NCBI GenBank assembly: GCA_034667725.1
Contig: JAXDQS010000010.1
Coordinates: 423,171-487,170 of the forward strand
Source: Thermoplasmata archaeon
GTDB lineage: Archaea > Thermoplasmatota > E2 > JACPAO01 > JAHFTW01
Reading direction: 5' to 3'
Length of the DNA stretch: 64,000 bases
Part shown: in pieces, positions 1 to 64,000 of the stretch
How the letters are laid out: every line of letters begins with the position of its first letter
Numbering within the stretch: position 1 is the stretch's first letter
Made by a program: the position numbers and the translations under genes
The notes under the pieces: generated by a model
Databases searched by the model: none
What the model was told of the DNA's origin: nothing
Seen by the model: the letters and a program-made list of their open reading frames with translations, nothing else

Positions 1-111
1 GGTACTGGGACTTCGACACGGCCGGACCCTGGGCGCGGCGACACGGGCGCGGTTTATCAGCGCGACGGCGGACTGCTGCCGCCCCTGCTTGGTTCAAGTG
101 GCCGAACCCCT

Positions 112-2643
112 TTGGCGGGTGTGCCGTCCCGTTGGGCCCGCCGCCTGGCCCTGCCGGCCCTCGTGCTGGTGCTCGCGCTGGCGGTCTCGGCGCTGTTCGT
201 GCGGGCCGCCGACGACGCCGAGCAGGCGCAGCACCAGCTCCAGGCGGCGCGGCAGGCCGACGAGGTCGAGGCGGCCATCGAGGCGCGCATGGGCGCCTAC
301 TTCCAGGTGCTGCGCGGCGCCCAGGCGTTCCATGCCGCTTCGGCGCCCTTGTCCCGCCACGAGTGGCGCACCTACGTCGACCGGCTCGACTTGCAGGAGA
401 CCCATCCCGGCATCGAGGGCGTGGGCTTCGTGGCATGGGTGTGGCCGCAGGACGTCCCGCGCTTCGAGGTCGCCGCCCGCTCCGATGGCGCCCTCGGCTT
501 CGACATCCGGCCGGAGCCCATGCCCGGCGAAGTGGTCGCCCCCGTGCTGTACCTCGCCGTGCCGCGCGGCGGCCCCAGCGCCGCCGTCGGCATGGACCTG
601 TTCGCGTCGCCCGCCCACCGGGCCGCGCTCGAGCGCGCCGCCATGACCGGCCAGGCCGCGCTGACCGAGCCCGTCGACCTGCTGTCCAACGGCACCGACG
701 AGCCGGGCTACCTCATGGTGCTGCCCCTGTACCGCGGCGGCGTCACCAACACCACCGACTGGCGCAACCAGACCGAGGGCTGGGTGGCCGCCGCGTTCCA
801 GGGCCGCGACGTGGCCGCCGTGCTGGTGCGCGACGACCTCGGCGTCGGCTTCGCGGTCCACGACGGCGGCCTGCTGCTGCACGAGGCCCAAGGCGGCGAA
901 GGCCGGCGCCCCATCGTCGAGGCGCGCGCGATGGAGTTCGGCGGCCGCACCTGGAACCTCACGGTCCACAACGCCTTCGGGTCCCGGCTCGGCCCGCTCT
1001 CCACCACGGTCCTCACCGCCGGCATCCTCTCCAGCCTGCTGGTCGCCTCCATCACCTGGAGCCTGGCCTCGACCCGCGAGCGCGCCGAGCGCCGCGCCGC
1101 CGACATCACGCGCGACCTCTACGTCAAGGAGGCCCGCTTCCGCGCCCTGGCCGACACCGCCAACGACGCCATCATCAACGCCGACTCCGCCGGCCGCGTC
1201 GTGTACGTCAACGCCGCCATCGAGAAGACCCTGGGCTGGAAGCCGGACGAACTGCTGGGCCAAGAACTGACCGTCCTCATGCCGCCGGCGGCGCGTCCGC
1301 TGCACCGCGCCGGCCTTGCCCGCGTCGTGCAAGGCGGCCCGTCGCGCATCCTCGGCAAGACCATCGCGCTCACGGCGCTGCACCGCGACGGCCGCGAGGT
1401 CCCCGTCGAGCTGTCGCTCTCGACCTGGACGGCGCCCGAGGGCCGCTACTTCTCCGGCATCCTGCGGGACATGACCGAGCGCCGCGCCCAGGAGCTGGCG
1501 TTGCACGACCGCGAGACCCGCCTCATGGAGGCGCAGGCCATCGCCAACCTCGGCTCGTGGCAGACCGACCTGGCCACCGGCCGGTCGCGCTGGTCCGACC
1601 AGCTGTGGCGCATCCACGGGCTGGAGCCGCAGCCGGAGATCTCGGTCGCGCAGGCGAGCCGCCTCATCCACCCCGACGACCTGCCCGCGGCCGAGGCGGA
1701 GACCCGCCGCGCCATCGCGGCCGGCACGCCGTTCCAGTACGAGGTGCGCATCCTCCGGCCCGACGGCACGACGCGCTGGATCGAGGTGCGCGGCGGCCTG
1801 CTGGTGGCCGACGGCCAGCCCGTCGGGTTGCGCGGCACCTCGCAGGACATCACCGAGCGCAAGGCCGCGGAGGCGGCGCGTCAGGTGGCCGAGGAGCGCC
1901 GCCTGGAAATCCAGCGGCTGGAGGAGGCCAACCGGTTCCGGGCCCACTTCCTCAACGTCAGCGCCCACGAGCTTGCGACCCCGCTCACCCCGCTGCGGCT
2001 CCAGGTCCAGCTGCTGCAGATGGCCGAGCAGGAGCGGCCGCTGGTCGAGTTCCAGCGCAACGTCGCCATCGTGTCGCGCGGCGTCGAGCGGCTGGCGCGG
2101 CTCATCCGGGACATCCTCGACTCGGCGCGCATCCAGGCCGGGCGCTTCAGCATCGCGCCAGCCCCCCTCGACCTCACGGCGGCGGCCCGCGAGGCGCTCG
2201 ACTCGTTCCAGGACGCCGCCCACCTGGCCAACATCCGGATGCGGCTGGACGCGGCGGGGCCGGTGGAGGTGGAGGGCGACGCGACCCGGCTGGCCCAGGT
2301 GCTCGACAACCTGCTCTCGAACGCCCTCAAGTTCACGCCCGACGGCGGCGCCATCACGGTGCAGGTGGAGGGCGGCGCGGACGAGGCGACGGTGCGCGTC
2401 ACCGACAGCGGCATCGGCATGACGGCGCGCCAGCGGGGCCGCCTGTTCCAGCCGTTCACGCAGGTCCACGACCCCGAGCAGGCGCGCGAGCGCGGCACCG
2501 GCCTCGGCCTCTACATCTCGAAGGGCATCGTCGAGCGCCACGGCGGCCGCATGGCCGTGGACTCGCCGGGGCCTGGCCACGGCACCACGTTCTGGTTCAC
2601 CCTCCTGCGCAAGCAGCCGCCGCGCCCGCCCGAGGACGACTGA
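112..2643 (+). CDS. Membrane sensor histidine kinase (CHASE-PAS-PAS-HisKA-HATPase)
   Basis: TM-CHASE-TM, two PAS repeats (ending RDMTER and QDITERK), H-box SAHELATP, NLLSNALKFT, DSGIG, GTGLGL. Confidence 0.9.
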   Translation: MAGVPSRWARRLALPALVLVLALAVSALFVRAADDAEQAQHQLQAARQADEVEAAIEARMGAYFQVLRGAQAFHAASAPLSRHEWRTYVDRLDLQETHPGIEGVGFVAWVWPQDVPRFEVAARSDGALGFDIRPEPMPGEVVAPVLYLAVPRGGPSAAVGMDLFASPAHRAALERAAMTGQAALTEPVDLLSNGTDEPGYLMVLPLYRGGVTNTTDWRNQTEGWVAAAFQGRDVAAVLVRDDLGVGFAVHDGGLLLHEAQGGEGRRPIVEARAMEFGGRTWNLTVHNAFGSRLGPLSTTVLTAGILSSLLVASITWSLASTRERAERRAADITRDLYVKEARFRALADTANDAIINADSAGRVVYVNAAIEKTLGWKPDELLGQELTVLMPPAARPLHRAGLARVVQGGPSRILGKTIALTALHRDGREVPVELSLSTWTAPEGRYFSGILRDMTERRAQELALHDRETRLMEAQAIANLGSWQTDLATGRSRWSDQLWRIHGLEPQPEISVAQASRLIHPDDLPAAEAETRRAIAAGTPFQYEVRILRPDGTTRWIEVRGGLLVADGQPVGLRGTSQDITERKAAEAARQVAEERRLEIQRLEEANRFRAHFLNVSAHELATPLTPLRLQVQLLQMAEQERPLVEFQRNVAIVSRGVERLARLIRDILDSARIQAGRFSIAPAPLDLTAAAREALDSFQDAAHLANIRMRLDAAGPVEVEGDATRLAQVLDNLLSNALKFTPDGGAITVQVEGGADEATVRVTDSGIGMTARQRGRLFQPFTQVHDPEQARERGTGLGLYISKGIVERHGGRMAVDSPGPGHGTTFWFTLLRKQPPRPPEDD

Positions 2644-2649
2644 CGGCGG

Positions 2650-2856
2650 CTAGTCGTAGCGGGTATGGAAGTGGTGATGCCCCCAGCGCAGCAACCCGAA
2701 GCTGCCCAGCAGGCCCAGCAGGGTCGCGGCGCCCCACAGCCAGGCGACGGCGGGGTGGCCGTTGCCGAGCGCGAAGCCCAGCGCGCCCAGGAGCGCGGCA
2801 CCCACGAACAGCGGCACGAACAGGCTCCAGCCCACGACGCGGCCTTTCTCCGGCAT
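2650..2856 (-). CDS. Small two-TM membrane protein
   Basis: 68-aa ORF with two hydrophobic helices, directly downstream of slyD. Confidence 0.55.
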   Translation of the reverse strand: MPEKGRVVGWSLFVPLFVGAALLGALGFALGNGHPAVAWLWGAATLLGLLGSFGLLRWGHHHFHTRYD

Positions 2857-2921
2857 GGCTTCGGCTCGGCGTGCCGGGCTTGATGTCCTTGCGGACGGGG
2901 GCCCGCGGATTCCACGGCGGC

Positions 2922-3662
2922 CTAGTGCTTGTGCTCGCCGGGCCCGTGCCCATGGCCCTCATGCCCCTCGTCCTCGGCGGGGGCGTCGGGGATGACCGGG
3001 TAGACCTCGACCAGCTTGATGGCCTTCTTCTTCTCGGTGGCGAGGCGGACGTCGCCCACGATGCGGAACTTGGCCATCATCCAGTTCTGGTCGAACTTGA
3101 CCTGGTCCGGCACCTCGATGGCGACCGCGTCGGCCTCGTGGTGGACCTTGTAGGAGCCGGCGGGGAACAGGTTCGCCAGCACGGCGTCCACCTTGGACTT
3201 CTCGTCCGACAGCACCTCGCGGATGGTGTACTCGTACGTGAGGGGCTTGCCCGCCAGGTCGTGGTTCAGGTCCACGCGGACGCGGCCGCCGGCGACCCGG
3301 GTCACGATGCCGCGCTGCCCTTCGATGGTCAAGCCCATGCCGACCTGGGGCGTGACCTTCTGGGCGCGGAACTGCGCCATCGGGACGTCCTTGACCTTGG
3401 CGGCCTCGCGCTCGCCGTAGGCATCCGCGGCGGCCAGCTCGACCTTGACGGTCTTGCCCACCTGGCCGTGGCTGCGGATGTGCGACTCCAGGCCGGGGAT
3501 GATCTGGCGGCCCCCCAGGGTGACGGTGAGCGGGGCGTAGCGGCGGCCGTCGCGGTGGATGCCGTTGGCGCGGGCGACCTCCTCCTGGGAGGTCTCGAGC
3601 ATCTTGCCGTCGACGAAGAGGGTGTAGTCGAACTTGACCACGTCGCCGTCCTTGAGGGCCAT
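2922..3662 (-). CDS. slyD: FKBP-type peptidyl-prolyl isomerase (SlyD-like, long archaeal form)
   Basis: GDVVKFDYT, IIPGLE, AYGER, VDLNHDLAGK; His-rich tail. Confidence 0.9.
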   Translation of the reverse strand: MALKDGDVVKFDYTLFVDGKMLETSQEEVARANGIHRDGRRYAPLTVTLGGRQIIPGLESHIRSHGQVGKTVKVELAAADAYGEREAAKVKDVPMAQFRAQKVTPQVGMGLTIEGQRGIVTRVAGGRVRVDLNHDLAGKPLTYEYTIREVLSDEKSKVDAVLANLFPAGSYKVHHEADAVAIEVPDQVKFDQNWMMAKFRIVGDVRLATEKKKAIKLVEVYPVIPDAPAEDEGHEGHGHGPGEHKH

Positions 3663-3705
3663 GCCCGCGCGACCCAACGGTGCTATTTGAGTGCGAGGGC
3701 CGCGG

Positions 3706-4038
3706 TCAGCGCCAGGCGGGCGTGCCCTTGCGGATGCCCCAGAGGATCCACAACCCGACCACGACCATGGCCAGGCCGCCCAGGATGTTGACGGCCTCGA
3801 CGATGGAGTGGAAGAACCGCGGCGCCAGGAACAGCAGCGCGCTCACCAGCAGCAGCACGATGCCGAGGACGCGGGACTCCTGGCGGTTGTCGAGCAGCAG
3901 GACGATGCCGAGGGCGACGCCGGCGATGGCGCCGATGACGACCAGCAGGCCCAGGCTGAAGTTGCCGAACAGGAGGAGCAGGCCCACGACGACGAGGGCG
4001 ATGGCGAGGAACTGGCGCTGCTGGGTGCGCGTGAGCAC
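3706..4038 (-). CDS. Small four-TM membrane protein
   Basis: 110 aa, almost wholly hydrophobic, host-like codon usage. Confidence 0.7.
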   Translation of the reverse strand: MLTRTQQRQFLAIALVVVGLLLLFGNFSLGLLVVIGAIAGVALGIVLLLDNRQESRVLGIVLLLVSALLFLAPRFFHSIVEAVNILGGLAMVVVGLWILWGIRKGTPAWR

Positions 4039-4087
4039 GGCCCCGCCGAGCCCTAGGCCCTGTTTGGCCGTTTCGCCGGATGGCAGG

Positions 4088-4426
4088 TCAGCGCGCGCAG
4101 CTGTCCGGCCCCAGCCCGTGCTCGGTGTCGAACAGGCAGCGGCCGCCTTCCGCCTCGTACAGGCTGGTGCGGCCGGAACGCAGGCGGTACTCGACGAAGT
4201 TGTCGGGCTGGAGGGTGGCGCAGACCTCGGTGTCGACGGGCGCCGTGTGGGTGACGCCGAGCACCTTGGCGCGCACCGTGACGGTCGACTCGCCGAGCGG
4301 GTTGCACGACTTGTCGACCACGCTCGCCTGGACCTTCATGTCGATGGCGTAGGCGGTGGCGACCGCGACGATGGCGAGCACCACGAGCGCGACGGCGACC
4401 TTCAGGAGCAGCCGCGCGAGGGCCAC
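4088..4426 (-). CDS. Hypothetical membrane-anchored protein
   Basis: N-terminal TM followed by a Cys-containing beta domain; abuts the upstream ORF. Confidence 0.65.
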   Translation of the reverse strand: MALARLLLKVAVALVVLAIVAVATAYAIDMKVQASVVDKSCNPLGESTVTVRAKVLGVTHTAPVDTEVCATLQPDNFVEYRLRSGRTSLYEAEGGRCLFDTEHGLGPDSCAR

Positions 4427-4427
4427 G

Positions 4428-4700
4428 CTAGGCCTCGCCGTGGTGGCGGCCCCAGCCCGCGAGCATGACCATGGTGCCGAACAGGGTGAAGCCGAGGCCT
4501 TCGAAGAAGAACAGCGCCCCGACGGTGATGGCGTCGCTGCCGGCGGGCGGGAAGCCGGTGGTGAGGGCGTGGGAGTGGCCGAGCCACCACAGCACCGAGC
4601 CGAAGACCAGGATCAGCAGGCCGAGGCCGATGAAAATCTCCCCGAAGCGGCCGGTCTGGCCGAGGCCTTCCTGCAGTTCGTGGGCGGTGGGCGTCGTCAT
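4428..4700 (-). CDS. Hypothetical two-TM protein
   Basis: 90 aa, two TM helices. Confidence 0.6.
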
Positions 4701-4786
4701 GCCCTTGCCATCGGATGGCGCGATTCAAGGCTGCCGATGGGCTGCCCGCGCCCAAACGTCATTGGCGGCGACCGGCTGCCGTCGGC

Positions 4787-6856
4787 GTGGCCAACCGCCT
4801 GGCGTCCGAGCCAAGCCCTTACCTGCGGCAGCACGCGGACAACCCGGTCGAGTGGTGGCCGTGGGGCGAGGCGGCGTTCGCGGAGGCGCGGCGGCGCGAC
4901 GTGCCGGTGTTCCTCTCGATCGGCTACGCGACCTGCCACTGGTGCCACGTCATGGCGCACGAGTCGTTCGAGGACGCCGAGGTGGCGCGCCGCATGAACG
5001 AGGCGTTCGTCTGCGTCAAGGTGGACCGCGAGGAGCGTCCCGACCTGGACGACGCGTACATGGCGGCGTGCCAGCTGATGACGGGGGCCGGCGGCTGGCC
5101 GCTCACGGTGCTGCTGACGCACGGCAAGAAGCCGTTCTTCGCCGGCACCTACTTCCCGAAGGAGACACGGCACGGCCGCATCGGCATGATGGACCTGCCC
5201 GGCCGCGTGGCCGAGGCGTGGCGGGCGCAACGCAAGGAGCTGGAGGCGCAGGCGGACCACCTCATGCTGCACGTGACGGGCGAGCCGCACGGCCATGACG
5301 ACGAGCCCGCGACGCAGAAGCCGGCGGCCTTGGACCTCGGCGTGCTGCGGCGCGGCGGCGACGCATTGGCGGCCCGCTTTGACCCCGAGCACGGCGGCTT
5401 TGGCGGGTCGCCCAAGTTCCCGTCCCCGCACATCCTGCTGTTCCTGCTGCGGCTGGCCGACCGCGGCGACGCCGAAGCCGAAGCGATGGTGGTGGCGACC
5501 TTGGAGAAGATGGCCGCGGGCGGCGTCCGCGACCACCTCGGCGGCGGCTTCCACCGCTACAGCACCGACCCCGAGTGGCGCCTGCCGCACTTCGAGAAGA
5601 TGCTGTACGACCAGGCGATGCTCGCGATGGCGTACGTCGAGGCCCACCAGCGCACCGGCCGCGCCGGCTTCGCCGAGGTGGCCCGCTCGACCCTGGACTA
5701 CGTGCTGCGCGACCTGCACGACCCCGCCGGCGGCTTCCGCTGCGCCGAGGACGCCGACTCCGAGGGCGAGGAGGGCACGTTCTACCTGTGGCGGCGCGAC
5801 GAGATCCTGGCGGCGCTCGGCCCGCGCGACGGCGCCGCGTTCTGCCAAGCCTACGGCGTCACCGCCGAGGGCAACTTCCTCGACGAGGCCACCAAGCGCC
5901 GCACCGGCGCCAACGTGCTGCACCGCGTCGGCGACGTCGCCGGCCTGGAGGCGGCGCACGCCCGGCTTGCCGCCGTGCGCGCCAAGCGCGAGCGCCCCCT
6001 GCTGGACGACAAAGTGCTCACCGACTGGAACGGCCTCGCCCTGGCCGCGTTCGCCAAGGCCGCCGTGGCGCTCGCGGAGCCGCGCTACGCCGAGGCCGCC
6101 ACGCGCGCCGCCGCGTTCCTGCGCGACAAGATGCGCCAGCCCGACGGGCGGCTCCGGCACCGCCACCACCACGGCCAGGCCGACGAGGTCGCGTTCCTCG
6201 ACGACCACGCCTTCCTGCTGTGGGGCTTGGTCGAGCTCTACGGCGCCACCTTCGACGCCGCGCACCTGGCCTGGGCCGTCGAGGTCGCGGGCCAACTGGA
6301 GGCGCGCTTCCTGCACCCCAGCGGCGCGTTCCAGCAGGCCCCGAAGGACGCCGACGAGCTGGGGGCGGCCCGCCGCGAGGCCTACGACGGCGCCCTGCCG
6401 AGCGGCAACTCCGCCGCCGCCTACGCGCTCCACAAGCTCGGCCTGCTCACGGGCGAGCCCCGCTGGACGCGCCTGGCCAACGGCGTGGCCGATGCGTTCG
6501 CCGCTGGCCTGGCCGCGTCGCCGCCCGCCTACGCCATGATGCTGTGCGCGCTCGACCTCGCCCTCGGCCCGACGCGCGAAGCCGTCGTGGCCGGGACCGG
6601 GCCGGACGCGGACGCGATGGTGCGCCTGCTGCAGGCCGGCCACGCGCCGCGGACGGTGGTGCTGCGCGCGACGCCCGCACTTGCCAAGGCCGCGCCCTGG
6701 ACGAAGGAGCACCTGGCGCGCGGCGGGGCGGCGACCGCCTACGTCTGCGAAGGCCACGCCTGCAAGGCGCCGGCGACGGACCTCAGGCAGCTGCGGGAAG
6801 CCCTTGCGGGTCCGGCAGCGCGCCCCACTCCACCATCTCGGCCGCAAGCCGGCTGA
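4787..6856 (+). CDS. YyaL/SPATA20-like thioredoxin-domain protein (DUF255)
   Basis: [37 protein letters not shown]; GTG start. Confidence 0.92.
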
Positions 6857-7211
6857 CCCGGCGCTGGATGTCGTCGCGCAGGAAGCGCACGGTCTCGTAC
6901 TCCAGGTTGGCGGGGTCATCGAGCGGCCAATGCTCGGTGACCGGCAGGTCGGGGTCGGTGGCGGCGACCCCCGGCCCCATGCTGATCACGCGCTCGTAGC
7001 GCGGCAGGTCGCCGAACTCGACGTGGCGCGGCCGCAGCCCGCTGATGTCGATGCCGCGCTCCTGCATCGCAAGGACGGCGCTGGGCGCCACCGCCCGGGC
7101 CGGCATGGTCCCGGCGGAGTCCGCGTCGAGGCCGAGCGCCCGCGCGAAGCCGACGGCGATCTGGCCGCGGCACGAGTTGCCCACGTCCACGAAGAGCACG
7201 CGATGGGGCAT
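6783..7211 (-). CDS. ArsC/LMW-PTP-fold protein with Cys-to-Asp P-loop
   Basis: [26 protein letters not shown]. Confidence 0.8.
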
Positions 7212-7366
7212 GACCCGCGTTTGCACCGGGACCGTCTTGATGCTTTCGGCCAGAGGGCGCGAAGGTCGCGGCGCGGCGGCCGGTTCCGTGGCCCCGTTGT
7301 CCCTTTGTGTGCATCGGTTCACCCTTGGCTACCGGTCCTTCAAGTCGCGCGGGGCGTGGCCGCGGC

Positions 7367-7975
7367 ATGGACCTGCGGCCGGAGGCCTCCGAGGCGGCCG
7401 GGACGTTCTTCCTGATGCTGGCAGGCGGCGCAGCCATCCTCCAGGGCCTTGGGGCGGACGCCGTCGCGTTGGCCTTCGGCGGCGTCGTCCTGGTCCTCGT
7501 CTACGCCTTGGGCCCCGTCGGCGGCGCCCACTTCAACCCGGCCGTCACGCTCGGGTTCGCGGCCACCCAACGCTTCCCCTGGCGCCGCGTGCCCGCCTAC
7601 CTGGCCGCCCAAGGCCTCGGCGCCCTCGCCGCCTGCCTCTTGCTCTTGCCGCTCGCGCCCAGCCTGGCGCCGATCGTCGTCCCCACGCCAAGCCTTGCGC
7701 CGGCCCTGCTGGCCGAGGCCGCGGGCACCTTCCTCTTGGCGCTCGTCATCGCGGCGGTCGCCAAGCGGAGCGACGCCGGCCTGGCCATCGGCGGCGCCGT
7801 CGCCGTCGCGGCCCTCGCCTTCGGCCCCTTCGGCGCCGGCGTCAACCCGGCCCGCGCCCTCGCGCCCGCCCTCGTGGCGGGGGCGTGGGGCGGCCTGTGG
7901 CCTCATCTGGTGGCGCCGGCCTTCGGCGGCGTGGCCGGCATGGCGACCTGGACCCTGCTGGAGGCATGGCGATGA
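7367..7975 (+). CDS. Aquaporin/MIP channel, probably arsenite-permeable (AqpS-like)
   Basis: HFNPAVT and GVNPARA motifs; ATGA overlap with arsC. Confidence 0.85.
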   Translation: MDLRPEASEAAGTFFLMLAGGAAILQGLGADAVALAFGGVVLVLVYALGPVGGAHFNPAVTLGFAATQRFPWRRVPAYLAAQGLGALAACLLLLPLAPSLAPIVVPTPSLAPALLAEAAGTFLLALVIAAVAKRSDAGLAIGGAVAVAALAFGPFGAGVNPARALAPALVAGAWGGLWPHLVAPAFGGVAGMATWTLLEAWR

Positions 7976-8388
7976 CGTTCCGCGTCCTGTTCGCTTGCGT
8001 CGGCAACTCCGCCCGCAGCCAGATGGCGCAAGGCTTCGCGCGCCACCTCGGCGGCGCCCAGGTCGAGGCCCGCAGCGGCGGCAGCGTCCCGTTGGGGCAT
8101 GTCCTGCCGGAGGCGGTCGCGGTGATGCGGGAGCGCGGCATCGACATCTCCCAGCACGCGAGCCAGGGGTTCGACGAGGCCTGGGTGCGCGAGGCGTGCG
8201 ACCTGGTGGTGACGATGGGCTGCGGCGACGACGCCTGCCCCGCCTTCGCGGGGAAGCCGATGGAGGAGTGGGCGCTGCCCGACCCGAAGGGCCAGCCCAT
8301 CGCGGCGTTCCGGGCGGTGCGCGACGACATCGAGCGGCGGGTGCGGGAGTTGTTGGAGAAGAGGAAGAGGCCCAGCGCAGGGAACTAG
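7972..8388 (+). CDS. arsC: Arsenate reductase (LMW-PTP fold, thioredoxin type)
   Basis: CVGNSARSQ P-loop and MGCGDDACP resolving cysteines. Confidence 0.88.
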   Translation: MTFRVLFACVGNSARSQMAQGFARHLGGAQVEARSGGSVPLGHVLPEAVAVMRERGIDISQHASQGFDEAWVREACDLVVTMGCGDDACPAFAGKPMEEWALPDPKGQPIAAFRAVRDDIERRVRELLEKRKRPSAGN

Positions 8389-8423
8389 CAGCAGAAGTCG
8401 CCGCAGGGGCACTCAGGACCCAT
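8385..8423 (-). CDS. 12-aa Cys-rich peptide MGPECPCGDFCC (candidate metal/metalloid-binding micropeptide)
   Basis: ATG at 8423, TAG at 8387-8385; GGAGGTG SD at 8435-8429, 5 nt upstream; not in the ORF track. Confidence 0.6.
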   Translation of the reverse strand: MGPECPCGDFCC

Positions 8424-8443
8424 CAAGACACCTCCAAGATGGG

Positions 8444-8465
8444 TTCAACGGTTGAAGCGCTTAAG
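8444..8465. promoter_or_regulatory. Palindrome TTCAAC-G-GTTGAA plus TATA-like CTTAAG in a divergent promoter
   Basis: Perfect 6-bp inverted repeat between the sORF and the HxlR gene. Confidence 0.4.
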
Positions 8466-8482
8466 GTGCAAAGTTTGTATCC

Positions 8483-8842
8483 ATGCCCTTGCTTCACCGG
8501 AGTGAAGTGGCCCGGCTCCCCGTCCGCAACGACTGCATCTGCACCGTCGGCGGCCTCATCGACCTCGTCGGCAAGAAGTGGACGATGTGCATCATCGTGA
8601 CCCTGGGCAACCGCCCCGCCATCCGCTTCAACGAGCTGCGCGACACCTTGGTCGGCATCAGCCCGCGCACGCTGTCCGAGACCCTCAAGGCGCTGGAGTC
8701 GGAAGGCCTGGTGCGGCGCGAGGCGTTCGCCGCCATCCCGCCCCGCGTCGAGTACCGGCTCACCGACGAAGGCGCCAGGCTGCGCGAGGCGGTGCGGCCG
8801 CTGATGGAGTATGCGGCAGGAAGGCCTGGGGCAGTCTGCTGA
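8483..8842 (+). CDS. HxlR/DUF24-family winged-helix regulator
   Basis: LVGKKWTMCI, RFNELR, ISPRTLSETLKALE, PPRVEYRLT; N-terminal DCIC. Confidence 0.9.
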   Translation: MPLLHRSEVARLPVRNDCICTVGGLIDLVGKKWTMCIIVTLGNRPAIRFNELRDTLVGISPRTLSETLKALESEGLVRREAFAAIPPRVEYRLTDEGARLREAVRPLMEYAAGRPGAVC

Positions 8843-8846
8843 ACGG

Positions 8847-8999
8847 GCGTGGAGGGTCGCGCGTCGGCGCGCGCCGAACGCGAAGCGGAGGCGATGGGTG
8901 GGTGGCTCGCGGAGCGAAAGCCACCCGCCAAGGGGTCCTAGGGGCGAAGCCCCTAGATGGGGTGCGCGGCTGGAAGGCCGGGGGCCGTCTGCTGAACGG
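8847..8999 (+). repeat. GNA-hairpin element followed by a recoded duplicate of the HxlR 3' end
   Basis: Hairpins GGGTGGCT..AGCCACCC and CTAGGGGCGAAGCCCCTAG; 8966-8999 matches 8813-8846 with 3 synonymous changes. Confidence 0.85.
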
Positions 9000-9010
9000 T
9001 CTGCTGACGA

Positions 9011-9553
9011 TCAGGCGTTCAGGACCACGAGCTCGGGCTTCTCCACCCGCAGCTCCTTCGCGAGCTTGCGAATCCGCTTCTCGCAGTCGTCGCGCATCTG
9101 GCGGTAGGCCTCAAGCGGCAGGCCCTGCGGGTCCAGGAGGTTCCACTCCAGGACGTTCTGCTGGCTGCGCCACGGCTTCGGCAGCGAGTCGCCCATGGTG
9201 ATGACGCGGTCGAACGCCTCCAGCCGGGTGACGTCGAGCGGCTTCGGGCGGAAGTGCGCGATGTCGATGCCCTGGTCGGCCATGACGGCGACGGCCTCGG
9301 GGGCCACCCGGGTCCCGGGGAAGGTGCCGGCCGACTCGGCGTGGAAGCCGTAGATGGTGGCGTAGGCCTGCGCGACCTGGCTGCGGGCGGCGTTGCCGAC
9401 GTCCACGAACAGCAGGCGGTACTGGCGGTGCTTCTCGCGCTGGACGTTGCCGGGCGCCGCGTCGCGGCCACGGAACGGGGCAAGCAGGGCGTCGAACGCG
9501 CCCCCGAAAAGGCCCCGGCGGGCAGGCTGGGCGGCGGGCTGGGCGTCGGTCAT
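9011..9553 (-). CDS. Second ArsC/LMW-PTP-fold protein with Cys-to-Asp P-loop
   Basis: LLFVDVGNAARSQ, ESAGT, EWNLLDP. Confidence 0.8.
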   Translation of the reverse strand: MTDAQPAAQPARRGLFGGAFDALLAPFRGRDAAPGNVQREKHRQYRLLFVDVGNAARSQVAQAYATIYGFHAESAGTFPGTRVAPEAVAVMADQGIDIAHFRPKPLDVTRLEAFDRVITMGDSLPKPWRSQQNVLEWNLLDPQGLPLEAYRQMRDDCEKRIRKLAKELRVEKPELVVLNA

Positions 9554-9696
9554 GGCGCTCGTCCAGCCAGCCCCCGCAGGCAAAAACGTATCGGAGGTGG
9601 CCTGCCGCCGCGTTCACGCCCGATTTCTTCCACCGCTGCTCGGCAGGTCAGTCTCCGTGCCCACCATTTCTTACGTCAAACCCGCTTTTTTCCCCC

Positions 9697-11367
9697 ATGG
9701 CGCCCCTCATGGCAAACCGTCGCCATCGCCTGCCGGACGCGTTCCCGGTCGGGGCCGAGCTTCCCCGCCAAATCTGGCAAACCCGGCACACCATCGTGCT
9801 GTGGGTCATCTTCCTGCAAGCCGTCGCCTTGGTCGTCTTCGGCGCCTTCATGGGCTGGGGCTGGCCGCTCGCGCTTGCGGAGGGCGGCGCGGTCGCGGCC
9901 CTCGGCGCGGTCGCGGCCTGGCCCCGCCTGTCCCTGCGCTGGCGCAGCTCGTTCGCGGCCTTGGCCTGCGTGACGGCCTCCGCCGTCCTCGTCCAGTTCT
10001 CCGGCGGCTACATCGAGGCGCACTTCCACTTCTTCGTCATGGTCGCGCTCATCACCCTCTACCAGGACTGGGTGCCGTTCCTCATCGCGGTCGCCTACGT
10101 GGCCGTCGACCACGGCGTCGTGGGCACCTTGGCGCCCAACTGGGTGTACAACCACCCCCACGCCTTGGCCAACCCTTGGGAATGGGCCGCGATCCACGCC
10201 GCCATGGTCCTGGCCCAGGCCGCCGCCCTGCTGGCGTTCTGGAGCGGCGCCGAAAAGGCGCGCGCCCGCAGCGACCTCCTGCTTGCCTCCGCCGGGGAGC
10301 CCATCATCGGCCTTGACGGCGGCGGCAACATCGAGTTCCTCAACCCCGCCGCGGCCCGGCTGTTCGGCCCCGCCGCCAACCTCGTCGGCAAGCCGCTCGC
10401 CTCCCGCCTGGCGCGGCCGGACGGGGGGCCGGTGGCGCTGCTTTCCATCGAGGGCAGCCCCGCCATCGAGGGCCTGGTGCGGCGCCCGGACGGCACGGCG
10501 ACGCCGGTGGAGTGGACGGTCACGCCGGCGCCCCGCTCGGACGACTCGGTCGCCCACGTCGTCGCGCTGCGCGACCTGACGGAGCGCAAGCGGGCCGAGC
10601 GCGAGCGGCTGGAGCGGCTGCTGTCGCAGGACCGCTTCAAGACCCAGCTCCTGAACACGGCGTCCCATGAGCTGAACACGCCGATCAGCGTGCTGCAGCT
10701 CCAGCTCCATCTGCTCAAGACCCATGTGCCCGACTGCAGCCCGGCCGCCCGCGAGGCCCTGACTGTGCTGGACCGCAACGTGGACCGCCTCGGCGTCCTG
10801 GTGCGCAGCACGCTCGACGTCGCCCGCATCGAGAGCGGCCAGCTCCGGCTCGACGTGGCGCCCGTGGACATGGCCCAGGTCGTTGCCGAGACCCACCAGG
10901 CGTTCGCGGACGCGGCGGCCCAGCGCGGGGTCGCCTTGTCGTGGAGCGGCCCGCGGCAGGCGACCCTGGAGGCCGACGCCGGCCGCCTCACCCAAGTGCT
11001 GTTCAACCTGGTCTCCAACGCCCTCAAGTTCACCCCGCCGGGCGGCATCGTCCAGGTGGAGGTGCAGGCCGGCGACGACACGGTCTGCGTGCGGGTGCGC
11101 GACAGCGGCGTCGGGCTGACCCGCGAGCAGGCAAGCCGCCTGTTCCAGCCGTTCAGCCAGGTCCACGAGGGGCAAGGCTATGGCGGCACGGGCCTGGGCC
11201 TCTACATCACCAAGGGCATCGTGGAGCTGCACGGCGGCCGGGTCTGGCACGAGAGCCAAGGGCCGGGCCACGGGTCGCTGTTCGGCTTCGAGGTCCCGCG
11301 CGCGCCTGCCGCCTCCGTCCTCCAACCCACCCCGGTGCTGGCGGGCGCTAGCGCAGGACGTCCTTGA
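9697..11367 (+). CDS. Membrane sensor histidine kinase (multi-TM, PAS)
   Basis: GGYIEAHFHFF membrane sensor, ASHELNTP, NLVSNALKFT, GTGLGL. Confidence 0.88.
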   Translation: MAPLMANRRHRLPDAFPVGAELPRQIWQTRHTIVLWVIFLQAVALVVFGAFMGWGWPLALAEGGAVAALGAVAAWPRLSLRWRSSFAALACVTASAVLVQFSGGYIEAHFHFFVMVALITLYQDWVPFLIAVAYVAVDHGVVGTLAPNWVYNHPHALANPWEWAAIHAAMVLAQAAALLAFWSGAEKARARSDLLLASAGEPIIGLDGGGNIEFLNPAAARLFGPAANLVGKPLASRLARPDGGPVALLSIEGSPAIEGLVRRPDGTATPVEWTVTPAPRSDDSVAHVVALRDLTERKRAERERLERLLSQDRFKTQLLNTASHELNTPISVLQLQLHLLKTHVPDCSPAAREALTVLDRNVDRLGVLVRSTLDVARIESGQLRLDVAPVDMAQVVAETHQAFADAAAQRGVALSWSGPRQATLEADAGRLTQVLFNLVSNALKFTPPGGIVQVEVQAGDDTVCVRVRDSGVGLTREQASRLFQPFSQVHEGQGYGGTGLGLYITKGIVELHGGRVWHESQGPGHGSLFGFEVPRAPAASVLQPTPVLAGASAGRP

Positions 11368-11731
11368 GGACCTGGGCGAAGGCGGCGGCGCCGCGCGACT
11401 TCTCGACGAACGCGTCCAGCCGGACGTCCTGGCCGGCCCGGTGCGCCAGCCCCGAGTCGGCGTAGGCGGTCATCAGGACGCGCCGCGCGTCGGGGGCCAG
11501 CACCGTGCTGCGGTTCAGGAACTCGGCGCCGTCCATGTCGGGCATGCGGTAGTCGGACAGGATGGCGTGCGGGACGCGGTGCTGCATCTTCTCCAGCGCC
11601 GCCGTGCCAGAGCTGGCGGTCATCACCTCGACGTCGGGGACGCACGCCTTGGCAAAGTGCTGGAGGATGCCCAGCATGTCCGGCTCGTCGTCGACGATCA
11701 GCAGGACGCGCGGGCCGGCGTCTTGGGACAC
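11348..11731 (-). CDS. Single-domain response regulator receiver
   Basis: LLIVDDEP, ILSDYRMPDMDG, MTAY, VEK. Confidence 0.88.
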   Translation of the reverse strand: MSQDAGPRVLLIVDDEPDMLGILQHFAKACVPDVEVMTASSGTAALEKMQHRVPHAILSDYRMPDMDGAEFLNRSTVLAPDARRVLMTAYADSGLAHRAGQDVRLDAFVEKSRGAAAFAQVLKDVLR

Positions 11732-11787
11732 GCGGAGGAATGCGTGGAGGACGATTTAGCCCCGGAGGTCTTCGGCCGGCGCCGCGC

Positions 11788-13008
11788 TCAGTCCACGTAG
11801 CCCGAGCTTCCCTTCGGCCCCAGCCACGACCCGTGGTAGCCCGCGTCCTCCGCCCCGACCGCCCACTTGGTGGCCAAGAGCGGCTTGAAGGTGTCCACCA
11901 TGACCGCCAGCTCGTCCGTCCGGTCATGCCCGAACGACGCCTCGTAGCGGCCGGGCTGCGGCGCGTGCGGGACGCCGGCGGGGTGCAGGCTCACGGAGGC
12001 GGGCCCGACGCCCTTGCGGCTGGTGAAGTTGCCCTCGACGTACCACAGCACCTCGTCGCAATCGACCGAGGAGTGCGGGTAGGGGCACGGGATCGCCTTC
12101 GGATGGTAGTCCACCTTGCGGGGCACGAACGAGCAGACCACGAAGGCGCCGCGGCCGCCGAGGAAGGTGGTGTGCACCGGTGGCGGCAAGTGGACGAGGC
12201 CGGTCTTGGGCTGGTAGTCGCGGATGCTGAACGCCACCGGGTACATGGCGCCGTCCCAGCCGACCACGTCGAACGGATGATGCGGCAGCACGCGCACGGT
12301 GTAGCGGTCGCCCCGCTTCAGGGTCACGCGCACGCGGCCCTGCTCGTCCATGTCTTCCTGGTTCGGCTCCGACAGCATCGACGGCCGCCGGAAGTCGCGG
12401 TGGCAGTACGGCGCGTCCATGGTGAGCTGCCCCGCCGGGTTGCGGAAGTTGGATGGGATGTCGAGCCCCGTGCGGCACTCCATCACCATGACGTGGGACC
12501 GCCCCGACAGCCGCAGCCGATGGATGAGCCCGCGCGGGATCCAGACGTAGTCGTGCCGCCGCACCTCCAGCGTGCCCAGCTCCGAGTCGAGCGTGCCGGC
12601 CCCTTCATGCAGGAACAGCAGCAGGTCGCCGTCGCCGTTCTGGAGCAGCCCCGAGTCCTGGATGGTGGGCTCGCTGGTGCCGATGCGGACGTCGTCGTTG
12701 CCGCACAGCACCCGCAACGACTCCCACAGCCGCCCAGCGCCGGCGACACCTGGGGCGCGGAAATGGCGCCGGCGCAACAGCGGGTCGGGGACCGGCTCGA
12801 AGGTGTCGCGCACCGGGCTGGGCTCCTGGGCCACCTCGCGCGCCGGGTTGTTCTTGCGGTACGCGATGGCGTAGGAGCCGTCGAAGCCCTTGCGGGTCAT
12901 GCAGTGCTCGTAGTAGACGGGGCAGCCGTCGACGTCGTCGCCCTTGGCCCGGGGATGCTGGATGTGGTGCTTCGCCGGCACGGACCCGAGGCGGTGGTAG
13001 TCGAGCAT
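11788..13008 (-). CDS. hmgA: Homogentisate 1,2-dioxygenase
   Basis: HHPFDVVGWDG, VHLPPPVH, PYPHSSVDCDE, HPAGVPHAP, ELAVMVDTF. Confidence 0.92.
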   Translation of the reverse strand: MLDYHRLGSVPAKHHIQHPRAKGDDVDGCPVYYEHCMTRKGFDGSYAIAYRKNNPAREVAQEPSPVRDTFEPVPDPLLRRRHFRAPGVAGAGRLWESLRVLCGNDDVRIGTSEPTIQDSGLLQNGDGDLLLFLHEGAGTLDSELGTLEVRRHDYVWIPRGLIHRLRLSGRSHVMVMECRTGLDIPSNFRNPAGQLTMDAPYCHRDFRRPSMLSEPNQEDMDEQGRVRVTLKRGDRYTVRVLPHHPFDVVGWDGAMYPVAFSIRDYQPKTGLVHLPPPVHTTFLGGRGAFVVCSFVPRKVDYHPKAIPCPYPHSSVDCDEVLWYVEGNFTSRKGVGPASVSLHPAGVPHAPQPGRYEASFGHDRTDELAVMVDTFKPLLATKWAVGAEDAGYHGSWLGPKGSSGYVD

Positions 13009-13067
13009 TGGCGCCCCCGCCATGCCCCCGTGGACCTTAAGGCAGCGCGGCAAGTCGCGGCCCTGCC

Positions 13068-14354
13068 ATGCTTGACATCCGCCTCCTGCGCGAGACCCCG
13101 GACGTGGTGCGCGCGGACCTCCAGAAGCGCGGCCGCGACGCCGCCGTGGTGGAGCAGGTGCGCGGCCTCGACGCCCAGTGGCGCGAGGGGCTTTCCAGGA
13201 TGGAGGCGTTGCGGGCGGAGCGCAACCGCAGCGGCAAGGCCATCGCCGAGGCCAAGAAGGCGGGGCAGGACGCCAAGCCCGTGCTCGAGCGCATGGCCGC
13301 CGTCGGCGCGGAGCTGGCGGCGCTGGAGAAGTCGGTGCCCGACGCGGAGAAGGAACGTGACGGGCTCCTGCGGACCATCCCCAACCTCATGCACCCGTCG
13401 GTCCCGGTCGGCAAGGACGACTCCGAGAACGTCGAGATCCGGGCGTGGGGCGGCAAGCCGAAGCACCCGTTCGCCGCCGTGAGCCATGTGGACCTGCTGG
13501 AGTCGCTGGACGTGGCCGACCTGGAGCGGGCGGCGCGCGCGGCGGGGGCCCGGTTCTTCTACCTCAAGGGCGACCTCGTCCTCTTGGGCCGTGCGCTGGA
13601 GCTGTTCGCGTTGCAGCACCTGGCGAAGAAGGGCTTCACCGCCATCGAGCCGCCCTACATGCTCCGGCGCGAGGCCATGGAAGGGGCGGTGGACCTCGCC
13701 GACTTCGAGTCCGTCATCTACAAGGTCGAGGCCGAGGCCAAGGAGCCGCCGCTCTACCTCATCGCCACCTCCGAGCACCCCATCGCCGCGATGCACATGG
13801 GCGAGATCCTCGACGACAAGGCGCTGCCGCTGCTCTACGCCGGCGTGTCGCCGTGCTTCCGCAAGGAGGCCGGCGCCCACGGCAAGGACACCAAGGGCAT
13901 CTTCCGTGTCCACCAGTTCAGCAAGGTCGAGCAGTTCGTCTACTGCAAGCCCGAGGACTCCTGGCGCATCCACGAGGAGCTGGTCCGGAACGCAGAGGAG
14001 CTGTACCAGGCGCTTGGCATCCCGTACCGCGTCGTCAACATCTGCACCGGCGACCTAGGCTCCATCGCGGCCAAGAAGTACGACATCGAGGCCTGGATGC
14101 CGGTCCAGCAAGCCTACCGCGAGGTCGTGTCGTGCAGCAACTGCACCGACTTCCAGGCCCGCCGCTACAACACCCGCAGCCGCGCCAACCCGGGGGACCC
14201 GACGGCCATCGTGCACACCCTCAACTCGACCGCCATCGCCGTCCAGCGCACCTTGGTCGCGATCCTGGAGAACTTCCAGCAGGCGGACGGCACCGTGGCG
14301 ATCCCCGAGGTGCTGCGGGCGTACGTGGGGAAGGACAAGCTCGCGCCCAAGTGA
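13068..14354 (+). CDS. serS: Serine--tRNA ligase
   Basis: MLDIRLLR, IATSEHP, CFRKEAG, EVVSCSNCTDFQAR, HTLNSTAIA. Confidence 0.97.
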   Translation: MLDIRLLRETPDVVRADLQKRGRDAAVVEQVRGLDAQWREGLSRMEALRAERNRSGKAIAEAKKAGQDAKPVLERMAAVGAELAALEKSVPDAEKERDGLLRTIPNLMHPSVPVGKDDSENVEIRAWGGKPKHPFAAVSHVDLLESLDVADLERAARAAGARFFYLKGDLVLLGRALELFALQHLAKKGFTAIEPPYMLRREAMEGAVDLADFESVIYKVEAEAKEPPLYLIATSEHPIAAMHMGEILDDKALPLLYAGVSPCFRKEAGAHGKDTKGIFRVHQFSKVEQFVYCKPEDSWRIHEELVRNAEELYQALGIPYRVVNICTGDLGSIAAKKYDIEAWMPVQQAYREVVSCSNCTDFQARRYNTRSRANPGDPTAIVHTLNSTAIAVQRTLVAILENFQQADGTVAIPEVLRAYVGKDKLAPK

Positions 14355-14357
14355 CGG

Positions 14358-14417
14358 ACCACGGATTGCACGGATTCCACGGACCAGAGGTTCCGTGCAA
14401 TCCGTGGCATCCGTGGT
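14358..14417. repeat. Palindromic CACGG repeat, copy 1
   Basis: (CACGGA-N3)x3 followed by its inverse (TCCGTG)x3. Confidence 0.85.
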
Positions 14418-14482
14418 TCAGGCAGGCGCGGAGCCTGCCCTGAACCAAGAGGATGAACACCCTCCAGCCTTGCCCGCCCCCG

Positions 14483-14935
14483 ATGAAGGCGCACGAGCTG
14501 GGCCATGCGGTGTTCTACGTCCGCGACCTGCAGGCGAGCCTCCGGTTCTACCGCGACACGCTGGGCTTCCAGGTGGTCGGCGACGCGTTCGGCGGCAAGG
14601 CGGCGGCGCTGGTGGGCAACAACCGCCGCACCCACCACGAGCTGCTGCTGATCGAGGTCGGCGACGCGCCCGGCAACCCGCCCGGCCGCCGCCGCGGGCT
14701 CTACCACATCGGCATCAAGGTCGGCGACTCGAAGGAGGAGCTGCGCGCCGCCGTGGACGAGCTCCGGAAGGCGGGCGTCGCCATCGACGGCTCGTCGGAC
14801 CACACCGTGAGCTGGAGCCTCTACCTCACCGACCCGGACGGCAACGAGGTCGAGCTCTACTGCGACAACCCGGCCATCGACTGGAAGAAGGATCCGAGTT
14901 CGGTGATGGCGCCGATCCGGCGGCTGCAGATCTAG
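14483..14935 (+). CDS. VOC/glyoxalase-family protein
   Basis: ELGHAVFYVRDL, HHEL, GLYHIG, YLTDPDGNEVELY. Confidence 0.85.
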   Translation: MKAHELGHAVFYVRDLQASLRFYRDTLGFQVVGDAFGGKAAALVGNNRRTHHELLLIEVGDAPGNPPGRRRGLYHIGIKVGDSKEELRAAVDELRKAGVAIDGSSDHTVSWSLYLTDPDGNEVELYCDNPAIDWKKDPSSVMAPIRRLQI

Positions 14936-15465
14936 CTGGGTGCTGCGACCGACGCCTGCTCCAAGCCCCGCAGGGTCACGGTCTTGACGCCGCGCACCCG
15001 CTGCAACAGGGGAATCAGGCTGCCTGGAACGGGCTCGTTGGTGACCACGAACAGCACGGGCTCCTCGGTGAAGGCGGGGTCCTCGACGATGGCTTGGCGG
15101 ATGCTCAGGCCGGACTCGGCGATGACCAGCGAGACGCCGGCGAGGATGCCGGGCTGGCGGGCGTCCTGGGCGACGATCTGGAGCACGCCGGCGCCCATGG
15201 CGGGGGCGACGTCCTTGAGGTGCAGGGTGGGCGCGAACCGGCTGAAGGCGCGCAGCAGCTCGGGGTCGCCACCGATGGTCTCGACGGTGCTGCGGACGAT
15301 GCGGCGGTCGACGCCGGCGGCGCGGGCCAAGGCGGTGTCGGTGATCTCGATGTTGCCGGCCTTGACCTCGCGGCCCTCGATGCGCAGCCCGTTCTGGATC
15401 ATGAGGCGCACCACCTTCTCTTGGGCGGGGTAGCGGCGGAAGTGGTCAATCAGGACTTGCCACAT
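14932..15465 (-). CDS. Archaeal ACT-domain regulator of amino-acid metabolism (COG2150-like)
   Basis: FRRYPAQEKVVRLM, HTH ALARAAGVDRRIV, ACT motif PGILAGVS..ISIRQ-like. Confidence 0.8.
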   Translation of the reverse strand: MWQVLIDHFRRYPAQEKVVRLMIQNGLRIEGREVKAGNIEITDTALARAAGVDRRIVRSTVETIGGDPELLRAFSRFAPTLHLKDVAPAMGAGVLQIVAQDARQPGILAGVSLVIAESGLSIRQAIVEDPAFTEEPVLFVVTNEPVPGSLIPLLQRVRGVKTVTLRGLEQASVAAPS

Positions 15466-15476
15466 GTGCGGTTCGA

Positions 15477-15546
15477 TGTCCAGATGTGGACTTAACGCTT
15501 GTCCAACCATGGACAATGACGGCGCATTTTGTCCAATCGCGGAGAA
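15477..15546. promoter_or_regulatory. Triple operator TGTCCA-N4-TGGACA
   Basis: 15477-15492 (TGTCCA GATG TGGACT), 15499-15516 (perfect TTGTCCA ACCA TGGACAA), 15529-15546 (degenerate). Confidence 0.7.
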
Positions 15547-15571
15547 ATATGTCGCCCCGGTGGCCGGCGCG

Positions 15572-16315
15572 ATGAGTGGAACCGCCCTCCGCCTGCGCCG
15601 CCTGGCCCCCAAAGGGACCTGGCTCATGGTGCCCCTCGACCACGGCGTCTCGATGGGCGTCGTCCCCGGCCTGGAGCGGCCCGCCGGGATGCTGGAGGCG
15701 GCGGCCCGCGGCGGCGCCACCTGCGTCACCCTGCACCGCGGCCTGGTCCCGCTCGCGGCCCGCCACGCCGGCGACCTCGGCGTCCTCTTGCACCTGTCCG
15801 CCAGCACGATGCACGCCCCCGACCCCGACGACAAGCGCCTGGTGGCCTCCGTCGCCGACGCCGTCCGGATGGGCTGCGACGGGGTCAGCATCCACCTCAA
15901 CCTGGGATCGGCCACCGAGGCGGACCAACTGGAGGAGGCGGGCGAGGTCGCCACCGAATGCCAGGAATGGGGGATGCCGCTGGTCGTCATGGCCTACCCC
16001 CGCGGCCCGAAGGTCAAGGACCCGTTCGACCCGGTGCTGGTGGCCCACGCCGCCCGCCTGGCCGCCGAGCTGGGCGCCGACGCCGTCAAGGTCCCCTACA
16101 CCGGCTCCGCCGCGACCTTCCGCCCCGTCGTCGAAGGCTGCGGCATCCCGGTCCTGGTGGCCGGCGGCCCGGCCCGCGCCGACCTGGGGGGCCTGCTGGC
16201 CGACGTCCGCGACGCCCGCGCCGCCGGGGCCGCCGGGGTCAGCGTCGGTCGGAACGCCTTCCAAAACGCTCAACCCCGCGAGGCCATCGCGGCCCTCGCC
16301 CGCGTGTTGGCATGA
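15572..16315 (+). CDS. aroA': 2-amino-3,7-dideoxy-D-threo-hept-6-ulosonate synthase (DhnA-type aldolase)
   Basis: VPLDHG, MAYPRG, AAELGADAVKVPY, VAGG, SVGRN; first gene of the aro operon. Confidence 0.85.
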   Translation: MSGTALRLRRLAPKGTWLMVPLDHGVSMGVVPGLERPAGMLEAAARGGATCVTLHRGLVPLAARHAGDLGVLLHLSASTMHAPDPDDKRLVASVADAVRMGCDGVSIHLNLGSATEADQLEEAGEVATECQEWGMPLVVMAYPRGPKVKDPFDPVLVAHAARLAAELGADAVKVPYTGSAATFRPVVEGCGIPVLVAGGPARADLGGLLADVRDARAAGAAGVSVGRNAFQNAQPREAIAALARVLA

Positions 16316-17472
16316 AGCGCGTCCTCTGGATCGACCTCCGCCACGTGCCCGTCCACAAACGGCTGGGCCACCTTCGCACCTTGGCCGACTCCGGCGCCGC
16401 CGCCGTCCTCCTGGAGAAAGGGGACGCGCACCACGGCCGCGAGGGGCTGGCCGCCATCACGGTCGATGCCAAGGGCGGGCTGCGGCAGGGCGGCAAGCCG
16501 GTCGGCCGGGTCGTCCGGGTCCATGACAAGGCGTCCCAGGCCCGCGCCGCCAAGGCCAAGGGCATCCTGGTCGCCAAGCCCGACGCCACCGCCTGGAAGG
16601 TGATTCCGCTGGAGAACCTCCTTGCCGCCCGCGCCGGCGCCCCCGTCTACGCCTGGACGCAGGACCCCAAGGACATCCCCATGCTGCTCACCGTGCTGGA
16701 GCGCGGCGTGGACGGCATCGTGCTTGCCCCTGAGTCCCCGATGGACATCCTCGAGTGCCGCGCCGCCATGGCGCACGTGCCGCACCAGGCCCGCCCCGCC
16801 GCGGCCGCCGCCAACCCGCCGCCGGTGCTGCCGGCCCAAGCCCCGCCCGCGCCCCAGCAGCTCGTGGTCACTGGCCCTCTGCGCTCGCTCCACGAAGGCG
16901 CCCCACGCCCAGACCTCGAGATGCCGACGGCGCTCGCGTTCGAGCCCGCCCGCGTCACCCGCATCGAGCGGGTCGGCGTCGCGGAACGGGTCTGCGTCGA
17001 CGCCACCGCCCGCTTCGAGGCCGACGAAGGCCTCCTCGTCGGCTCAACGGCCAAGTCGTTCTGCCTCGTGCTGTCGGAGACCGCCCAGAGCGACCTGGTG
17101 CCGGCGCGGCCGTTCCGGGTCAACGCCGGCGCCGTCCACTCCTACCTGCTCGCCCCCGGCGGCCGCACCAGCTACCTCACGGAGCTGGCCGCAGGCTCCC
17201 CCGTCCTGGCCGCGACGGCGGCGGGGCGCACCCGCGAGCTCGTGGTCGGCCGTGCCAAGATCGAGCCGCGCCCCCACCTGCTGCTCGCCTGGCAAGGCCC
17301 GAGCGGGGCCGGCTCCGTCGTGCTGCAAGAAGCCGAGACGGTGCGGGTCGCGACCCCGAACGGCCCCCGCGCCGTGACGCAGCTCCGCGTCGGCGACGCC
17401 ATCCTCGCGCACCCCGAGTCCGCGGGCCGCCACACCGGGCTGCCGGTCGGCGGGAGCCTGGAGGAGCGCTGA
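16312..17472 (+). CDS. aroB': 3-dehydroquinate synthase II
   Basis: WKVIPLENL, RVCVD, RPFRVNAGAVHSY, VGRAKIEPRP, LQEAETV, GRHTG. Confidence 0.9.
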   Translation: MKRVLWIDLRHVPVHKRLGHLRTLADSGAAAVLLEKGDAHHGREGLAAITVDAKGGLRQGGKPVGRVVRVHDKASQARAAKAKGILVAKPDATAWKVIPLENLLAARAGAPVYAWTQDPKDIPMLLTVLERGVDGIVLAPESPMDILECRAAMAHVPHQARPAAAAANPPPVLPAQAPPAPQQLVVTGPLRSLHEGAPRPDLEMPTALAFEPARVTRIERVGVAERVCVDATARFEADEGLLVGSTAKSFCLVLSETAQSDLVPARPFRVNAGAVHSYLLAPGGRTSYLTELAAGSPVLAATAAGRTRELVVGRAKIEPRPHLLLAWQGPSGAGSVVLQEAETVRVATPNGPRAVTQLRVGDAILAHPESAGRHTGLPVGGSLEER

Positions 17473-18872
17473 TGCACCGCCTTGTTGCCTCGTGCGCGGG
17501 CGACCTGCCCGCCGTGACCGCAGCACTCCGGGCGCTGCCGGCCGGCGTCGACGCCGCCGAGGTCCGCTTCGACCGCCTGTGGCAGGCCGTCCCGAACGAG
17601 GACGAGGCCGAGCGCACCATCGAGGCCGTCCTCGGCGCCGCCAAGGTCCCGCTGGTCGCGACCCTCCGGCCGCGCAGCCACGGCGGCGGCTTCGGCGGCA
17701 CCGAGGCCGAGCGGGTCAACCTGCTGGCCGCCCTCGCCCGCCTCGGCTTCGAGCCCGACCTGGAGTCGCACCTGCTGGAGGTCCCTGGGCTCGCCGGCCA
17801 GGTCCGCGACGGCACCCTCGCGGTGGCCAGCCACCACCACGCCGGCGAGGCGCCGTGCCGCGACGACGGCCTGCGCCGCCTGCTGCAACTGCAAGACGCC
17901 GGCACCGGCCTGGAGAAGCTCGCGTTCACCTCCAGCAGCTTCGCGGACCACCTGCGCGCGCTCGAGTTGGCCCGCGCCCACGCCGAGCGCGGCGGCAAGC
18001 CCTGCCTCAGCCCGATGGGCTCCGGCGGCGCCCTGCTGCGGGCGCTGCTGCCGCTGGCCGGCAACCAGGCGACCTACGGCCACGCGCCCGGCCTGCCGCC
18101 CGCCGTTCCCGGCCAGCCCGGCGCCGACGAACTGCTCGCCATCTGGCGGCACTGGGGCCTCGACCCGAAGGAGGCCACCGGCGGCCGCTGGCTCGCGGTG
18201 CTCGGCACCCCGGTCGCGCACAGCCTCAGCCCGCGCATGATGAACGCCGCGCTGCGCGCCGCCGGCCGCCCCGAGCGCTTCGGCGCGCTGGAGGTGCCCG
18301 CCAGCGCCGGCGCGCTCCGCCTGCTGCTGCACGTGGCCGACCGCATCGGCCTCGCCGGCGCCAGCGTCACGATGCCGCACAAGGCCGAGGCGCTGCGGAT
18401 GGTGCAGGCCGACGCCCTGGCCAAGGAGGTCGGCGCCGTCAACTGCATCACCTTCGGCCCGACGGGCGCCACCGGCACCAACACCGACGCGCCCGCCTTG
18501 GTCGAGGTGCTGCGCCCGCACGCCGGCGGCACCGCCCTCGTCCTGGGCGCCGGCGGCGCGGCGCGCGCGGCCGTGTGGGCGCTGCGGCAGCTCGGCGCCA
18601 AGGCCCAGGTCGCCAGCCGCAGCCAGGACGGCATCGCGACCCTGGCGTGGGCGCGGCGGCACGAGGCCGCCGCCGACGTGGTCGTCAACGCCACGCCGCT
18701 TGCGGCCCCCCTCGACCGCCTGCCGCCCGGCGCCGCCTACGTCGACCTCGCCTACGGCCACGGCCTGTCCGCGGACGGCCGGCGCGCGCTCTTGGAGCAG
18801 GGCGTGCTGGCGTACCGCTCCTGGTTCGGCGCGGCGCCCGACCAGGCCGCCATGGAGCGCGCCCTCGCATGA
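17472..18872 (+). CDS. aroDE: Fused type I dehydroquinate dehydratase / shikimate dehydrogenase
   Basis: EVRFD, TLRPRSHGG, PGQ; then HSLSP, SVTMPHK, AVN, NTD, LGAGGAARA. Confidence 0.85.
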   Translation: MHRLVASCAGDLPAVTAALRALPAGVDAAEVRFDRLWQAVPNEDEAERTIEAVLGAAKVPLVATLRPRSHGGGFGGTEAERVNLLAALARLGFEPDLESHLLEVPGLAGQVRDGTLAVASHHHAGEAPCRDDGLRRLLQLQDAGTGLEKLAFTSSSFADHLRALELARAHAERGGKPCLSPMGSGGALLRALLPLAGNQATYGHAPGLPPAVPGQPGADELLAIWRHWGLDPKEATGGRWLAVLGTPVAHSLSPRMMNAALRAAGRPERFGALEVPASAGALRLLLHVADRIGLAGASVTMPHKAEALRMVQADALAKEVGAVNCITFGPTGATGTNTDAPALVEVLRPHAGGTALVLGAGGAARAAVWALRQLGAKAQVASRSQDGIATLAWARRHEAAADVVVNATPLAAPLDRLPPGAAYVDLAYGHGLSADGRRALLEQGVLAYRSWFGAAPDQAAMERALA

Positions 18873-19663
18873 CCGTCGGCCAGGCGCACGGCGCCGTCAG
18901 CCTCCTCAACGGCACGCTGTGCGGCACCGGCTGCAGCCTCGCCGTCGAGGGCGGCGTCGAGGCCGACTGGCGCTGGCGCCCCGGCGACGGACTGGAGCAC
19001 CACGGCGGCCCCGACGACCTGGTGGTGCGCGCCGTCCACAAGTTCCTCGGCCGCCCCGACGGCGCCACCGTCACCACCCGCTCCGACTGGCCCGCCGCCC
19101 GCGGCCTCAAGACCTCCAGCGCCGCCGCCGCGGCCCTGCTGCGCGCCGCCAGCGACCTGGAAGGCCAGGCCCTCGTGGACGCCGCCGTCTGGTGCAGCCG
19201 CGCCGCCGGCGTCACCCTCACCGGCGCCTGGGACGACCAGTGGGCCGTCACCATGCCGGGCGCGCACCTCGTGGACAACGACCACGGCCACGCCATCGCC
19301 GTCCTCGCCGTCGCCCCCTTGCCGGTCGCGGTCTGGGTGCCGGACGCCGCCATCCCGAAGCCGAAGGCCGCCACCGTCCCGGTCCCCGCGTCCGCCAAGG
19401 CCGAGGCGCGCGCCATCTCCGAGCTCATCCGCGACGCCGACATCATGGCGGCGATGCAGCGCAACGGCCGCCTGGTGCACAAGCTGTACGCCGCCGCCGG
19501 CCTGCCCGTCACCGACAAGCCGGCGCGGGTCGCCATGGACGCCGGCGCGCTGGCCGCCAGCATCACCGGCACGGGCCCTGCGGTCGCCGCGCTGTTCGAG
19601 GCGCCGGTGCCGCTGCCCGAGGTCGCGGGCGGCGCGTGGCGGTGGACGCGGGTGGTCGCGTGA
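18869..19663 (+). CDS. aroK: Archaeal (GHMP-type) shikimate kinase
   Basis: GAVSLLN, GLKTSSA, TLTGAWDD, ITGTGPA. Confidence 0.88.
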   Translation: MTVGQAHGAVSLLNGTLCGTGCSLAVEGGVEADWRWRPGDGLEHHGGPDDLVVRAVHKFLGRPDGATVTTRSDWPAARGLKTSSAAAAALLRAASDLEGQALVDAAVWCSRAAGVTLTGAWDDQWAVTMPGAHLVDNDHGHAIAVLAVAPLPVAVWVPDAAIPKPKAATVPVPASAKAEARAISELIRDADIMAAMQRNGRLVHKLYAAAGLPVTDKPARVAMDAGALAASITGTGPAVAALFEAPVPLPEVAGGAWRWTRVVA

Positions 19664-20829
19664 TCCGGGTCGCGGCCCCGCCCTCGAAGTCGTTCACCCA
19701 CCGCGCCTACCTCCTGGCCGCCCAGTCGGACCAGCCCTGCACCGTGCTGCGCCCGCTGCGCGCCGGCCACACCGATGGCACCCTGCGCGCCCTCGCCCAG
19801 ATGGGCGCGCGCTTCGAGGCCGCCCCGGACGCGGTGCGCTTCCTGCCCGCCTCGCTGCGGCCCCCGCCCGGCGCCGTCCAGTGCGGCGCGTCCGCCAGCA
19901 CGATGCGCCTCGTGGCCGCCGCCGCGGCCCGCTTCCCGGTCGCCACCGTCCTCGACGGCGACGCCGCGCTGCGCGCCCGCCCGCAAGCCGACCTGGTGAC
20001 GGCGCTGCGAGCGCTCGGCGTCCGCGCCGACGCGGGGCCGCTGCGAGTGCAAGGCCCGCTCTTGGGAGGCAGCGTCGCCATCCCGCCGGGCGCCAGCAGC
20101 CAGGTCGCCTCCGGGCTGCTGCTGGCGCTCGCGCAGGCGCCCGGCCCCAGCCGCCTCGCCGCCCGCGCGCCGGTCGCGTCGCGCCCGTACCTCGACGTCA
20201 CCCTCGCCTGCATGGCGGCCTTCGGGCTCACGGCGCGCGCCGCCGACACCGCGGGCGCCTGGGTCGCGGACCTGCCGGGCGGCGAAGGGCCGCGCTGCGC
20301 CCGCTTCGAGGTCGAGGGCGACTGGTCCGCCGCCGCGATGCTGCTGTGCGCCGCCGCCATCCAGGGCGAGCGCATCGAGGTCGCGGGCGTGCGCCCCGAC
20401 TCCGTGCAAGGCGACCGCGCCATCGTCGAGCTGTTGGCCCGCTTCGGCACGCCCGGCGCGCTGGAGTCGCCCGGAGCCATCGATGTCGCCGCGGTGCCCG
20501 ACCTGTTCCCGCCGCTGGCCGCCGTCGCCGCCCACGCCCGCGGCACCACGACCTTCACCGGCGGCGCGGCGCTCCGGGCCAAGGAGTCCGACCGCATCGC
20601 TGCCATGGCCGACGGCCTGCGCGCCCTCGGCGCCGAAGTCCAGGAGCGCCCCGACGGCCTCGTGGTGCGTGGGGGCGCCCCGCTTCGCCTCGCCGCCGTC
20701 GCAAGCCGCGGCGACCACCGCGTCCACATGGCGCTCGCGATCGCGGGCGGCCGCCCCGACGGCGACGCCGGCGCCAGCTTCCCCGGTTTCGCGCACGCCT
20801 TGGCGGCGCTGCGGCAGAGGGCGGCATGA
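19660..20829 (+). CDS. aroA: EPSP synthase
   Basis: PPSKSFTHRA, SSQVASGLL, SRPYLDVT, LRAKESDRI, DHRVHMA. Confidence 0.92.
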   Translation: MIRVAAPPSKSFTHRAYLLAAQSDQPCTVLRPLRAGHTDGTLRALAQMGARFEAAPDAVRFLPASLRPPPGAVQCGASASTMRLVAAAAARFPVATVLDGDAALRARPQADLVTALRALGVRADAGPLRVQGPLLGGSVAIPPGASSQVASGLLLALAQAPGPSRLAARAPVASRPYLDVTLACMAAFGLTARAADTAGAWVADLPGGEGPRCARFEVEGDWSAAAMLLCAAAIQGERIEVAGVRPDSVQGDRAIVELLARFGTPGALESPGAIDVAAVPDLFPPLAAVAAHARGTTTFTGGAALRAKESDRIAAMADGLRALGAEVQERPDGLVVRGGAPLRLAAVASRGDHRVHMALAIAGGRPDGDAGASFPGFAHALAALRQRAA

Positions 20830-21824
20830 ACACCTTCGGCCTCGCCCTGCGCGTCAGCCTGTGGGGCGAGTCGCACGGCCCCGCCGTCGGCGCCCTGCTG
20901 GACGGCCTGCCCGCCGGCCTCCCCGTGGACGCGGCCGCCATCGCCGCCGCCATGGCCGAGCGCCGCCCAGGCCCCGACGGCGGCCCCGTGTCGCAGCGCC
21001 GCGAGCCGGATGCGGTGGCGATCGAGAGCGGCGTCCACGCCGGCCGCACCACCGGCCACCCGGTGCTGCTGCGCATCGCCAACGCCGACGCCCGCCCGCA
21101 GGACTACGCCTTCCCCGGCCCGCGCCCCGGCCACGCCGACTTCCCCGAGTCGGTGCGCACCGGCGTCGTGCAGCCGGGCGGCGGCCACCAGTCGGGCCGC
21201 CTCACCGCGCCGCTCGTGGCCGCCGGCGCGCTGGTGGCGCCGCTGCTCGCGCGCCACGGCGTCACGGTCGCGGCGCGCCTCCAGCAGGTTGGCGAGGTCT
21301 GCGACGACCTTGCCGCCATGAGAGCCCGCGTCGAGGCGGCCCGCCGCGCCGGCGACTCGGTCGGCGGCATCGTCGCGTTCGTCGCCGAGGGCTTGCCGGT
21401 CGGCCTGGGCGAGCCGCACTTGGCAGGCCTGGAGCCGCACCTCGGCCACCTGCTGCTCGCCGTCCCGGGCGTCAAGGGTGTCGAGTTCGGCCACGGCTTC
21501 GCGGCCGCCGCCATGGCCGGCTCCGCGCACAACGACCCCTACGAGCCGGCCGCGGGCGGGGCGCGCCCGGCGAGCAACCACGCCGGCGGCGCCCTGGGCG
21601 GCCGCGCGACGGGGCTGCCGTTCACCGGGCGGGTCGCGTTCAAGCCCGCCAGCTCGATCGCCTTGCCGCAGCGCACGGTGGACGCCGCCGGCCAGCCAGC
21701 CGAGATCCAAGTCGGCGGGCGGCACGACCCCTGCATCGCGGTGCGGGGCACGCCCGTCGTCGCCGCCTGCGTCCGCCTCGCCGTGGCGGACCTGCTCCTG
21801 GCAAGGACCGATACCCTCCTGTAG
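20826..21824 (+). CDS. aroC: Chorismate synthase
   Basis: GESHG, RPGHAD, GGGHQSGRLTA, NHAGGALGG, GRHDPC. Confidence 0.93.
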   Translation: MNTFGLALRVSLWGESHGPAVGALLDGLPAGLPVDAAAIAAAMAERRPGPDGGPVSQRREPDAVAIESGVHAGRTTGHPVLLRIANADARPQDYAFPGPRPGHADFPESVRTGVVQPGGGHQSGRLTAPLVAAGALVAPLLARHGVTVAARLQQVGEVCDDLAAMRARVEAARRAGDSVGGIVAFVAEGLPVGLGEPHLAGLEPHLGHLLLAVPGVKGVEFGHGFAAAAMAGSAHNDPYEPAAGGARPASNHAGGALGGRATGLPFTGRVAFKPASSIALPQRTVDAAGQPAEIQVGGRHDPCIAVRGTPVVAACVRLAVADLLLARTDTLL

Positions 21825-21844
21825 GCGCTTTCAGTCCCCCGGGC

Positions 21845-22534
21845 ATGGAGATCGCAGCCTTGGTCGAACTGTCGGGCGGGCGCCTGCCCGACGGCGACCG
21901 GCCCGAGGCCGCCGCCGAGGCGGCCCGCGCGGCGGGCGCAGGCTGGCTGCACGTCGTCGACGTCGACGCCGCCCAAGGCCTCCGCAACCAGTGGCTCGCC
22001 ATCGGCCGCCTGCAGGCCGGCCCCCGCCTCCAGTTCGGCGGCGGCGTCCGGAGCATGACGCAGGTCCAGCAGTTGCGGGACCTCGGCGTCGAGCGCGTGC
22101 TGGTGTCCACCCAGGCCGTCCGCAACCCGCTCTGGGTCCGCGAGCTGTGCCGCCTGTTCACCGGCCACGTCGTGCTCGGCCTCGACGTCCAGCAGGGCGA
22201 GGTCGTCACCGACGGCCGCCGCACCCCGCATGGCCAGGACGCCCTGGAGGTCGCCGCCAGCCTCGACGACGCCGGCCTCGCCGCCTTCGTGCTGACCGAC
22301 CCCGACGGCACCCCGACCGCCGAGGAGCTGGTCGCGTTCCGCCACGCCGCCCCGCTCACGCCGCTGTGGGTGGTGGCGCGCGACCCCGACGCCGCCGACC
22401 TGGCGGCACTCGCCGAGGCCGGGGTCGCCGGCCTCATCGTCGCCGGCGCCGGCCTGGAGGCCGCCGCCCAAGCCCACCCCGCCGCCCCGCGGGCCGGCCT
22501 GGTGCGGGTGCTGCGCGGCCACGACGAGGAATAG
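21845..22534 (+). CDS. hisA: HisA/HisF-family TIM-barrel protein (divergent HisA)
   Basis: WLHVVDVD, QFGGGVRS, LGLDV; adjacent to hisIE. Confidence 0.65.
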   Translation: MEIAALVELSGGRLPDGDRPEAAAEAARAAGAGWLHVVDVDAAQGLRNQWLAIGRLQAGPRLQFGGGVRSMTQVQQLRDLGVERVLVSTQAVRNPLWVRELCRLFTGHVVLGLDVQQGEVVTDGRRTPHGQDALEVAASLDDAGLAAFVLTDPDGTPTAEELVAFRHAAPLTPLWVVARDPDAADLAALAEAGVAGLIVAGAGLEAAAQAHPAAPRAGLVRVLRGHDEE

Positions 22535-22568
22535 CCTCAAACCGCGCCGCCTCCTGCGGCGGGCCGGG

Positions 22569-23726
22569 ATGAAGGGCCGCAAGAAGGGCAAGGCGAAGGG
22601 CAAGCCCGGCGCGCCGCCGCCCGTCCACAAGTTCCCGGGCCGCCGCGCCGCCAGCCGCGCCGAGCCGGAGGACGACGCGCCGAAGGCCGCCGCGGTCCAC
22701 AAGTTCAGCGGCAAGCGCCGCGACGCCGAACCGGCCGCGAAGCCCCCGGCGCCCAAGGGCATGGCCGCGCGCCTGGCCGCCATGGCCGCCGCCAGCGCCG
22801 AGATGGACGCCGAGCCCGACGTCAAGTCCAAGGCCGCCGGCTCCGCGCCCGCCAACCCGAAGGGCGGCGTCGCGTGGGAGGACTTCGAGGACGACGACGC
22901 CCCCGCCGCTCCCCCGCCCGCGAAGGCCGCAGCCGAGCCGGCGATGGAGTTCGCCGCCCCGCCCGCGGGCCCGCCCAAGGCCGTCGACGAAGGCGTGCAG
23001 GTGGTCGCCAAGGGCGCCTCCAAGTTCAGCGCCGCCGACCTCGAGCTGCTGCGCTCCGCCATCAAGGTCAAGGGTGCTGCCAGCGTCATCGAGGGCGTCA
23101 ACCTCGACGAGCTCAAATGGGACGACGAAGGCCTCGTGCCGGTCGTCACCCAGGACCGCCGCACCGGCGCGGTGCTGATGCTGGCCCACGCCAACCGCGA
23201 GACGCTGGAGCAGACGCTGCGCACCAAGACCGCCACCTACTGGAGTCGCCCGCGCGGCAAGGCCTGGACCCCCGGCGAAGGCGAGGGGCACGCCCAGCGC
23301 GTCGTCCGCCTCTCGGTGGACTGCGACAAGGACGCGATCCTGCTGCTGGTGGACCACGACGGCCCCGCCTGCCACCGCGACACCGGCACCTGCTGGAGCG
23401 AAGGCCGCGAGGTCCCGCCCGCCACCTTCCTCGGCGAGCTCGACCGCATCGTGCGCGACCGCGCCAAGCACCCCCGGCCCGACAGCGCCACCAACAAGCT
23501 GCTGGCCGAGCCCATCCAGGCGCTGCGCCGCTTCGTCGAGGAGGCCAACGAGGTCACCCGCAACATCCAGGGCAAGGCCACCAACGAGTCCTTGGAGCAC
23601 GCCGTCGGCGACCTGCTCTACCACCTGCTCGTCGTCCTGCGGACCAAGGGCGTCGGCCTCGGCGAGGTCCTCACCGAGCTGCAGGCGCGGCACCTGGCGA
23701 TGGAGATGCAGAAGGCGAAGTCCTAG
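22569..23726 (+). CDS. hisIE: Bifunctional HisIE with a long low-complexity N-terminal extension
   Basis: GLVPVVTQD, YWSR, DCDKD, PACH..TCW, EEANEV, DLLYH. Confidence 0.85.
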   Translation: MKGRKKGKAKGKPGAPPPVHKFPGRRAASRAEPEDDAPKAAAVHKFSGKRRDAEPAAKPPAPKGMAARLAAMAAASAEMDAEPDVKSKAAGSAPANPKGGVAWEDFEDDDAPAAPPPAKAAAEPAMEFAAPPAGPPKAVDEGVQVVAKGASKFSAADLELLRSAIKVKGAASVIEGVNLDELKWDDEGLVPVVTQDRRTGAVLMLAHANRETLEQTLRTKTATYWSRPRGKAWTPGEGEGHAQRVVRLSVDCDKDAILLLVDHDGPACHRDTGTCWSEGREVPPATFLGELDRIVRDRAKHPRPDSATNKLLAEPIQALRRFVEEANEVTRNIQGKATNESLEHAVGDLLYHLLVVLRTKGVGLGEVLTELQARHLAMEMQKAKS

Positions 23727-23743
23727 GCGCGCCGCGCCAGGAC

Positions 23744-23805
23744 GACCACGGATTTCACGGATTGCACGGAACCAAGTTTCCGTGGCATCCGTGCAATCCG
23801 TGGTC
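23744..23805. repeat. Palindromic CACGG repeat, copy 2
   Basis: Same 3x9-nt arms as 14358-14417; between convergent genes. Confidence 0.85.
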
Positions 23806-24202
23806 AGGTCGGCGGGCGTTGCGCCCCGACCTCGTCCTCGGCCCGCGCCGCCTCCAGCACCTGCTTGCCGAAGACCAGGCCCAAGGCACCGAACGCGATC
23901 GACAGCACGAAGCTCACGACCGCCATGGCGCCGAGGTACATGCTGGTGGGGTGCAGGAAGACGTTGCACGACAAGGTGCGCGTCCCCGTGACGTTGGAGG
24001 AGGCGTCGAGCTGGTCCACGCAGCCCGTGTTGCCGGTGGCGCCGCCGTAGAGCAGCCAGATCCCCAGCAGCACGACGCAGCCGAAGAACAGCTTGTTCAT
24101 CCAGATGGCGCCGGTGCGGCAGGCCCGGTACGGCAGCCCCTCGCGCACGATGAAGCGGGACTCCTGCAGGACCTCGGGCTTGTCGCTCAACGGCCGGGCC
24201 AC
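23804..24202 (-). CDS. Hypothetical two-TM protein
   Basis: 132 aa, two TM helices around a Cys-containing loop. Confidence 0.65.
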   Translation of the reverse strand: MARPLSDKPEVLQESRFIVREGLPYRACRTGAIWMNKLFFGCVVLLGIWLLYGGATGNTGCVDQLDASSNVTGTRTLSCNVFLHPTSMYLGAMAVVSFVLSIAFGALGLVFGKQVLEAARAEDEVGAQRPPT

Positions 24203-24241
24203 GCCGCGGGTCCTTTAGGGTGTTGCCGCCATGCAAGCGGC

Positions 24242-24835
24242 GTGCCCAAGCCGCGGCGGCCCGTCCTGCTGGTGCACGGGATCCTGGGCCAACGGGCCCT
24301 GTACTGGAACGTGTTCCGGCACCGCCTGGAGCACGACGGCTTCGTGGTGGAGGAGGTCACGTTCCCGGGCTACCTGCTGGGCGACCTGCGGCGCGCCGCG
24401 GAGGTGCTGCAGGAGGAGGTCGAGACGATGGCCCGCACCGGCCACCCCGAGGTGGACCTGGTGTGCCACAGCGCCGGCGGGCTGGTGGCGCGCCACTACG
24501 TCCAGCAGATGGGCGGCGACGCGCACGTGCGCCACGTCGTGATGCTGGGGACGCCGCACCGCGGCACCTACTTTGCCTACGCCATGGGGATTCCCGTCGG
24601 CCTGGCGGCGCAGGCGCGGCCCGGCTCCACCGTGCTGGCCTCGCTGGACGCGGCGCCGTGGCCGAAGCAGGTGCGCGCCACCAACTTCTGGAGCCCCGTG
24701 GACGGCATCGTCATCCCTGGCGAGCGCAGCTTCTGGCAGCACGCCGACAACGTCAAGGTCTGGACGCACCACTGGGCCTACCTCGTGAGCCGACGGGTCT
24801 ACGACCAGGTCAAGCAGGCGCTGCTGCGGCGCTAA
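24242..24835 (+). CDS. Small alpha/beta-hydrolase (lipase/esterase)
   Basis: PVLLVHG, VCHSAGG, LGTPHRGT, DGIV. Confidence 0.85.
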   Translation: MPKPRRPVLLVHGILGQRALYWNVFRHRLEHDGFVVEEVTFPGYLLGDLRRAAEVLQEEVETMARTGHPEVDLVCHSAGGLVARHYVQQMGGDAHVRHVVMLGTPHRGTYFAYAMGIPVGLAAQARPGSTVLASLDAAPWPKQVRATNFWSPVDGIVIPGERSFWQHADNVKVWTHHWAYLVSRRVYDQVKQALLRR

Positions 24836-25599
24836 AGGTACGGGTGGCCGCGCTCGGCCTTGAGCTGGTCCAGCGCCACCTGCAGCTCGCCGCGCATCGC
24901 CTCGGCGGCCGCGTGGACGGCGGCGCGGTCGTCCGGGTCGGGCACGGTGTCGCCCAGGCGGCGCGGCGACAGGAACCGGATGCGCCACTTCACCGGCTTG
25001 GGGAACAGGTTGGTCGGCACCGGGATGGGCATCTTCAGAAGCTGCTCGTAGGACTCGATGGTGCGGTCCACCGGGTTCGACTCCTCGCCGCCCAGGATGG
25101 CCACCGGCACGACGGGGACGTCCTCCTGCACGGCCACACGGACGAAGCCGCGCGCGAACTCCGAAAGCTGGTAGCCGGTCGTGGCCCGGAAGGCGCCCTT
25201 CTCGCCCTCGGGGAACACCACGACGAGGTGGCCGGCCCGCAGCGCCGCCGCCATCGCCTCCTTGCTGACCTTCGACAGGCCGACGCGGGCCGCGAACCTG
25301 GCCGTCTGGGGCGCCACGAACCAGGCCGCGTGCACCATGCCGCGCGGGATCCGCTCGCACTCGTCGTGCAGCACCACCGCGGTCAGGGCGTAGTCGAGGC
25401 CGAGCCAGCCGGTGTGGTTCGCCACCAGGAGAGCGGGCCCCTTGAGCGGGACGTGCTCCAGGCCGTCGGCGCGCAGCCGGGTGTAGCCCCGCAGCGCCCG
25501 CACCAACGGGATGAGCCCGTCGAGGGTCTTGGGGTCCACGCCAGGCACAGGCCAGCGAGGCCCCGTCGCGGTTTGGCCTTGCCGCACCCGCTCAGACAC
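24832..25599 (-). CDS. Lysophospholipid/acylglycerol acyltransferase (LPLAT superfamily)
   Basis: LLVANHTGWLGLD, VFPEG, GFVRVA, VPVVPV. Confidence 0.85.
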   Translation of the reverse strand: MSERVRQGQTATGPRWPVPGVDPKTLDGLIPLVRALRGYTRLRADGLEHVPLKGPALLVANHTGWLGLDYALTAVVLHDECERIPRGMVHAAWFVAPQTARFAARVGLSKVSKEAMAAALRAGHLVVVFPEGEKGAFRATTGYQLSEFARGFVRVAVQEDVPVVPVAILGGEESNPVDRTIESYEQLLKMPIPVPTNLFPKPVKWRIRFLSPRRLGDTVPDPDDRAAVHAAAEAMRGELQVALDQLKAERGHPYL

Positions 25600-25645
25600 A
25601 GATTCCGCAGATTCGCGCGATTTTTTCGGTCTGTGGAATCTGTGT
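25596..25645. repeat. Divergent palindromic repeat (CAGATT variant of the CACGG family)
   Basis: ACACAGATTCCGCAGAT...GTCTGTGGAATCTGTGT. Confidence 0.6.
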
Positions 25646-25668
25646 GGCGGGGTGGAGGGTCGGGTGGG

Positions 25669-26088
25669 TCAAGGAAGGACCGGCCCCACGACCTCGCCGT
25701 CCTTGGTCTCGGGCGCGATCCATGCCGCCAGCGCCTCGATGTCCGCGAACGGGTCGCCCGGTTCCAGCCGCACCTCGACCTCCAGGTCGCCCAGCGGGTG
25801 CGGGCGCGGGCTGAAGCTGACCTTGCCGGCGAGGGCCGCCTGCTTGCTGAGGCGGAACCGGGTCATGCGGCCGGCGCGGTCCATGCCGTGCAGGAACTGG
25901 CCGCGGAAGGTGTCGATGATGCGCAGCTCCCACACCCGCTTGCGGAGGGGGCGCAGCTCGGCGCCGTGCGCCACCAGGAAGCCGGCCAGCCCCTCGACGG
26001 CGTAGCCGGGGAAGAACTGCAGCAGCGCCTCGCGCACGCGGGCCGCGTCCTCGGTGGGGCGCACGGGGGTCGCCACGCGGACCTGCAC
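25669..26088 (-). CDS. UPF0201/COG1931 archaeal RNA-binding protein
   Basis: VRPTED, RIIDTFR, LSKQAALAGKVSF, PLGDL, WIAPETKDG. Confidence 0.8.
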   Translation of the reverse strand: MQVRVATPVRPTEDAARVREALLQFFPGYAVEGLAGFLVAHGAELRPLRKRVWELRIIDTFRGQFLHGMDRAGRMTRFRLSKQAALAGKVSFSPRPHPLGDLEVEVRLEPGDPFADIEALAAWIAPETKDGEVVGPVLP

Positions 26089-26163
26089 GGCGCGGGCACC
26101 GGGGCCGGCGGCAAGAAGGTGCCGCCCACAACGCTGAAACCAGGGACCTCCGTCGCGGCGGCC

Positions 26164-27648
26164 ATGCGCGCGTTCGCGGCCATCCTCCTCTTGGCCTTCG
26201 TGGCGTCCTCCGGCTGCATCGGCGACGGCGACGACACCTCCACCACCCAGCCTCCTGCGGCCCAGCCCGGCTACGCGCTCGACTGCGCCATCTCCAACTG
26301 GGAGGAGCCCTGCCTGGCGCGCGCCAGCCCCAACAACGCCACCAGCAAGGCCGAGGTCGACGTCGCCGTCAACCCGACGAACCCGGACAACGTCTTCGTG
26401 GCCTCCAAGGACACCGACCCGCTCGCCTCGGACGGCTGCGTCTGGGCGGTCGGCCAGTCCACCATGGACGGCGGCCGCACCTGGAAGACCACCTACGTGG
26501 GCGGCAAGACGGCCGACCGCCAGCCCGGCGACCTCCTCTACGGCTGGAAATGCATCACCGACCCCATCCTCGCCTTCGGCCCCGACGGCACGCTGTACTA
26601 CTCGCTCCAGGTCTACCAGGCCAGCCCCCGCACCGGGCCGCTTGCGGGCCTCCCCATCGAGACCGGCGGCATCATGGTCACGGCGGTCTCGCACGACGGC
26701 GGCGCCACCTTCCCCGACATGGTCGTGCTGCACGCGGGCGACAACAACTACGTGTTCCACGACTACATGCACATGGGCGCGTCGCCGACGACGGGCACCG
26801 TGTTCACCGTCTGGAACCAGCTCACCCTCGCCACCATCCCCGCCCTCGGCGCGGTCGCCGGCGAGTCCATCCCGGTCCTGGTGGCAGTCGAGAAGGGCTC
26901 CGACACCGCCCGCCCCCCGGTCTACCTGGTGCGCCGCGACGGCAGCCCGAGCCCGCCCAACCTGGACGCCAGCCTCGGCGAGTCCAGCCTCGTGGTCGGC
27001 GCCGACGGCACGGTCTACGCGTTCCTCGGCGGCTTCAACTCCCCCAACGCGGCCTACCTCTCGACCTCGACCGACGACGGCATGACCTTCACCGAGCCGA
27101 CGCGCGTGTTCGGCTTCACCCCGATGGACCCGATGTCCAACGTCAGCTTCCGCCACGGCACCGTGGTCGAGCTGGCCGTCGACAACTCGGCGGGCGGCCA
27201 AGGCTGCCTGCACGCCGTCTGGGGCGGCAAGGAGGAGGGCACCGTCGGCCCGTCCGACGTCTACGCCCGCCGCAGCTGCGACAAGGGCGCCACCTGGACC
27301 GAGCCCGTGCTGGTCAACGCCAACACCCGCGGCGACGGCCAATGGATGCCCCGCGTCAGCGTCGACGGCCGCGGCACCGTCCACGCCGTCTACCTGACCC
27401 GCCACTACGGCGAGCCCTTCGTGGACGCGGAGCACGCCTGGAGCACCGACAACGGCACCACCTGGCGCACCGAACGCCTCACCGCCACCAGCTTCGACGG
27501 CGACCTGGGCATCCACCAGGACGGCTTCCCGTTCCTGGGCGACTACATCGGCATCGCCTCGACCGGCGACGTGACCTACATGGGCTTCCCGTCGACGGTG
27601 ACGGGCCGCGCCGAGATCGCGGTGGCCAAGACCGCCTGGCACGACTGA
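26164..27648 (+). CDS. Secreted lipoprotein, sialidase-like beta-propeller (BNR/Asp-box)
   Basis: Lipobox SSGC; repeated S/T-x-D-G-G-x-T-W/F; FLGDYIGI. Confidence 0.8.
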   Translation: MRAFAAILLLAFVASSGCIGDGDDTSTTQPPAAQPGYALDCAISNWEEPCLARASPNNATSKAEVDVAVNPTNPDNVFVASKDTDPLASDGCVWAVGQSTMDGGRTWKTTYVGGKTADRQPGDLLYGWKCITDPILAFGPDGTLYYSLQVYQASPRTGPLAGLPIETGGIMVTAVSHDGGATFPDMVVLHAGDNNYVFHDYMHMGASPTTGTVFTVWNQLTLATIPALGAVAGESIPVLVAVEKGSDTARPPVYLVRRDGSPSPPNLDASLGESSLVVGADGTVYAFLGGFNSPNAAYLSTSTDDGMTFTEPTRVFGFTPMDPMSNVSFRHGTVVELAVDNSAGGQGCLHAVWGGKEEGTVGPSDVYARRSCDKGATWTEPVLVNANTRGDGQWMPRVSVDGRGTVHAVYLTRHYGEPFVDAEHAWSTDNGTTWRTERLTATSFDGDLGIHQDGFPFLGDYIGIASTGDVTYMGFPSTVTGRAEIAVAKTAWHD

Positions 27649-27720
27649 CGCCGGGCCCTAGGGCTGCGTTCAAGTCTTGACAAATAGGCTCAAGTGCCCC
27701 GGCGGCTCCTTCCCGGCTGC

Positions 27721-28392
27721 ATGACGCGCGCCCTCCTGCTGCTCGCCACCGCCCTGCTCGTCCTGGCCCCCGTCGCCAGCGCCCACACCACCGTCACCAG
27801 CGCCGACGGCAAGGTCCGCATGGTCGTCGGCCTCCTGAACGAGCCGGTCGTCACCTACAGCAAGACCGGCCTCGACGTCTGCTTCACCAACAACACCGCC
27901 GCCCGCGAGCCGCTCACCGTCAACCCCGGCGACCTCACGGCCACCCTGGTCAGTCCCGGCGGCAAGACCCTCCAGCTCCCGCTGCGGACCCAGTTCGGCC
28001 GCGCCGGCTGCTACCAGTTCGAGGAGCCGTTCATCCTCACCGAGCCCGGCCAGTACGTCGTGGACCTCGTCGGCACCGCCAGCGGCTCCGCGCTCAACGC
28101 CCAGGACGTCAAGGCCGGCGGCTCGGTGCTGCCCCAGGGCAACATCACCTTCCCGGCCGACGTGCCGGACCTCGCCGTCCTGGAAAGCAGGGTCGCGGCC
28201 ATGCAGGCCCAGATGCAGGCCATGAACCAGACCCACGCCACCAAGGTGCAGTCGATGGAGTCCCGCATCAAGGCGCTGGAGGCGAAGCTTGCAGACGAGG
28301 ACAGCAAGGGCGCCCCCATGCCGACGGGCGTCTTGGTGCTCGCGATGGTGCTGGGGGCGGCCATGCTGGCCCGCCGCCGCGCCGCGCCGTGA
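27721..28392 (+). CDS. Secreted protein with C-terminal TM anchor and basic tail
   Basis: Signal peptide ending ASA-H, coiled coil, hydrophobic tail plus RRR. Confidence 0.75.
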   Translation: MTRALLLLATALLVLAPVASAHTTVTSADGKVRMVVGLLNEPVVTYSKTGLDVCFTNNTAAREPLTVNPGDLTATLVSPGGKTLQLPLRTQFGRAGCYQFEEPFILTEPGQYVVDLVGTASGSALNAQDVKAGGSVLPQGNITFPADVPDLAVLESRVAAMQAQMQAMNQTHATKVQSMESRIKALEAKLADEDSKGAPMPTGVLVLAMVLGAAMLARRRAAP

Positions 28393-28395
28393 GGC

Positions 28396-28887
28396 TCAGT
28401 TCAGGGCTTCGGTGAGCCGCGCCAGCAGGCTCGCGTCGTCCTTCGCGCCGCCCGTGACCCCTTCCAGGGCCTCCAGGTCCTCCTGGGTCTCCTGGTCGCT
28501 GGGGTTGAGGCGCACGACCTTGCGGAACGCATCCACCGCCTTGTGCATCAGCTCCAGCGCCGAGGCGGCAGGCAGCTCGTGGATCGCGGTGCCGGGGCCG
28601 ACCGGGACCAGGCCGGTGCGCGCCAGGCTGGAGAGCAGGTAGGCCATCGCGACCTGGTGGTGGGTCTCGGGGCTCACGGGGTCCATGGCCACGGCGTCCA
28701 AGGCGGCGGCCAACGAGGCACCATAGTTGCCCAGGTCCATCTCCAGGATGGCCTTCCGCAGCAGGCGCTCGGCGCTCGGGCCATGGCGCCGAATCTCCAG
28801 GTTCACGACCGACAGCGTCTGGAAATGCTCGACGTAGTCCAGGTCGCGGGGAGCGGTGGCCAGTTGGCTCAGAAGGTGCGCCCTCAT
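28396..28887 (-). CDS. TPR-repeat protein
   Basis: TPR-like LGNYGASL..MDP and AFRKVVRLNP. Confidence 0.7.
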   Translation of the reverse strand: MRAHLLSQLATAPRDLDYVEHFQTLSVVNLEIRRHGPSAERLLRKAILEMDLGNYGASLAAALDAVAMDPVSPETHHQVAMAYLLSSLARTGLVPVGPGTAIHELPAASALELMHKAVDAFRKVVRLNPSDQETQEDLEALEGVTGGAKDDASLLARLTEALN

Positions 28888-29129
28888 AGGGAACCTAGGC
28901 CAAAGGTGGGGATTTCCCAGCGGTTAAGGGTTATGGCAAAAACGTTGAAGCGTCGGAAGAAAACCCCGCCTTCCACGGAGACCGCGGCGATCCATGAAAG
29001 GCGGGCGCCTTGCCTCGCGGCGGGCGGGCGCGGGCCTTGCGGAATCCGCGGCGTTGCCCCTCCGCCTCCCGGCAAAAGGCCGCCCCGACATCCCCCCTTA
29101 AATGGAGCATGTCCATGCATCCATCCCCC

Positions 29130-31139
29130 ATGACCTTGGCCGACGGCAAGCAATTCGAGGAGCTCCCGCCGCCCGCGCAGTGGATCAAAGGCGAGCCGTT
29201 CACCACGACGGCCGACATCCAGGTGCCCGAGAAGCTCATCGACCAGGTCATCGGGCAGGACCACGCCGTCACCGTCGTCCGCAAGGCCGCGGAGCAGAAG
29301 CGCCACGTCATGATGATCGGCGACCCCGGCACGGGCAAGTCGATGCTGGCGCGCGCCATGACCGAGTTCCTGCCCAAGGAGGAGCTCGAGGACGTCATCG
29401 CGTACCCGAACCAGGAGGACAACAACACCCCGCGCATCCGTGTCGTGCCGGCCGGCAAGGGCAAGGAGATCGTCGACGCCCAGAAGTTCGAGGCCCGCAA
29501 GCGCCAGGAGCAGCGCAGCGTCATGATGAACCTCCTGATGTTCATCTTCCTCGGCATCGGCATCTTCGTCGCCATCCTGTACCGCAACCCGCTGTACTTC
29601 TTCCTGTCCGCGGGCATCGTCTTCATCCTCTACATGTTCAGCCGCAACCCCGCCATGGGCCGGCAGGTCCAGTTCACCCCCAAGCTCCTCGTCGGCCACG
29701 ACCCCGACGACTCGCCCCCGTTCATCGACGCCACCGCCGCCCACTCCGGCGCCCTGCTTGGCGACGTCCGCCACGACCCGTTCCAGGCCGGCGGCTTGGA
29801 GACCCCCGCCCACGACCGCGTCGAGGCCGGCGCCATCCACAAGGCCCACCGCGGCGTGCTCTACATCGACGAGATCAACACCCTCGGCCTGCAGTCCCAG
29901 CAGCATCTGCTGACCGCCATCCAGGAGAAGAAGTTCCAGATCACCGGCCAGTCTGAGCGCTCCAGCGGCGCCATGGTCAAGACCGAGCCCGTCCCCTGCA
30001 ACTTCATCCTGGTGGCCGCCGGCAACCTCGACGCCCTCCAGGGCATGCACCCGGCGCTGCGGTCCCGCATCCGCGGCTACGGCTACGAGGTCTACGTCCG
30101 CGACCAGATGGAGGACACCGACGACAACCGCCGCAAGCTCACCCGCTTCGTGGCGCAAGAGGTCCACCGCGACGGCAAGATCCCCCACTTCGACCAAGGT
30201 GGCGTCGCGGAGATTATCCACGAGGCCCAGCGCAGGTCCGGCCAGAAGGGCAAGCTGACGCTACGCCTCCGTGAACTGGGCGGCCTGGTGCGCGTCGCCG
30301 GCGACCTTGCCAAGGAGGACAAGGCCCCCGTCGCGACCGCCCAGCACATCCTCCGCGCCAAGTCGGTGGCCCGCAGCCTCGAGCAGCAGATCTACGACCG
30401 GCACATCGAGAACAAGCAGAAGTACCAGCTCATCACCGTCGAAGGCGCCGCCGTCGGCATGGTCAACGGACTGGCCGTGTTCTCGGCCGACGCCAGCATG
30501 TCGGAGCACTCCGGCATCGTCATGCCCATCGTGTCCGAGGTGACGCCCGCGTCGTCCCGCGGCGAAGGCAAGATCATCGCGACCGGCAAGCTCGGCGAGA
30601 TCGCCAAGGAAGCCGTCCAGAACATCTCGGCGATCTTCAAGAAGTTCCTCGCCGAGGACGTCAGCAACCACGACGTCCACATCCAGTTCGTCCTGGCCCA
30701 CGAGGGCGTCGAGGGCGACTCGGCCTCCGTGTCGATCGCCACCGCCGTCATGTCCGCCCTGAGCCGCGCCCCCATCCGCCAGGACGTCGCCATGACCGGC
30801 AGCCTGTCGGTCCACGGCCGCGTGCTGCCCGTCGGCGGCGTCACCGCCAAGATCGAGGCCGCCGCCAAGCTCGGCATCAAGACCGTGCTCATCCCGAAGG
30901 CGAACCTGGTGGACGTCCTCATTGAGGACGAGTTCAAGGACAAGGTCCAGGTCGTCCCCTGCGACACCCTGTTCGACGTGCTGGAGTACGCCTTGGACGA
31001 CACCCCGAAGAAGACGGAGCTGCTGGCCAAGCTGCGCGCCTTGGAGATGAACCTCCCCGGCGGCCCCACCAAGGCCCGCCCCGCCGACCTGCCCACCAAG
31101 GACGAGGTCCGCGCGGTGCCGCGGCCGCCCCGCCCGTAG
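29130..31139 (+). CDS. lonB: Archaeal membrane-anchored ATP-dependent protease LonB
   Basis: GDPGTGKS, TM insert, LGDVRHDP, VEGDSAS, VGGVTAKIEAA. Confidence 0.96.
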   Translation: MTLADGKQFEELPPPAQWIKGEPFTTTADIQVPEKLIDQVIGQDHAVTVVRKAAEQKRHVMMIGDPGTGKSMLARAMTEFLPKEELEDVIAYPNQEDNNTPRIRVVPAGKGKEIVDAQKFEARKRQEQRSVMMNLLMFIFLGIGIFVAILYRNPLYFFLSAGIVFILYMFSRNPAMGRQVQFTPKLLVGHDPDDSPPFIDATAAHSGALLGDVRHDPFQAGGLETPAHDRVEAGAIHKAHRGVLYIDEINTLGLQSQQHLLTAIQEKKFQITGQSERSSGAMVKTEPVPCNFILVAAGNLDALQGMHPALRSRIRGYGYEVYVRDQMEDTDDNRRKLTRFVAQEVHRDGKIPHFDQGGVAEIIHEAQRRSGQKGKLTLRLRELGGLVRVAGDLAKEDKAPVATAQHILRAKSVARSLEQQIYDRHIENKQKYQLITVEGAAVGMVNGLAVFSADASMSEHSGIVMPIVSEVTPASSRGEGKIIATGKLGEIAKEAVQNISAIFKKFLAEDVSNHDVHIQFVLAHEGVEGDSASVSIATAVMSALSRAPIRQDVAMTGSLSVHGRVLPVGGVTAKIEAAAKLGIKTVLIPKANLVDVLIEDEFKDKVQVVPCDTLFDVLEYALDDTPKKTELLAKLRALEMNLPGGPTKARPADLPTKDEVRAVPRPPRP

Positions 31140-31174
31140 GCCGCCGGCGCAACCTCCAAGAACCGCCTGTCGGC

Positions 31175-31669
31175 TTGGCCCGCGTGCGCGCACTCGTGGT
31201 CGGGCGGTTCCAGCCGCTCCACAACGGCCACGCCAAGCTCATCAAGCAAGCGGTCGAGGAGTGCGTCGACGTCACCCTCGCCATCGGCAGCACCAACGCC
31301 AAGCCGAGCCTCCGCAACCCGTTCACCACCGCCGAGCGCGTCCAGATGCTCCAGGCCGTGTTCCCCGGGCTGCGCATCCTCGAGCTGCCCGACCTCAACG
31401 ACCCGCCCCGCTGGACCCTCGAGGCCATCCAGGCCGCCGGCGGCGTGGACCGCGTCTACGGCAACGACCCGGCCACGACCGGCCTGTTCGAGCTGGCAGG
31501 CGTCCCCGTCGTGAGCCCCGGCCTGGTCGAGCGCGAGAAGTACGAGGCCACCAACATCCGCCGCCTCATGGCCGAGGACGACCCCGCCTGGCGCAAGTGC
31601 GTCCCGCCGCAGGTCGTCAAGCTGCTGGACCAGTGGCAGGCGCCGAAGCGGCTGCTGCTGATGGCGTAG
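31175..31669 (+). CDS. nadM: Nicotinamide-nucleotide adenylyltransferase
   Basis: GRFQPLHNGH, IGS, NPFTTAER. Confidence 0.88.
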   Translation: MARVRALVVGRFQPLHNGHAKLIKQAVEECVDVTLAIGSTNAKPSLRNPFTTAERVQMLQAVFPGLRILELPDLNDPPRWTLEAIQAAGGVDRVYGNDPATTGLFELAGVPVVSPGLVEREKYEATNIRRLMAEDDPAWRKCVPPQVVKLLDQWQAPKRLLLMA

Positions 31670-31677
31670 GTGCCCGC

Positions 31678-32034
31678 GTGAAGGCCTTGGCGCTCGCAGG
31701 GCTGGCCCTCGTGGCCCTTCCGGGCTGCCTAGGGAACGAATGCTGGACCAACACCGACGCCACTTGGCACGACCCCGGGCTCGCCGCGTTCGCGCGCACC
31801 GGGGAGCGGTGGTCCACCTCCGACAACGTCACGTGGCGCGGCGTGCCCAAGGAAGGCATGGCGACCCTCACGGTCACCGCCGACGGGGTCGCGCAGGCCA
31901 CCACGGTCGCCCAAGAGCGGCTTGGCGGGGACGAGGCGCAGGCCCGCATCGCCCGCCAGTTCGCCTCCGTGCCGGCCTGGCCCGAGCCCAGCTTCGAGGG
32001 ATTTGCCGTGCGCTATCCCAGGGCTTGCGTCTAG
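31678..32034 (+). CDS. Hypothetical lipoprotein
   Basis: GTG start, lipobox LPGC. Confidence 0.55.
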   Translation: MKALALAGLALVALPGCLGNECWTNTDATWHDPGLAAFARTGERWSTSDNVTWRGVPKEGMATLTVTADGVAQATTVAQERLGGDEAQARIARQFASVPAWPEPSFEGFAVRYPRACV

Positions 32035-32097
32035 GCGGCGGCGCCGGCCCGCGTCCAAACCCTTCATATCGCCACACCCCTCGCAAACCTGCCCCGA

Positions 32098-33894
32098 ATG
32101 CGCATCGCCGTCCTCCTTGCCGACCGCTGCCAGCCCAAGATGTGCCAGCAGGAGTGCATCCGCTTCTGCCCGCCCGTCCGCAGCGGCGTCGTGGACACCA
32201 TCAAGATGAGTGCCGAGACCAACAAGCCGGTGATCAGCGAGGAACTGTGCATCGGGTGCGGCATCTGCGTCAACAAGTGCCCGTTCGACGCCATCCGCAT
32301 CATCGGCCTGCCGCAGGCGCTGGAGACCGACCTCGTCCAGCAATACGGCAAGAACGGCTTCCGCCTGTTCAAGCTCCCCGTCCCCAAGCTCGGCGCCGCC
32401 ACCGGCATCCTCGGCCCCAACGGCATGGGCAAGACCACCGCCATCAAGGTGCTCGCCGGCGAGGAGGTCCCCAACCTGGGCGCGTGGGAATCCAAGCCGT
32501 CGTGGGACCCCGTCCTGGACAAGTACCGCGGCACCGAGCTGGGCGAGTACCTCAAGGCGGTCGTGGACAAGGGCGTCCGCACCGCCCGCAAGCCGCAATA
32601 CGTGGACCAGCTGCCCAAGGCGTTCAAGGGCCGCGTCCGCGACCTGTTGAAGAAGGCCGACACCGACGGCCGCTGGGACCTCGTCGTGCCGCGCCTCAAC
32701 ATCGACCACGTGCTGGAGCGCGAGATGGAGCAGGTCAGCGGCGGCGAACTGCAGCGCATCGCCATCGCGGCCACCCTCCTCAAGGACGCCGACGTCTACT
32801 TCTTCGACGAGCCCAGCAGCTACCTGGACATCCACGAGCGCCTCCGGGTCGCGCAGGTCATCCAGGACCTGGCGCAGAAGAAGCGCGTCATCGTCATCGA
32901 GCACGACCTCGCCATCCTCGACTTCCTCACCGAGCAGATCCACCTGGTCTACGGCGAGGAGGGCACCTACGGCGTCATCACGCCGGCCCGCAACGTCCGC
33001 CACGGCATCAACACCTACCTGGAGGGCTTCCTGCACGAGGAGAACATCCGGGTCCGCGAGGAGGCCATCCGCTTCGAGGCCCGCCCGCCCCGCCCCAAGA
33101 CCGAGCTGATCGACCTGCTGGACTTCCCGGCCCTCCGCAAGGACCTCGGCAACTTCAAGCTCGAGTCCGAGCCGGGCACCATCCACCACGGCGAGGTGGT
33201 CGGCGTCGTCGGCGCCAACGGCACCGGCAAGACCACGTTCGTCAAGATGCTCGCCAACGTCCTGCCCCCGGACGGCGACGTCAAGCTGCCCGACGTCAAG
33301 GTCAGCTACAAGCCGCAGTACGTCAAGGCCGACTTCGAGGGCACCGTCAAGGAGCTGCTCTCCGCCCAGGCCCCCGAGCTACTGATGGCCGGCTTCGCGC
33401 AGGCCGAGATCGCCCGCCCCATGACCCTTAAGCCGCTCTTGGAGAAGCAGGTCCAGGCGCTCTCCGGCGGCGAACTGCAGCGCGTCGCCGTGTCCTTGGC
33501 CTTGCACCGCGACGCCGACATCTACCTGCTCGACGAGCCGTCCGCCTACCTCGACGTCAACCAGCGCATCCAGGCCGCCCGCACCGTGCGCCGCGTGATG
33601 GAGAAGAAGGCCCGCTCCGCCCTCATCGTCGACCACGACGTCTACTTCCTCGACCTGGTGTCCGACTCGATGATGGTGTTCGGCGGCGAGCCCGGCACCC
33701 ACGGCAAGGCCGGCGGTCCCTATCCGCTGCGCGACGGCATGAACCGCTTCCTCAAGGGCGTCGGCGTCACGTTCCGCCGCGACAACGAGACCAAGCGCCC
33801 CCGCATCAACAAGGTCGACTCCCGGCTGGACCGCGAGCAGCGCGCCGCCGGGGAGTACTACTACGCACCGGCGGAGCCGGGCGACACCAAGTAA
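32098..33894 (+). CDS. rli1: Ribosome recycling ATPase ABCE1/Rli1
   Basis: Two Fe-S motifs (CIGCGIC), two ABC domains with SGGELQR, GEYYY. Confidence 0.97.
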   Translation: MRIAVLLADRCQPKMCQQECIRFCPPVRSGVVDTIKMSAETNKPVISEELCIGCGICVNKCPFDAIRIIGLPQALETDLVQQYGKNGFRLFKLPVPKLGAATGILGPNGMGKTTAIKVLAGEEVPNLGAWESKPSWDPVLDKYRGTELGEYLKAVVDKGVRTARKPQYVDQLPKAFKGRVRDLLKKADTDGRWDLVVPRLNIDHVLEREMEQVSGGELQRIAIAATLLKDADVYFFDEPSSYLDIHERLRVAQVIQDLAQKKRVIVIEHDLAILDFLTEQIHLVYGEEGTYGVITPARNVRHGINTYLEGFLHEENIRVREEAIRFEARPPRPKTELIDLLDFPALRKDLGNFKLESEPGTIHHGEVVGVVGANGTGKTTFVKMLANVLPPDGDVKLPDVKVSYKPQYVKADFEGTVKELLSAQAPELLMAGFAQAEIARPMTLKPLLEKQVQALSGGELQRVAVSLALHRDADIYLLDEPSAYLDVNQRIQAARTVRRVMEKKARSALIVDHDVYFLDLVSDSMMVFGGEPGTHGKAGGPYPLRDGMNRFLKGVGVTFRRDNETKRPRINKVDSRLDREQRAAGEYYYAPAEPGDTK

Positions 33895-34697
33895 GGCTGC
33901 CTCCCGCCTGACGCGCGCAGCCGCGCGACGTTGCGCGCGCGGACCTCCTCCTCGACCCGGGCCACCAGCGCCAGCGCCTCGTCCATCTCCGCCGCAAGCA
34001 GGGCCTTGGCTTGCCGGCGCGCGGCCACGGCCGCCTGGAACGCGAACGCAAGCACCAGCGCGTCGGTCGCGGCGGCCGCGACGGCCACGGCGAACGCCAC
34101 CGCGCGGGCCGCCATGGGCGCAGCGCCGCAGTGGACTTGGCAATCCACGAGGGAGGGCGCCATCGCCCAGGCCGCGAACCCAGTGAAGGACAGCAACGGC
34201 ACGGCGACAAGCCCGGCCGCAAGCAGCATGGCCGCGCGCCGGCGGGCACGCAGCCCGGGGCTGGTGCCCTGCGCCAACGGCTCGACCGTCGCGCGAAAAT
34301 CCTGGAGCATGGGCTCGTCGAGGAGCCCGGCCAAGTAGAAGCCGCGCGCGTCCTCGAGCCGCGGCGCCAAGAGCCGGCGGGCCGCCGCTGCCCGCCGCTT
34401 GGCGGCGAGGGCCGGCATCGCGGTGGCAATGCCATAGAGGCCCAGCGTGAGGGCCGGGAAGGCGACGGCCAAGCCCATGTCGCCCGCGATGTCCAGCCGC
34501 TCCTCGCAGGCGTGGTAAGCCGGCGACCCGCGGACGTTCGACTGGTCGCACTCGAGGATGGACGGGAGGATGGCGACGTAGAAGGCGACGAGGCCGACGA
34601 CGAGCAAGGCGACGGTGGCCAGCGCGCGCCGCAGCGGCGAGCGGGATGCTTCCCCGTCGATGAGACGCACGACGGCCCGTCCCGAAGGAGCTTGCAT
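33861..34697 (-). CDS. Hypothetical multi-TM protein
   Basis: Four hydrophobic helices; overlaps the rli1 3' end. Confidence 0.55.
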   Translation of the reverse strand: MQAPSGRAVVRLIDGEASRSPLRRALATVALLVVGLVAFYVAILPSILECDQSNVRGSPAYHACEERLDIAGDMGLAVAFPALTLGLYGIATAMPALAAKRRAAAARRLLAPRLEDARGFYLAGLLDEPMLQDFRATVEPLAQGTSPGLRARRRAAMLLAAGLVAVPLLSFTGFAAWAMAPSLVDCQVHCGAAPMAARAVAFAVAVAAAATDALVLAFAFQAAVAARRQAKALLAAEMDEALALVARVEEEVRARNVARLRASGGRQPYLVSPGSAGA

Positions 34698-34764
34698 CGC
34701 CCAATGAGTCGGGTGCGGCTAGAAAAGCCGAGCCGGGGACGTGGTTGGCCGGGGGCCGCCGCGC

Positions 34765-34898
34765 ACGCGAAGCGAAAGCCCGCAGGGCTTTCGCGAACGG
34801 GTTGCGATGCGAAGCGAGCAACCTTCAGCGCCCTAGCCGGCTGGGGGTCCGGGGCGCGCAGCGCCCCGGCTCGCAGGCGGACAGGCGGAGCCTGTCCG
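34765..34898 (+). repeat. GNA-triloop hairpin element (REP-like)
   Basis: Four hairpins with C-GCA/GAA/GGA-G loops; GCGAAGCG motifs. Confidence 0.8.
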
Positions 34899-34900
34899 TG

Positions 34901-35860
34901 CTAGAGCCAGTCCCACTTCCTCGCGATCATGTACGCCGGCACCATGCTGCCCAGGATCACCAGGCTGGCGAAGCGGAAGTCCCAGCCGGGGAAGTTGTTG
35001 CCGAAGTTCATGCCGAACAGCGTCCCCACCACCATCGGGATGGTGAGGACCAAGGTGATCCCGGCCAAGCGCTTGACGACGAGGTTGGTCTGGTTCGTCA
35101 GGGTGGCGTTGTAGGTTTCCTGGGTGAGGATGGCCAGTTCCTTGACGTGCTCCAGGCGTTCCGAAAGCCTGGTCATGTGGTCGGCGACGTCGCGGAGGTA
35201 GATGCAGGTCTCCTCGCGGATGTTGGGGTGCTCGCCCTTCTCCAGCGCCACCATCGCCTCGCGCATCGGGAAGATGGTCTTGCGGGTCTGCGACACGATG
35301 CCCTTGAGCTCCTGGATCTTCCTGAGCTCGTGCCGCTCGGGGCTCTCCAGCACGCCCAGCTCCAGGACCTCGATGCGGTCCTCCAGCTCGTCCATGAGCG
35401 GGAAGTAGGCGTCCACGATCGAGTCCAGCACCTGGTAGAACACGTTGTCGATCGATTGGCTCTTGGCGGTGGCGCGGCTGGCCATGAGCCGCTTCTCGAC
35501 GGCGTCCAGTTCGGACACGGGGTCGGTGCAGCAGGTGATCAGGAAGTCGGGGCCCAAAAACAGGCCGACGGTGAGCCACGACATCTCGTCGTTGGCGCGG
35601 TCCCAGCGCGGTGCCCGGGCCACCACGAAGGTCAGGTCGGGGTAGTCCTCCACCTTGGGGCGCTGGCGGTGGTTGCGGACGTCCTCAATGGCCAGCGGGT
35701 GGAGGTTGAACACCGCGCCGAGGGTGTCGAGCTTCTCCTGCGCCAGGCCCTCCAGGCGGATCCAGACATGGGTCGGTCCCCAGGCCAGGTCGCGGGCGGC
35801 CTCCGGCGCAAGCTCGCCCGATTGTCGCCACGCGCCTCCGTCGCAGGCGAGCACACGCAT
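34901..35860 (-). CDS. corA: Magnesium transporter CorA
   Basis: FNLHPLAIED, QRPKVE, YLRDVADH, FGMNF. Confidence 0.94.
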   Translation of the reverse strand: MRVLACDGGAWRQSGELAPEAARDLAWGPTHVWIRLEGLAQEKLDTLGAVFNLHPLAIEDVRNHRQRPKVEDYPDLTFVVARAPRWDRANDEMSWLTVGLFLGPDFLITCCTDPVSELDAVEKRLMASRATAKSQSIDNVFYQVLDSIVDAYFPLMDELEDRIEVLELGVLESPERHELRKIQELKGIVSQTRKTIFPMREAMVALEKGEHPNIREETCIYLRDVADHMTRLSERLEHVKELAILTQETYNATLTNQTNLVVKRLAGITLVLTIPMVVGTLFGMNFGNNFPGWDFRFASLVILGSMVPAYMIARKWDWL

Positions 35861-35976
35861 GGGCTCGCGTATTCAGGAATGCAGTATTTGGAGACGGCCG
35901 GTCGGGGTGCGGCGGGCTCCAACGCCGGTCCCGCCTGAAGGGCAACCGTCAAGAGGCCCGGCCCCTAGAGCGCGCC

Positions 35977-37142
<1,166 letters not shown>

Positions 37143-37158
<16 letters not shown>

Positions 37159-37397
37159 GCCGCCAGCTCGGGGTGGCTGCCCGCCTGGGCCTGGATTTCT
37201 CGCCAGCGCCGCGCCCGCCGGAGCTGGTCGTGGATGCGCTCCTTGCGCTCGCGGGGCGCGCGGGCGTGCACGATGGCGGCCACGGCGTCGCGCTGGAAGC
37301 CCGGCGCCCAGGCCTCGAAGTCGGCGCGCGCGGTCGGGTCGGTGAGCAGCACCCGGGCCAGGTCGGCCGGAAGCTCCGTCCCGTGGCGGCTGCGCAT
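37143..37397 (-). CDS. YdeI/OmdA-like small protein
   Basis: LPADLARVL..ARADFE..ARAPRERKERI. Confidence 0.55.
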
Positions 37398-37450
37398 GTG
37401 CAGAGCCTATGCGCGTCCAGGCAAAAACCGCTCCCATGGGGGCAACAGGG

Positions 37451-37657
37451 TCAAAGGGCGCGCAGGCAGGCCAAGGCGTCGTCGAGGGTCCGCAAGAGCC
37501 CCATCGGCGAGCCGGCGGCGGCGTCGAGGACCAGGGTCGTGCCCTCGCACCGGCTCTTGATGTGCCCGCCGTCGTCCGGCGCCAAGGCGGCCTGCGCGCG
37601 GCGGGCGGCCGCGGCCGACGGGAACGCGATCCGCAGCGTCCCTTGGTTGGCGCTCAC
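37451..37657 (-). CDS. pcc1: KEOPS subunit Pcc1
   Basis: ALAPD, LLRTLDDAL; GTGA overlap with the DHH gene; conserved rps15-DHH-pcc1 order. Confidence 0.75.
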   Translation of the reverse strand: MSANQGTLRIAFPSAAAARRAQAALAPDDGGHIKSRCEGTTLVLDAAAGSPMGLLRTLDDALACLRAL

Positions 37658-39015
37658 GCGGCCTCCAGGAAGCCCTGCGCCACCAGGGCGTCGTCGAGCG
37701 CGGCCAAGAACGCGTCGACGTCGGGCGCCGGCACGACGGCGCCGGCCGCGACCGGGTGGCCGCCGCCCTCCCGCCCCACCGCGCGCGCGGCGGCCTGGCA
37801 CGCCCGCCCGAGGTCGAGGCCGCGGCGCACGTGGCCCTCCAGCGCCCGCGTCGAGGCCTGCACCAAGCCGTCGGGGCGCTGGGCGAGGACCGCGAGCGGC
37901 AGCTCCTGGCGCACGATGTGGGTCATGCCGATGCCCGCCACCATGCCGGTGTAGTCGGCCCGCTCGGTCCACGCCACCTGGACGGCCCGCAGCCGCTTGG
38001 TGCCTTGGTCGCGCAGGACTCGGAGGCCGGCGACCAGCTTCTGCTTGTAGGCGGCGAAGCAGGCGGCGGCGTCGCGCCTGGCCGCGGCGTCGCCCATCAG
38101 GTAGGCGATGCCTGTGGCGGCCTGCCCCTCCCGGCCGCAGGCGTCCACGATGCGGAAGGCGTGGCGGAGGCTGACGCCGAGCCTGGCGCCGTGGTCGGTG
38201 GGGACGACCAAGGCCGGCACGAGGTGATGCTGGCCGGCAGCCATCAGGCGGAGCGCAAGGCCGGACACGAGCCGGTTCTGGGCCTCGCGGTCGAGGTCCT
38301 CGACCTCCAGGCCCGGGTCGATGCGCTGCGCCTCCAGCCAGGCGCGCGCGGCGGCCGGCTGGTCGAGGCCCGGGATGCCGATGCGGCTGTGCGCGATGGC
38401 CTCCGCCAGGTCGGCGCCGACCAGGTGGGACTGGGGCACGGCGACGACGTGGCCGGCGGCGCGGGCGCGCTCCAGCAGCTCCAGGTTCCACCCCTGCCAG
38501 GAGGGCGTGTGCTGCCAGTCGCCGATGGCGCCCGCAAGTGCTGCCGGTGCCCACGCCAGCGCCTTGTCGCCCGCGAGCGCCAGCGCGAGGGCGGCCGCGG
38601 TGGTGGCGGCGGAGGCGTCGCGCGACCCGTCGAGGCCGGCGGCGCGCGGGTTCAGCAGCACCACCATGGGGTCCGTGGGCGGCTCGCCGACCAGGTTGTG
38701 GTGGTCCACCACCAGCACGGGCCGGCCGGCGCGGGCGGGGTCGGCGGCGAGGTCCGCGAGGTGGCTGGTGCCCTTGTCGAGCAGCATCACGGCGTCGCAG
38801 CCCGGCTCCCACAGCGCCGCGTAGGCCGCCGCCGTCTTGTCGCGGCTGGCCCGGATGGTGAACCGCTGCCCCACGGCCAAGAGGGCCTGGGCGGCGACGG
38901 CGGCGGCCCCGAGGCCGTCCGCGTCCGTGTCGCACGCCAGCAGCCACCGCGTGCCCGCGGGGCGGGACCGCACCAGGGCCGCGGCGCGGGCGGCGGCCTC
39001 CTGGAAACGGTCCAT
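37654..39015 (-). CDS. DHH-family phosphoesterase (RecJ-like)
   Basis: DTDADG, LLDKG, VDHH, GAIGD, GGGHPVAAG. Confidence 0.88.
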   Translation of the reverse strand: MDRFQEAAARAAALVRSRPAGTRWLLACDTDADGLGAAAVAAQALLAVGQRFTIRASRDKTAAAYAALWEPGCDAVMLLDKGTSHLADLAADPARAGRPVLVVDHHNLVGEPPTDPMVVLLNPRAAGLDGSRDASAATTAAALALALAGDKALAWAPAALAGAIGDWQHTPSWQGWNLELLERARAAGHVVAVPQSHLVGADLAEAIAHSRIGIPGLDQPAAARAWLEAQRIDPGLEVEDLDREAQNRLVSGLALRLMAAGQHHLVPALVVPTDHGARLGVSLRHAFRIVDACGREGQAATGIAYLMGDAAARRDAAACFAAYKQKLVAGLRVLRDQGTKRLRAVQVAWTERADYTGMVAGIGMTHIVRQELPLAVLAQRPDGLVQASTRALEGHVRRGLDLGRACQAAARAVGREGGGHPVAAGAVVPAPDVDAFLAALDDALVAQGFLEAA

Positions 39016-39039
39016 GGCCGCCGCAGGGACGCGGCGGGT

Positions 39040-39225
39040 TTAACCCTGGAACCCGAGCGCCTTGTGGGCGCCGTCGCAGTAGGGCTTGCTTGCGCTGTGG
39101 CCGCAGCGGCACAACGCCCCGTTCTCGGCGGTGACGACCGAGCCGTCCGGCATCTGCACCTGCACGGGCAGGCGGATCAGCAGCGGTCCGTTGGCGAGCA
39201 TCTGGAGGTGCGGCGTGTCCGGCAC
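39040..39225 (-). CDS. CDGSH iron-sulfur domain protein
   Basis: NGPLL and LCRCGHSASKPYCDGAH. Confidence 0.85.
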   Translation of the reverse strand: MPDTPHLQMLANGPLLIRLPVQVQMPDGSVVTAENGALCRCGHSASKPYCDGAHKALGFQG

Positions 39226-39299
39226 GAAGGACGCCAGGGCGGGGGTGGTCTTGACGAGGCCGCTTATGGGAGGGCTACCGGTCAAGCGCAGGCAACCAA

Positions 39300-39352
39300 G
39301 AAAACGCAAGAAGGGAGGGAGAAGGAAGGGAGGAGGAGCGGGCTTGCGCCCA
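39300..39352 (-). terminator. Hairpin plus pyrimidine tract downstream of rps15 and its duplicated end
   Basis: GTGGGCGCAAGCCCGC followed by a C/T run on the minus strand. Confidence 0.45.
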
Positions 39353-39359
39353 CGACGGT

Positions 39360-39462
39360 TCAGTCGACTAGCAGGCGGGCGCCGGCGCAGTGGGACGGGC
39401 CGGCCTGCGGCCGAGCCCTATGCACCCTTCCGCCGCCCGGGCCGTGGGCGACCTCGCTTCGC
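39360..39462 (-). repeat. GNA-hairpin element followed by a recoded duplicate of the rps15 3' end
   Basis: 39360-39388 matches 39463-39491 with 2 synonymous changes. Confidence 0.85.
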
Positions 39463-39894
39463 TCAGTCGACCAGCAGCCGGGCGCCGGCGCGGGTGTAAT
39501 TCCACGCCTCGGGCAGCTCGCCGCGCGACTGGTAGTACTTGGCGAGGCCGCGGATGCGGGCCTCCATCAGCTCCAGGCCGCGCAGGTTGTGCAGGTCGCG
39601 CGAGTTGCCGGCCAGGTGCTCCTGGAGGTGGATGGCGCGCTGGACCAGGTTCTGCAGGTCCTGGGGCAGCTTGCCGGAGATGCCGGCGTCGCGCATGATC
39701 TGGACGATCTTCTTGCCGGTGAGCTCCTGGACCGACGGGATGCCGTAGGAGTCGCGCAGGATGAGGCCGATGACGGCCGGCTGGCGGCCCTGCTTGGCCA
39801 ACTCCACGACCTTCGCCTCGGCCTCGCGGGGCAGCATGGGGACCCAGGACGGGGCGTTCTCGCGGACGGGCTTCGAGCTGGCGTGGCCGGACAT
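39463..39894 (-). CDS. rps15: 30S ribosomal protein S15 (uS15, S15P/S13e)
   Basis: IGLILRDSYGIP, LPQDL, DLHNLRGLELMEARIRGLAKYY. Confidence 0.95.
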   Translation of the reverse strand: MSGHASSKPVRENAPSWVPMLPREAEAKVVELAKQGRQPAVIGLILRDSYGIPSVQELTGKKIVQIMRDAGISGKLPQDLQNLVQRAIHLQEHLAGNSRDLHNLRGLELMEARIRGLAKYYQSRGELPEAWNYTRAGARLLVD

Positions 39895-39908
39895 GGGGTC
39901 TCAACGAA

Positions 39909-39960
39909 CCTGGACGCCCACGGTGCCATCCTTGCGGGACTGGCAGGATGGGCGGCCAAG
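39909..39960 (-). promoter_or_regulatory. Structured 5' leader of rps15 (candidate r-leader)
   Basis: Long stem CGCCCA/TGGGCG and TGCCA/TGGCA with a GCAA tetraloop, downstream of a TATA-like GATATAG. Confidence 0.5.
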
Positions 39961-39989
39961 CCTTCGGACAAAGGGCTGCTATATCAGGG

Positions 39990-40400
39990 TTACTCGAGGG
40001 GCGGCCCGCGCAGCGAGCCGGGTGCCGCGAAACGCCGCACCTCGCCCGTGACGGTGGCGTCGCGGGCGCCGGGGACCGTGGCCAGCGCGCGCAGCACCTC
40101 GCGCACCCGGTTGGCCTTGACGCGGCCGCCGAAGGCGACCCGCAGCTTGGCGCCGCGGACGGCGACGTGGACGGACGGGCTGCCGGCGTAGTCGAGCGAG
40201 GTGCCGAGCAGGCCCTTGCGGACCCGGCTGGGCTCGCCGAACAGGCTGGCAAGCGCCGTGCGGACGTGGCCGAGGGCGGCGCGGCCGCCGTCGTGGCTCA
40301 GGGCGAGGACGGCGGCGTACAGGATGCCGACCGGGAGGCCGGCGGCCTCGGCCAAGGGGCCGTCGAACGCCCACTCGAAGGGCTCGTGGAAGCTGTCCAT
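39990..40400 (-). CDS. Hypothetical protein
   Basis: 136-aa ATG ORF with host-like codon usage. Confidence 0.6.
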   Translation of the reverse strand: MDSFHEPFEWAFDGPLAEAAGLPVGILYAAVLALSHDGGRAALGHVRTALASLFGEPSRVRKGLLGTSLDYAGSPSVHVAVRGAKLRVAFGGRVKANRVREVLRALATVPGARDATVTGEVRRFAAPGSLRGPPLE

Positions 40401-40445
40401 GCGGCCGCGACCCGGCGAGGATTGTTAGGCTTTCCCGCCGCCGTC

Positions 40446-41726
40446 CTACGAGAGCCAGAGCAGGCCGGCCGCCATTAGCAGCCCCGCCACCAGGTGCAGG
40501 CCGATGGTGGTGGCGCTGCCCTTGATGAGCGTCCGGTCGGCGTAGTGGCGCACGACGATCATGCTGGCGTAGGCGGCCAGCGGGACCGCGAGCAGCGCCA
40601 GCAGGGCGCCCAGGGGGAGGGTGCCGGCGACGACGAGGGCGGCCGCGGCGGCGAAGCTGGCGGCCACGATGAGGACGTAGCCCCAGCGGGCGCGCTCGGT
40701 GCCGAGGGCGACGACGAGGTGGGTCTTGCCGGTGGCCTTGTCGCTGGGGGCGTCCGGGAACTCGTTGACCCACAGGATGGCCATGGTGAGGAAGCCGATG
40801 GGCAGGCCGAGGAGCCCGGCGTCGGCGCCGAGGTGGCCGGTCATGGCGTAGACCGCGCCGGCGGTCATGAGGGGGCCGAAGCAGGTGAACGAGGCCAGCT
40901 CGCCCAGGCCGCGGCGGGCCGCGAGCCGGAGGGGCGGGGCGGTGTAGAAGAAGCCCAGCAGGGCGCCGCCGGCGCCGAAGGCGAGGACCCACGGACGGTC
41001 CAGGAACAGCAGGGCGATGCCGCAGGCGAGGCCGGCCAGGAGGGCGCCGGTGGCGATGCCGAACAGGGTGCGGGGCTGGACGAGGCCGAGCTCGACGGCG
41101 CGGGAGCCGCCGGTGAACGGCAGGAAGTAGTCGTTGTTGGCCTGGTCGGTGCCGGCCCGCCAGTCGAAGTAGTCGTTGAAGATGTTGGCCGCGAGGTGGA
41201 GCGCGATGCCGCCGGCGAGGGTGAGCGCGAAGGTGAGGGGGTCGAGCGGGAGGCCGCGCCAGGCGGAGTAGGCGGCGGCCAGCAGGATGGGGACCAGGGT
41301 GGCGGTCAGGAACGGCAGGCGGCCGACGACCACACCCTTGAAGATCCGGACGCCGACCGTGGTCTTGGGGCGGACGGACTCAGGATCCACGTCGGGGAGG
41401 GCGCGGGTCTGGCCGCAGTAGCCGATCTGCTTGCCGTCCTTCATGGTGGGGGTGATGCGGATGTGCGCCGCCACCGAGCTGCCGTCCTTGCGCACGAACA
41501 CGGTGTCGGTCTCGAACTCGCCCTTCTCGCGGGCCGCCTTGAGCCACTTGGGGACGTGGCCGAGGACGATCTCGCCCGGGGAGAACAGGGAGACGCGCTT
41601 CTTGCCGACCACTTCCTCCGGGGTGTAGCCAAAGAGCGCCTCGGCGCCGGCGTTGAAGGTCTCGATGCGGCCTTCCATGTCGCAGGTGATGACGGACGGG
41701 AGGGCACCAGCAGAGGGGCGGGCCAT
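40446..41726 (-). CDS. menA: PAS domain fused to MenA/UbiA-family prenyltransferase
   Basis: PAS (FNAGAEALFGY..VRKDG); then RLPFL, NIFNDYFD..GTD, NEFPDAPSDKATGK. Confidence 0.85.
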   Translation of the reverse strand: MARPSAGALPSVITCDMEGRIETFNAGAEALFGYTPEEVVGKKRVSLFSPGEIVLGHVPKWLKAAREKGEFETDTVFVRKDGSSVAAHIRITPTMKDGKQIGYCGQTRALPDVDPESVRPKTTVGVRIFKGVVVGRLPFLTATLVPILLAAAYSAWRGLPLDPLTFALTLAGGIALHLAANIFNDYFDWRAGTDQANNDYFLPFTGGSRAVELGLVQPRTLFGIATGALLAGLACGIALLFLDRPWVLAFGAGGALLGFFYTAPPLRLAARRGLGELASFTCFGPLMTAGAVYAMTGHLGADAGLLGLPIGFLTMAILWVNEFPDAPSDKATGKTHLVVALGTERARWGYVLIVAASFAAAAALVVAGTLPLGALLALLAVPLAAYASMIVVRHYADRTLIKGSATTIGLHLVAGLLMAAGLLWLS

Positions 41727-41801
41727 GCCTGCGCTCACCCCTGGGAAGGGATAAGGCTGGCCGTTGGAAACAACTTGTCCGGAGTTGTTTCGCGCGCCGG
41801 C

Positions 41802-43499
41802 ATGTTGGGCCACAATCCTTTCCTGGAGGACCCCGTGCCCGCCGCAATGGCGCGCGCCCAGCCCGAGCAGCATGTCATCCCGTTCAACGAGCAGCTCCTG
41901 AAGCCCGCGGCCACGCCGGCCCCTTCCAAGGCCGAAGCCGGGCTGGTGCGCCCCCTTGCCGCGAAGCCGCGCGCCAGGCCGGCCACCGTCCCCAAGCCCC
42001 GTCCCCCACGCGCCGTCTTCGTCGTCCACGGCATGGGCCAGCAGGTCCCGTTCGAGACCCTCGACCTGGTCTACCAAGGCCTGCAGCACGAGGAGACCGC
42101 CCGCGGCGACGGCCCGCCCGCCCTACTGACGCCCAAGCCGGTCGAGGAGGTCATCGCGGGCACCAAGGTGCGGCGCCTCGAGGTCACGCTGGCCGCCGGC
42201 ACGCCCCAGGAACGCCAAGTCCACCTCTACGAGGGCTACTGGGCGCCGCTCACCGAGGGCCGCGTGACCCTGCGCGACGTCGTGGCGTTCCTGGCAAGCG
42301 GCGCCGGCAACGGCCTCCGCAACGCCTTCGGGCGGCGGCAGAAATGGCGGTTCGACAAGTTCCGCCAACCCTGGGTCTTCGGCCTGCCGCTCGTCCAACT
42401 GCTGGTGACGTCGCTGGCGCTCGCCAGCCTGCTCGGGCTCGCGGCCGCGTCCACCGCCACCTTCGCCGCCGCCGTCACCGGCACCGGCATGCCCTTGGGC
42501 ATCGTCTCGGACCTGACCTGGCTGGCCGCCTTCATCCTGGCCCCCGCCATCGCCATGGCCGTCCTCATGGGCGCCTCCTCCGCCGGCAAGCGCCTGGGAT
42601 GGCGCAAGCGCCTGGCGCGGCGGGTCCGCGTCGCCGAGGACAACCGGCGGCCGATGCCGCGCGTGCCCGCCCTCGCCCTCGTGCTCGACGCGCTCGGGAT
42701 GCTGGCGCTCCTGGCCACCGTGCTGGCGGCCGCCGCCGTCCCCTTCCTGGCGGCCTGGGCGGCCCTGTCCTGGGCCAAGGGCGCCTCCTGGCTTCCCATG
42801 CTCGACATCCGGGCCTCGTTCGTCGTCTGGGGCCTCCTCGTCCTGCTGGTGGCCGTCGCCCGCCGCGTCCTCGTCCAGACCCTCGGCGACGTCGCCGCCT
42901 TCGTCAACACCCACAAGCTCGACCGCTTCAACGAGCTGCGCGACGAGATCAAGCGCACCGTCCGCAAGGTCGCGATGGCCGTCTACGACGCCAAGGACGC
43001 CCAAGGCGGGCCCCGCTACGACGCGGTCTGCATCATGGGCCACAGCCTCGGCAGCGTCGTCGCCTACAGCACCCTCAACGACCTCGTCAACGAGGACGAC
43101 GACGTCGAAGGCCAGTCGCGCGGCGTTCTCGCCCGCACCCCGCTTCTGCTGACCTTCGGGTCGCCGCTTGCCAAGACCTCCTTCATCTACGGCCTCCAGC
43201 GCAGCAAGACCAGCGCCACCCGCGAGGCGCTCGCCGGCCTCGTGCAGCCCCTCATCCAGAAGTACGACTACCGCACCATGGAGTGGATCAACCTGCACGC
43301 CCGCGCCGACATCATCAGCGGCCGGCTCCGCCCCGAGTACGACGACGAGGAGGCCGCCTTGGACCACGAGAAGGAAGGCAAGGTCGCCAAGCGCGTCCAG
43401 GACCTGCGCGACCCGCACGCCACCACCCCGCTGCTCGCCCACAACGAATACTGGCGCAACCCGCTGCTGTGGCGGGAGCTGCGCAGCCGCCTGGTTTGA
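41802..43499 (+). CDS. Alpha/beta-hydrolase with inserted TM helices
   Basis: VHGMGQQ, GHSLG, TFGSPL, terminal HNEYW; central hydrophobic block. Confidence 0.75.
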   Translation: MLGHNPFLEDPVPAAMARAQPEQHVIPFNEQLLKPAATPAPSKAEAGLVRPLAAKPRARPATVPKPRPPRAVFVVHGMGQQVPFETLDLVYQGLQHEETARGDGPPALLTPKPVEEVIAGTKVRRLEVTLAAGTPQERQVHLYEGYWAPLTEGRVTLRDVVAFLASGAGNGLRNAFGRRQKWRFDKFRQPWVFGLPLVQLLVTSLALASLLGLAAASTATFAAAVTGTGMPLGIVSDLTWLAAFILAPAIAMAVLMGASSAGKRLGWRKRLARRVRVAEDNRRPMPRVPALALVLDALGMLALLATVLAAAAVPFLAAWAALSWAKGASWLPMLDIRASFVVWGLLVLLVAVARRVLVQTLGDVAAFVNTHKLDRFNELRDEIKRTVRKVAMAVYDAKDAQGGPRYDAVCIMGHSLGSVVAYSTLNDLVNEDDDVEGQSRGVLARTPLLLTFGSPLAKTSFIYGLQRSKTSATREALAGLVQPLIQKYDYRTMEWINLHARADIISGRLRPEYDDEEAALDHEKEGKVAKRVQDLRDPHATTPLLAHNEYWRNPLLWRELRSRLV

Positions 43500-43813
43500 G
43501 GCGGACCCGCTTCATGCCGGCAGCGGCCCCCCACGGCGCTGCGCGCCGCGGGGCCCGCTTCGCGGCGCGCGCTCGCTGCGGCGCCGGGCATGGCGGGACG
43601 TGCCTCAATGCGCCAAGGAAGCCTCGCTGCGCTCGGCTTCACTTCTCGGGCACTTTGAGGCGGACCCGCTTCATGCCCGCCGCTGCCCCCCACGGCGCTG
43701 CGCGCCGCGGGGTCCGCTTCGCTTGCGCCCGCTTCGCGGCGCGCGCTCGCTGCCGCTTCGGTGCTGTCGCGCGCGCCTTCGGTGCCGAGGTCGCGCGCTC
43801 GCTGCGCTCGCGG
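43495..43813 (-). repeat. Two-unit array: hairpin element plus recoded copy of the 3' end of gene 43814-45037
   Basis: 43639-43686 encodes AAAGMKRVRLKVPEK*; 43495-43527 encodes AAAGMKRVRLK; each is preceded by CGGCGCGCAGCGCCG-TGGGGG. Confidence 0.85.
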
Positions 43814-45037
43814 CTACTTCTCGGGGACCTTCAAGCGGACGCGCTTCATCCCCGAAGCGGCCTTCTGCCACCCCTCAACACGCTTGGCCGTGATCTTGGT
43901 GCCCAGCACGTTGGTCTCGAGGCTGTCGAGGTAGGCGTTGACCTGGTCGGCGACGGCCTCGCCGCTGCGCTTCTTCAGTTCGGCGATGCCTTGGATGCCG
44001 GCGCGGGCCATGGCCTCGGCGTACTGCTTGCCGACGCCCTTGACCTTGATGAGCTCGGCCATGGACTTCCATTGCTCGACGGTCTTGACGGGGACCTGCA
44101 TGCGGCGGGCGAGGTCTTCGGCCTCCTCGTAGGCGAGGCGGGCGGTGGTCTCGATGCCCAGGTCGCGCAGCTTCTGGCCGTAGATGCGGCCGATGCCTTC
44201 GATCTCCTCGACCTCGTGGGTGTCGCCGGCGTAGTCGTAGTAGGCGCGGGTCTCGCTGGCGGCCTTGGGCTTGCGGGCGCCGGCGATGGTGGCGTCCAGT
44301 TCCTGGAGGTAGGCGCGGGAGCCGCCCGTGGTCGTGGTGACCTCGACGGTCTGGGTGGTGGTGGAGCTCGACTCGCTGGACTCGGCCATGAGCTCCTGGG
44401 CGGCGGACTCCTCGGGGAACAGGCGGGCGCGCAGGTGCTCCGGGATCTTCTTGGGGTCGACCTCGGTCTTGGGCTTCTGGCTGTTCTTGATGGGCAATTC
44501 CTTCTTCTGGGCCTCGGGCGGGCCGGCGATGAGGATGCGCATCTTGAGCTGGGTGCCCTGGTTGTCGATCGGGATGTAGCTGTTGGTGTAGACCGCGGAC
44601 TCGACGGTGCGGGGGAAGACGTAGGGGACGACCTTGGTCTTGCGGTCCTTCTTCTCCCAGGCGCGGTACATGTGCGGGATGGTGGGGAGGTTGTAGACCA
44701 CGATGTCGGGGCCCTTGCCAAGGTTGTCGGGCTCGACCAGGCTGTTCTCGTAGGCCTCGAGGCGGGCGCGCTCGGCGGCCAGGGCGTCCTCGTCGGGGTT
44801 GAGGGCGGCGCGGCGCTTGCGCTCCTCGGAGCTGCGCACCAGCAGGAGCAGGAACAGGACGATGACGACCAGCAGCAGGATGACGGCCGTCACCAGCACC
44901 CACAGGTTCACTTCCTTGAGGAACGGGATGCCGGGGTCGTTTTGCGACTTGGCGTAGAGGAGGAACAGGAAACCGAGGAAGGTCAGCACGGCAAGCGTGA
45001 ACAGGACAGTGCCAAAGATGCGCTTGCCGCTTGCCAT
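43814..45037 (-). CDS. Membrane-anchored protein with C-terminal helix-hairpin-helix (DUF4332-like) domain
   Basis: Two TMs; EEIEGIG..KLRDLGI; KVKGVGKQYAE. Confidence 0.75.
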   Translation of the reverse strand: MASGKRIFGTVLFTLAVLTFLGFLFLLYAKSQNDPGIPFLKEVNLWVLVTAVILLLVVIVLFLLLLVRSSEERKRRAALNPDEDALAAERARLEAYENSLVEPDNLGKGPDIVVYNLPTIPHMYRAWEKKDRKTKVVPYVFPRTVESAVYTNSYIPIDNQGTQLKMRILIAGPPEAQKKELPIKNSQKPKTEVDPKKIPEHLRARLFPEESAAQELMAESSESSSTTTQTVEVTTTTGGSRAYLQELDATIAGARKPKAASETRAYYDYAGDTHEVEEIEGIGRIYGQKLRDLGIETTARLAYEEAEDLARRMQVPVKTVEQWKSMAELIKVKGVGKQYAEAMARAGIQGIAELKKRSGEAVADQVNAYLDSLETNVLGTKITAKRVEGWQKAASGMKRVRLKVPEK

Positions 45038-45069
45038 CAGGGATCGGACTGTTCCAAGCAGGGGCCCAT

Positions 45070-45636
45070 TTATGGGTTTGCTGCTTCAATCAGGAGGCGC
45101 GCAAGGCTCCGCAGCGCTTGGCCCCGGTGGCTCAGGGCGCCCTTCTCCGCCACCGTCATCTCGGCGAAGGTCCGCATGTGCCCGGCGGGGACGAACACTG
45201 GGTCGAAGCCGAAGCCGCCGGTCCCACGGGGCGCCTCCGCCAACGTCCCGGCGCAGGCGCCGGCCAGGTGATGCCGGCGGCCGGCCGCGTCCACGAACAA
45301 GAGGTCGGTGCGGAAGCTCGCCGTCCGGTCGCGGCCCGCCACCAGCCGCAGCAGCCCGTCCAGCCCGAGGTGCTCCAGCGCGTGGCGCGACTGGACGCCG
45401 GGGAAGCCGCCGAGCGCGTCCACGAACAGCCCCGAGTCCTCCAGGGCGAACGGGGGCGCGAGGCCGTGGGCCAGCAGCCAGTCGGCCCCGAACCCGGTCA
45501 CCTCGGCCAGGGTCTGGGCCTGGAGCTCCGGGTAGCCGCGCTTGTCGGCCTCGACCTGCCAGCCCAGCGGCTCCAGGTGCGCCTGGCATTCCGCCAGCTT
45601 GCCGGCGTTGCCCGACACCAGCACGAGCCGGTTCAC
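45070..45636 (-). CDS. rdgB: Non-canonical purine NTP pyrophosphatase (RdgB/HAM1)
   Basis: SGNAGK, EDSGL, FPGVQS, GFGFDPVF, SHRGQA. Confidence 0.92.
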   Translation of the reverse strand: MNRLVLVSGNAGKLAECQAHLEPLGWQVEADKRGYPELQAQTLAEVTGFGADWLLAHGLAPPFALEDSGLFVDALGGFPGVQSRHALEHLGLDGLLRLVAGRDRTASFRTDLLFVDAAGRRHHLAGACAGTLAEAPRGTGGFGFDPVFVPAGHMRTFAEMTVAEKGALSHRGQALRSLARLLIEAANP

Positions 45637-47285
45637 TTGTAGCGCCCCCGCGCGCGAATCTCGGCAAGGCGGGCCAAGGTCGCCGCCGCGTGCCGCGAGG
45701 CGGCATAGCCTTCCAGGAACGCGGCCGCCAGCGCGTGCGACCGGGCGTCGGTGGCCTCCAGCGCCTCCTCCACCAGGTGCAGGTCGACGCCGCGCGGCTC
45801 CGGCTCCTCCGACGCCTGCCCGAGCCCGAAGTCGATCAAGACGAGGCTCGCCGGGTCCGCCGCGTCGGGCACCAGCACGTTGCTCGTGGTCAGGTCGCCA
45901 TGCGCCAGCCCGGCGTCGTGCAGCCGCGCCGCCAGTCCGCCCAGCCGCCGCAGCCGGGCCGCCGCGGCCTCGCCGCCATCGCGCGCCAGCACGGCTCGCA
46001 GCGTCTCCCCGGGGATCGCCTGCAGCTCGAGGGTGGCGCCGGCGCGGTCCACGTCGAGCACGAGCGGCACGGGCACGCCCGCCCGGCGCGCGGCCGCCAG
46101 CAGGCTGGCCTCGTCGCGGGTGCGCTCGTCCCGGATGCGGGCATCGAGCCGCGGGTGGCGCCCGGCCTTGGCCACGCGGGCCTTGCGCATCGCTGCCAGG
46201 CCGAGGAACCGGCCGGGCGTCACGATGGCCTCGGCCCCGCGCACCAGCGCCGCGGGCACCGGCTCGGGGGCGGCGGCGCGCCAGCGCGCGTCCACTTGGT
46301 CGGTGCGCTGCTCCGGCAGGACTTGGCTCCCGGCGACCGGGATGGTCGCGCCGGCGCGCAGCATCTCCAGGCCGAGCCAGGCGATCATGGCGCCGTTGTC
46401 CACCAGCACCTCGCGCGGCGGGCAGTGGAACGCCGCGCCGCGGGCGTCGCACATGGCGCGCGCCATCGCCTGCAGCCGGGCGTTGCACGCCACGCCGCCG
46501 CCGAGGGCCAGCTCCGTCCGTCCGGTGTGGGCCAGCGCGCGCTCGGCCACCTCCACCAGCATCGCGAAGGCGTGCTCCTGGAAGGCGAGGCACGCCTCGG
46601 GGACGGGGACGCCGTCGTCCACCAGGCGGGCGGCGGCGGTGGCGAGGCCGGCGAAGCTGGTGTCCATGCCCTTGACGACGTAGGGAAGGTCGTGCCAGGC
46701 GCCGGCGGGGGCCTGGGCGGCGAGCCGCTCGACCTCGGGGCCGCCGGGGAACGGGATGCCGAGGCCGCGCGCGAACTTGTCGAGGGCGTTGCCGAGGCCC
46801 ACGTCCAAGGTCTCGCCGAACACCCGGTAGCGGCCGCGCACGAACGCCAGCACCTGGGTGTTGGCGCCCGAGACGTACAGCAGCACCGGGTCCTGGGCGG
46901 GCGTCATGCCGCGGGCAATCTCAAGGTGCGCGACGCAGTGGTTGACGCCTACCAAGGGGATGCCCGCCTCCAGGCTGAGGGCGCGCGCCATCGTGGCCGC
47001 CACCCGCAGCGACGGGCCCAGCCCGGGGCCTTGGCTGAACGCCACCGCCTCCAGGTCCGCGCGAGCAAGGCCGGCCTTGGCCAGGGCGGCCTCCAGCAGG
47101 GCGGGCCCCTTGTCGGCGTGATGGTGGGCGGCCTCGCGGGGATGGATGCCCAAGGGGCCGCCGTCCGCCGCCGGGGCCAGCATGGCGCGCTCGTTGGCAA
47201 GGACGCGGCACTTGCCGGCGCCGTCCCGCTCGACGACGCCGACGCCAAGGGTGTGCGCGGTGCCCTCGATGCCCAGGACGGCCAT
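45633..47285 (-). CDS. kae1: Kae1-Bud32 fusion (t6A synthesis, KEOPS)
   Basis: GIEGTAH, NHCVAH, YVSGANT, DNGAMIA; GAEA, HGDLTTSN, IDFGL. Confidence 0.95.
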   Translation of the reverse strand: MAVLGIEGTAHTLGVGVVERDGAGKCRVLANERAMLAPAADGGPLGIHPREAAHHHADKGPALLEAALAKAGLARADLEAVAFSQGPGLGPSLRVAATMARALSLEAGIPLVGVNHCVAHLEIARGMTPAQDPVLLYVSGANTQVLAFVRGRYRVFGETLDVGLGNALDKFARGLGIPFPGGPEVERLAAQAPAGAWHDLPYVVKGMDTSFAGLATAAARLVDDGVPVPEACLAFQEHAFAMLVEVAERALAHTGRTELALGGGVACNARLQAMARAMCDARGAAFHCPPREVLVDNGAMIAWLGLEMLRAGATIPVAGSQVLPEQRTDQVDARWRAAAPEPVPAALVRGAEAIVTPGRFLGLAAMRKARVAKAGRHPRLDARIRDERTRDEASLLAAARRAGVPVPLVLDVDRAGATLELQAIPGETLRAVLARDGGEAAAARLRRLGGLAARLHDAGLAHGDLTTSNVLVPDAADPASLVLIDFGLGQASEEPEPRGVDLHLVEEALEATDARSHALAAAFLEGYAASRHAAATLARLAEIRARGRYK

Positions 47286-47293
47286 CGCGCGGC

Positions 47294-47665
47294 CTACGCC
47301 TTCGCCTTCGCGGCCTCGGCGTCCTTGGCGCCCTTCTTCGCCATCTCCTGGATTTTCTTCGAGCGGGCCTTGGCGTCGTAGCCGGTCACGGCCTCCAGGA
47401 ACTCGTTCCAGCGGCGCTGGGTGTCCATCGCGACCGCCAGCGCCTCCTTGTCGCCAGCAGCAACCTTGACGGCGAACGACTTGTCCGTCACGGTGTCCAC
47501 CTGCAGCTCCTTCTTGCCCTCGTAGCGCGCCCGGATGGTGGGCATGCTGCCGAAGGCGCCGGCGTACCAGTCGCCCTCCTTCTCGTGGGCGTCGAAGCAG
47601 GCGTCGAACACCATGCCGAAGTCGACCTTCGCGGCGTGCCCGGGCTTGACGGGGTAGGATTGCAC
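47294..47665 (-). CDS. DUF5611-like archaeal protein
   Basis: WNEFLEAVTGYDAKARSKK; start uncertain (47665 or 47677). Confidence 0.7.
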   Translation of the reverse strand: MQSYPVKPGHAAKVDFGMVFDACFDAHEKEGDWYAGAFGSMPTIRARYEGKKELQVDTVTDKSFAVKVAAGDKEALAVAMDTQRRWNEFLEAVTGYDAKARSKKIQEMAKKGAKDAEAAKAKA

Positions 47666-47690
47666 GGCTGCGCGCATCACGGGAGTGGGC

Positions 47691-48392
47691 TTAGGCGTTG
47701 CCGCGCAGCAGGGGCACCAGCTCGGCCGGGACCGACACCGCCACGTCGGCGCACGTGGGCTGGGGATCGCGCCCGACCCGGGCCGTCTGCATCCCGAGCG
47801 CCTTGGCCGGCAGCATGTCGAAGTCCTCCGAGTCGCCCACCATGACGGCGCGGGACGGCGCCACGCCCAACTGGCGGCAGACGGCCAGGAACGCCTCGGG
47901 GCTCGGCTTCCAGTGGCCCAGCTCGCCGGAGATGCCGACGAAGTCCACGAGCGTCGCGAGGCCGAACTGCTCGACCTTGGGCCGCTGCACCTCCGACGGG
48001 CCGTTGGTCAACAGGGCCACCTTGCGGCCGGCGCGCGCCGCCGCCAGCGCCTCCACCGCCCCCGGCAGCAACGCGAGGCGGGCGCGGACGCGCTCGCGGA
48101 ACAGCCCGCCCAGCAGGTCGCCGGGCACCGCGGCGGCCGTGCCGAGCCGCTCCGTCAGCATCGTGAGGCGCTCCGCGACGTACCACCAGCGCTGGGTGGC
48201 GCGGAAGCTCACCACGTTCTCCGCCATGACGCCGGCGTACACCCGCTCGACCTCGGCGGTGGCGACCCCGCGCGGCTCGAAGTGGGCCGCCGCCAGGTCC
48301 TTGATGGCGCCCGCCTCGGCCTCCCGCCAGTTCACGAGCGTGTCGTCCAGGTCGAACAGGACCGCGTCCACCCGGTCCAGGCGAAGGGGCAC
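47691..48392 (-). CDS. HAD-superfamily hydrolase
   Basis: FDLDDTL, LTNG, KP, VGDSEDFD. Confidence 0.9.
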   Translation of the reverse strand: MPLRLDRVDAVLFDLDDTLVNWREAEAGAIKDLAAAHFEPRGVATAEVERVYAGVMAENVVSFRATQRWWYVAERLTMLTERLGTAAAVPGDLLGGLFRERVRARLALLPGAVEALAAARAGRKVALLTNGPSEVQRPKVEQFGLATLVDFVGISGELGHWKPSPEAFLAVCRQLGVAPSRAVMVGDSEDFDMLPAKALGMQTARVGRDPQPTCADVAVSVPAELVPLLRGNA

Positions 48393-48466
48393 GGGGGTTC
48401 CGAGCGGTGGGGCCGCTTGAGGTTTGGCAACTTGACCTTGGAGGGTTCGGTGCCCTCGGTGGCCCG

Positions 48467-49855
48467 CTAAGGCACGATGGGGATCGGCACGAACGTCAGC
48501 AGGAAGATCGCCAGCACCGCGTAGCTCAGGACGCGCCGCTTGGCGTCCAGCATCGTCCGGTCGTTGAGCGGGGCCTCGTGGTGGGCGCCGGACAAGAGCA
48601 CGAACAGCGCGAACAGGATCCACGACGAGTTCGACAGCGCCAGCAGGAACAGCAGGGCGGCAGCACCGCGGCTGACCCAATGCGACGCCTCGCCCAGGGC
48701 GGCGCGGGCGACGTGGCCGCCGTCGAGCGGCTTGATGGGCAGGAGGTTGATGCCGGCCAGGAGCAGGCCCGCCCAGCCGGCAAGGAACGTGGGGTGCGTG
48801 AGGTAGCTGCCGCCGGGGAACATCAGGTTGATGCCCATGACCAGGAGCGAGTCGCCGAAGCTGACGAGGTGGTCGTCCCAGGCGATGCGCAGCGTGGCCG
48901 AGGTGGCGTTGGCGGGAATCTCCAGGGTGCGGCGCTCCTGCTGCCCCGATTGGAGGGTGGCGCTGACCTGGTCGAGGCGCGGCCCGCCTTCCGTCCCGAT
49001 GTCCGCCGTCGCCTGGTAGTCCCAGTCGGCGTCCACCTCCGGGGCGGTGACATTGAAGCTGAGGGTGCCTGGCGTCAAGTCGGTGAAGGTCAGCACCCAC
49101 TCGCCGGGCTCTTGGGTCATGGTGAACGGCCGGTCGGCGTCCACGAAGGGCCGGTCCAGGTCGGGCACGGCCTGGGCCACGGCGACGGTGAGGAACGCGC
49201 CCAGGATGGCGATGGGCAAGGCGACCAGGAAGCCGGCGATGGGCCCGGAGGCGCCGACGTCGAACAGCGACTTGCGGTCGGGCAGCGGGTCGCGCATCTG
49301 GATGAAGGCGCCGAAGGTCCCGATCGGCATCAGGATGGGCGGGGCCGGGATGAACAGCGGCGGGGTCGCCCGGAGGCCGTACTTGCGGGCCGTGAAGTAG
49401 TGTGCCATCTCGTGGATGCCAAGGATGGCCAAAAGCGGCAGCGCGAACGCGACGAAGCCCCACCACAGGTTGTGCGGGTCCCACAGGGCGGACCAGTCCC
49501 AGTCCTCGCCGGGGTGCCAGTAGCTCTGCCACGCCACCGCGCCCGAGACCACCGTGGTCGCCAAGGTCGCGAGGAACAGGCCGATGTGCAGGCCCCACCG
49601 CACGGGGGCCGCCGCGGGGCGCTCGGCGAACAAGAGCACGTCCTCGCCGTTCTCGCGCCGCAGGAACAGCAGGTGGCCCGGCGCCTCCTTCTCGACGTCG
49701 GCCCGCAGCGCGTCGTAGCGCTTGTCGAACTCGCCCGGCGGGAACATGATGTAGAACATGCGGGCCACCAGCCGGCCGCGCACCGACTGGTCGCGCGCCT
49801 CGTAGACGCGGAAGTGGCGCTCGACGAGGCGGCGCAGGGCCGCGAGGTCCATCAT
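48467..49855 (-). CDS. Site-2 protease (M50)
   Basis: HEMAH, GTFGA, GPIAG, NLLPIKPLDGG. Confidence 0.92.
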   Translation of the reverse strand: MMDLAALRRLVERHFRVYEARDQSVRGRLVARMFYIMFPPGEFDKRYDALRADVEKEAPGHLLFLRRENGEDVLLFAERPAAAPVRWGLHIGLFLATLATTVVSGAVAWQSYWHPGEDWDWSALWDPHNLWWGFVAFALPLLAILGIHEMAHYFTARKYGLRATPPLFIPAPPILMPIGTFGAFIQMRDPLPDRKSLFDVGASGPIAGFLVALPIAILGAFLTVAVAQAVPDLDRPFVDADRPFTMTQEPGEWVLTFTDLTPGTLSFNVTAPEVDADWDYQATADIGTEGGPRLDQVSATLQSGQQERRTLEIPANATSATLRIAWDDHLVSFGDSLLVMGINLMFPGGSYLTHPTFLAGWAGLLLAGINLLPIKPLDGGHVARAALGEASHWVSRGAAALLFLLALSNSSWILFALFVLLSGAHHEAPLNDRTMLDAKRRVLSYAVLAIFLLTFVPIPIVP

Positions 49856-49912
49856 CGGCGGCGCAACGGGAAGCACGGCTTAGGGCGTTCGGTTGCGGAG
49901 CTTGGCCAGGAA

Positions 49913-51094
49913 TCAGCCCAGGCGGCCCAACACCTTGCGCGCCGCCTTGCCGACCTCGTCCCGGTTTCCCTTGGGCGCGAACACCCACGCCCGCCAGTGG
50001 TCCATGCGGGCCTCCTGGAGGACGGCGACCAGGCGGCTGGAGTCGGGCAGGCTGGCCATGCGGCCGTCGCGGTGGCGCACCTGGAGGCCCAGCTCCTGGA
50101 AGCGCGGCGGGTGCGGCACGTCCACCAGGACGCTGGCGCGCGGCAGCCGCAGGTCGTCGGCGATCTCCTGCGCCAGCCTGACCCGCTCCTTCGGCTGGTC
50201 GGCGAGGCGCAGCACCGCCTGGGCGTGCGGGTCGCCGGCCACCACCTCGAGGGCGCGCTTGTGCAGGCGCCGCTCGTCGAGGCGGGCCACCAGCTCCGCG
50301 GCGGCGCCGCCCCCTGCGCGCAGGCGGCCGAGCAGGCCGTCGTCGGTCTCGCGCTCCAGGTCCCGGAGGGCGGCGTGGCCGTCGGCGACGTGGGCGCGGA
50401 CGGCGGCCTGGAGCATCGCCTCGGAGGCGCGCACGGTGTGGTGCAGGTACACCGCGGGATACATCAGGAACCGCATCGCGAGCAGGGCCTCGGCGGCGAT
50501 CAGCCCGGAGTCCTGGAGGACGAGGCCGTGGTCGGGGTGGCGCTCGACGACCTCGGTGAGGCGGTCGGGGTCGACGCTGCTGCGGATGCCGGTGTAGTGG
50601 GCGTCCCGGAGCAGGTAGTCCATGCGGTCGGCGTCGAGCGGGCCGCTCACGATGCTCGCGAGCGGGCCTTGGCCGAGGATGGCTTCCGCGACGGCGACGG
50701 GGTCGAGGCCGCCTTGGCGCAAGAGGTCGGCAAGCGGTCCCCAGCGCACCAGGTCCACCGAGGCCTCCTCGTGGCGGCGGCCGGACTCGCGCAACAGCTC
50801 GTCGAAGGCGTGGCTGAAGGGACCGTGGCCGACGTCATGCAGCAGGGCGGCGGCGCGGACGGTGTCGGCCTCGTGGGGGTCGAGGCGGAGGCTGGCGGCG
50901 AACCGGCCGGCGAGGTGGTGGGCGCCGAGGCCGTGCTCGAAGCGGCGGTGGTGGGCGCCGGGATAGACCAGGTGGGCGGTGCCGAGCTGCTGGACGCGGC
51001 GCAGCCGCTGGTACACGCCCGAGTCGACGAGGGGGACGGCCCAGGGCGCAAGCGGGATGGACCCGTGGATGGGGTCGCGGATGGCCACGGGCAC
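49913..51094 (-). CDS. HD-domain phosphohydrolase (COG1078, SAMHD1-like)
   Basis: RDPIHG, QRLRRVQQLG, RFEHGLG, LHDVGHGPFSH, DADRMDY. Confidence 0.9.
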   Translation of the reverse strand: MPVAIRDPIHGSIPLAPWAVPLVDSGVYQRLRRVQQLGTAHLVYPGAHHRRFEHGLGAHHLAGRFAASLRLDPHEADTVRAAALLHDVGHGPFSHAFDELLRESGRRHEEASVDLVRWGPLADLLRQGGLDPVAVAEAILGQGPLASIVSGPLDADRMDYLLRDAHYTGIRSSVDPDRLTEVVERHPDHGLVLQDSGLIAAEALLAMRFLMYPAVYLHHTVRASEAMLQAAVRAHVADGHAALRDLERETDDGLLGRLRAGGGAAAELVARLDERRLHKRALEVVAGDPHAQAVLRLADQPKERVRLAQEIADDLRLPRASVLVDVPHPPRFQELGLQVRHRDGRMASLPDSSRLVAVLQEARMDHWRAWVFAPKGNRDEVGKAARKVLGRLG

Positions 51095-51118
51095 GCGGGC
51101 GGCGCAGGGGGCGGTGTT

Positions 51119-52762
51119 CTAAGAGGCCATCGCGGCCGGCTCGGCCTCCGTGGCCGGCTCGGGGCGCGCCGGCGGCTCCGGCCGCAAGAGCTTGACCGCC
51201 ATCCAGGTGCCGCCGACCGCGCACGCCAACGCCAGCGTGTGCAGCACGACGCGGACGGCGAAGTCCTGGCGGGCCATCCAGCTGCCGACGGCGACCGACT
51301 GGCCGAAGCGGGTCGAGTCGGTCCAGATGTGCAACGGCATCTCGACCAGCACTACGACCACCATGGCGAAGGCGGCTCCGGCGGCCATCGGGATGAGGCT
51401 GGCGCGCCGGGCGCGGGCCTTGGCAAGCAGGAGGCGGGCGATGGCGAGGCCGGCCAGGGTCGCGCCGAGCAGGCGCCACAAGGCACGGATGTTCGGGTTG
51501 TTGTGGACCTGCAGGAGCGCCTTGGACGACACGAAGCTGGCGGCGAACGAGTTGCCGAGGCACCAGCACGCGAACGCGGCCACCAGGATGGCGGCGCCGC
51601 GGACGCCCAGCCCGGTGCGGCCGAGCGCGAACGTGGCGAGGGCCGCCGGCAAGGTCGCGAACACCCAGCCCGTCAAGGTGCTGGCGCCTTGCAGGTTGGC
51701 CAGGCCGGCGCCGGCGAGGCTGAGGGCGAGGCCGCCCGCCGCCGCCCACAGCCAAGGGGGCACCGGCGCGGCGGGGTCGGTGTCGCGGGCGGCCTGGAGG
51801 GCGGCGCGGCCCTCGCGGTGCACCACCAAAAGCGGCGCCATCGGGATCGCGAGCAGCACCAGGAGCTGGAGGTGCGGGCGCAGGTGGGTGCCGAACGACC
51901 AGCCGCTTTGCAGCTCCGCCAGCGGCGTCGAAGGGAGGAACGCGACGCCGGCGCCCAGCAGCAGCAGCACGCCCCACAAGCCGGTCTCGGCGCGGCCGAG
52001 GCCTCGCCAGGCGTCCAAGGCGAGGGGGGCGAGGCGCGGCGCGCGCACGGCCCGCGCCAAGGTGGCAAGCTTGAGGGCGGCGCACGCGACGAAGCCCAGG
52101 ATGGCCAGCGCCGCCACCGGCAGCACCGCCATGTAGGGGGCTTGCGCGGCGCCTTCCGGCAACTGCAGCAGCATCCGGACGCAGCCCCACGCCGCGATGC
52201 CCAGGAACGGCACGGCCAAGAGCGTCGCGCCGGCCTGCCGCCGCAGCACGGCCTCCAGGCCCGGCGGGGGGCGGGCGCTGGACGGCGGCCGGCCGGCGAG
52301 GCGGCGCGCGGCCCAGCCGATGGCCAGGAGCGCGCCGACCCAGAGGGCGAAGACCGGGACGAGGGCGGACGGGATGCTGGGGCTGGGCGCGTCGGCGGCA
52401 AGCAGGCTGACCGAGAGGGTGGCTTGCTGGACGTCGTCATGCTCGACGCGGACGATCTCGGGGTAGGCGCCTTGGGCGAGGTTGACGAGAACGTAGGCGC
52501 CGAAGGCAAGGACGAGCAGGGCGAGGGCTTGGCGGGGCCGGCCGGGGGCGCGGCGGCGCAGGACCACGGCGACGGCGAGGGTGCCGCCCACGACGACCAA
52601 GGCGGTCCAGGGCAGGACGTAGCCGGTGGCGAGGTCGCGGCTGTAGTCCATCGCGACGGCGGCGTCCGGGTGCAGCGCCGTCTCGTGCTGCAGCTCGGCG
52701 CCCATGGCCAGCCCGAGCACGCCGACCCCGACGGCGACCAGGAGGGCCCACAGGCGCTGCAT
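51119..52762 (-). CDS. Polytopic membrane protein of unknown function
   Basis: More than 10 hydrophobic helices. Confidence 0.7.
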   Translation of the reverse strand: MQRLWALLVAVGVGVLGLAMGAELQHETALHPDAAVAMDYSRDLATGYVLPWTALVVVGGTLAVAVVLRRRAPGRPRQALALLVLAFGAYVLVNLAQGAYPEIVRVEHDDVQQATLSVSLLAADAPSPSIPSALVPVFALWVGALLAIGWAARRLAGRPPSSARPPPGLEAVLRRQAGATLLAVPFLGIAAWGCVRMLLQLPEGAAQAPYMAVLPVAALAILGFVACAALKLATLARAVRAPRLAPLALDAWRGLGRAETGLWGVLLLLGAGVAFLPSTPLAELQSGWSFGTHLRPHLQLLVLLAIPMAPLLVVHREGRAALQAARDTDPAAPVPPWLWAAAGGLALSLAGAGLANLQGASTLTGWVFATLPAALATFALGRTGLGVRGAAILVAAFACWCLGNSFAASFVSSKALLQVHNNPNIRALWRLLGATLAGLAIARLLLAKARARRASLIPMAAGAAFAMVVVVLVEMPLHIWTDSTRFGQSVAVGSWMARQDFAVRVVLHTLALACAVGGTWMAVKLLRPEPPARPEPATEAEPAAMAS

Positions 52763-52826
52763 GTGCAAGGGAAACGGCGGGCTGGCTACAAGACGGTTGG
52801 GTCGATGGCGCTTGAGCCGCCCGGCG

Positions 52827-53678
52827 TCAGGACAGCGGCACCGGGGCCGGGACGGGCCCGCCCATGCCGACCATCTCCAGCTCGAAGCTTGCGCCCATCG
52901 TGACCCGCAGCCCGTCGCGCGCCGCCACCGTGGGCACGCCCGTGCGGTCGGTCACCTGCTGGGCCCACTTGCCGGGGTCGCCCTCCTTGAGGGTCTTGTA
53001 GCCGAAGTGGGTGAGCAGGAGCAGCCGGGGGCGGATCTGCTCGGCCAATGTCTGGACGTCGTCAGTGCACATGTGCCACGGGATGCGCTCGGAGCCGCCG
53101 CGGGTCATCTGGCACACCACGAGCCGGGAGCCCTGGTGGGCGTCGGCGAGGCCGTCGAAGTAGCGCGTGTCCGGGATGTAGCTGAACATGCCGTTGGTGA
53201 GCTGCATCCGGAAGCCGACGGTGTCCGGGTCCGAGTGGTCCTGCTTCGTGGCCGTCACGTCGTACATGCCTTCGAGCTGGACCGTGTCCCCGGCCTTGAC
53301 CTCGTGGACGTGCGCCATCATGTCGCGGTGGAACTGGGTGATGACCGGGCCGACCATGGAGCCGTCGTGGGCGCGGGTGCCCCGGAGGACGCTGCGGGGC
53401 GCCACCAGGGCGCCTTTGCGGTCGAGGCCGCCGCGCGTGATGCCTTCCAAGAGGATGGCGGCGTCGGTCCAGTGGTCGGGATGGCCGTGGCTCACCAGCA
53501 CCGCGTCGGTCTTGGTCGGGTCGAGGCCGTACCGGTGCATGTGCACCAGCGCCCCGGGGCCGGGGTCAATGTTGGCGCGCAGCCCTCGGTCCCGCAGGTA
53601 GATGCCGCCCGTCTGGCGGAGTTGGCTGATTGTGGTGAACCGGCCTCCGCCGGTCCCCAAGAACGTCAGCTCGGTCAA
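52827..53678 (-). CDS. MBL-fold metallo-hydrolase
   Basis: FLGTGGG, IDPGPG, SHGHPDH, THF. Confidence 0.88.
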   Translation of the reverse strand: MTELTFLGTGGGRFTTISQLRQTGGIYLRDRGLRANIDPGPGALVHMHRYGLDPTKTDAVLVSHGHPDHWTDAAILLEGITRGGLDRKGALVAPRSVLRGTRAHDGSMVGPVITQFHRDMMAHVHEVKAGDTVQLEGMYDVTATKQDHSDPDTVGFRMQLTNGMFSYIPDTRYFDGLADAHQGSRLVVCQMTRGGSERIPWHMCTDDVQTLAEQIRPRLLLLTHFGYKTLKEGDPGKWAQQVTDRTGVPTVAARDGLRVTMGASFELEMVGMGGPVPAPVPLS

Positions 53679-53757
53679 CCCAATTCACGGGTCCGCTGAC
53701 CCCACCCGCCGGTTATCACCGTTGCCATGCGGCGTGCAGGGGCCCAGCACAAGGCTT

Positions 53758-54504
53758 ATGCCCCGTTCCAAGGCATCGCGCAGCGTGTCCTGGCGGGTCC
53801 TCCCCCTTCTGTCGGCGCTGCTCTTGGCCCCGATGGCGTTCCCCACCGCCACCGCCTGCGTGGCCGGCGGCCTGAACCCGCCCTGCGGCTACATCCAGCC
53901 GTTCCTGGACCTGGACTTCCCGGACAAGCCCAGCTGCGGCGGCGCCGTCGAGGCCGCCAAGTGCATCCCCCTCCCCGCGGTCGGCCAGTCCTTGTCGATG
54001 GACGGCACCCTGACCTACTACTGGCGGTTGAGCGAGGACGGCACCTACCCGCCCGACATGACCCAGCCCATCGACATCACGTTCAAGGGCACCACCAACA
54101 CGCCCAAGTGGCTCACGTTCAAGATGGAGCCCGAGTCGATCCAGATGGCGGCCACCGAGCTTGTGGACCCGCGCAACCTCAAGACCGACGACGCCACCAC
54201 GCCGCCGACCGTGTACTTCTGGTTCGAGCGCCCCGTCACCGTCACCTTCACCCGCACCGGCGACCCCGACCTGGAGCGCCAGGAGCGCATCGCCGGCCGC
54301 GACGGCATCGAGGAATTGGCCGTCAAGGCGAAGTCCACGCCCAACGGCAGCTACTTCCGCGAAGGCCACGGCACCGAGACGTTCCGGTTCGACGCGTCCC
54401 AGTTCATGGCGCCGCAGACGGTCAGCACGAGCCAGCAGGCGCCGGCGTGGGGCTTGCTCGGCGTGGTCCTGGTGCTCGGCCTCGCCGCCCGGCGCGCCCG
54501 TTGA
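53758..54504 (+). CDS. Secreted protein with C-terminal TM anchor
   Basis: Signal peptide; APAWGLLGVVLVLGLAARRAR tail. Confidence 0.7.
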   Translation: MPRSKASRSVSWRVLPLLSALLLAPMAFPTATACVAGGLNPPCGYIQPFLDLDFPDKPSCGGAVEAAKCIPLPAVGQSLSMDGTLTYYWRLSEDGTYPPDMTQPIDITFKGTTNTPKWLTFKMEPESIQMAATELVDPRNLKTDDATTPPTVYFWFERPVTVTFTRTGDPDLERQERIAGRDGIEELAVKAKSTPNGSYFREGHGTETFRFDASQFMAPQTVSTSQQAPAWGLLGVVLVLGLAARRAR

Positions 54505-54507
54505 CCC

Positions 54508-54569
54508 AACCACGGATTGCACGGACCGCACGGAACCTTGGTTCCGTGTCCTCCGTGGCATCCGTGGTT
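54508..54569. repeat. Palindromic CACGG repeat, copy 3
   Basis: Same architecture as copies 1 and 2; between convergent genes. Confidence 0.85.
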
Positions 54570-54571
54570 TG

Positions 54572-55390
54572 TCAGGCGTGCGTCAGCGTCCGGCCCGGCA
54601 GGTCGCTGCGCTTGAGCGCCGCCACCGGCGCCGCCCCCACCATCAGCCGGTCCGGCCGCGGCGCCTCCTGGTAGAACAGGTTCTGCCCCTTGCAGCCGAG
54701 CCACGTGCCGGCGTGCGCCCCGAAGGGCTGCACGCGGCGCGGCTGCGACGGCAATGGCTGGCGCACCGGGTGGTCCTCGATGCGCACCGTGGCGCCGCTG
54801 GGGCCGAAGCGCTCCGCCAGCCGCGCGCGCAGCGCCGCGGCGCGGGCCTCGACCTCGGCCCACGCCACCGGGCGGACCAGTTGCGGCAGCACCTCGCGCG
54901 GGGCCCGCGACTCGGGGATGCCGTAGAGGAACGCGACCTGCCGCTCCAGCAGGCGGGCGGTGGCGCGGTCGGGGCGGTCGGCGACCACGAAGTAGGCGTC
55001 GGCGCCCTGCTCCCGCAGCCGCGTGCCCACGCGCCACGCCTGCGTGAGGCCGACCTTGGGCAGGATGCCGTAGAACGCGGCGTACACGACGTGCGGGACG
55101 GGCCCGAACGGGCAGCGGCAGGTCTCGGGCGCGTTCTGGCAGCGCGGCTCGTAGACGCAGTCCGGCGCCTCCAGGCCGCTGCACGGCAGGCAGGTGGACT
55201 CCTCGCTGACCACCGCCTCCGTCGGGCAGGGCACGTGGGCGCCGTCGCGCCATTGGCCAACGCAGCGCCGCTCGCCGGAGAGCCGCCAGCCGAAGGCGCC
55301 CTCCAACCCCAACGCCGAGACGGCGCCGTCGGCGGCCCGCACGGTGAGGCCGCGCTCGCTGGCGCCCAGGACGTGCAGGCCAGCGGTCAC
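54572..55390 (-). CDS. DUF2797-like Cys-rich protein
   Basis: RRCVG..CP..CLPC, PHVVY, KVGLT, RLREQGA, KGQ. Confidence 0.75.
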   Translation of the reverse strand: MTAGLHVLGASERGLTVRAADGAVSALGLEGAFGWRLSGERRCVGQWRDGAHVPCPTEAVVSEESTCLPCSGLEAPDCVYEPRCQNAPETCRCPFGPVPHVVYAAFYGILPKVGLTQAWRVGTRLREQGADAYFVVADRPDRATARLLERQVAFLYGIPESRAPREVLPQLVRPVAWAEVEARAAALRARLAERFGPSGATVRIEDHPVRQPLPSQPRRVQPFGAHAGTWLGCKGQNLFYQEAPRPDRLMVGAAPVAALKRSDLPGRTLTHA

Positions 55391-56748
55391 CGCTGCCAGC
55401 TCCTGCGGTCGAGCACCAGGTCGGCCACGGCGGGCGCCCAAGCGGCGGGCGCGTCGGCCGGGTCCAATAGCACCTGCGCGTCGGGCAGGCAGGCCTCGAC
55501 GTGGCGGCCGAGCGGGACCTTCGGCAGCCGGGCGGGCAGCCACGCCGTCGCGGTGCGCAGGGATTCGCGGACCTCGACCTGGAGGCTGCCCCGCGGCCCG
55601 GCGTGGACGGGGCCGGCGGCGTCGGCGTGGCCGGTCCACTTGGCGCGGAACCGCTCGGCGTGCGGGCGGGCGTCGTCGACCGGGCCGACGTGCAGCCTTG
55701 TCGCCGGGAGCGTGCGGCCGTCCACCACGAACTGGAGGAGGGCCTCGCGCTCGTCCGGGCTGGCGCGCGCCTCCCACCGGCGCACCGCGAAGCCCGCCTC
55801 CTCCAGGGCGGCGGCGAGGGTGCGGCCGGCCTTCTGGAACTGCGGGAACACCAGGTCGAGGCGGTCGGTGCGCGGCCGCAGCACCAATCCCAGCCAAGCA
55901 GCACCCTGGCGGGCGAGGGCGGGCCGGAGCTTGTCGGCGGGCTCGGCGCGGGGCGGGGCGGGGAAGAAGAACCGGGCGTCCGGCCGTTCGAGGTACGCGG
56001 TGGCGGCCTCGCGGGCGCGCTCCAACAGCTCGGCCTGGACGGCGGCGGCGCAGTTGCGGCCCGGGTCGACGGGGTCCACGACGACGAGGACGGCGACCTC
56101 GTCCGTCACCTGGTCGGGGCCAAGGGCGATGCGGCGCGGCTGGGCGTCGGCGGCGAGCCACTTGAGGACGCCGTGGAACGAGCGGAACCGGGCCACGAGG
56201 ACCTCGACGAGGTAGCCGCTGAAGCCGCCGATGGCGGTCTGGGCGCCGTAGAGCGCCGTGCCCTTGAGCCAGCGCTTGAGGAGCCGCGCCTCGCCCTGCT
56301 GCGCGGGCGTGAGGGTAGCACGGACCCAGGCGGTGTGGAACGGCGTGCGGTCCACGGCGCTCATCTTGGCGGAGGCGACGGGGACCGCGTAGGCCGGCAC
56401 GAGGTCCACCTGGCGGCCCTGGAACGTGCCCATGAGGTAGGGGTGCTGGGCGTAGCGGCGGCGCGCGTCGGTGAGGACTTCGGTGCCGACCTCGACGGCG
56501 GCGCGCTCCAGCTGGGCCTCCGGATAGCTTGGGTCCAAGAGGAGGAACAGGTCGATGTCGCCGCCGCCCGCCAGCCACGTGCCCTTCGCCACCGAGCCCT
56601 GCACGGTGGCGTGGCCGGGGATGTTGCGCTTGGCAAGGGCGGCGGCGCACGCGGCCACCAAGGCGTCGCACACGGCCTGCATCTCCTTGGCCTCCAGCGG
56701 TGTTGGCGTGATGCGCGCCAGCACCTCGGCCTCCAGCGGCGTCGTCAT
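55387..56748 (-). CDS. cca: Archaeal CCA-adding enzyme
   Basis: GSVAKGTWL..DIDLF, YAQHPY, SAVDRTPFH, GFSGY, DPVDPGRN. Confidence 0.95.
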   Translation of the reverse strand: MTTPLEAEVLARITPTPLEAKEMQAVCDALVAACAAALAKRNIPGHATVQGSVAKGTWLAGGGDIDLFLLLDPSYPEAQLERAAVEVGTEVLTDARRRYAQHPYLMGTFQGRQVDLVPAYAVPVASAKMSAVDRTPFHTAWVRATLTPAQQGEARLLKRWLKGTALYGAQTAIGGFSGYLVEVLVARFRSFHGVLKWLAADAQPRRIALGPDQVTDEVAVLVVVDPVDPGRNCAAAVQAELLERAREAATAYLERPDARFFFPAPPRAEPADKLRPALARQGAAWLGLVLRPRTDRLDLVFPQFQKAGRTLAAALEEAGFAVRRWEARASPDEREALLQFVVDGRTLPATRLHVGPVDDARPHAERFRAKWTGHADAAGPVHAGPRGSLQVEVRESLRTATAWLPARLPKVPLGRHVEACLPDAQVLLDPADAPAAWAPAVADLVLDRRSWQR

Positions 56749-57440
56749 GGGGCGCCGCCAAGGGTGAGCTGGGCTTGCTGCGGGCCGGGCGGGCGCTCCG
56801 CGACCAGGTGCTCGACGCCCGTGGCCTTGACCAGGAGCTTGCGCATCAGGTCCTGCAAGGCGGCGCCGGCCAGCAAGGGGTCGTCGGCCGGGAGGTGCAG
56901 GAGAGGGTCGCGCGGCGGCACGGCGATGCGGGGGCTGCTGCGGCGCGCGAACAGCTCGCGGTACTGGCGGCGGGTGCTGTCGCCCACCACGACGCGCGGC
57001 AGGTCGTCGGGCACGTGCTGGAAGCCGGCGTGCAGTAGCTCGGCCTGGAACACGGGGCGCCCCAGCAGGGTCTGGAGGGTGGCAAGGGCGAGGCGGACCC
57101 GCTCGGCCTCGGTGCGCGGCGTCTCCTGCAAGGCGCGGTGGATGCGCTGGTGCAGGCTCCAGTGCGCCTCCGGGTTCTGCAGCTGGTAGAGCTTGCTGGG
57201 CGGCCGCTCCAGCTCCCGCAGCACGCCCGCCTCGGCGAGCGCCTGCAGGTAGCCGGCGATGGTCAGGCGGTGCACGGGCGCGTCCTTGTCGGCGGCCAAG
57301 AGGCGCGCGATGCCGGAGATCGAGTCGGTCTGCTGCGCCTTGAGGTGCTCGATGATGCGGTCCCGGAGGGTGTCGGCGCGGGCGAGGCGGCGCGGGGCCG
57401 GCTCGGGCGCGGGCAGGCTTCCGGCCGGCTCCTCCTCCAT
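56745..57440 (-). CDS. Winged-helix protein of unknown function
   Basis: SISGIARLL..HRLTIAGYLQAL; ATGA overlap with cca. Confidence 0.7.
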   Translation of the reverse strand: MEEEPAGSLPAPEPAPRRLARADTLRDRIIEHLKAQQTDSISGIARLLAADKDAPVHRLTIAGYLQALAEAGVLRELERPPSKLYQLQNPEAHWSLHQRIHRALQETPRTEAERVRLALATLQTLLGRPVFQAELLHAGFQHVPDDLPRVVVGDSTRRQYRELFARRSSPRIAVPPRDPLLHLPADDPLLAGAALQDLMRKLLVKATGVEHLVAERPPGPQQAQLTLGGAP

Positions 57441-57569
57441 GGACTGGTCACAGAGTCGTGAACAAGAAGGCTTGCGTCGGCGCCTTCTGAAGGCGGCAAG
57501 TTCCCACGGATAAAGGCTGGAACGCGGTTGATAAGCGGCTTATGAGGAGTATATCCCCGCGCCTTGGCC

Positions 57570-57618
57570 ATTTATATAGTCGGGCTTGGATGGGCGAACC
57601 GCCCCTAAATAGGGAGGA
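57570..57618 (+). promoter_or_regulatory. TATA box and SD of tbp
   Basis: TTTATATA at 57571-57578; GGAGG about 9 nt upstream of the ATG. Confidence 0.6.
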
Positions 57619-57626
57619 TTCGACCC

Positions 57627-58175
57627 ATGGCCGTCATCCACATCCAGAACGTCGTCGCCAGCACCTCCATCGGCGAGGAGCTCGACCTGAACGCCATCAG
57701 CGCGACGTTCTCCAACGCGGAGTACGAGCCTGAGCAGTTCCCCGGCCTGGTCTTCCGCGTCCCCGAGCCCAAGACCGCCGCCCTCATCTTCCGCAGCGGC
57801 AAGGTCGTCTGCACCGGCGCCAAGTCGATCGAGGAGGTCCACACCGCCGTCGGCATCGTCTGCGACCAGCTGCGCGCCAACGGCTTCGAGACCATCGACG
57901 ACCCCGAGATCACCATCCAGAACATCGTCGCCACCAGCGACCTCGGCGCCGAGCTGAACCTCAACGCCATCGCCATCGGCCTCGGCCTGGAGAACGTCGA
58001 GTACGAGCCCGAGCAGTTCCCCGGCCTCGTCTACCGCCTCACCGACCCCAAGGTCGTCGTGCTCATCTTCGGCTCCGGCAAGCTCGTCTGCACCGGCGCC
58101 CGCAAGAAGGAAGACGCCGAGGACGCGGTCGACAAGATCACGGCCGAGCTGTCCAGCCTGGGCCTGCTGTTCTAG
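57627..58175 (+). CDS. tbp: TATA-box-binding protein
   Basis: Two repeats of IQN(V/I)[13 protein letters not shown]..IFxSGK.VCTGA. Confidence 0.98.
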
Positions 58176-58403
58176 ATGCCCCGCTCCCCGGCCACCGTGG
58201 CCCTTGCGGCCTTCGCCGCCCTGGCGGGCCTCGCCGGCCTTGGCTGCCTGGCGCTGTCCGGCCTCGCTTTCGCGACCTCGGAGCAACTGGCCGCCACTGA
58301 CGAAGAGTGGCTGCGCGGCCTGGTCCCCACCGGCTTCGCGGCCCTCGCGGTCGCCGGCGTCTTCGGCTTCTGGGCAGACTGGCGCTGGCGCCAACCGGCC
58401 TGA
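58176..58403 (+). CDS. Small two-TM protein
   Basis: Starts right after the tbp stop; two TM helices. Confidence 0.5.
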   Translation: MPRSPATVALAAFAALAGLAGLGCLALSGLAFATSEQLAATDEEWLRGLVPTGFAALAVAGVFGFWADWRWRQPA

Positions 58404-58428
58404 GCCCGATCCACCGCCGGACGCCCGA

Positions 58429-59391
58429 CTACGCGGTCCCCTCGGCCGCGGGCTCAGGGGCCACCGGCAACGCGAAGCACGCCGTCGCGCCCTGGCCCCG
58501 CCCGGGGCTCTCGATCCACATCAAGCCGCCGTGGCGCTCGACCAATCCCTTCGAGATGTAGAGGCCGAGGCCCGTGCCCGGGTCGCCGTGCGGGCTCTGG
58601 TCCGCGAGCTTGGCGAACGGCTTGAACAGCCGCGCCAGCTCGTCGCCGGACAAGCCGATGCCGGAGTCCTCCACCTGCACGAGCGCCTCCGTGCCGCGGC
58701 GCCGGGCCCCGATGCGGACGCGGCCGCCGCGGGGCGTGAACTTGAGGGCGTTGGTCGTCATGTTGTCGAGCACCTGGCCGAGGCGGGCAGCGTCGCCATC
58801 CACCCACAGCGGCGGGCCGGGCACCAGTTCCAGGTGGACGCCCCGCTCCTGCGCCGGCCCCACGAACGACTCGTAGGTGTCGCGCACCAAGGTCGCAAGG
58901 TCCATCGGCGCCTTGTGGAGCCGCAGCTCGCCGGCCTCCATGCGGCTCACCGACAACAGGTCGCCGGAGAGCAGCACGACGCGGTCCAGGTTGCGGTTGA
59001 GGATGCCGAGGGCCCGCTCCTGCGCCTCCGTCGTCGGCCCCGCCGCGCCCGAGCGCAGCAGGTGCATCTGCAGCCGGATGGGTGTCAGCGGCGTGCCCAG
59101 CTCGTGGGCGGCCGTGTTGATGAAGCGCGACTTCATGCGGTCGATCTCCCGGAGCTTCTCGACCTCGCGGCTGCGCTCCTTGTGGGCGCGCTCCAGGTCG
59201 TCGAGGATGAAGCGGGCCAACAGCAGCACCCGGTCGACCACCGAGGCGTCGCTGGCCGGCACGTCGACACGGCTCGAGAAGTCGCCCGCGATCGCCCGCG
59301 CCATGGCGTCCGCCAGCCGGCCCAGCCGCTGCGCGTCGCCCTCCGCCTCGCCGGGCGGCGGCTGCGCGGCGGCCGTGTCCTGGCCCCTCAT
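58429..59391 (-). CDS. Cytoplasmic histidine kinase (HAMP-like, HisKA, HATPase)
   Basis: AIAGDFSSRV, AAHELGTP, NALKFT, GTGLGL. Confidence 0.88.
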   Translation of the reverse strand: MRGQDTAAAQPPPGEAEGDAQRLGRLADAMARAIAGDFSSRVDVPASDASVVDRVLLLARFILDDLERAHKERSREVEKLREIDRMKSRFINTAAHELGTPLTPIRLQMHLLRSGAAGPTTEAQERALGILNRNLDRVVLLSGDLLSVSRMEAGELRLHKAPMDLATLVRDTYESFVGPAQERGVHLELVPGPPLWVDGDAARLGQVLDNMTTNALKFTPRGGRVRIGARRRGTEALVQVEDSGIGLSGDELARLFKPFAKLADQSPHGDPGTGLGLYISKGLVERHGGLMWIESPGRGQGATACFALPVAPEPAAEGTA

Positions 59392-59449
59392 TGGCTGAAG
59401 GGCGGGGGCGGGCGCCGAGGGGTCGGGGAGGGGCTTGGCGGCCAAGGGG

Positions 59450-60016
59450 TCACCACTGCATGAGGTACTCGTAGCGGCGCGGCCCGGTGGCTTGGCCAAC
59501 GACGGTGCCCTTGAGCCCGAAGTCGGCCATCCACTGGCCCAAGAACCCCTTGAAGTGCTCCATCGGGTAGTCGGCGTTGCCCATCGCCATCTTGACGGTG
59601 GTGGGCGCCAACTCCTCGGACTCGAAGGTGACCCCCTTGAACACCCGCTCCGCGATGGCGGGCGAATGCAGGATCATGAAACGGAAGTCGCGCGGCAGCA
59701 TCCCGAACAGCACCGTCGCCCACGGCGTCCCCTTGAAGTTGCGGTAGTGCAGCCGCCCCGCCTCGTACGCGACGTCGTCCGCGGCCACCGGCTCCTTGAC
59801 CAAGAGCTCGACGGCGGCCTCCAGGATGCGGACCTCGAGCGCGACCGGGACGTCCTCGGCGGCGCCGAACGAGAGGGGTTGCCCGACCAGCAGCTCCAGC
59901 CGCTCCCGGCCCTCCGCGCCGCACGCGCGCTCCACCGCCTTGATGTGGCTGTTGACGAAGATGCCCTTGATGGTCGGCGGGACGAACGCCAGCGGCCCAG
60001 GGGCGTGCTCGGGCAT
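59450..60016 (-). CDS. DUF2378 (TIGR02265)-like protein
   Basis: IKGIF, size about 190 aa, AGR..Y..F..TPW, terminal YEYLMQW. Confidence 0.6.
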   Translation of the reverse strand: MPEHAPGPLAFVPPTIKGIFVNSHIKAVERACGAEGRERLELLVGQPLSFGAAEDVPVALEVRILEAAVELLVKEPVAADDVAYEAGRLHYRNFKGTPWATVLFGMLPRDFRFMILHSPAIAERVFKGVTFESEELAPTTVKMAMGNADYPMEHFKGFLGQWMADFGLKGTVVGQATGPRRYEYLMQW

Positions 60017-60084
60017 AGCCGCAAATGCCTTGCTGGAGGTTGAAGGCCGTTCTGGGAATGGTTTTTGAAGAGTGGCGCGGGGCG

Positions 60085-60798
60085 TCAGGCTTCGCAGTTG
60101 GACTCCAGGACAGGGCCCGTGCGCAAGAGGTTAGGGTCTCTCAGATTGTCGTACACGCCGTCCGCTTGGATCACCTTCACCGTGACCTCGCCGTCGGGGA
60201 ACTCGATGTTCATTGTGCTTTGCATGGGCGCAAATCCGCCGTTCGCAGGCCGCATCGGGTGGAGGAAGTAGTCCCCTTCGGGGAACCGGAGGCGCAGCGT
60301 GTACCAGAGGCTCCCATGCACCTCCTGAAGGAGCACGTCCTCCGCCACGAGCGGGGTCTCGCGATGATTGGCCGTGGCGAACGTCCAAGCCACCATGTCG
60401 ATGGAGACGCCGTCCTGCCAATGCAGCGGGAAGAAGAAGCCGTCGCCATCCAAGGTGAACACGTGGGCCTCCGGCGGCGCGTCGGGGCCCGAAAGGGTGA
60501 CTTTCCCCCAGTGCTTGGTCGCGCCGCTTTTGAAGTGCCCCTGTAGCCCCAGGCTACCGTCGCTGGACCGCAGCAGCCGATACTCGGACAGCGTCCGGTT
60601 GTGCTGGTCCACGCAGGTCCAATCCCCGGTCGGCGCCCCCTGCAAGACCTCTGGTGCGATCCATGTGGTGCAGGGCACTTCCACCTCAAGGAACCTGCCT
60701 GCGCAAGGCGGATAGCTGGCCTCAGGGGGCGGCGTCGGCTCGGAGGCGCAGCCGGCCAAGAGCAGCAGGAGGACGCAGAGGACGGGGCGTGCGCTCAT
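60085..60798 (-). CDS. Hypothetical lipoprotein (lower-GC island)
   Basis: Lipobox LAGC; atypical codons. Confidence 0.7.
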   Translation of the reverse strand: MSARPVLCVLLLLLAGCASEPTPPPEASYPPCAGRFLEVEVPCTTWIAPEVLQGAPTGDWTCVDQHNRTLSEYRLLRSSDGSLGLQGHFKSGATKHWGKVTLSGPDAPPEAHVFTLDGDGFFFPLHWQDGVSIDMVAWTFATANHRETPLVAEDVLLQEVHGSLWYTLRLRFPEGDYFLHPMRPANGGFAPMQSTMNIEFPDGEVTVKVIQADGVYDNLRDPNLLRTGPVLESNCEA

Positions 60799-62090
60799 AG
60801 GTTCAGGGTATGCACCTTGAAGTCGTAGCTCATGGACGTGACTTGGACGGGCGGCTGCCCCTCGGTCGGCTGCCAGGTTCCGGAACCGGGCTGGACCAAG
60901 TGGTCGGCGCTGGATTCGAACGCGTCTCCAGAGGCAATCACGGAAAGCCGCCCGTGGCCGTCGTCCGCGACGTCTGCCAGGAAGAGTGCTTCCGTCGTGC
61001 CTTGCGAGAGCGCCGTGTCGGTGATGGCAAGCTCCCCCACATGGACCTGCAGCGCGGTGGCGGCGCCCACGCCTTCAAACAGCAGGCCGCCACAACGGGA
61101 GGTCGCCTTCGCGTCGCTCTCTTCGGCCTGCCCGCCCGGCGCCGCCCCAGCGACCCGGAAGGCCGACGGCGCGGCGTCCTCCGCCAGCTTCTCCCATCCG
61201 AGGCGCAGGTCCCCGGCGCCGTTCACCATGGTCCAGGCAAGCACCGTGCCATCGGGAGAGAGCATGGTGCTGCGTGGGACAAAGGCGGCCGGGACCCCGC
61301 CCCCGCCTACGCAGAGGATTTTGTTGGCAAGCGTGTCCGCGTTGAGCAACGCGCCGAGGCAGTCTCCGCCCCAGTGCCAACCCAGAACGCCCCTCCAAGG
61401 ATACGCAGTGATGGACATAGCATACTCGCCAGCCTCCGAGCGGGAGTAACTGTTCGACTCGTAGCCGCGCGTGTAGGACAGCGAGGCCGACCCGGATGGG
61501 CCGGTCTTGGTGATGCCGACGTTGATGCCTGCGGCCCATTGGTCGGGCTGGCTGGTCTGGGTCACCGCGACGCTCCAGCCGGTCGCGGCCGTGCTCCCGA
61601 CGATGGACTGGCTCACGCGCAGGTCCCATTCGTAGGTCTCGCCTGGGCCATCCTGCAAGCCGGTGAGGCCTGCGCAGGAGGTGGAGTTCGTCGTGAAGGA
61701 ATGTTCGCAAGGGTTCCCAGCGGCATGGTCATCCTCCACGAACAGCGTCGTCGAATGGCTGCCGGGCGGGCTGCCGTCGGAATGGCCGTGCAAATACCAA
61801 TGCTGGTTCAGCACCGACCCTGGCATGTTGTTGTTCCACGCGAACGCGCCGCGGACCTTCGCCCCCGCCGCGATCTCCGCCGGTGTCTGGCGCATCTGGT
61901 ACAGCGCGAACGCGTTCCACGTGCCGCTGCCGGTGTATTGGACTAGGTCGTAGGTCCGCCCGTCCGAACATGTCACGACAGGCTGGTCCGTGTCCGAAAG
62001 CACCGGGTCTGCGGTGGTCGCGACGGGTATGGCGAGCCCGAAGGTTCCCATCACGACCAGGACGGCGGTCGCCGCCGAAGCATGACGCAT
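60795..62090 (-). CDS. Secreted Ser/Thr/Gly-rich protein (lower-GC island)
   Basis: Signal peptide; ATGA overlap with the lipoprotein gene. Confidence 0.7.
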   Translation of the reverse strand: MRHASAATAVLVVMGTFGLAIPVATTADPVLSDTDQPVVTCSDGRTYDLVQYTGSGTWNAFALYQMRQTPAEIAAGAKVRGAFAWNNNMPGSVLNQHWYLHGHSDGSPPGSHSTTLFVEDDHAAGNPCEHSFTTNSTSCAGLTGLQDGPGETYEWDLRVSQSIVGSTAATGWSVAVTQTSQPDQWAAGINVGITKTGPSGSASLSYTRGYESNSYSRSEAGEYAMSITAYPWRGVLGWHWGGDCLGALLNADTLANKILCVGGGGVPAAFVPRSTMLSPDGTVLAWTMVNGAGDLRLGWEKLAEDAAPSAFRVAGAAPGGQAEESDAKATSRCGGLLFEGVGAATALQVHVGELAITDTALSQGTTEALFLADVADDGHGRLSVIASGDAFESSADHLVQPGSGTWQPTEGQPPVQVTSMSYDFKVHTLNL

Positions 62091-62204
62091 CCATCCCGAC
62101 CCACGCGACCCTTTTGCATAAAGTTGCTGCCCACAGAATTGGAAGATCGGCCCTTCACCAGCTGCGGCGCAACATTTTCCCGACCCTCCCCGTGCCCGCC
62201 GCCG

Positions 62205-62969
62205 ATGCCCAAGCCGCGCAGGCCGATCGGGACGCTGGACTGGCTGATGCTGGTGCTCGCCCTGCTGTCTGTGGGGATGCTGGCCTACGAGACCTGGGGG
62301 CCGGTGACGCCGGAGCAGACCGCCCAGATCATCCTGGCCGACTACGTCATCATCGGCATCTTCGCGCTGGAGTTCGCGTACCGCTGGATCCGCGACCCGA
62401 AGCCGGCCACGTTCCCGCTCCGGAACTGGTACGAGGTGCTCGGCATGATCCCCGTGTCGCATCCGGCCATCCGCGGCTTCCGCCTGTTCCGGATCGTGCG
62501 CATCGTGGTCATCATGGCGCGCTTCGGCCGGGCGGCCGACCGGGTGTTCGGCGAGGGCTTCACCCGCCGGCTGCTGGCGCGCTTCAAGAAGGCCATCGTG
62601 GACACCATCGGCGACGCCATCACGGTCAAGGTGCTGGACGAGACGCTGGAGGTGCTGCAGAAGGGCCGCTACGCCGCCAACCTCGCCGACGCGATGGAGC
62701 GCCACGGCCCCGAGATGCAGGCCATCATCGTCGAGAAGATCAAGGCCGACCCCGAGCTGGGCACCGTCCGCCACATCCCGTTCTTCGACGCCGTCGTCGC
62801 CACCTCCAGCAAGGTCACGCAGCGCGTCCTCATCGACCTGCTGCGCGACCCGCGCATGGACGACATGGTCAAGCAGATCATCCGCGACAACGTCGAGCAG
62901 ATCCGCGCCGCGGTGCGCCAAAAGGAGCTGGCCGACGAAGCCGCCCGCAAGGCGGCCCGGGCGGCCTGA
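62205..62969 (+). CDS. Ion_trans-like voltage-sensor protein lacking a pore domain
   Basis: IFALEF, RNWYE, S4 segment RGFRLFRIVR. Confidence 0.75.
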   Translation: MPKPRRPIGTLDWLMLVLALLSVGMLAYETWGPVTPEQTAQIILADYVIIGIFALEFAYRWIRDPKPATFPLRNWYEVLGMIPVSHPAIRGFRLFRIVRIVVIMARFGRAADRVFGEGFTRRLLARFKKAIVDTIGDAITVKVLDETLEVLQKGRYAANLADAMERHGPEMQAIIVEKIKADPELGTVRHIPFFDAVVATSSKVTQRVLIDLLRDPRMDDMVKQIIRDNVEQIRAAVRQKELADEAARKAARAA

Positions 62970-63019
62970 CGCCCGGCAGAAACCGGCAGACGTATGGGCG
63001 GGCCCGCAAGTGGAGCCGC

Positions 63020-63892
63020 ATGCGCCTCCTCTCCGCCGCCCTCGCGGCCGTCACTCTCCTTGCCGTGTCCGCCACCGCCGCCACCACCTTCGAGGCGGTG
63101 CGGCCCGGCGCCGAGGCCCTGGGCGCCGACCTCGCCGTCTCCGGCGCCACCATCGGCTTCCTGGACGCGGACGGCGACAACCGCGTCGACGAGGCCAACC
63201 CCGACGAGCCCGCCTACGTCGACGTGGACCACGACGGCCGCGCCAGCTACGGCGACATCCGGCTCACCGCGTTCGCCGCCTACCCCGCCGGCACCCGCGT
63301 CGACTTCACCAGCCGCGACTTCGGCCTCACCCTCGCCCAGCCCGCCGGCTGGTTCGCCACCGGCGAGGAAGGCTGGTACCTCGACTTCGACTTCACCGGC
63401 ACCGTGACCGAGGGCGACCTGCGCGCCGACGGCCCCCGCGCCGCCACCAAGGCCCACGCCGGCGACAGCGACCTCGGCGACCCGCTCACCCAAGCGCAGG
63501 TCGGGATGCTGCCGGCCAGCCGCATCGCCGTGCGCGACCTCGACCACGACGGCCGCGCCGGCCTTGACGAGCCGCTCTACCTCGACATGGACGGCGCCAG
63601 CCCGACCGGCGGCGCCCGCCGCGTCAGCGTCGGCGACGTGCGCATCGTGCCCGGCAAGCTCAGCGTCGACGACGGGCCGACGCGCGCCGAGTTCGACGAC
63701 GCCGTCGCCCAGGCCGCCGCCGGCCGCGACACCGAAGGCAACCCCGTCCTCGCCGCCGAAGTGCAGGACACCGAGGCGAAGGCCAGCTGGCGCGTGCTGG
63801 ACTGGATCCTCGTCGCCGTCGGCGTGCTGAACCTGGCCGGCCTTGCGATCGTCTACAAGGCGGCGACGCAGCCCCGCCACCCGTTCAAGTGA
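63020..63892 (+). CDS. Secreted DxDxDG-repeat protein with C-terminal TM
   Basis: DADGDN, DVDHDG, DLDHDG, DMDG motifs. Confidence 0.75.
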   Translation: MRLLSAALAAVTLLAVSATAATTFEAVRPGAEALGADLAVSGATIGFLDADGDNRVDEANPDEPAYVDVDHDGRASYGDIRLTAFAAYPAGTRVDFTSRDFGLTLAQPAGWFATGEEGWYLDFDFTGTVTEGDLRADGPRAATKAHAGDSDLGDPLTQAQVGMLPASRIAVRDLDHDGRAGLDEPLYLDMDGASPTGGARRVSVGDVRIVPGKLSVDDGPTRAEFDDAVAQAAAGRDTEGNPVLAAEVQDTEAKASWRVLDWILVAVGVLNLAGLAIVYKAATQPRHPFK

Positions 63893-63896
63893 AAAC

Positions 63897-64000
63897 GGCC
63901 GCGAGCGCCGCAGCGCGAGCCTTCAGGGGGTCTTGGGGGCCGAAGGCCCCCGAGCGGGGGGACAGGCGCGGGGGGCGGAGCCCCCCGCCGCGCGGGCCCC
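63897..64000 (+). repeat. GNA-triloop hairpin element (cut by the window edge)
   Basis: GGGGGCCGAAGGCCCCC and GGGGGGCGGAGCCCCCC right after a stop codon. Confidence 0.75.

Follow-up and report, generated by a model that had tools for sequence, protein, structure and literature searches.

Integrative elements with att sites are flanked by direct repeats made up of the 3'-terminal part of a tRNA or protein gene, and both gene-less CIMEs and tandem accretion are known among them (PMC5704250). In E. coli the tRNA-linked repeats (TLRs) are short non-coding units situated behind tRNA and rRNA genes in arrays of 1–5, and the last 18–19 bp of each unit exactly repeat the 3' end of the gene just upstream, an arrangement whose origin was left without explanation (PMC8144298). 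At the yeast FBA1 gene, each invasion by a WHO element replaces the 3' end of the target, with the old ends stacked downstream (bioRxiv 10.1101/2020.01.20.913210). The casposons of Aciduliprofundum boonei, also a member of the Thermoplasmatota, insert at the 3' end of a tRNA gene and generate a target duplication beside the T-loop palindrome (PMC5137440).

The locus described here lies in a stretch of 64,000 nucleotides, which we will call the window (C10:423171-487170), from a MAG of 2.32 Mb that has 71% GC and is 90% complete; the nearest named relative of this genome is a soil Thermoplasmatota MAG. To simplify the description we will refer to the copy of the gene end that terminates the reading frame as the in-use end, to the copy further downstream as the displaced end, and to the DNA between them as the cassette. 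The features at the locus are as follows, with positions counted from the first letter of the window.

8483 to 8842, plus strand: gene of an HxlR-family transcription regulator, an intact ORF of 119 aa (PF01638 HxlR, 80.4 bits).
8813 to 8846, plus strand: in-use HxlR end, encoding AAGRPGAVC, with the stop codon TGA at 8840-8842 and then ACGG; it contains the rare codons GCA, CCT and GCA.
8847 to 8965, plus strand: gene-less cassette of 119 nt, with a core at approximately 8850-8956 and then a 9-nt tail, ATGGGGTGC, at 8957-8965.
8858 to 8871 and 8872 to 8893, plus strand: predicted hairpins 1 and 2 (RNAalifold consensus, with compensatory changes); hairpin 2 has a GCGAAGC mini-hairpin at 8880.
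8897 to 8929, plus strand: predicted hairpin 3, which differs in sequence among copies while its pairing is retained; its loop region holds GCGGAGC and GCGAAAGC.
8938 to 8956, plus strand: terminal hairpin CTAGGGGCGAAGCCCCTAG, nearly invariant in the family.
8966 to 8999, plus strand: displaced HxlR end, with identical peptide and stop and the codons GCT, CCG and GCC; it continues into the resident downstream flank.
8999 to 9007, plus strand: 9-nt partial third HxlR end, GTCTGCTGA, which reads VC*.
9011 to 9583, minus strand: ORF of a convergent LMW-PTP/ArsC-like gene (PF01451).

The original prediction was that the end of the HxlR gene recurs downstream with three silent changes, and this holds when the two stretches are read in the frame of the ORF. 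The in-use end GCGGCAGGAAGGCCTGGGGCAGTCTGCTGAACGG (8813-8846) and the displaced end GCGGCTGGAAGGCCGGGGGCCGTCTGCTGAACGG (8966-8999) agree at 31 of 34 positions with a spacing of 153 nt, and the repeat covers the last nine codons, the stop and four further bases. The three mismatches (in-gene/displaced: GCA/GCT, CCT/CCG and GCA/GCC) are all at third positions and silent, such that AAGRPGAVC* is read from both. Also present as predicted are the hairpin CTAGGGGCGAAGCCCCTAG in front of the displaced end, with ATGGGGTG (8957-8964) between the two, and the additional 9-nt GTCTGCTGA behind it. The duplicated stretch corresponds to residues 111-119 of the protein and lies beyond the Pfam HxlR domain, which spans residues 28-111. 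Repeat detection lengthens the repeat to 44 nt at 86% identity (8803-8846 and 8956-8999); we nevertheless take 34 nt as the real repeat, because in the 10 nt thus added there are three mismatches, none of them silent, and the stretch looks like the tails found on other copies of the cassette.

The HxlR duplicate is not due to chance. A degenerate 24-nt pattern of the repeat matches the window twice, at the two copies, and has no match in 100 shuffles, and in the genome-wide scan described below the locus scores 25, as against 19 for the best of 1955 permuted controls. The partial third copy forms, together with the copy that precedes it, a tandem with a period of 14 nt at 8986-9009 (GTCTGCTGAACGG / TCTGCTGACG), and may be the remnant of an older event. 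The consequence for HxlR itself is small, as the protein is unaltered and the spacer between its stop and that of the convergent gene goes from 15 nt without the 153-nt insert-plus-duplicate to 168 nt with it.

The 119-nt insert has in-frame stops and no ORF. Its core is approximately 105 nt long with four predicted hairpins, and 15 of the 33 predicted pairs have compensatory changes across eight copies (RNAalifold); its tail ends in CCCCTAGATGGGGTGC. GCGNAGC-type motifs occur four times in the cassette, at 8880, 8909, 8914 and 8944. Rfam covariance models gave no match at E ≤ 1 in 8300-9200. Terminal inverted repeats are absent: when the first 30 nt of the core are compared with its last 30 nt in reverse complement, the best match is 4 nt. 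An antisense arm matched to the target is absent from the HxlR cassette (p ~1) and from six of the eight other cassettes tested (p ~0.35-1), and is present only in the tRNA-Leu cassettes.

The core is repeated elsewhere in the genome. BLAST and nhmmer find 8 full and 4 partial copies with 77–87% identity, and neither finds in this 90%-complete genome a copy larger than approximately 105 nt; in the 31 further genomes of this taxonomic family that were searched, BLAST detects no copy, and viral contigs give no match. Its targets are the 3' ends of HxlR, of four other protein genes, and of the genes for tRNA-Tyr and tRNA-Lys, and all six family copies situated behind a gene or tRNA share its orientation. 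Long direct repeats of the respective local target (49, 44, 43, 34, 24-25, 15 and 11 nt) flank 7 of 10 family copies, while no flanking repeat is detectable at the other three. In every family copy that has a displaced end, the terminal hairpin lies 0–9 nt upstream of it.

Two further loci with this layout are found in the window.

39360 to 39491, minus strand: second locus, with the in-use end at 39463-39491, a 74-nt hairpin cassette at 39389-39462 and the displaced end at 39360-39388.
43495 to 43854, minus strand: third locus, an array behind a DUF4332 gene (43814 to 45037), with the end E0 at 43816-43854 (stop at 43814-43816), a 136-nt cassette, the end E1 at 43639-43679, a second cassette, and the end E2 at 43495-43518.

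At the second locus 27 of 29 positions match and both differences are silent. E0 and E1 differ silently at 8 bases within 13 codons, both encoding GMKRVRLKVPEK*; among these differences are Leu TTG/CTC and an exchange of the stop codon (TAG/TGA). E2 is a 24-nt partial end. The junction at 43.6 kb had been likened to that behind HxlR, and the likeness is real in that the array has the same architecture. A single large element spanning 8.9–43.6 kb was also considered and is rejected, as no common repeat joins the sites and each has its own local duplicate: the cassettes at 8.9 and 43.6 kb are local, within a range of 74–136 nt (119 nt at HxlR), and each is flanked by the end of its own neighbouring gene.

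In an unbiased scan we took 1955 high-GC3 ORF ends and compared the final 48 nt of each, without gaps, with the region 25–480 nt downstream; as a control, each end was paired with the downstream region of another gene. At a score of at least 16 there are 26 real matches and 3 in the permuted control, and at a score of at least 20 there are 19 and none. Curation removed two low-complexity chance matches, one match to a repeat array and one P0/P1 match, leaving 22 loci. The last of these removals concerned C4:13090, which is rejected as a cassette since the match is the common C-terminus of the ribosomal stalk proteins P0 and P1. The class as a whole comprises at least 22 protein genes, three of them in the window, and at least three tRNA genes (tRNA-Leu, tRNA-Tyr and tRNA-Lys). 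Other hairpin families share the layout of the HxlR cassette; at the tRNA-Leu locus, where the inserts of approximately 105 nt are of such another family, the last 29 nt of the gene are present four times with the inserts between them. The order at the loci of the class is constant, with the in-use gene end and stop followed by a hairpin core in the sense strand and then by the displaced copy of the gene end. The inserts are 46–140 nt long and the flanking repeats 22–95 nt across the class (11–49 nt in the core family). At some loci the repeats are nearly or fully identical (44/44, 29/29, 48/49 and 47/48); the youngest loci include C3:550222-550418, C10:187675-187884 and that of tRNA-Tyr at C3:223630-223850. 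Remote third copies of any of the gene ends were not found, and no free or circular form was seen.

The differences between the paired ends are very unevenly distributed. Over 255 compared codons at the 22 loci there are 46 silent and 11 replacement differences. The replacements are concentrated at the left edge of the repeat, whose first three codons account for 9 of the 11, and in the remaining codons silent differences outnumber replacements 36 to 2. By codon position (1/2/3) the base differences number 8, 7 and 48, and silent first-position changes such as AGG/CGG and TTG/CTG are seen as well. If the in-gene copy tolerated only silent changes and the displaced copy drifted freely, approximately 44% of differences should be silent, a figure that rests on the estimate that ~27% of random changes are silent. 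This null of decay in place is rejected (p = 1.5e-8 overall against 0.44, and p = 3e-11 away from the left edge). At HxlR alone, three silent differences out of three are only mildly unusual under the same null (~0.09), and the weight of the argument rests on the class as a whole.

The right edge of the repeat is placed with respect to the stop codon, coinciding with it exactly at 7 loci, lying within 2 nt of it at 13, and falling between -10 and +7 nt at all 22. As this is also seen for the nearly identical, and hence young, repeats, the edge is a real junction and does not simply mark where similarity fades beyond the coding region. At loci where it lies a few codons before the stop, the cassette provides the last codons and the stop (C3:174620, with a TAG in the 5' end of the core, and C9:695).

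A further regularity concerns the motif GCGNAGC. In the 22 cassettes, which amount to 2.4 kb and several sequence families, it occurs 34 times in the gene-sense strand and never in the antisense strand, at a density of 14.2 per kb as compared with 0.95 per kb genome-wide. GCGNAGC and GCGNNAGC are extraordinarily stable DNA mini-hairpins, known from the primase-recognition sites of single-stranded phage origins, and they block polymerases in vitro (PMC13037366). The restriction of the motif to one strand suggests that it is a single-stranded form, either folded DNA or the 3' tail of an mRNA, that matters.

Comparison with relatives bears on the age of the inserts. The four HxlR orthologues in the genus have approximately 66–71% protein identity and keep an AAGRPGAVC-like motif, from which they extend 4–19 residues past AVC; other genes lie downstream of them, and they have neither hairpins nor a duplicate. 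Since both HxlR ends here stop directly after AVC and share the next 4 nt, both must come from this lineage or from a very close one. Similarly, 12 genus orthologues of the gene at 43.8 kb have no downstream duplicate or hairpins, and their C-terminal peptides vary while those of E0 and E1 are identical. The inserts are thus not ancient common features, although some of the pairs are heavily diverged at silent sites.

Which of the two HxlR ends is the original is a separate question. The downstream copy had been proposed, on the grounds of its more host-like codons, to be the displaced original end. That it is a displaced duplicate behind an inserted element is upheld, while the direction of displacement is weakly supported. 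At HxlR itself the codons do differ in the way proposed: the log-likelihood under the codon usage of the genome is -14.7 for the displaced end and -19.3 for the in-gene end, the codons of the latter are rare in the genome (GCA, 3.4% of Ala; CCT, 7.8% of Pro), and codons ending in A or T number 5 among the last 10 of the gene and likewise 5 among the 109 that precede them (Fisher p = 3e-4). As a general rule this fails, and codon typicality is rejected as a marker of the resident copy, the in-gene copy being less host-like at 7 and more host-like at 12 of 19 informative loci. If a circle bearing one copy were to recombine within the repeat, it would leave two hybrid copies, so that no consistent codon direction is to be expected. 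The comparison with orthologues that the original prediction called for agrees with it as far as it goes, in that the proline codon is CCG in 4/4 and the last alanine codon is GCC or GCG and never GCA, but the orthologues are distant and codons ending in G or C are the default at 71% GC. A true empty HxlR site was not found among them, the genus orthologues being too distant and not syntenic, and a degenerate 30-nt pattern for either HxlR allele has no match in 185,579 species genomes or in the JGI metagenomes.

Directly behind the HxlR stop codon lies a small non-coding cassette, consisting of a core of approximately 105 nt and a short tail, and the repeat is its footprint. As to how it arose, we lean towards an integrating cassette with a gene end of its own. 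Rather than entering by a simple cut of the target with fill-in of the gap, such a cassette would bring a copy of the gene end that reaches to the stop, and it would enter when this copy recombined with the resident one, in a reaction of Campbell or att type, either site-specific or homologous. One working end would be left in the gene with the other pushed downstream, and repeated entry at the same gene would give rise to arrays. Either copy could then serve as the gene end, through excision and re-entry or through transfer between close lineages, and both would be under coding selection. Differences confined to silent positions would be expected if the copies are alleles of close lineages or if excision and re-entry are frequent. 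The acting form would be single-stranded, as folded DNA or as the 3' tail of an mRNA. A cassette that carries its end does not explain how one core family comes by a new gene-end copy at each of its targets, and the three of ten family copies without a detectable flanking repeat speak against it; the several repeats that are identical or one base apart also count against it to the extent that they are equally explained by plain target-site duplication.

That duplication is the basis of the alternative in which the cassettes transpose in the manner of MITEs, with two nicks 11–95 nt apart and fill-in giving long target-site duplications of variable length, which then drift in place. One core family is found at many targets, each flanked by its own local duplicate, several of the duplicates are identical or differ by one base (44/44, 29/29, 48/49 and 47/48), the target copy that a cassette would bear is not seen free, and loosely controlled casposase reactions yield flanking repeats of 3 to 1802 bp (PMC5137440). 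Against this, drift in place predicts approximately 44% silent differences, as compared with an observed 46:11 over all codons and 36:2 with the left edge set aside; moreover the insertion points cluster at the stop codon, though sites further downstream should be neutral, and there are no terminal inverted repeats and no transposase or Cas1 was found. We therefore regard this explanation as unlikely. An improbable alternative is that the displaced copy is a functional recognition or guide part that is held constant, from which the in-use end escapes by silent mutations, in a form of homing or immunity resembling that of the WHO elements with the enzyme provided in trans. This would account for differences that are nearly all silent, with some loci near saturation at silent sites and yet identical in peptide (8 changes over 13 codons for E0 and E1), and for the conserved terminal hairpin that always adjoins the displaced copy; at HxlR the odd codons do belong to the in-use end, and WHO elements are known to swap the FBA1 3' end for a cleavage-resistant version (bioRxiv 10.1101/2020.01.20.913210). 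However, the genome yielded no match to a guided nuclease, whether TnpB, Cas, Argonaute or another, the in-use copy is not consistently odd in its codons (7 versus 12 loci), and the many loci with identical copies would be self-targets.

Explanations that dispense with mobility are less probable still. Were the hairpins to stall replication, template switching might duplicate the adjacent gene end locally; the mini-hairpins are indeed extremely stable and block polymerases in vitro (PMC13037366), and the array of E0, E1 and E2 with cores between them and the 14-nt tandem at 8986-9009 do resemble products of slippage. But the 12 orthologues of the 43.8-kb gene and the 4 of HxlR lack hairpins and duplicate alike, which indicates that the core itself arrived at these sites, and neither the presence of the same core at unrelated loci nor the silent-only differences and fixed orientation are accounted for, which makes local slippage very improbable. 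An artefact of assembly comes to mind as the genome is a MAG, and its likelihood is negligible: the HxlR copies differ at 3/34 positions in the middle of a 487 kb contig, the same architecture is met at 22 loci with graded divergence, and core copies that are at most 87% alike offer no long exact repeat able to mislead an assembler.

For the cassette that carries its own gene end, no enzyme was found. In this 90%-complete genome there is no match to Cas1 (PF01867), RVT_1 (PF00078), the TnpB zinc ribbon (PF07282), the IS110 transposase or Piwi/Argonaute, nor to the Y1 (HUH) transposase PF01797, for which control genomes did match. The recombinases are one weak tyrosine-recombinase domain (PF00589, 24-27 bits) and one serine recombinase (129 bits), with no link to the cassettes seen. 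It is possible, and we put it forward as a tentative reading, that the inserts represent an undescribed class of gene-less archaeal mobile cassettes, each homing on the stop codon of its own gene or tRNA by means of a silently different copy of that end. They would move or act as a folded single strand (as the GCGNAGC motifs in the sense strand would have it) and be integrated by an enzyme of the host or by some other. If so, the stacked displaced ends would be a record of earlier invasions.

End pairs that differ almost only silently at no fewer than 22 loci are pointing to an undescribed way of DNA insertion at gene ends. Should the cassettes truly carry the end of their target gene, no smaller integrating elements would be known, and they would offer a route for inserting DNA into essential genes without harm in a phylum that has no genetic system. 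Three signatures make the idea testable both in metagenome reads and at the bench: differences that are only silent, a junction placed at the stop codon, and mini-hairpins strictly confined to one strand. There is also a warning for annotation, in that a short "pseudo-end" behind an archaeal gene or tRNA is the footprint of such an insert and not a decayed gene.

In the published full text we found no description of gene-less cassettes of approximately 100 nt that duplicate the ends of protein genes in archaea, and the finding can be located by comparison with systems that share some of its features. The MITEs, REP/BIME sequences and palindromes derived from IS200/IS605 are likewise small, gene-less, rich in hairpins, intergenic and multicopy. 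MITEs, however, have terminal inverted repeats and short duplications of fixed length, whereas the cassette has no inverted repeats and flanks of 11–95 nt that vary. The IS200/IS605-derived and REP-RAYT sequences make no target duplication, in contrast to the long duplicates at 7 of 10 copies of the cassette family in a genome without Y1/HUH. Strict positioning at the stop codon and strict sense orientation are features of the cassette that set it apart from all of these. The casposons differ in their fixed 14-15-bp duplication, terminal inverted repeats and Cas1 integrase, none of which the cassettes have, and a diversity-generating retroelement would need a reverse transcriptase and differences at template adenines, whereas here PF00078 is absent and the HxlR differences are A/T, T/G and A/C.

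The likeness is closer to systems in which a gene end is copied or replaced. TLRs also contain a copy of the 3' end of the upstream gene, and the tRNA-Leu, tRNA-Tyr and tRNA-Lys loci described here look the same; yet TLRs are known only in tRNA and rRNA operons, while the targets here are mostly protein genes (HxlR and 21 others), with duplicate ends that finish at the stop and differences that are silent in the codons. The WHO elements provide a parallel for ends that are replaced and stacked, as at 8813-9007 and in the array at 43495-43854, although they are eukaryotic and encode their own endonuclease, in contrast to a cassette without an ORF that has many target genes. With the att elements and CIMEs the cassettes have in common that the repeats are the 3' end of the target, that a replacement end keeps the gene intact, and that re-entry leads to arrays; CIMEs have in addition lost their integrase, as the cassettes also encode none. 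These elements are kilobases long with one target per family, as opposed to cassettes of 46–140 nt with no genes and at least six targets, each with a copy of its own end. Notwithstanding these differences, the finding belongs under integration at a gene end with a copy that restores it.

At the displaced HxlR gene end the window reads GTCTGCTGAACGG (8985-8998), followed immediately by TCTGCTGACG (8999-9007), and here the final codons and stop of HxlR are repeated in tandem with a period of 14 nt. Such a tandem could be the scar of an older cassette, or it could have arisen by slippage. The HxlR of the window (8483-8842) ends directly after ...AVC, and its four orthologues in the genus (L013, L021, L022 and L024) are 4-19 residues longer, so the short C-terminus may itself have been delivered by an earlier cassette. 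The surroundings (6783-9583) also contain three LMW-PTP/ArsC-type genes:

Window, a third gene upstream
Window 7972-8388, plus strand
Window 9011-9583, minus strand

A cluster of mini-hairpins was found elsewhere in the window:

Window 34767-34885, intergenic, sense strand: two copies of GCGAAGC, one each of GCGCAGC and GCGGAGC, together with the module GGGGGTCC..GGGGCGCGCAGCGCCCC

There is no detectable gene-end duplicate at this cluster, which looks like a cassette whose repeat was lost or never formed. The gene-end scan also matched contig C4 at about 12800-13400, where the neighbouring genes for ribosomal stalk proteins P0 and P1 have a common C-terminus with 6 silent differences. We rejected this site as a cassette because it is the known paralogous tail of the two proteins, and it serves as a false-positive control for scans of gene-end duplicates.

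The 25-nt terminal module GGGGTCCNAGGGGCGAAGCCCCNNG is found also within repeats of bacterial genomes:

L051, 2980-3310: Anaerolineae MAG, part of a tandem array with a period of 152 nt
L054, L056, L065 and L066: one Planctomycetota MAG, in which the module is on five contigs
L057 and L067: Streptomyces

The bacterial repeats may have converged on a stable hairpin, or the module may be shared.

The archaeal genome also contains a separate, highly abundant repeat of about 75 nt, TCTGTGGGAATCTTCCGAATCTG...CAGTGCTCGTCGCG, at some 90 or more places genome-wide and frequently in tandem arrays. Example sites, all outside the window, are:

C7:17701-18089
C3:549985-550273
C10:119009-119333

Two of the arrays have perfect direct repeats of the target on both sides, of 37 nt and 27 nt respectively, and long flanking duplicates are therefore not restricted to the hairpin cassettes.

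Only two recombinases were found in the genome, one serine-type and one a weak tyrosine-type domain:

C3:556689-557540 (L049:1465-2316): serine recombinase, 283 aa, Resolvase and Recombinase domains, 127 bits
C10:about 27530-28006 (L028): tyrosine-recombinase domain, weak match, 24-27 bits

The serine recombinase gene lies about 6 kb away from two cassette loci (C3:549958-550418).

At one further locus, L069, the end of a tRNA gene is repeated:

C5:34506-34990: tRNA-Leu(CAG) array

Here the final 29 nt of the tRNA are present four times. The three inserts between them are related to one another, measure about 105 nt, and each contain an antisense copy of the tRNA-Leu end of 12-17 nt (p < 0.005). 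In appearance, the array resembles the tRNA-linked repeats of E. coli.

Follow-up and report, generated by a model that had tools for sequence, protein, structure and literature searches.

The locus studied here raises the question why the end of rps15, the gene for the archaeal ribosomal protein uS15, is present twice, with a short ORF-less stretch between the two copies. The gene is located in the window, i.e., the whole stretch of 64,000 nucleotides that was analysed, which derives from a MAG of an uncultured soil archaeon. An earlier note on this DNA had read the locus as an insertion that displaced the old gene end, and we report that this first reading is supported by the rps15 alleles of related genomes. 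We also report that the rps15 locus has the same layout as a number of other gene ends in the same genome, and we weigh the different ways in which such duplicated ends might have arisen.

Methods

The source MAG of the window is designated G000 (2.3 Mb, 71% GC, 90% complete), related genomes are designated G0xx, and metagenome or extra loci Lxxx. The relatives are Thermoplasmatota/Thermoplasmata MAGs that come from several independent projects. About 45 rps15 alleles were examined, comprising those of 30 relatives, six metagenome contigs, family genomes covered by a pattern scan, and 14 contigs obtained via exact S15 proteins. The copy of the gene end that belongs to the intact gene is referred to as copy 1 and the distal one as copy 2.

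Duplicated gene ends were grouped into one class on the basis of a stop-containing direct repeat at an intact gene with the distal copy at the ancestral 3' flank, an ORF-less spacer of 45-220 nt, a loop of the GCGMAGCGARG type that follows copy 1 at 0-53 nt, a GC hairpin that precedes copy 2 by 2-12 nt, and synonymous differences between the copies.

The duplicated rps15 end and its surroundings

The rps15 product matches Ribosomal_S13_N (PF08069, 1.9e-15) and Ribosomal_S15 (PF00312, 2.3e-12) in Pfam, and an orthologue of the gene was present in 41/41 relatives. That its end is duplicated with two silent changes, as had been claimed in the earlier note, was borne out by a repeat search, which returned a 29-nt direct repeat with 27 of the 29 positions identical (93%) and a spacing of 103. 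On the minus strand the rps15 ORF ends with GCC GGC GCC CGG CTG CTG GTC GAC TGA (copy 1), and 103 nt downstream the sequence reads GCC GGC GCC CGC CTG CTA GTC GAC TGA (copy 2); both differences (2/2) are synonymous, one in an Arg codon (CGG/CGC) and the other in a Leu codon (CTG/CTA). The repeat is well beyond chance: the last 24 nt of rps15 in G000 have a downstream match of 22/24, and the best match elsewhere is at most 18/24 (1.5-6 kb of flank, 30 loci). The offset (103 nt) is not divisible by three; the two copies are thus in different frames, and stop-codon read-through does not read copy 2. Use of copy 2 through read-through or frameshifting was also rejected on the offsets in five genomes (103, 101, 122, 79 and 81 nt), which have no common frame. 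The parts of the locus are listed in Table 1.

Table 1. Features of the rps15 region, in window coordinates
Feature	Position	Strand	Basis or remark
rps15 (archaeal uS15), 143 aa, intact	39463..39894	-	ORF list and Pfam
Copy 1, working gene end; eight full codons (AGARLLVD) plus TGA in the 29-nt repeat	39463..39491	-	Direct repeat; in frame with rps15
Spacer, 74 nt, ORF-less (putative cassette body), single copy in the genome	39389..39462	-	No second copy in G000; collinear homologue in G002
GCGAAGCGAGG loop motif, directly after the stop; contains a GCGAAGC mini-hairpin	39452..39462	-	Sequence
Spacer (cassette) 3' hairpin GGGCTCGGCC-GCA-GGCCGGCCC, ends 8 nt before copy 2	39397..39418	-	Centroid folds
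Copy 2, displaced older end, offset 103 nt, out of frame with copy 1	39360..39388	-	Direct repeat; abuts ancestral hairpin and tract
Hairpin GGGC-GCAA-GCCC after copy 2, where the rps15 3' hairpin stands ancestrally	39340..39351	-	Positional equivalent in empty alleles
C/T-rich tract ending TTTTCTT	about 39298..39337	-	Conserved between rps15 and the following gene at nearly all loci of the family
CDGSH iron-sulfur domain ORF	39040..39309	-	PF09360, 7.1e-16; between rps15 and the RecJ-like gene
RecJ-like DHH/DHHA1 gene	37654..39015	-	Pfam; conserved neighbour downstream of rps15

The spacer opens with the loop motif at the stop codon and holds a GC hairpin, both as originally described, and GGCC-GCA-GGCC is the core of this longer hairpin. 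In the predicted RNA fold GCGAAGCGAGG forms the loop of a long imperfect hairpin that pairs copy 1 with the spacer, a fold no better than those of shuffled sequences, and for the rps15 region of this 71% GC genome no gain in stability over shuffles was detected (z = -0.04 as DNA and -0.9 as RNA). There is no ORF in the 74-nt insert, no terminal inverted repeats were found at it, and an Rfam search of the spacer gave chance-level matches only and no known RNA. A second copy of the spacer was sought in G000 down to word size 7 and none was found; the reading of the insert as a multi-copy MITE was rejected on this uniqueness. We also considered a reverse-complement ("mirror") copy of the gene end within the spacer as an address for such inserts. 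This candidate was rejected, the match being non-significant in five rps15 alleles (z = 0.2-1.7) and strongly significant at just one of 15 sites.

The terminator proposed to follow copy 2 stands as far as its elements are concerned, i.e., the hairpin and the C/T tract are present, whereas a scan for bacterial-type terminators gave none after copy 2. The C/T tract likely serves in archaeal termination, as a promoter, or as both. Most members of the family have just 50-80 nt between rps15 and the RecJ-like gene, namely a small GC hairpin followed by the pyrimidine tract, and the synteny of the two genes is kept in 22 loci. The CDGSH ORF is present at this position only in G000; in all relatives examined the RecJ-like gene follows directly after rps15.

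Filled and empty rps15 alleles in related genomes

A 29-31 nt repeat of the gene's own end is present in six genomes, three of genus g1 (G000, G002 and G004) and three of genus g4 (G015, G024 and G043), with the second copy 52-95 nt downstream of the stop codon. Three more alleles (G017 and G042 of genus g6, and the metagenome contig L045) have an 11-nt repeat (TGGTCGACTRA) across 47-51 nt. In the remaining alleles the stop is followed immediately by the hairpin and tract, or by other inserts. Empty alleles, with hairpin and tract right after the stop, are those of G001, G009, G011, G013, G020, G021, G023 and others, and close relatives of filled genomes are among them: G001 and G009 stand next to G002, G044 belongs to g4 and G041 to g6. 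Had no relative carried an empty allele, the insertion proposed in the earlier note would have been contradicted; this check came out in its favour. In all filled alleles the ancestral hairpin and tract directly follow copy 2, in keeping with the proposed insertion that moved the original end and its 3' signals downstream.

The filled state recurs in three genera and with at least five spacer types, and the same rps15 structure is present in independently assembled MAGs of different projects. All rps15 inserts are 45-92 nt in length. A long element between distant copies was also considered and rejected: it was detected in none of the about 45 alleles, and the extra matches in a pattern scan of all 32 family genomes were unrelated genes ending in or containing ARLLVD. 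No polymorphism between filled and empty states was detected within species, the three species covered by 24, 7 and 4 contigs being uniformly empty, and no cassette movement was observed in the alleles compared. The collections searched contain no strain-level relative of G000 and no exact or near-identical S15 elsewhere.

Copy 1 and copy 2 are identical in G002 and G043. Copy 2 no longer has a stop codon in G004 (GAA) or G024 (CAA), which would be expected if it is an old end left stranded. For rps15 alone, the five alleles together have five synonymous and one non-synonymous differences plus two lost stops, which is a weak silent-change signal.

One further locus, L103 (JGI Ga0597037_0006900), has about 190 nt of stacked GC hairpins between the rps15 stop and the pyrimidine tract and no recognisable second end; this stack may be an old cassette, the displaced end of which has decayed or been lost.

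The rps15 spacers and their hairpins

Comparison of the spacers revealed that those of G000 and G002 are collinear homologues (z = 4), with one compensatory stem change in the hairpin, and that G002 and G004 have only the first 15 nt in common. The spacers of G024 and G043 are also homologous (z = 19), the hairpin stem being kept and the loop changed, and those of G015, the g6 pair and L045 are unrelated to both the G000/G002 and the G024/G043 types. Homologous spacers of type A are present in two separate subclades of genus g1 in a two-gene tree. All five rps15 spacer types have a GC hairpin that ends 2-8 nt short of copy 2, and the left boundary of the repeat is alike (29-31 nt) for three unrelated types.

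In G000 and G002 the 3' part of the spacer copies the hairpin that natively follows the rps15 stop in the empty alleles (z = 5.3 and 3.7, respectively; for the G000 hairpin, z = 5.3 against G011 and 2.6 against G009). This suggests that the inserted unit brings with it both a gene end and a terminator-type hairpin. In G024 and G043, which have a common spacer, the repeats differ between the two genomes at four synonymous sites and both copies carry the variant of their own genome; the copies thus either exchange sequence or are renewed in each lineage.

Another repeat family is made up of palindromes about 115-120 nt long in which CTGTGGAATCT / CACGGATT words are frequent and which often form tandem arrays. 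Outside the window this family is present in G000 on contig C10 (about 119000-131100 and 12544-12620), contig C3 (about 451455) and contigs C5 and C7. Such units are also located just after the rps15 stop, with no duplication of the gene end, in several congeners (rps15-recJ spacers L007, L011-L014 and L046-L049).

Duplicated gene ends elsewhere in the genome

Through the opening motif of the rps15 spacer, other sites in G000 with the same layout were reached. A scan of the ends of long ORFs with high GC3 in this genome gave a dozen genes, including those for an aminoacyl-tRNA synthetase, an acyl-CoA dehydrogenase and an M20 peptidase, where the last 20-95 nt including the stop are repeated across a hairpin-rich spacer of 55-220 nt. 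The right edge of the repeat is always within a few nt of the stop codon and the left edge varies; across the class the repeat is 11-95 nt and hence not of fixed length. Direct repeats of at least 16 nt flank 12 of the 20 genomic copies of the GAGCGMAGCGAR loop, which is related to GCGAAGCGAGG, and six of the ten copies of the GGGGCGWAGCCCC hairpin, compared with 27 of 300 random positions (9%). The motifs keep a fixed polarity: copy 1 is followed by the loop at a distance of 0-53 nt, and the hairpin precedes copy 2 by 2-12 nt.

The codon differences between the copies at 12 gene ends in G000 are 23 synonymous to one non-synonymous, and 22 of the 25 nucleotide differences in the class are at third positions; the silent ones include TTG/CTC (Leu) and AGG/CGG (Arg), and the copies diverge by up to about 14%. 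The neutral expectation is 24.5% synonymous, and the observed value was reached in none of 20,000 simulations. These numbers reject a drifting target-site duplication and argue that both copies have been shaped as working ends, i.e., that the two ends diverged as functional gene ends and not by decay.

About 11 unrelated sites in G000, including the 3' end of a tRNA gene, hold an element of ~115 nt with three to four hairpins and compensatory changes in the stems, referred to as type I. A nucleotide profile built from six copies of it (nhmmer --max) matched none of the rps15 spacers, neither that of G000 nor those of the relatives, at E <= 10. The rps15 spacers are therefore not sequence members of the type-I element, and rps15 belongs to the class by its architecture and short motifs, with spacer lineages of its own: the loop motif is located 0 nt after the stop, a GNA-triloop hairpin ends 8 nt before copy 2, and the two differences are both synonymous.

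Two further gene-end duplications were noted within the window. At about 8812-9000 (contig C10:431982-432170) a 34-44 nt repeat with silent differences only surrounds a type-I element, and at about 43494-43860 (contig C10:466664 onward) a 69-nt repeat has an array-like arrangement. On contig C3:223686-223840 a type-I element is flanked by two copies of a tRNA 3' end (44 nt, from the T-arm GGTTCAAATCC to the end of the 3' trailer), which indicates that RNA genes and protein genes are targeted alike.

The class-II aminoacyl-tRNA synthetase gene has a duplicated end in G000 (contig C3:515512-515690) and also in G015 and G012. In G015 (L075, G015:C121) the 42-nt copy is identical and a GAGCGCAGCGAA loop is located right after the stop; in G012 (L078, G012:C5:11900-12550) the last 37 codons are copied (query residues 164-200), ending about 490 nt downstream of the stop. 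The synonymous sites in the synthetase gene ends of 16 relatives are too diverged to polarise copy 1 versus copy 2.

A search for mobilising enzymes in G000 (90% complete) gave no match to Y1 (IS200-like/RAYT) transposases (PF01797), Cas1 (PF01867), IS110, TnpB or Piwi/Argonaute. For tyrosine recombinases there was one weak match to PF00589, about 435 kb away on the same contig.

Origin of the duplicated ends

On the basis of these comparisons, the duplication is probably the footprint of a small, ORF-less and hairpin-forming cassette at the end of rps15, which replaces the gene end and would be moved by recombination within the repeat. On this reading the locus consists of the rps15 body, the working end (copy 1), the 74-nt hairpin body, the displaced old end (copy 2), the ancestral hairpin and the pyrimidine tract. 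As the cassette supplies a functional gene end, the essential rps15 gene stays intact, and in G000 and G002 the cassette body would carry its own terminator-type hairpin upstream of copy 2. Together with its 3' signals, the former end would be displaced downstream, in G000 by 103 nt, and then be left to decay.

Movement might occur by reversible recombination inside the gene-end repeat, of the Campbell type, of the ends-in type, or as homing-like gap repair, in which case the gene body and copy 2 could act as the two homology arms; the agents might be recombination functions of the host or an enzyme acting in trans. The copy of the gene end would then be the address of the cassette. With each round of excision and re-entry both copies would be drawn anew from working gene ends, and such re-sampling would explain the silent differences, the identical copies in G002 and G043, and the codon variants shared within a genome. 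A circular or linear intermediate of 100-250 bp is conceivable, as is the acquisition of new gene-end addresses. Recombination in the repeat fits best with the variable repeat length, the silent-only differences, the copies that are identical or co-vary within some genomes, the scarless empty sites of relatives, the repeatedly hit conserved genes and the lack of an enzyme gene.

Two alternatives involve no mobile element. The locus might be a scar of recombination between lineages, where the rps15 end and 3' flank of a related archaeon were joined homologously on the gene side and illegitimately about 30 nt upstream of the resident stop, leaving a foreign end followed by the resident one. Two ends that differ silently, as orthologues do, are consistent with this, as are the likeness of the 3' part of the G000 and G002 spacers to the native rps15 terminator hairpin and the homology of the spacer to the resident downstream flank on contig C2+63833 (z = 17.7) and contig C10+211377 (z = 3.2). 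This homology is, however, absent at 13 of 15 sites, and random scars would not be expected to have common hairpin motifs with a fixed polarity and distance to copy 2, to place one structured element of ~115 nt at about 11 unrelated targets, or to strike the same genes repeatedly in different genera; moreover, the identical copies in G002 and G043 would require a donor of the same lineage. We consider such a scar unlikely. Simple tandem duplication, with the spacer being the resident downstream flank, was rejected, this likeness being significant at only two of 15 sites and not at rps15 in G000. A more elaborate version is that the gene end and terminator hairpin were duplicated locally through template switching at the hairpin, that extra hairpins were added later, and that gene conversion keeps the copies alike. 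It would account for the native-like hairpin in the 3' part of the spacer, for copies that are identical (G002, G043) or co-vary within a genome (G024, G043), and for a spacer that is single-copy at rps15. Yet in four of five rps15 alleles the spacer is unlike the sequence after copy 2 of the same genome, synonymous-only divergence of up to about 14% is predicted neither by drift nor by conversion, and a left boundary that is alike for three unrelated spacer types speaks against it, making this version quite improbable in our judgement.

The other alternatives invoke known types of mobile DNA. The two copies might be att remnants of an integrase-driven element (of the e14/icd type, or an integrase-less CIME) that integrated at the 3' end of rps15 and was almost wholly deleted. 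In favour of this, the classic e14 pattern at icd/icdC comprises a new 3' end, the element itself and an old end that is left stranded and differs silently (PMC13626634), and the genome does have one tyrosine recombinase match. That match is single and weak in a genome where at least 12 genes and one tRNA are affected, though, and neither the absence of a long element from about 45 rps15 alleles with their 45-92 nt inserts nor a repeat that varies between 11 and 95 nt is in line with att sites; this origin is very improbable. A classical non-autonomous transposon (MITE) or Cas1-type integration, with a long target-site duplication that has since drifted, would give a short structured insert between direct repeats and could leave identical copies as in G002 and G043. 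Against it are the variable repeat length, the lack of terminal inverted repeats, the ratio of 23:1 in favour of synonymous changes where drift predicts 24.5%, and the lack of matches to Cas1, Y1, IS110 and TnpB, and we find it hardly credible. None of these rivals accounts for the motif polarity and the silent-only divergence together.

Likeness to known systems

Short GC-rich extragenic hairpins just after stop codons, with structure conserved more than sequence, are known from REP/REPIN sequences with their RAYT transposases and from integron attC sites. REPs and attC sites are not known to be accompanied by a duplication of the neighbouring gene end, unlike the rps15 cassette, and G000 has no detectable Y1/RAYT gene.

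Closer parallels are elements that replace gene ends. The WHO elements of yeasts at FBA1 (Coughlan et al. 2020, eLife; PMC7282813) replace the 3' end of a conserved housekeeping gene by a new working end; the old end is displaced downstream, decays, and serves as a second homology arm, and repeated events lead to stacks of old ends. The replacement 3' end and the displaced old end are common to both systems, whereas WHO elements are kb-sized units that encode a homing endonuclease and carry FBA1 fragments of about 400 bp (PMC7282813), compared with 74 nt without an ORF, a 29-nt repeat and many target genes in the present case. In fungal mitochondria, mORFs with a carried C-terminus (Allomyces atp6; Glomus atp6, atp9, cox2 and nad3) provide an in-frame foreign C-terminus and leave the native one stranded downstream, the divergence of the ends is largely silent, and horizontal transfer has been inferred (PMC3630166). 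These elements are organellar and eukaryotic and contain an endonuclease ORF of the LAGLIDADG or GIY-YIG type of about 1 kb (PMC3630166), in contrast to the ORF-less rps15 insert. Prophage e14 in icd of Escherichia coli, with the pseudogene icdC (Hill, Gray and Brody 1989, as described in PMC13626634), brings an alternative 3' end for an essential gene; the stranded end is reported to differ mostly at synonymous sites, and excision to re-form a working chimeric gene. At 15 kb, e14 is a prophage that encodes its integrase and uses a single att site, while the inserts in G000 are tiny, contain no integrase and have many targets.

The rps15 feature is thus best filed as an ORF-less variant of gene-end-replacing elements, the closest known systems (e14/icd, mORFs and WHO elements) all encoding an enzyme. 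A description of an ORF-less counterpart was not found in the open-access literature searched.

Implications

All elements known to replace a 3' end and leave the old one stranded encode a nuclease or integrase of their own. At rps15, a core ribosomal protein gene, and at a dozen other genes this footprint comes from inserts that have no room for a coding sequence, and it recurs in several genera. As a tentative proposal, somewhat short of an even chance in our view, ORF-less mini-cassettes of 50-220 nt could represent previously undescribed mobile DNA, with the gene-end copy that they carry directing each of them to the final 10-30 codons of a conserved gene. They would enter and leave by recombination there, with host functions or an enzyme in trans, and would replace the ends and terminators of essential genes harmlessly while spreading among related Thermoplasmatota. 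With both filled and empty alleles available in sequenced relatives, rps15 is a convenient test case. Gene-end duplications can mislead gene callers, predictions of 3'-UTRs and terminators, and analyses that take silent variation at gene ends as vertical. If the cassettes are mobile, target homology carried along with a few hairpins would suffice for a selfish element to colonise essential genes safely, and the cassettes would be a steady source of new 3' ends and terminators.

Follow-up and report, generated by a model that had tools for sequence, protein, structure and literature searches.

At least 28 genes and several tRNAs of a Thermoplasmata archaeon have a 3' end that is repeated behind a hairpin-bearing insert of ~40-130 nt. 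In one class of these loci the insert contains an interrupted antisense copy of the gene end, and for this class we favor, with some reserve, a model in which the repeated unit is a protein-less mobile cassette of 100-190 nt (a gene end with its stop codon, a mini-hairpin, the antisense stretch and a ~50-nt tail of two hairpins) that would move as single-stranded DNA into a site defined by base pairing, with the help of a putative trans-acting enzyme. The host genome is a 2.3-Mb soil metagenome assembly (71% GC, 90% complete), from which a stretch of 64,000 nt was analyzed (the window). Homologs assign the host to Thermoplasmatota. The locus flagged by the initial annotation of the window consists of two units, each with a 48-nt gene end, a hairpin, an interrupted antisense and a two-hairpin tail of 50-65 nt. 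The window features referred to below are:

43814..45037, minus strand: membrane-anchored DUF4332/HhH host gene, 407 aa
43814..43861, minus strand: T0, the working gene end, 48 nt (last 15 codons plus stop)
43687..43813, minus strand: element 1, 127 nt (apex hairpin, antisense stretch, tail)
43752..43789, minus strand: interrupted antisense copy of T0 within element 1
43687..43751, minus strand: tail of unit 1, 65 nt (GNA hairpin or hairpins, GCGGAC motif, terminal GCA-loop stem)
43712-43688, minus strand: terminal GCA-loop stem of unit 1, adjoining the next copy (T1)
43639..43686, minus strand: T1, displaced end (15 codons plus stop) and carried end of the older unit 2
43528..43638, minus strand: element 2, 111 nt
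43578..43621, minus strand: interrupted antisense copy of T1 within element 2, its terminus at the first base of T1
43528..43577, minus strand: tail of unit 2, 50 nt, with the same terminal stem as unit 1 (43553-43529)
43495..43527, minus strand: T2, outermost displaced end, cut off after 11 codons
39360..39489, minus strand: rps15 unit of the antisense-bearing class (27-nt end, 76-nt element, displaced end, then the original flank)
8803..8995, plus strand: HxlR duplication around a family A element (~110 nt)

At the flagged gene, a 13-codon core of the gene end recurs 175 nt downstream. The initial annotation described this copy (43677-43639) with correct coordinates and counts: it differs from the gene end at 8 nucleotides, every one of them silent, including the one in the stop codon. 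We also find, as it reported, that AAS in the gene just upstream of the core is AAA in the copies and that a third and truncated copy lies at 43527-43495. A 21-nt motif precedes the two copies and has no other occurrence (2 hits versus 0.12 expected). The outermost copy, T2, contains the stop codon of a convergent 1001-aa ORF (40494-43499). Many codons of T0 are rare for the host genome, and T0 would have arrived together with unit 1. The last 10 nt of the unit 1 antisense are fully complementary to the first 10 nt of T0, and the antisense pairs at 12/14 positions with T0 versus 8/14 with the displaced copy.

To determine the extent of this pattern, all called genes were scanned; in 28 of them (32 units) the final 5-30 codons are found again 70-330 nt downstream. 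Additional duplicated ends are present at secY, one further gene and several tRNAs. The duplications measure 15-94 nt, with no common junction motif seen. Using nucleotide-only detection, and after four chance hits inside coding sequence were taken out by hand, we counted 64 synonymous versus 29 non-synonymous codon differences in 25 loci; random changes would be expected to be ~24% synonymous, and 16 of the 29 non-synonymous codons stem from two poorly aligned loci. The initial annotation had found 13 of 13 differences to be synonymous in three aligned cores. The excess survives codon-blind detection across the genome, but the figure of 13 of 13 hinges on where the cores end, as an S/A difference at the flagged gene and two altered residues at HxlR lie just outside them. 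The differences fall at third positions and are of every kind, not adenine-specific, and neither copy is clearly favored in codon quality (56 versus 40). Compared with matched genes, codon usage is poorer both in the in-gene ends (p ~0.01) and in the 10 codons preceding them (p ~0.006), which is consistent with import and some upstream co-conversion. Recoding is not needed to account for the synonymous excess, since both copies would come from translated alleles.

A comparison of filled and empty alleles was informative about how these arrays form. In an 88% identical relative the allele of the flagged gene is empty and its codons are ordinary, and there is no duplication in more distant relatives either. 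In a ~93% identical contig from another study (a single contig, depth ~5), an extra 82-nt element and 52-nt repeat are present on the gene side of a similar unit. In a second example, rps15 is filled in 3 of 13 genomes of the genus, each at a different junction and each with a matching antisense, and its displaced copy keeps the original stop codon followed by flank as in the empty alleles. Five genomes have a filled secY gene and two an empty one, and of two sister genomes with secY arrays, one has its sister's element plus a newer one beside the gene. NusA has a nested array, where the end that an older unit carries is interrupted by a newer, short unit. In a final example, two GuaA-like genes in tandem, the displaced end corresponds to that of the neighboring paralog and not to the working end. 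The NusA nesting, the secY arrays, rps15, the GuaA pair, the ~93% identical contig and the empty allele together show that the unit is a replacement end plus an element and that the working gene is where new units come in. One model of the initial annotation, a non-autonomous element that repeatedly brings in a replacement 3' end, is thus supported by the empty alleles, the nested arrays and the displaced copy of rps15. At the flagged locus the outermost copy reads AAA where the nearest empty relative reads AAS, and this copy is truncated and its flank rearranged; that the outermost copy is the original end is shown only at rps15 and GuaA. In pattern scans of viral, genome and metagenome collections almost all hits were due to chance, and the real ones fall in Thermoplasmatota; viral contigs yielded no match to the flagged host gene.

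The flagged locus and rps15 belong to the antisense-bearing class, in which the order of parts is gene end, small hairpin, interrupted antisense of that end, ~50 nt with two hairpins, and displaced end. In a blind test of the 40-66 nt before the junction, 8 of 33 units showed complementarity to the very start of the duplication (at least 10 of 12 bases), versus 0.31 expected. Of 27 aligned units, 17 have an antisense terminus 0 or +1 nt from the start of the duplication, and several non-matching units were misregistered by the anchors used; the discrimination counts from this alignment (102:8), which has four misregistered rows, are left out of account. The tail measured 47-65 nt in 23 of 26 units picked by hand from five genomes. 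With the register aligned to the upstream copy, the antisense of 13 of these units pairs more fully with the upstream end than with the displaced one, the reverse was seen in none, and 13 were tied; symmetric alignment scores agree, and in the tied units the two copies barely differ. For instance, in an AAA-ATPase array every antisense follows its own upstream variant. The antisense is 15-45 nt long and pairs 3' of the junction, G-T opposites exceed A-C opposites 16:7 in the pairing of end and antisense, and no sense-strand matches of elements to targets were found. The antisense matches the upstream working end, and therefore the carried replacement end belongs to the unit. Taken together, these comparisons demonstrate the anatomy of the unit, presence/absence and array-length polymorphism, addition on the gene side, and an antisense that stops at the insertion point and varies in step with the carried end.

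The units also share structural features. The commonest intergenic triloops are GAA, GCA and GGA, and the inserts are rich in C-GNA-G triloop hairpins. GNA triloops of the units lie on the coding strand (41 versus 2 on the other strand), and there is no excess of GNRA tetraloops in the units. GNA mini-hairpins are far more stable in DNA than in RNA and are found at single-strand origins (PMC13037366); the loops of the units appear to be of the DNA type. Both units of the flagged locus are predicted to fold into a long rod only when the upstream end is included (z of -2.5 and -5.1, versus 0.0), and an element folded without its upstream end shows nothing unusual. The terminal stem of unit 1 is common to the element at tRNA-Thr, and related stems are found in the NusA, secY and tRNA-Gly elements; the tail is therefore reused with different addresses. 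The element ends are asymmetric and the duplication length is variable. There was no Rfam match in the window locus or in nine other loci, no ORF inside any short unit, and none found between the repeats at ~40 loci of relatives.

In the mechanism we propose, the coding strand, when single-stranded, would fold with the antisense paired to the gene end. A nuclease and ligase activity supplied in trans would make two cuts, one at the stem foot and one past the terminal hairpin; the excised piece would leave as a small single-stranded circle, and the gene would be rejoined intact. In a new cell or allele, the antisense would pair with the same gene end and the reaction would run in reverse, pushing the old end downstream. 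The carried end would always be translated and the displaced end would be translated until its displacement, such that the two copies would differ as orthologs do, synonymously. Reuse of the tail with a new antisense, perhaps made by snap-back synthesis from the apex hairpin, may allow the family to re-target unrelated genes and tRNAs. Host flap or junction nucleases together with a ligase are candidate enzymes. More tentatively, these may be re-programmable protein-less single-stranded DNA cassettes in which a 15-45-nt antisense address sets both the excision point and the target, and which exchange ends of tRNAs and essential genes among lineages of archaea by means of an undescribed enzyme or of an ordinary host nuclease and ligase; we regard this broader reading as possible but rather doubtful.

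We looked for a dedicated mobilizing enzyme, including most of the types suggested in the initial annotation, and this search did not produce one. The Y1 transposase (PF01797) was not found in 32 genomes of the family, which are incomplete, and neither a reverse transcriptase (RT), TnpB (PF07282) nor IS110 (PF02371) was found in this 90% complete genome. The only integrase found in it is part of an ordinary, unrelated tRNA-Pro island, and the targets share no core. The only GIY-YIG domain of the genome sits in a long UvrC-type frame, and no small hairpin-flanked GIY-YIG gene was seen in relatives. The one DDE transposase gene lies on a 3-kb contig without these hairpins. There are three HNH hits in the genome, none of which adjoins elements; an HNH gene near the secY array is single-copy and vertically kept, usually beside a chloride-channel gene, with or without elements. 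A GxxExxY gene was rejected as a source given its own, different repeats.

The initial annotation had assigned the same architecture to HxlR and rps15. Both duplications are real (HxlR gene 8483-8842, rps15 gene 39463-39894), but the three window loci do not form one family. The HxlR element belongs to family A (~110 nt, about ten copies in the genome), one of three families (A-C) in which one element sequence recurs, in either orientation, at numerous unrelated genes and tRNAs. No antisense was detected in families A-C, including HxlR; their duplications are 11-94 nt long and may take in non-coding DNA, and several are near-identical pairs. They make up more than half of the duplications and are synonymous-biased too, so the antisense is not required for the synonymous pattern. 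For these families the best explanation is a long target-site duplication made by a trans-acting nuclease or transposase and followed by exchange of alleles between strains, and insertion with a long variable duplication is known (PMC2853133). Extended to the antisense-bearing units, this explanation would make the antisense a snap-back by-product that is kept for the stability of mRNA or tRNA 3' ends and has no part in site choice. We judge that unlikely, as it leaves unexplained the fixed distance of 47-65 nt from antisense to junction, the exact register, the compensatory changes and the three different rps15 junctions that each have a matching antisense; moreover, plain duplication and decay predicts, by our own estimate, at most ~40% synonymous differences.

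The second model of the initial annotation was a scaffold and guide, with the resident gene recoded to escape. Developed further, the unit would encode a guide RNA or RNA intermediate (scaffold plus antisense guide) for an RNA-guided recombinase, nuclease or RT encoded elsewhere. A conserved scaffold with a variable target-matching stretch does exist, although this stretch is the internal antisense copy that had been missed and not the downstream copy; the poor codons of the in-gene ends and of the 10 above them would suit such a model, as would the surplus of G-T opposites, which fits RNA or DNA. The escape part is contradicted, as the antisense fits the resident end better than the displaced end, and the DNA-type loops, the lack of an Rfam match and the failure to find RT, TnpB or IS110 in the genome make the remainder improbable. 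Folded single-stranded attachment sites are known from the attP of the CTX phage and the attC of integrons, and the stem of end and antisense might be such a site, recombined by a host or viral tyrosine recombinase. Targets in the tRNA T-arm and replacement ends are typical of tyrosine integrases, and the stem is long and bulged, but the targets have no sequence in common, the junction lies at the foot of the stem and not inside it, and the only integrase found belongs to the tRNA-Pro island; we consider this reading more improbable again. That the pattern results from a strain-chimeric assembly or from chance repeats is barely credible. Although the genome is a soil metagenome assembly, one Logan contig from the probable source run covers the whole flagged locus with zero differences (it is built from the same reads, and so reflects the agreement of a second assembler and not independent evidence), the layout recurs in other studies and genomes, including the contig with an extra unit, and mis-assembly cannot yield antisense covariation. 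The flagged locus is not an obvious assembly chimera.

The cassettes we propose fall among gene-end-replacing insertion elements, and in a literature search of incomplete coverage we found no paper describing a carried end with a built-in antisense address. Islands and prophages of the integrase type at the 3' ends of tRNAs or genes, and their integrase-less remnants, have a replacement end, a displaced fragment and tandem accretion; the archaeal units differ in having no integrase or cargo, no common core sequence and an internal antisense. In fungal mitochondria, mobile endonuclease ORFs bring a foreign C-terminus to Allomyces atp6 and to Glomus atp6, atp9, cox2 and nad3 (PMC3630166). These resemble the archaeal units in the in-frame replacement end, the native end displaced downstream, the diverged copies and the preserved protein, but carry a LAGLIDADG or GIY-YIG gene and are ~1 kb long, whereas the archaeal units have no ORF, are 100-190 nt long, contain an antisense copy and occupy dozens of unrelated genes and tRNAs. 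IS608 (IS200/IS605) moves by peel-and-paste with hairpin ends, a circular junction and a target set by an internal guide, and engineered long guides work (PMC5934647). Single-stranded hairpin ends on one strand and a base-pairing guide within the element are common to both, but IS608 naturally uses a 4-nt guide that pairs 5' of the cut, in contrast to 15-45 nt and pairing 3' of the junction here. Compared with IS608 and REP-RAYT, the archaeal cassette also carries its target, has 15-94-nt duplications and no fixed target tetranucleotide, and no Y1 gene was found.

Other comparisons are more distant. The Ssn nuclease acts with oriented hairpin repeats (NTS-SRM) in single-stranded DNA (PMC11893778), but no gene-end duplication is described for it, and no repeat-flanked small GIY-YIG gene was seen here. 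The insertions with long variable target duplications carry restriction-modification genes between near-identical repeats; direct repeats longer than usual and the lack of a mobility gene are shared with the archaeal units. Membership among OMEGA or IS110 guide RNAs was rejected (PF07282 and PF02371 not found in this genome, no Rfam hit), as were a diversity-generating retroelement (no RT, and differences not adenine-specific) and a MITE of a DDE transposase (no terminal inverted repeats, no fixed short duplication).

The E. coli TLRs (RtT) are tandem non-coding units behind tRNA and rRNA genes; every unit finishes with 18-19 bp from the 3' end of the gene, and the origin of TLRs is unexplained (PMC8144298). 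The same layout is found in tRNA arrays on two contigs of the archaeon (C4 and C5), whose tandem units end in the upstream tRNA 3' end. TLRs differ in being known only at stable-RNA genes and as RNAs, and PMC8144298 reports no antisense addressing, protein-gene targets or synonymous divergence. With the exception of TLRs, the archaeal units fail a defining test of each of the closest known systems.

The units offer a testable origin for the long-unexplained TLRs, and the arrays are natural guide and target pairs suited to an in vitro test. If the antisense sets the site, an element of ~120 bases would achieve natural DNA-guided, break-free insertion, so far seen only as engineered IS608. In addition, conserved marker genes such as rps15, secY and NusA can receive their last codons by import, a point of relevance to annotation and phylogeny; at each of these three genes, other units are present in relatives.

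A conserved HNH gene is present as a single copy in 24 of the 31 family genomes (59-73% identical), where secY often lies upstream and a chloride-channel-like gene usually lies downstream. Integrase, Vsr-like, MutH-like and transposase genes are found elsewhere in the genome under study (G000).

L203:1231-1755 (G000 contig C8), also L205-L227: HNH gene
G000 contig C10, 27011-31624: a tyrosine integrase accompanied by a small island that resembles a plasmid or provirus and sits at a tRNA-Pro

On contig C2 (78100-79450), Vsr-like and MutH-like genes adjoin a tRNA-Leu that bears an element of repeated family B in reverse orientation. We also find a DDE transposase on C23, a 3-kb contig, and small contigs of this kind may stem from contamination.

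At the flagged DUF4332/HhH gene, the truncated third copy (the outermost displaced gene end, 43495-43527, minus strand) contains the stop codon of a convergent ORF, for which we found no Pfam match.

Window 40494-43499: 1001-aa ORF

In the L075 unit (G000 C4 near 25620), the carried end lacks its stop, and the frame reads through the element so that the protein gains a new C-terminus. On G000 C7 (17640-18060), the displaced end of a succinate dehydrogenase FeS-like gene abuts, back to back, that of a convergent DedA-like gene, with a repeat array adjoining; a glyoxalase-like gene sits between the first pair. In a relative (L069, G009 C54 near 20600), it is the start of an ABCE1-like gene that is duplicated, with synonymous changes between the copies and a reverse-oriented element between them.

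The elements of an additional GNA-hairpin family are 130-200 nt in size and point towards a convergent gene's 3' end; the members listed here show no target duplication.

Window about 34700-34900: family member
G000 C10 near 22800, 109040, 127970, 138270 and 296550: family members

Finally, a 61-nt imperfect palindrome occurs three times in the window, each copy directly 3' of a stop codon.

Window 14357-14417: palindrome copy
Window 23744-23813: palindrome copy
Window 54508-54568: palindrome copy

The only GxxExxY (PF13366) gene, located on contig C5 near 135450, is followed by repeats loosely related to this palindrome, which are also present in relatives.
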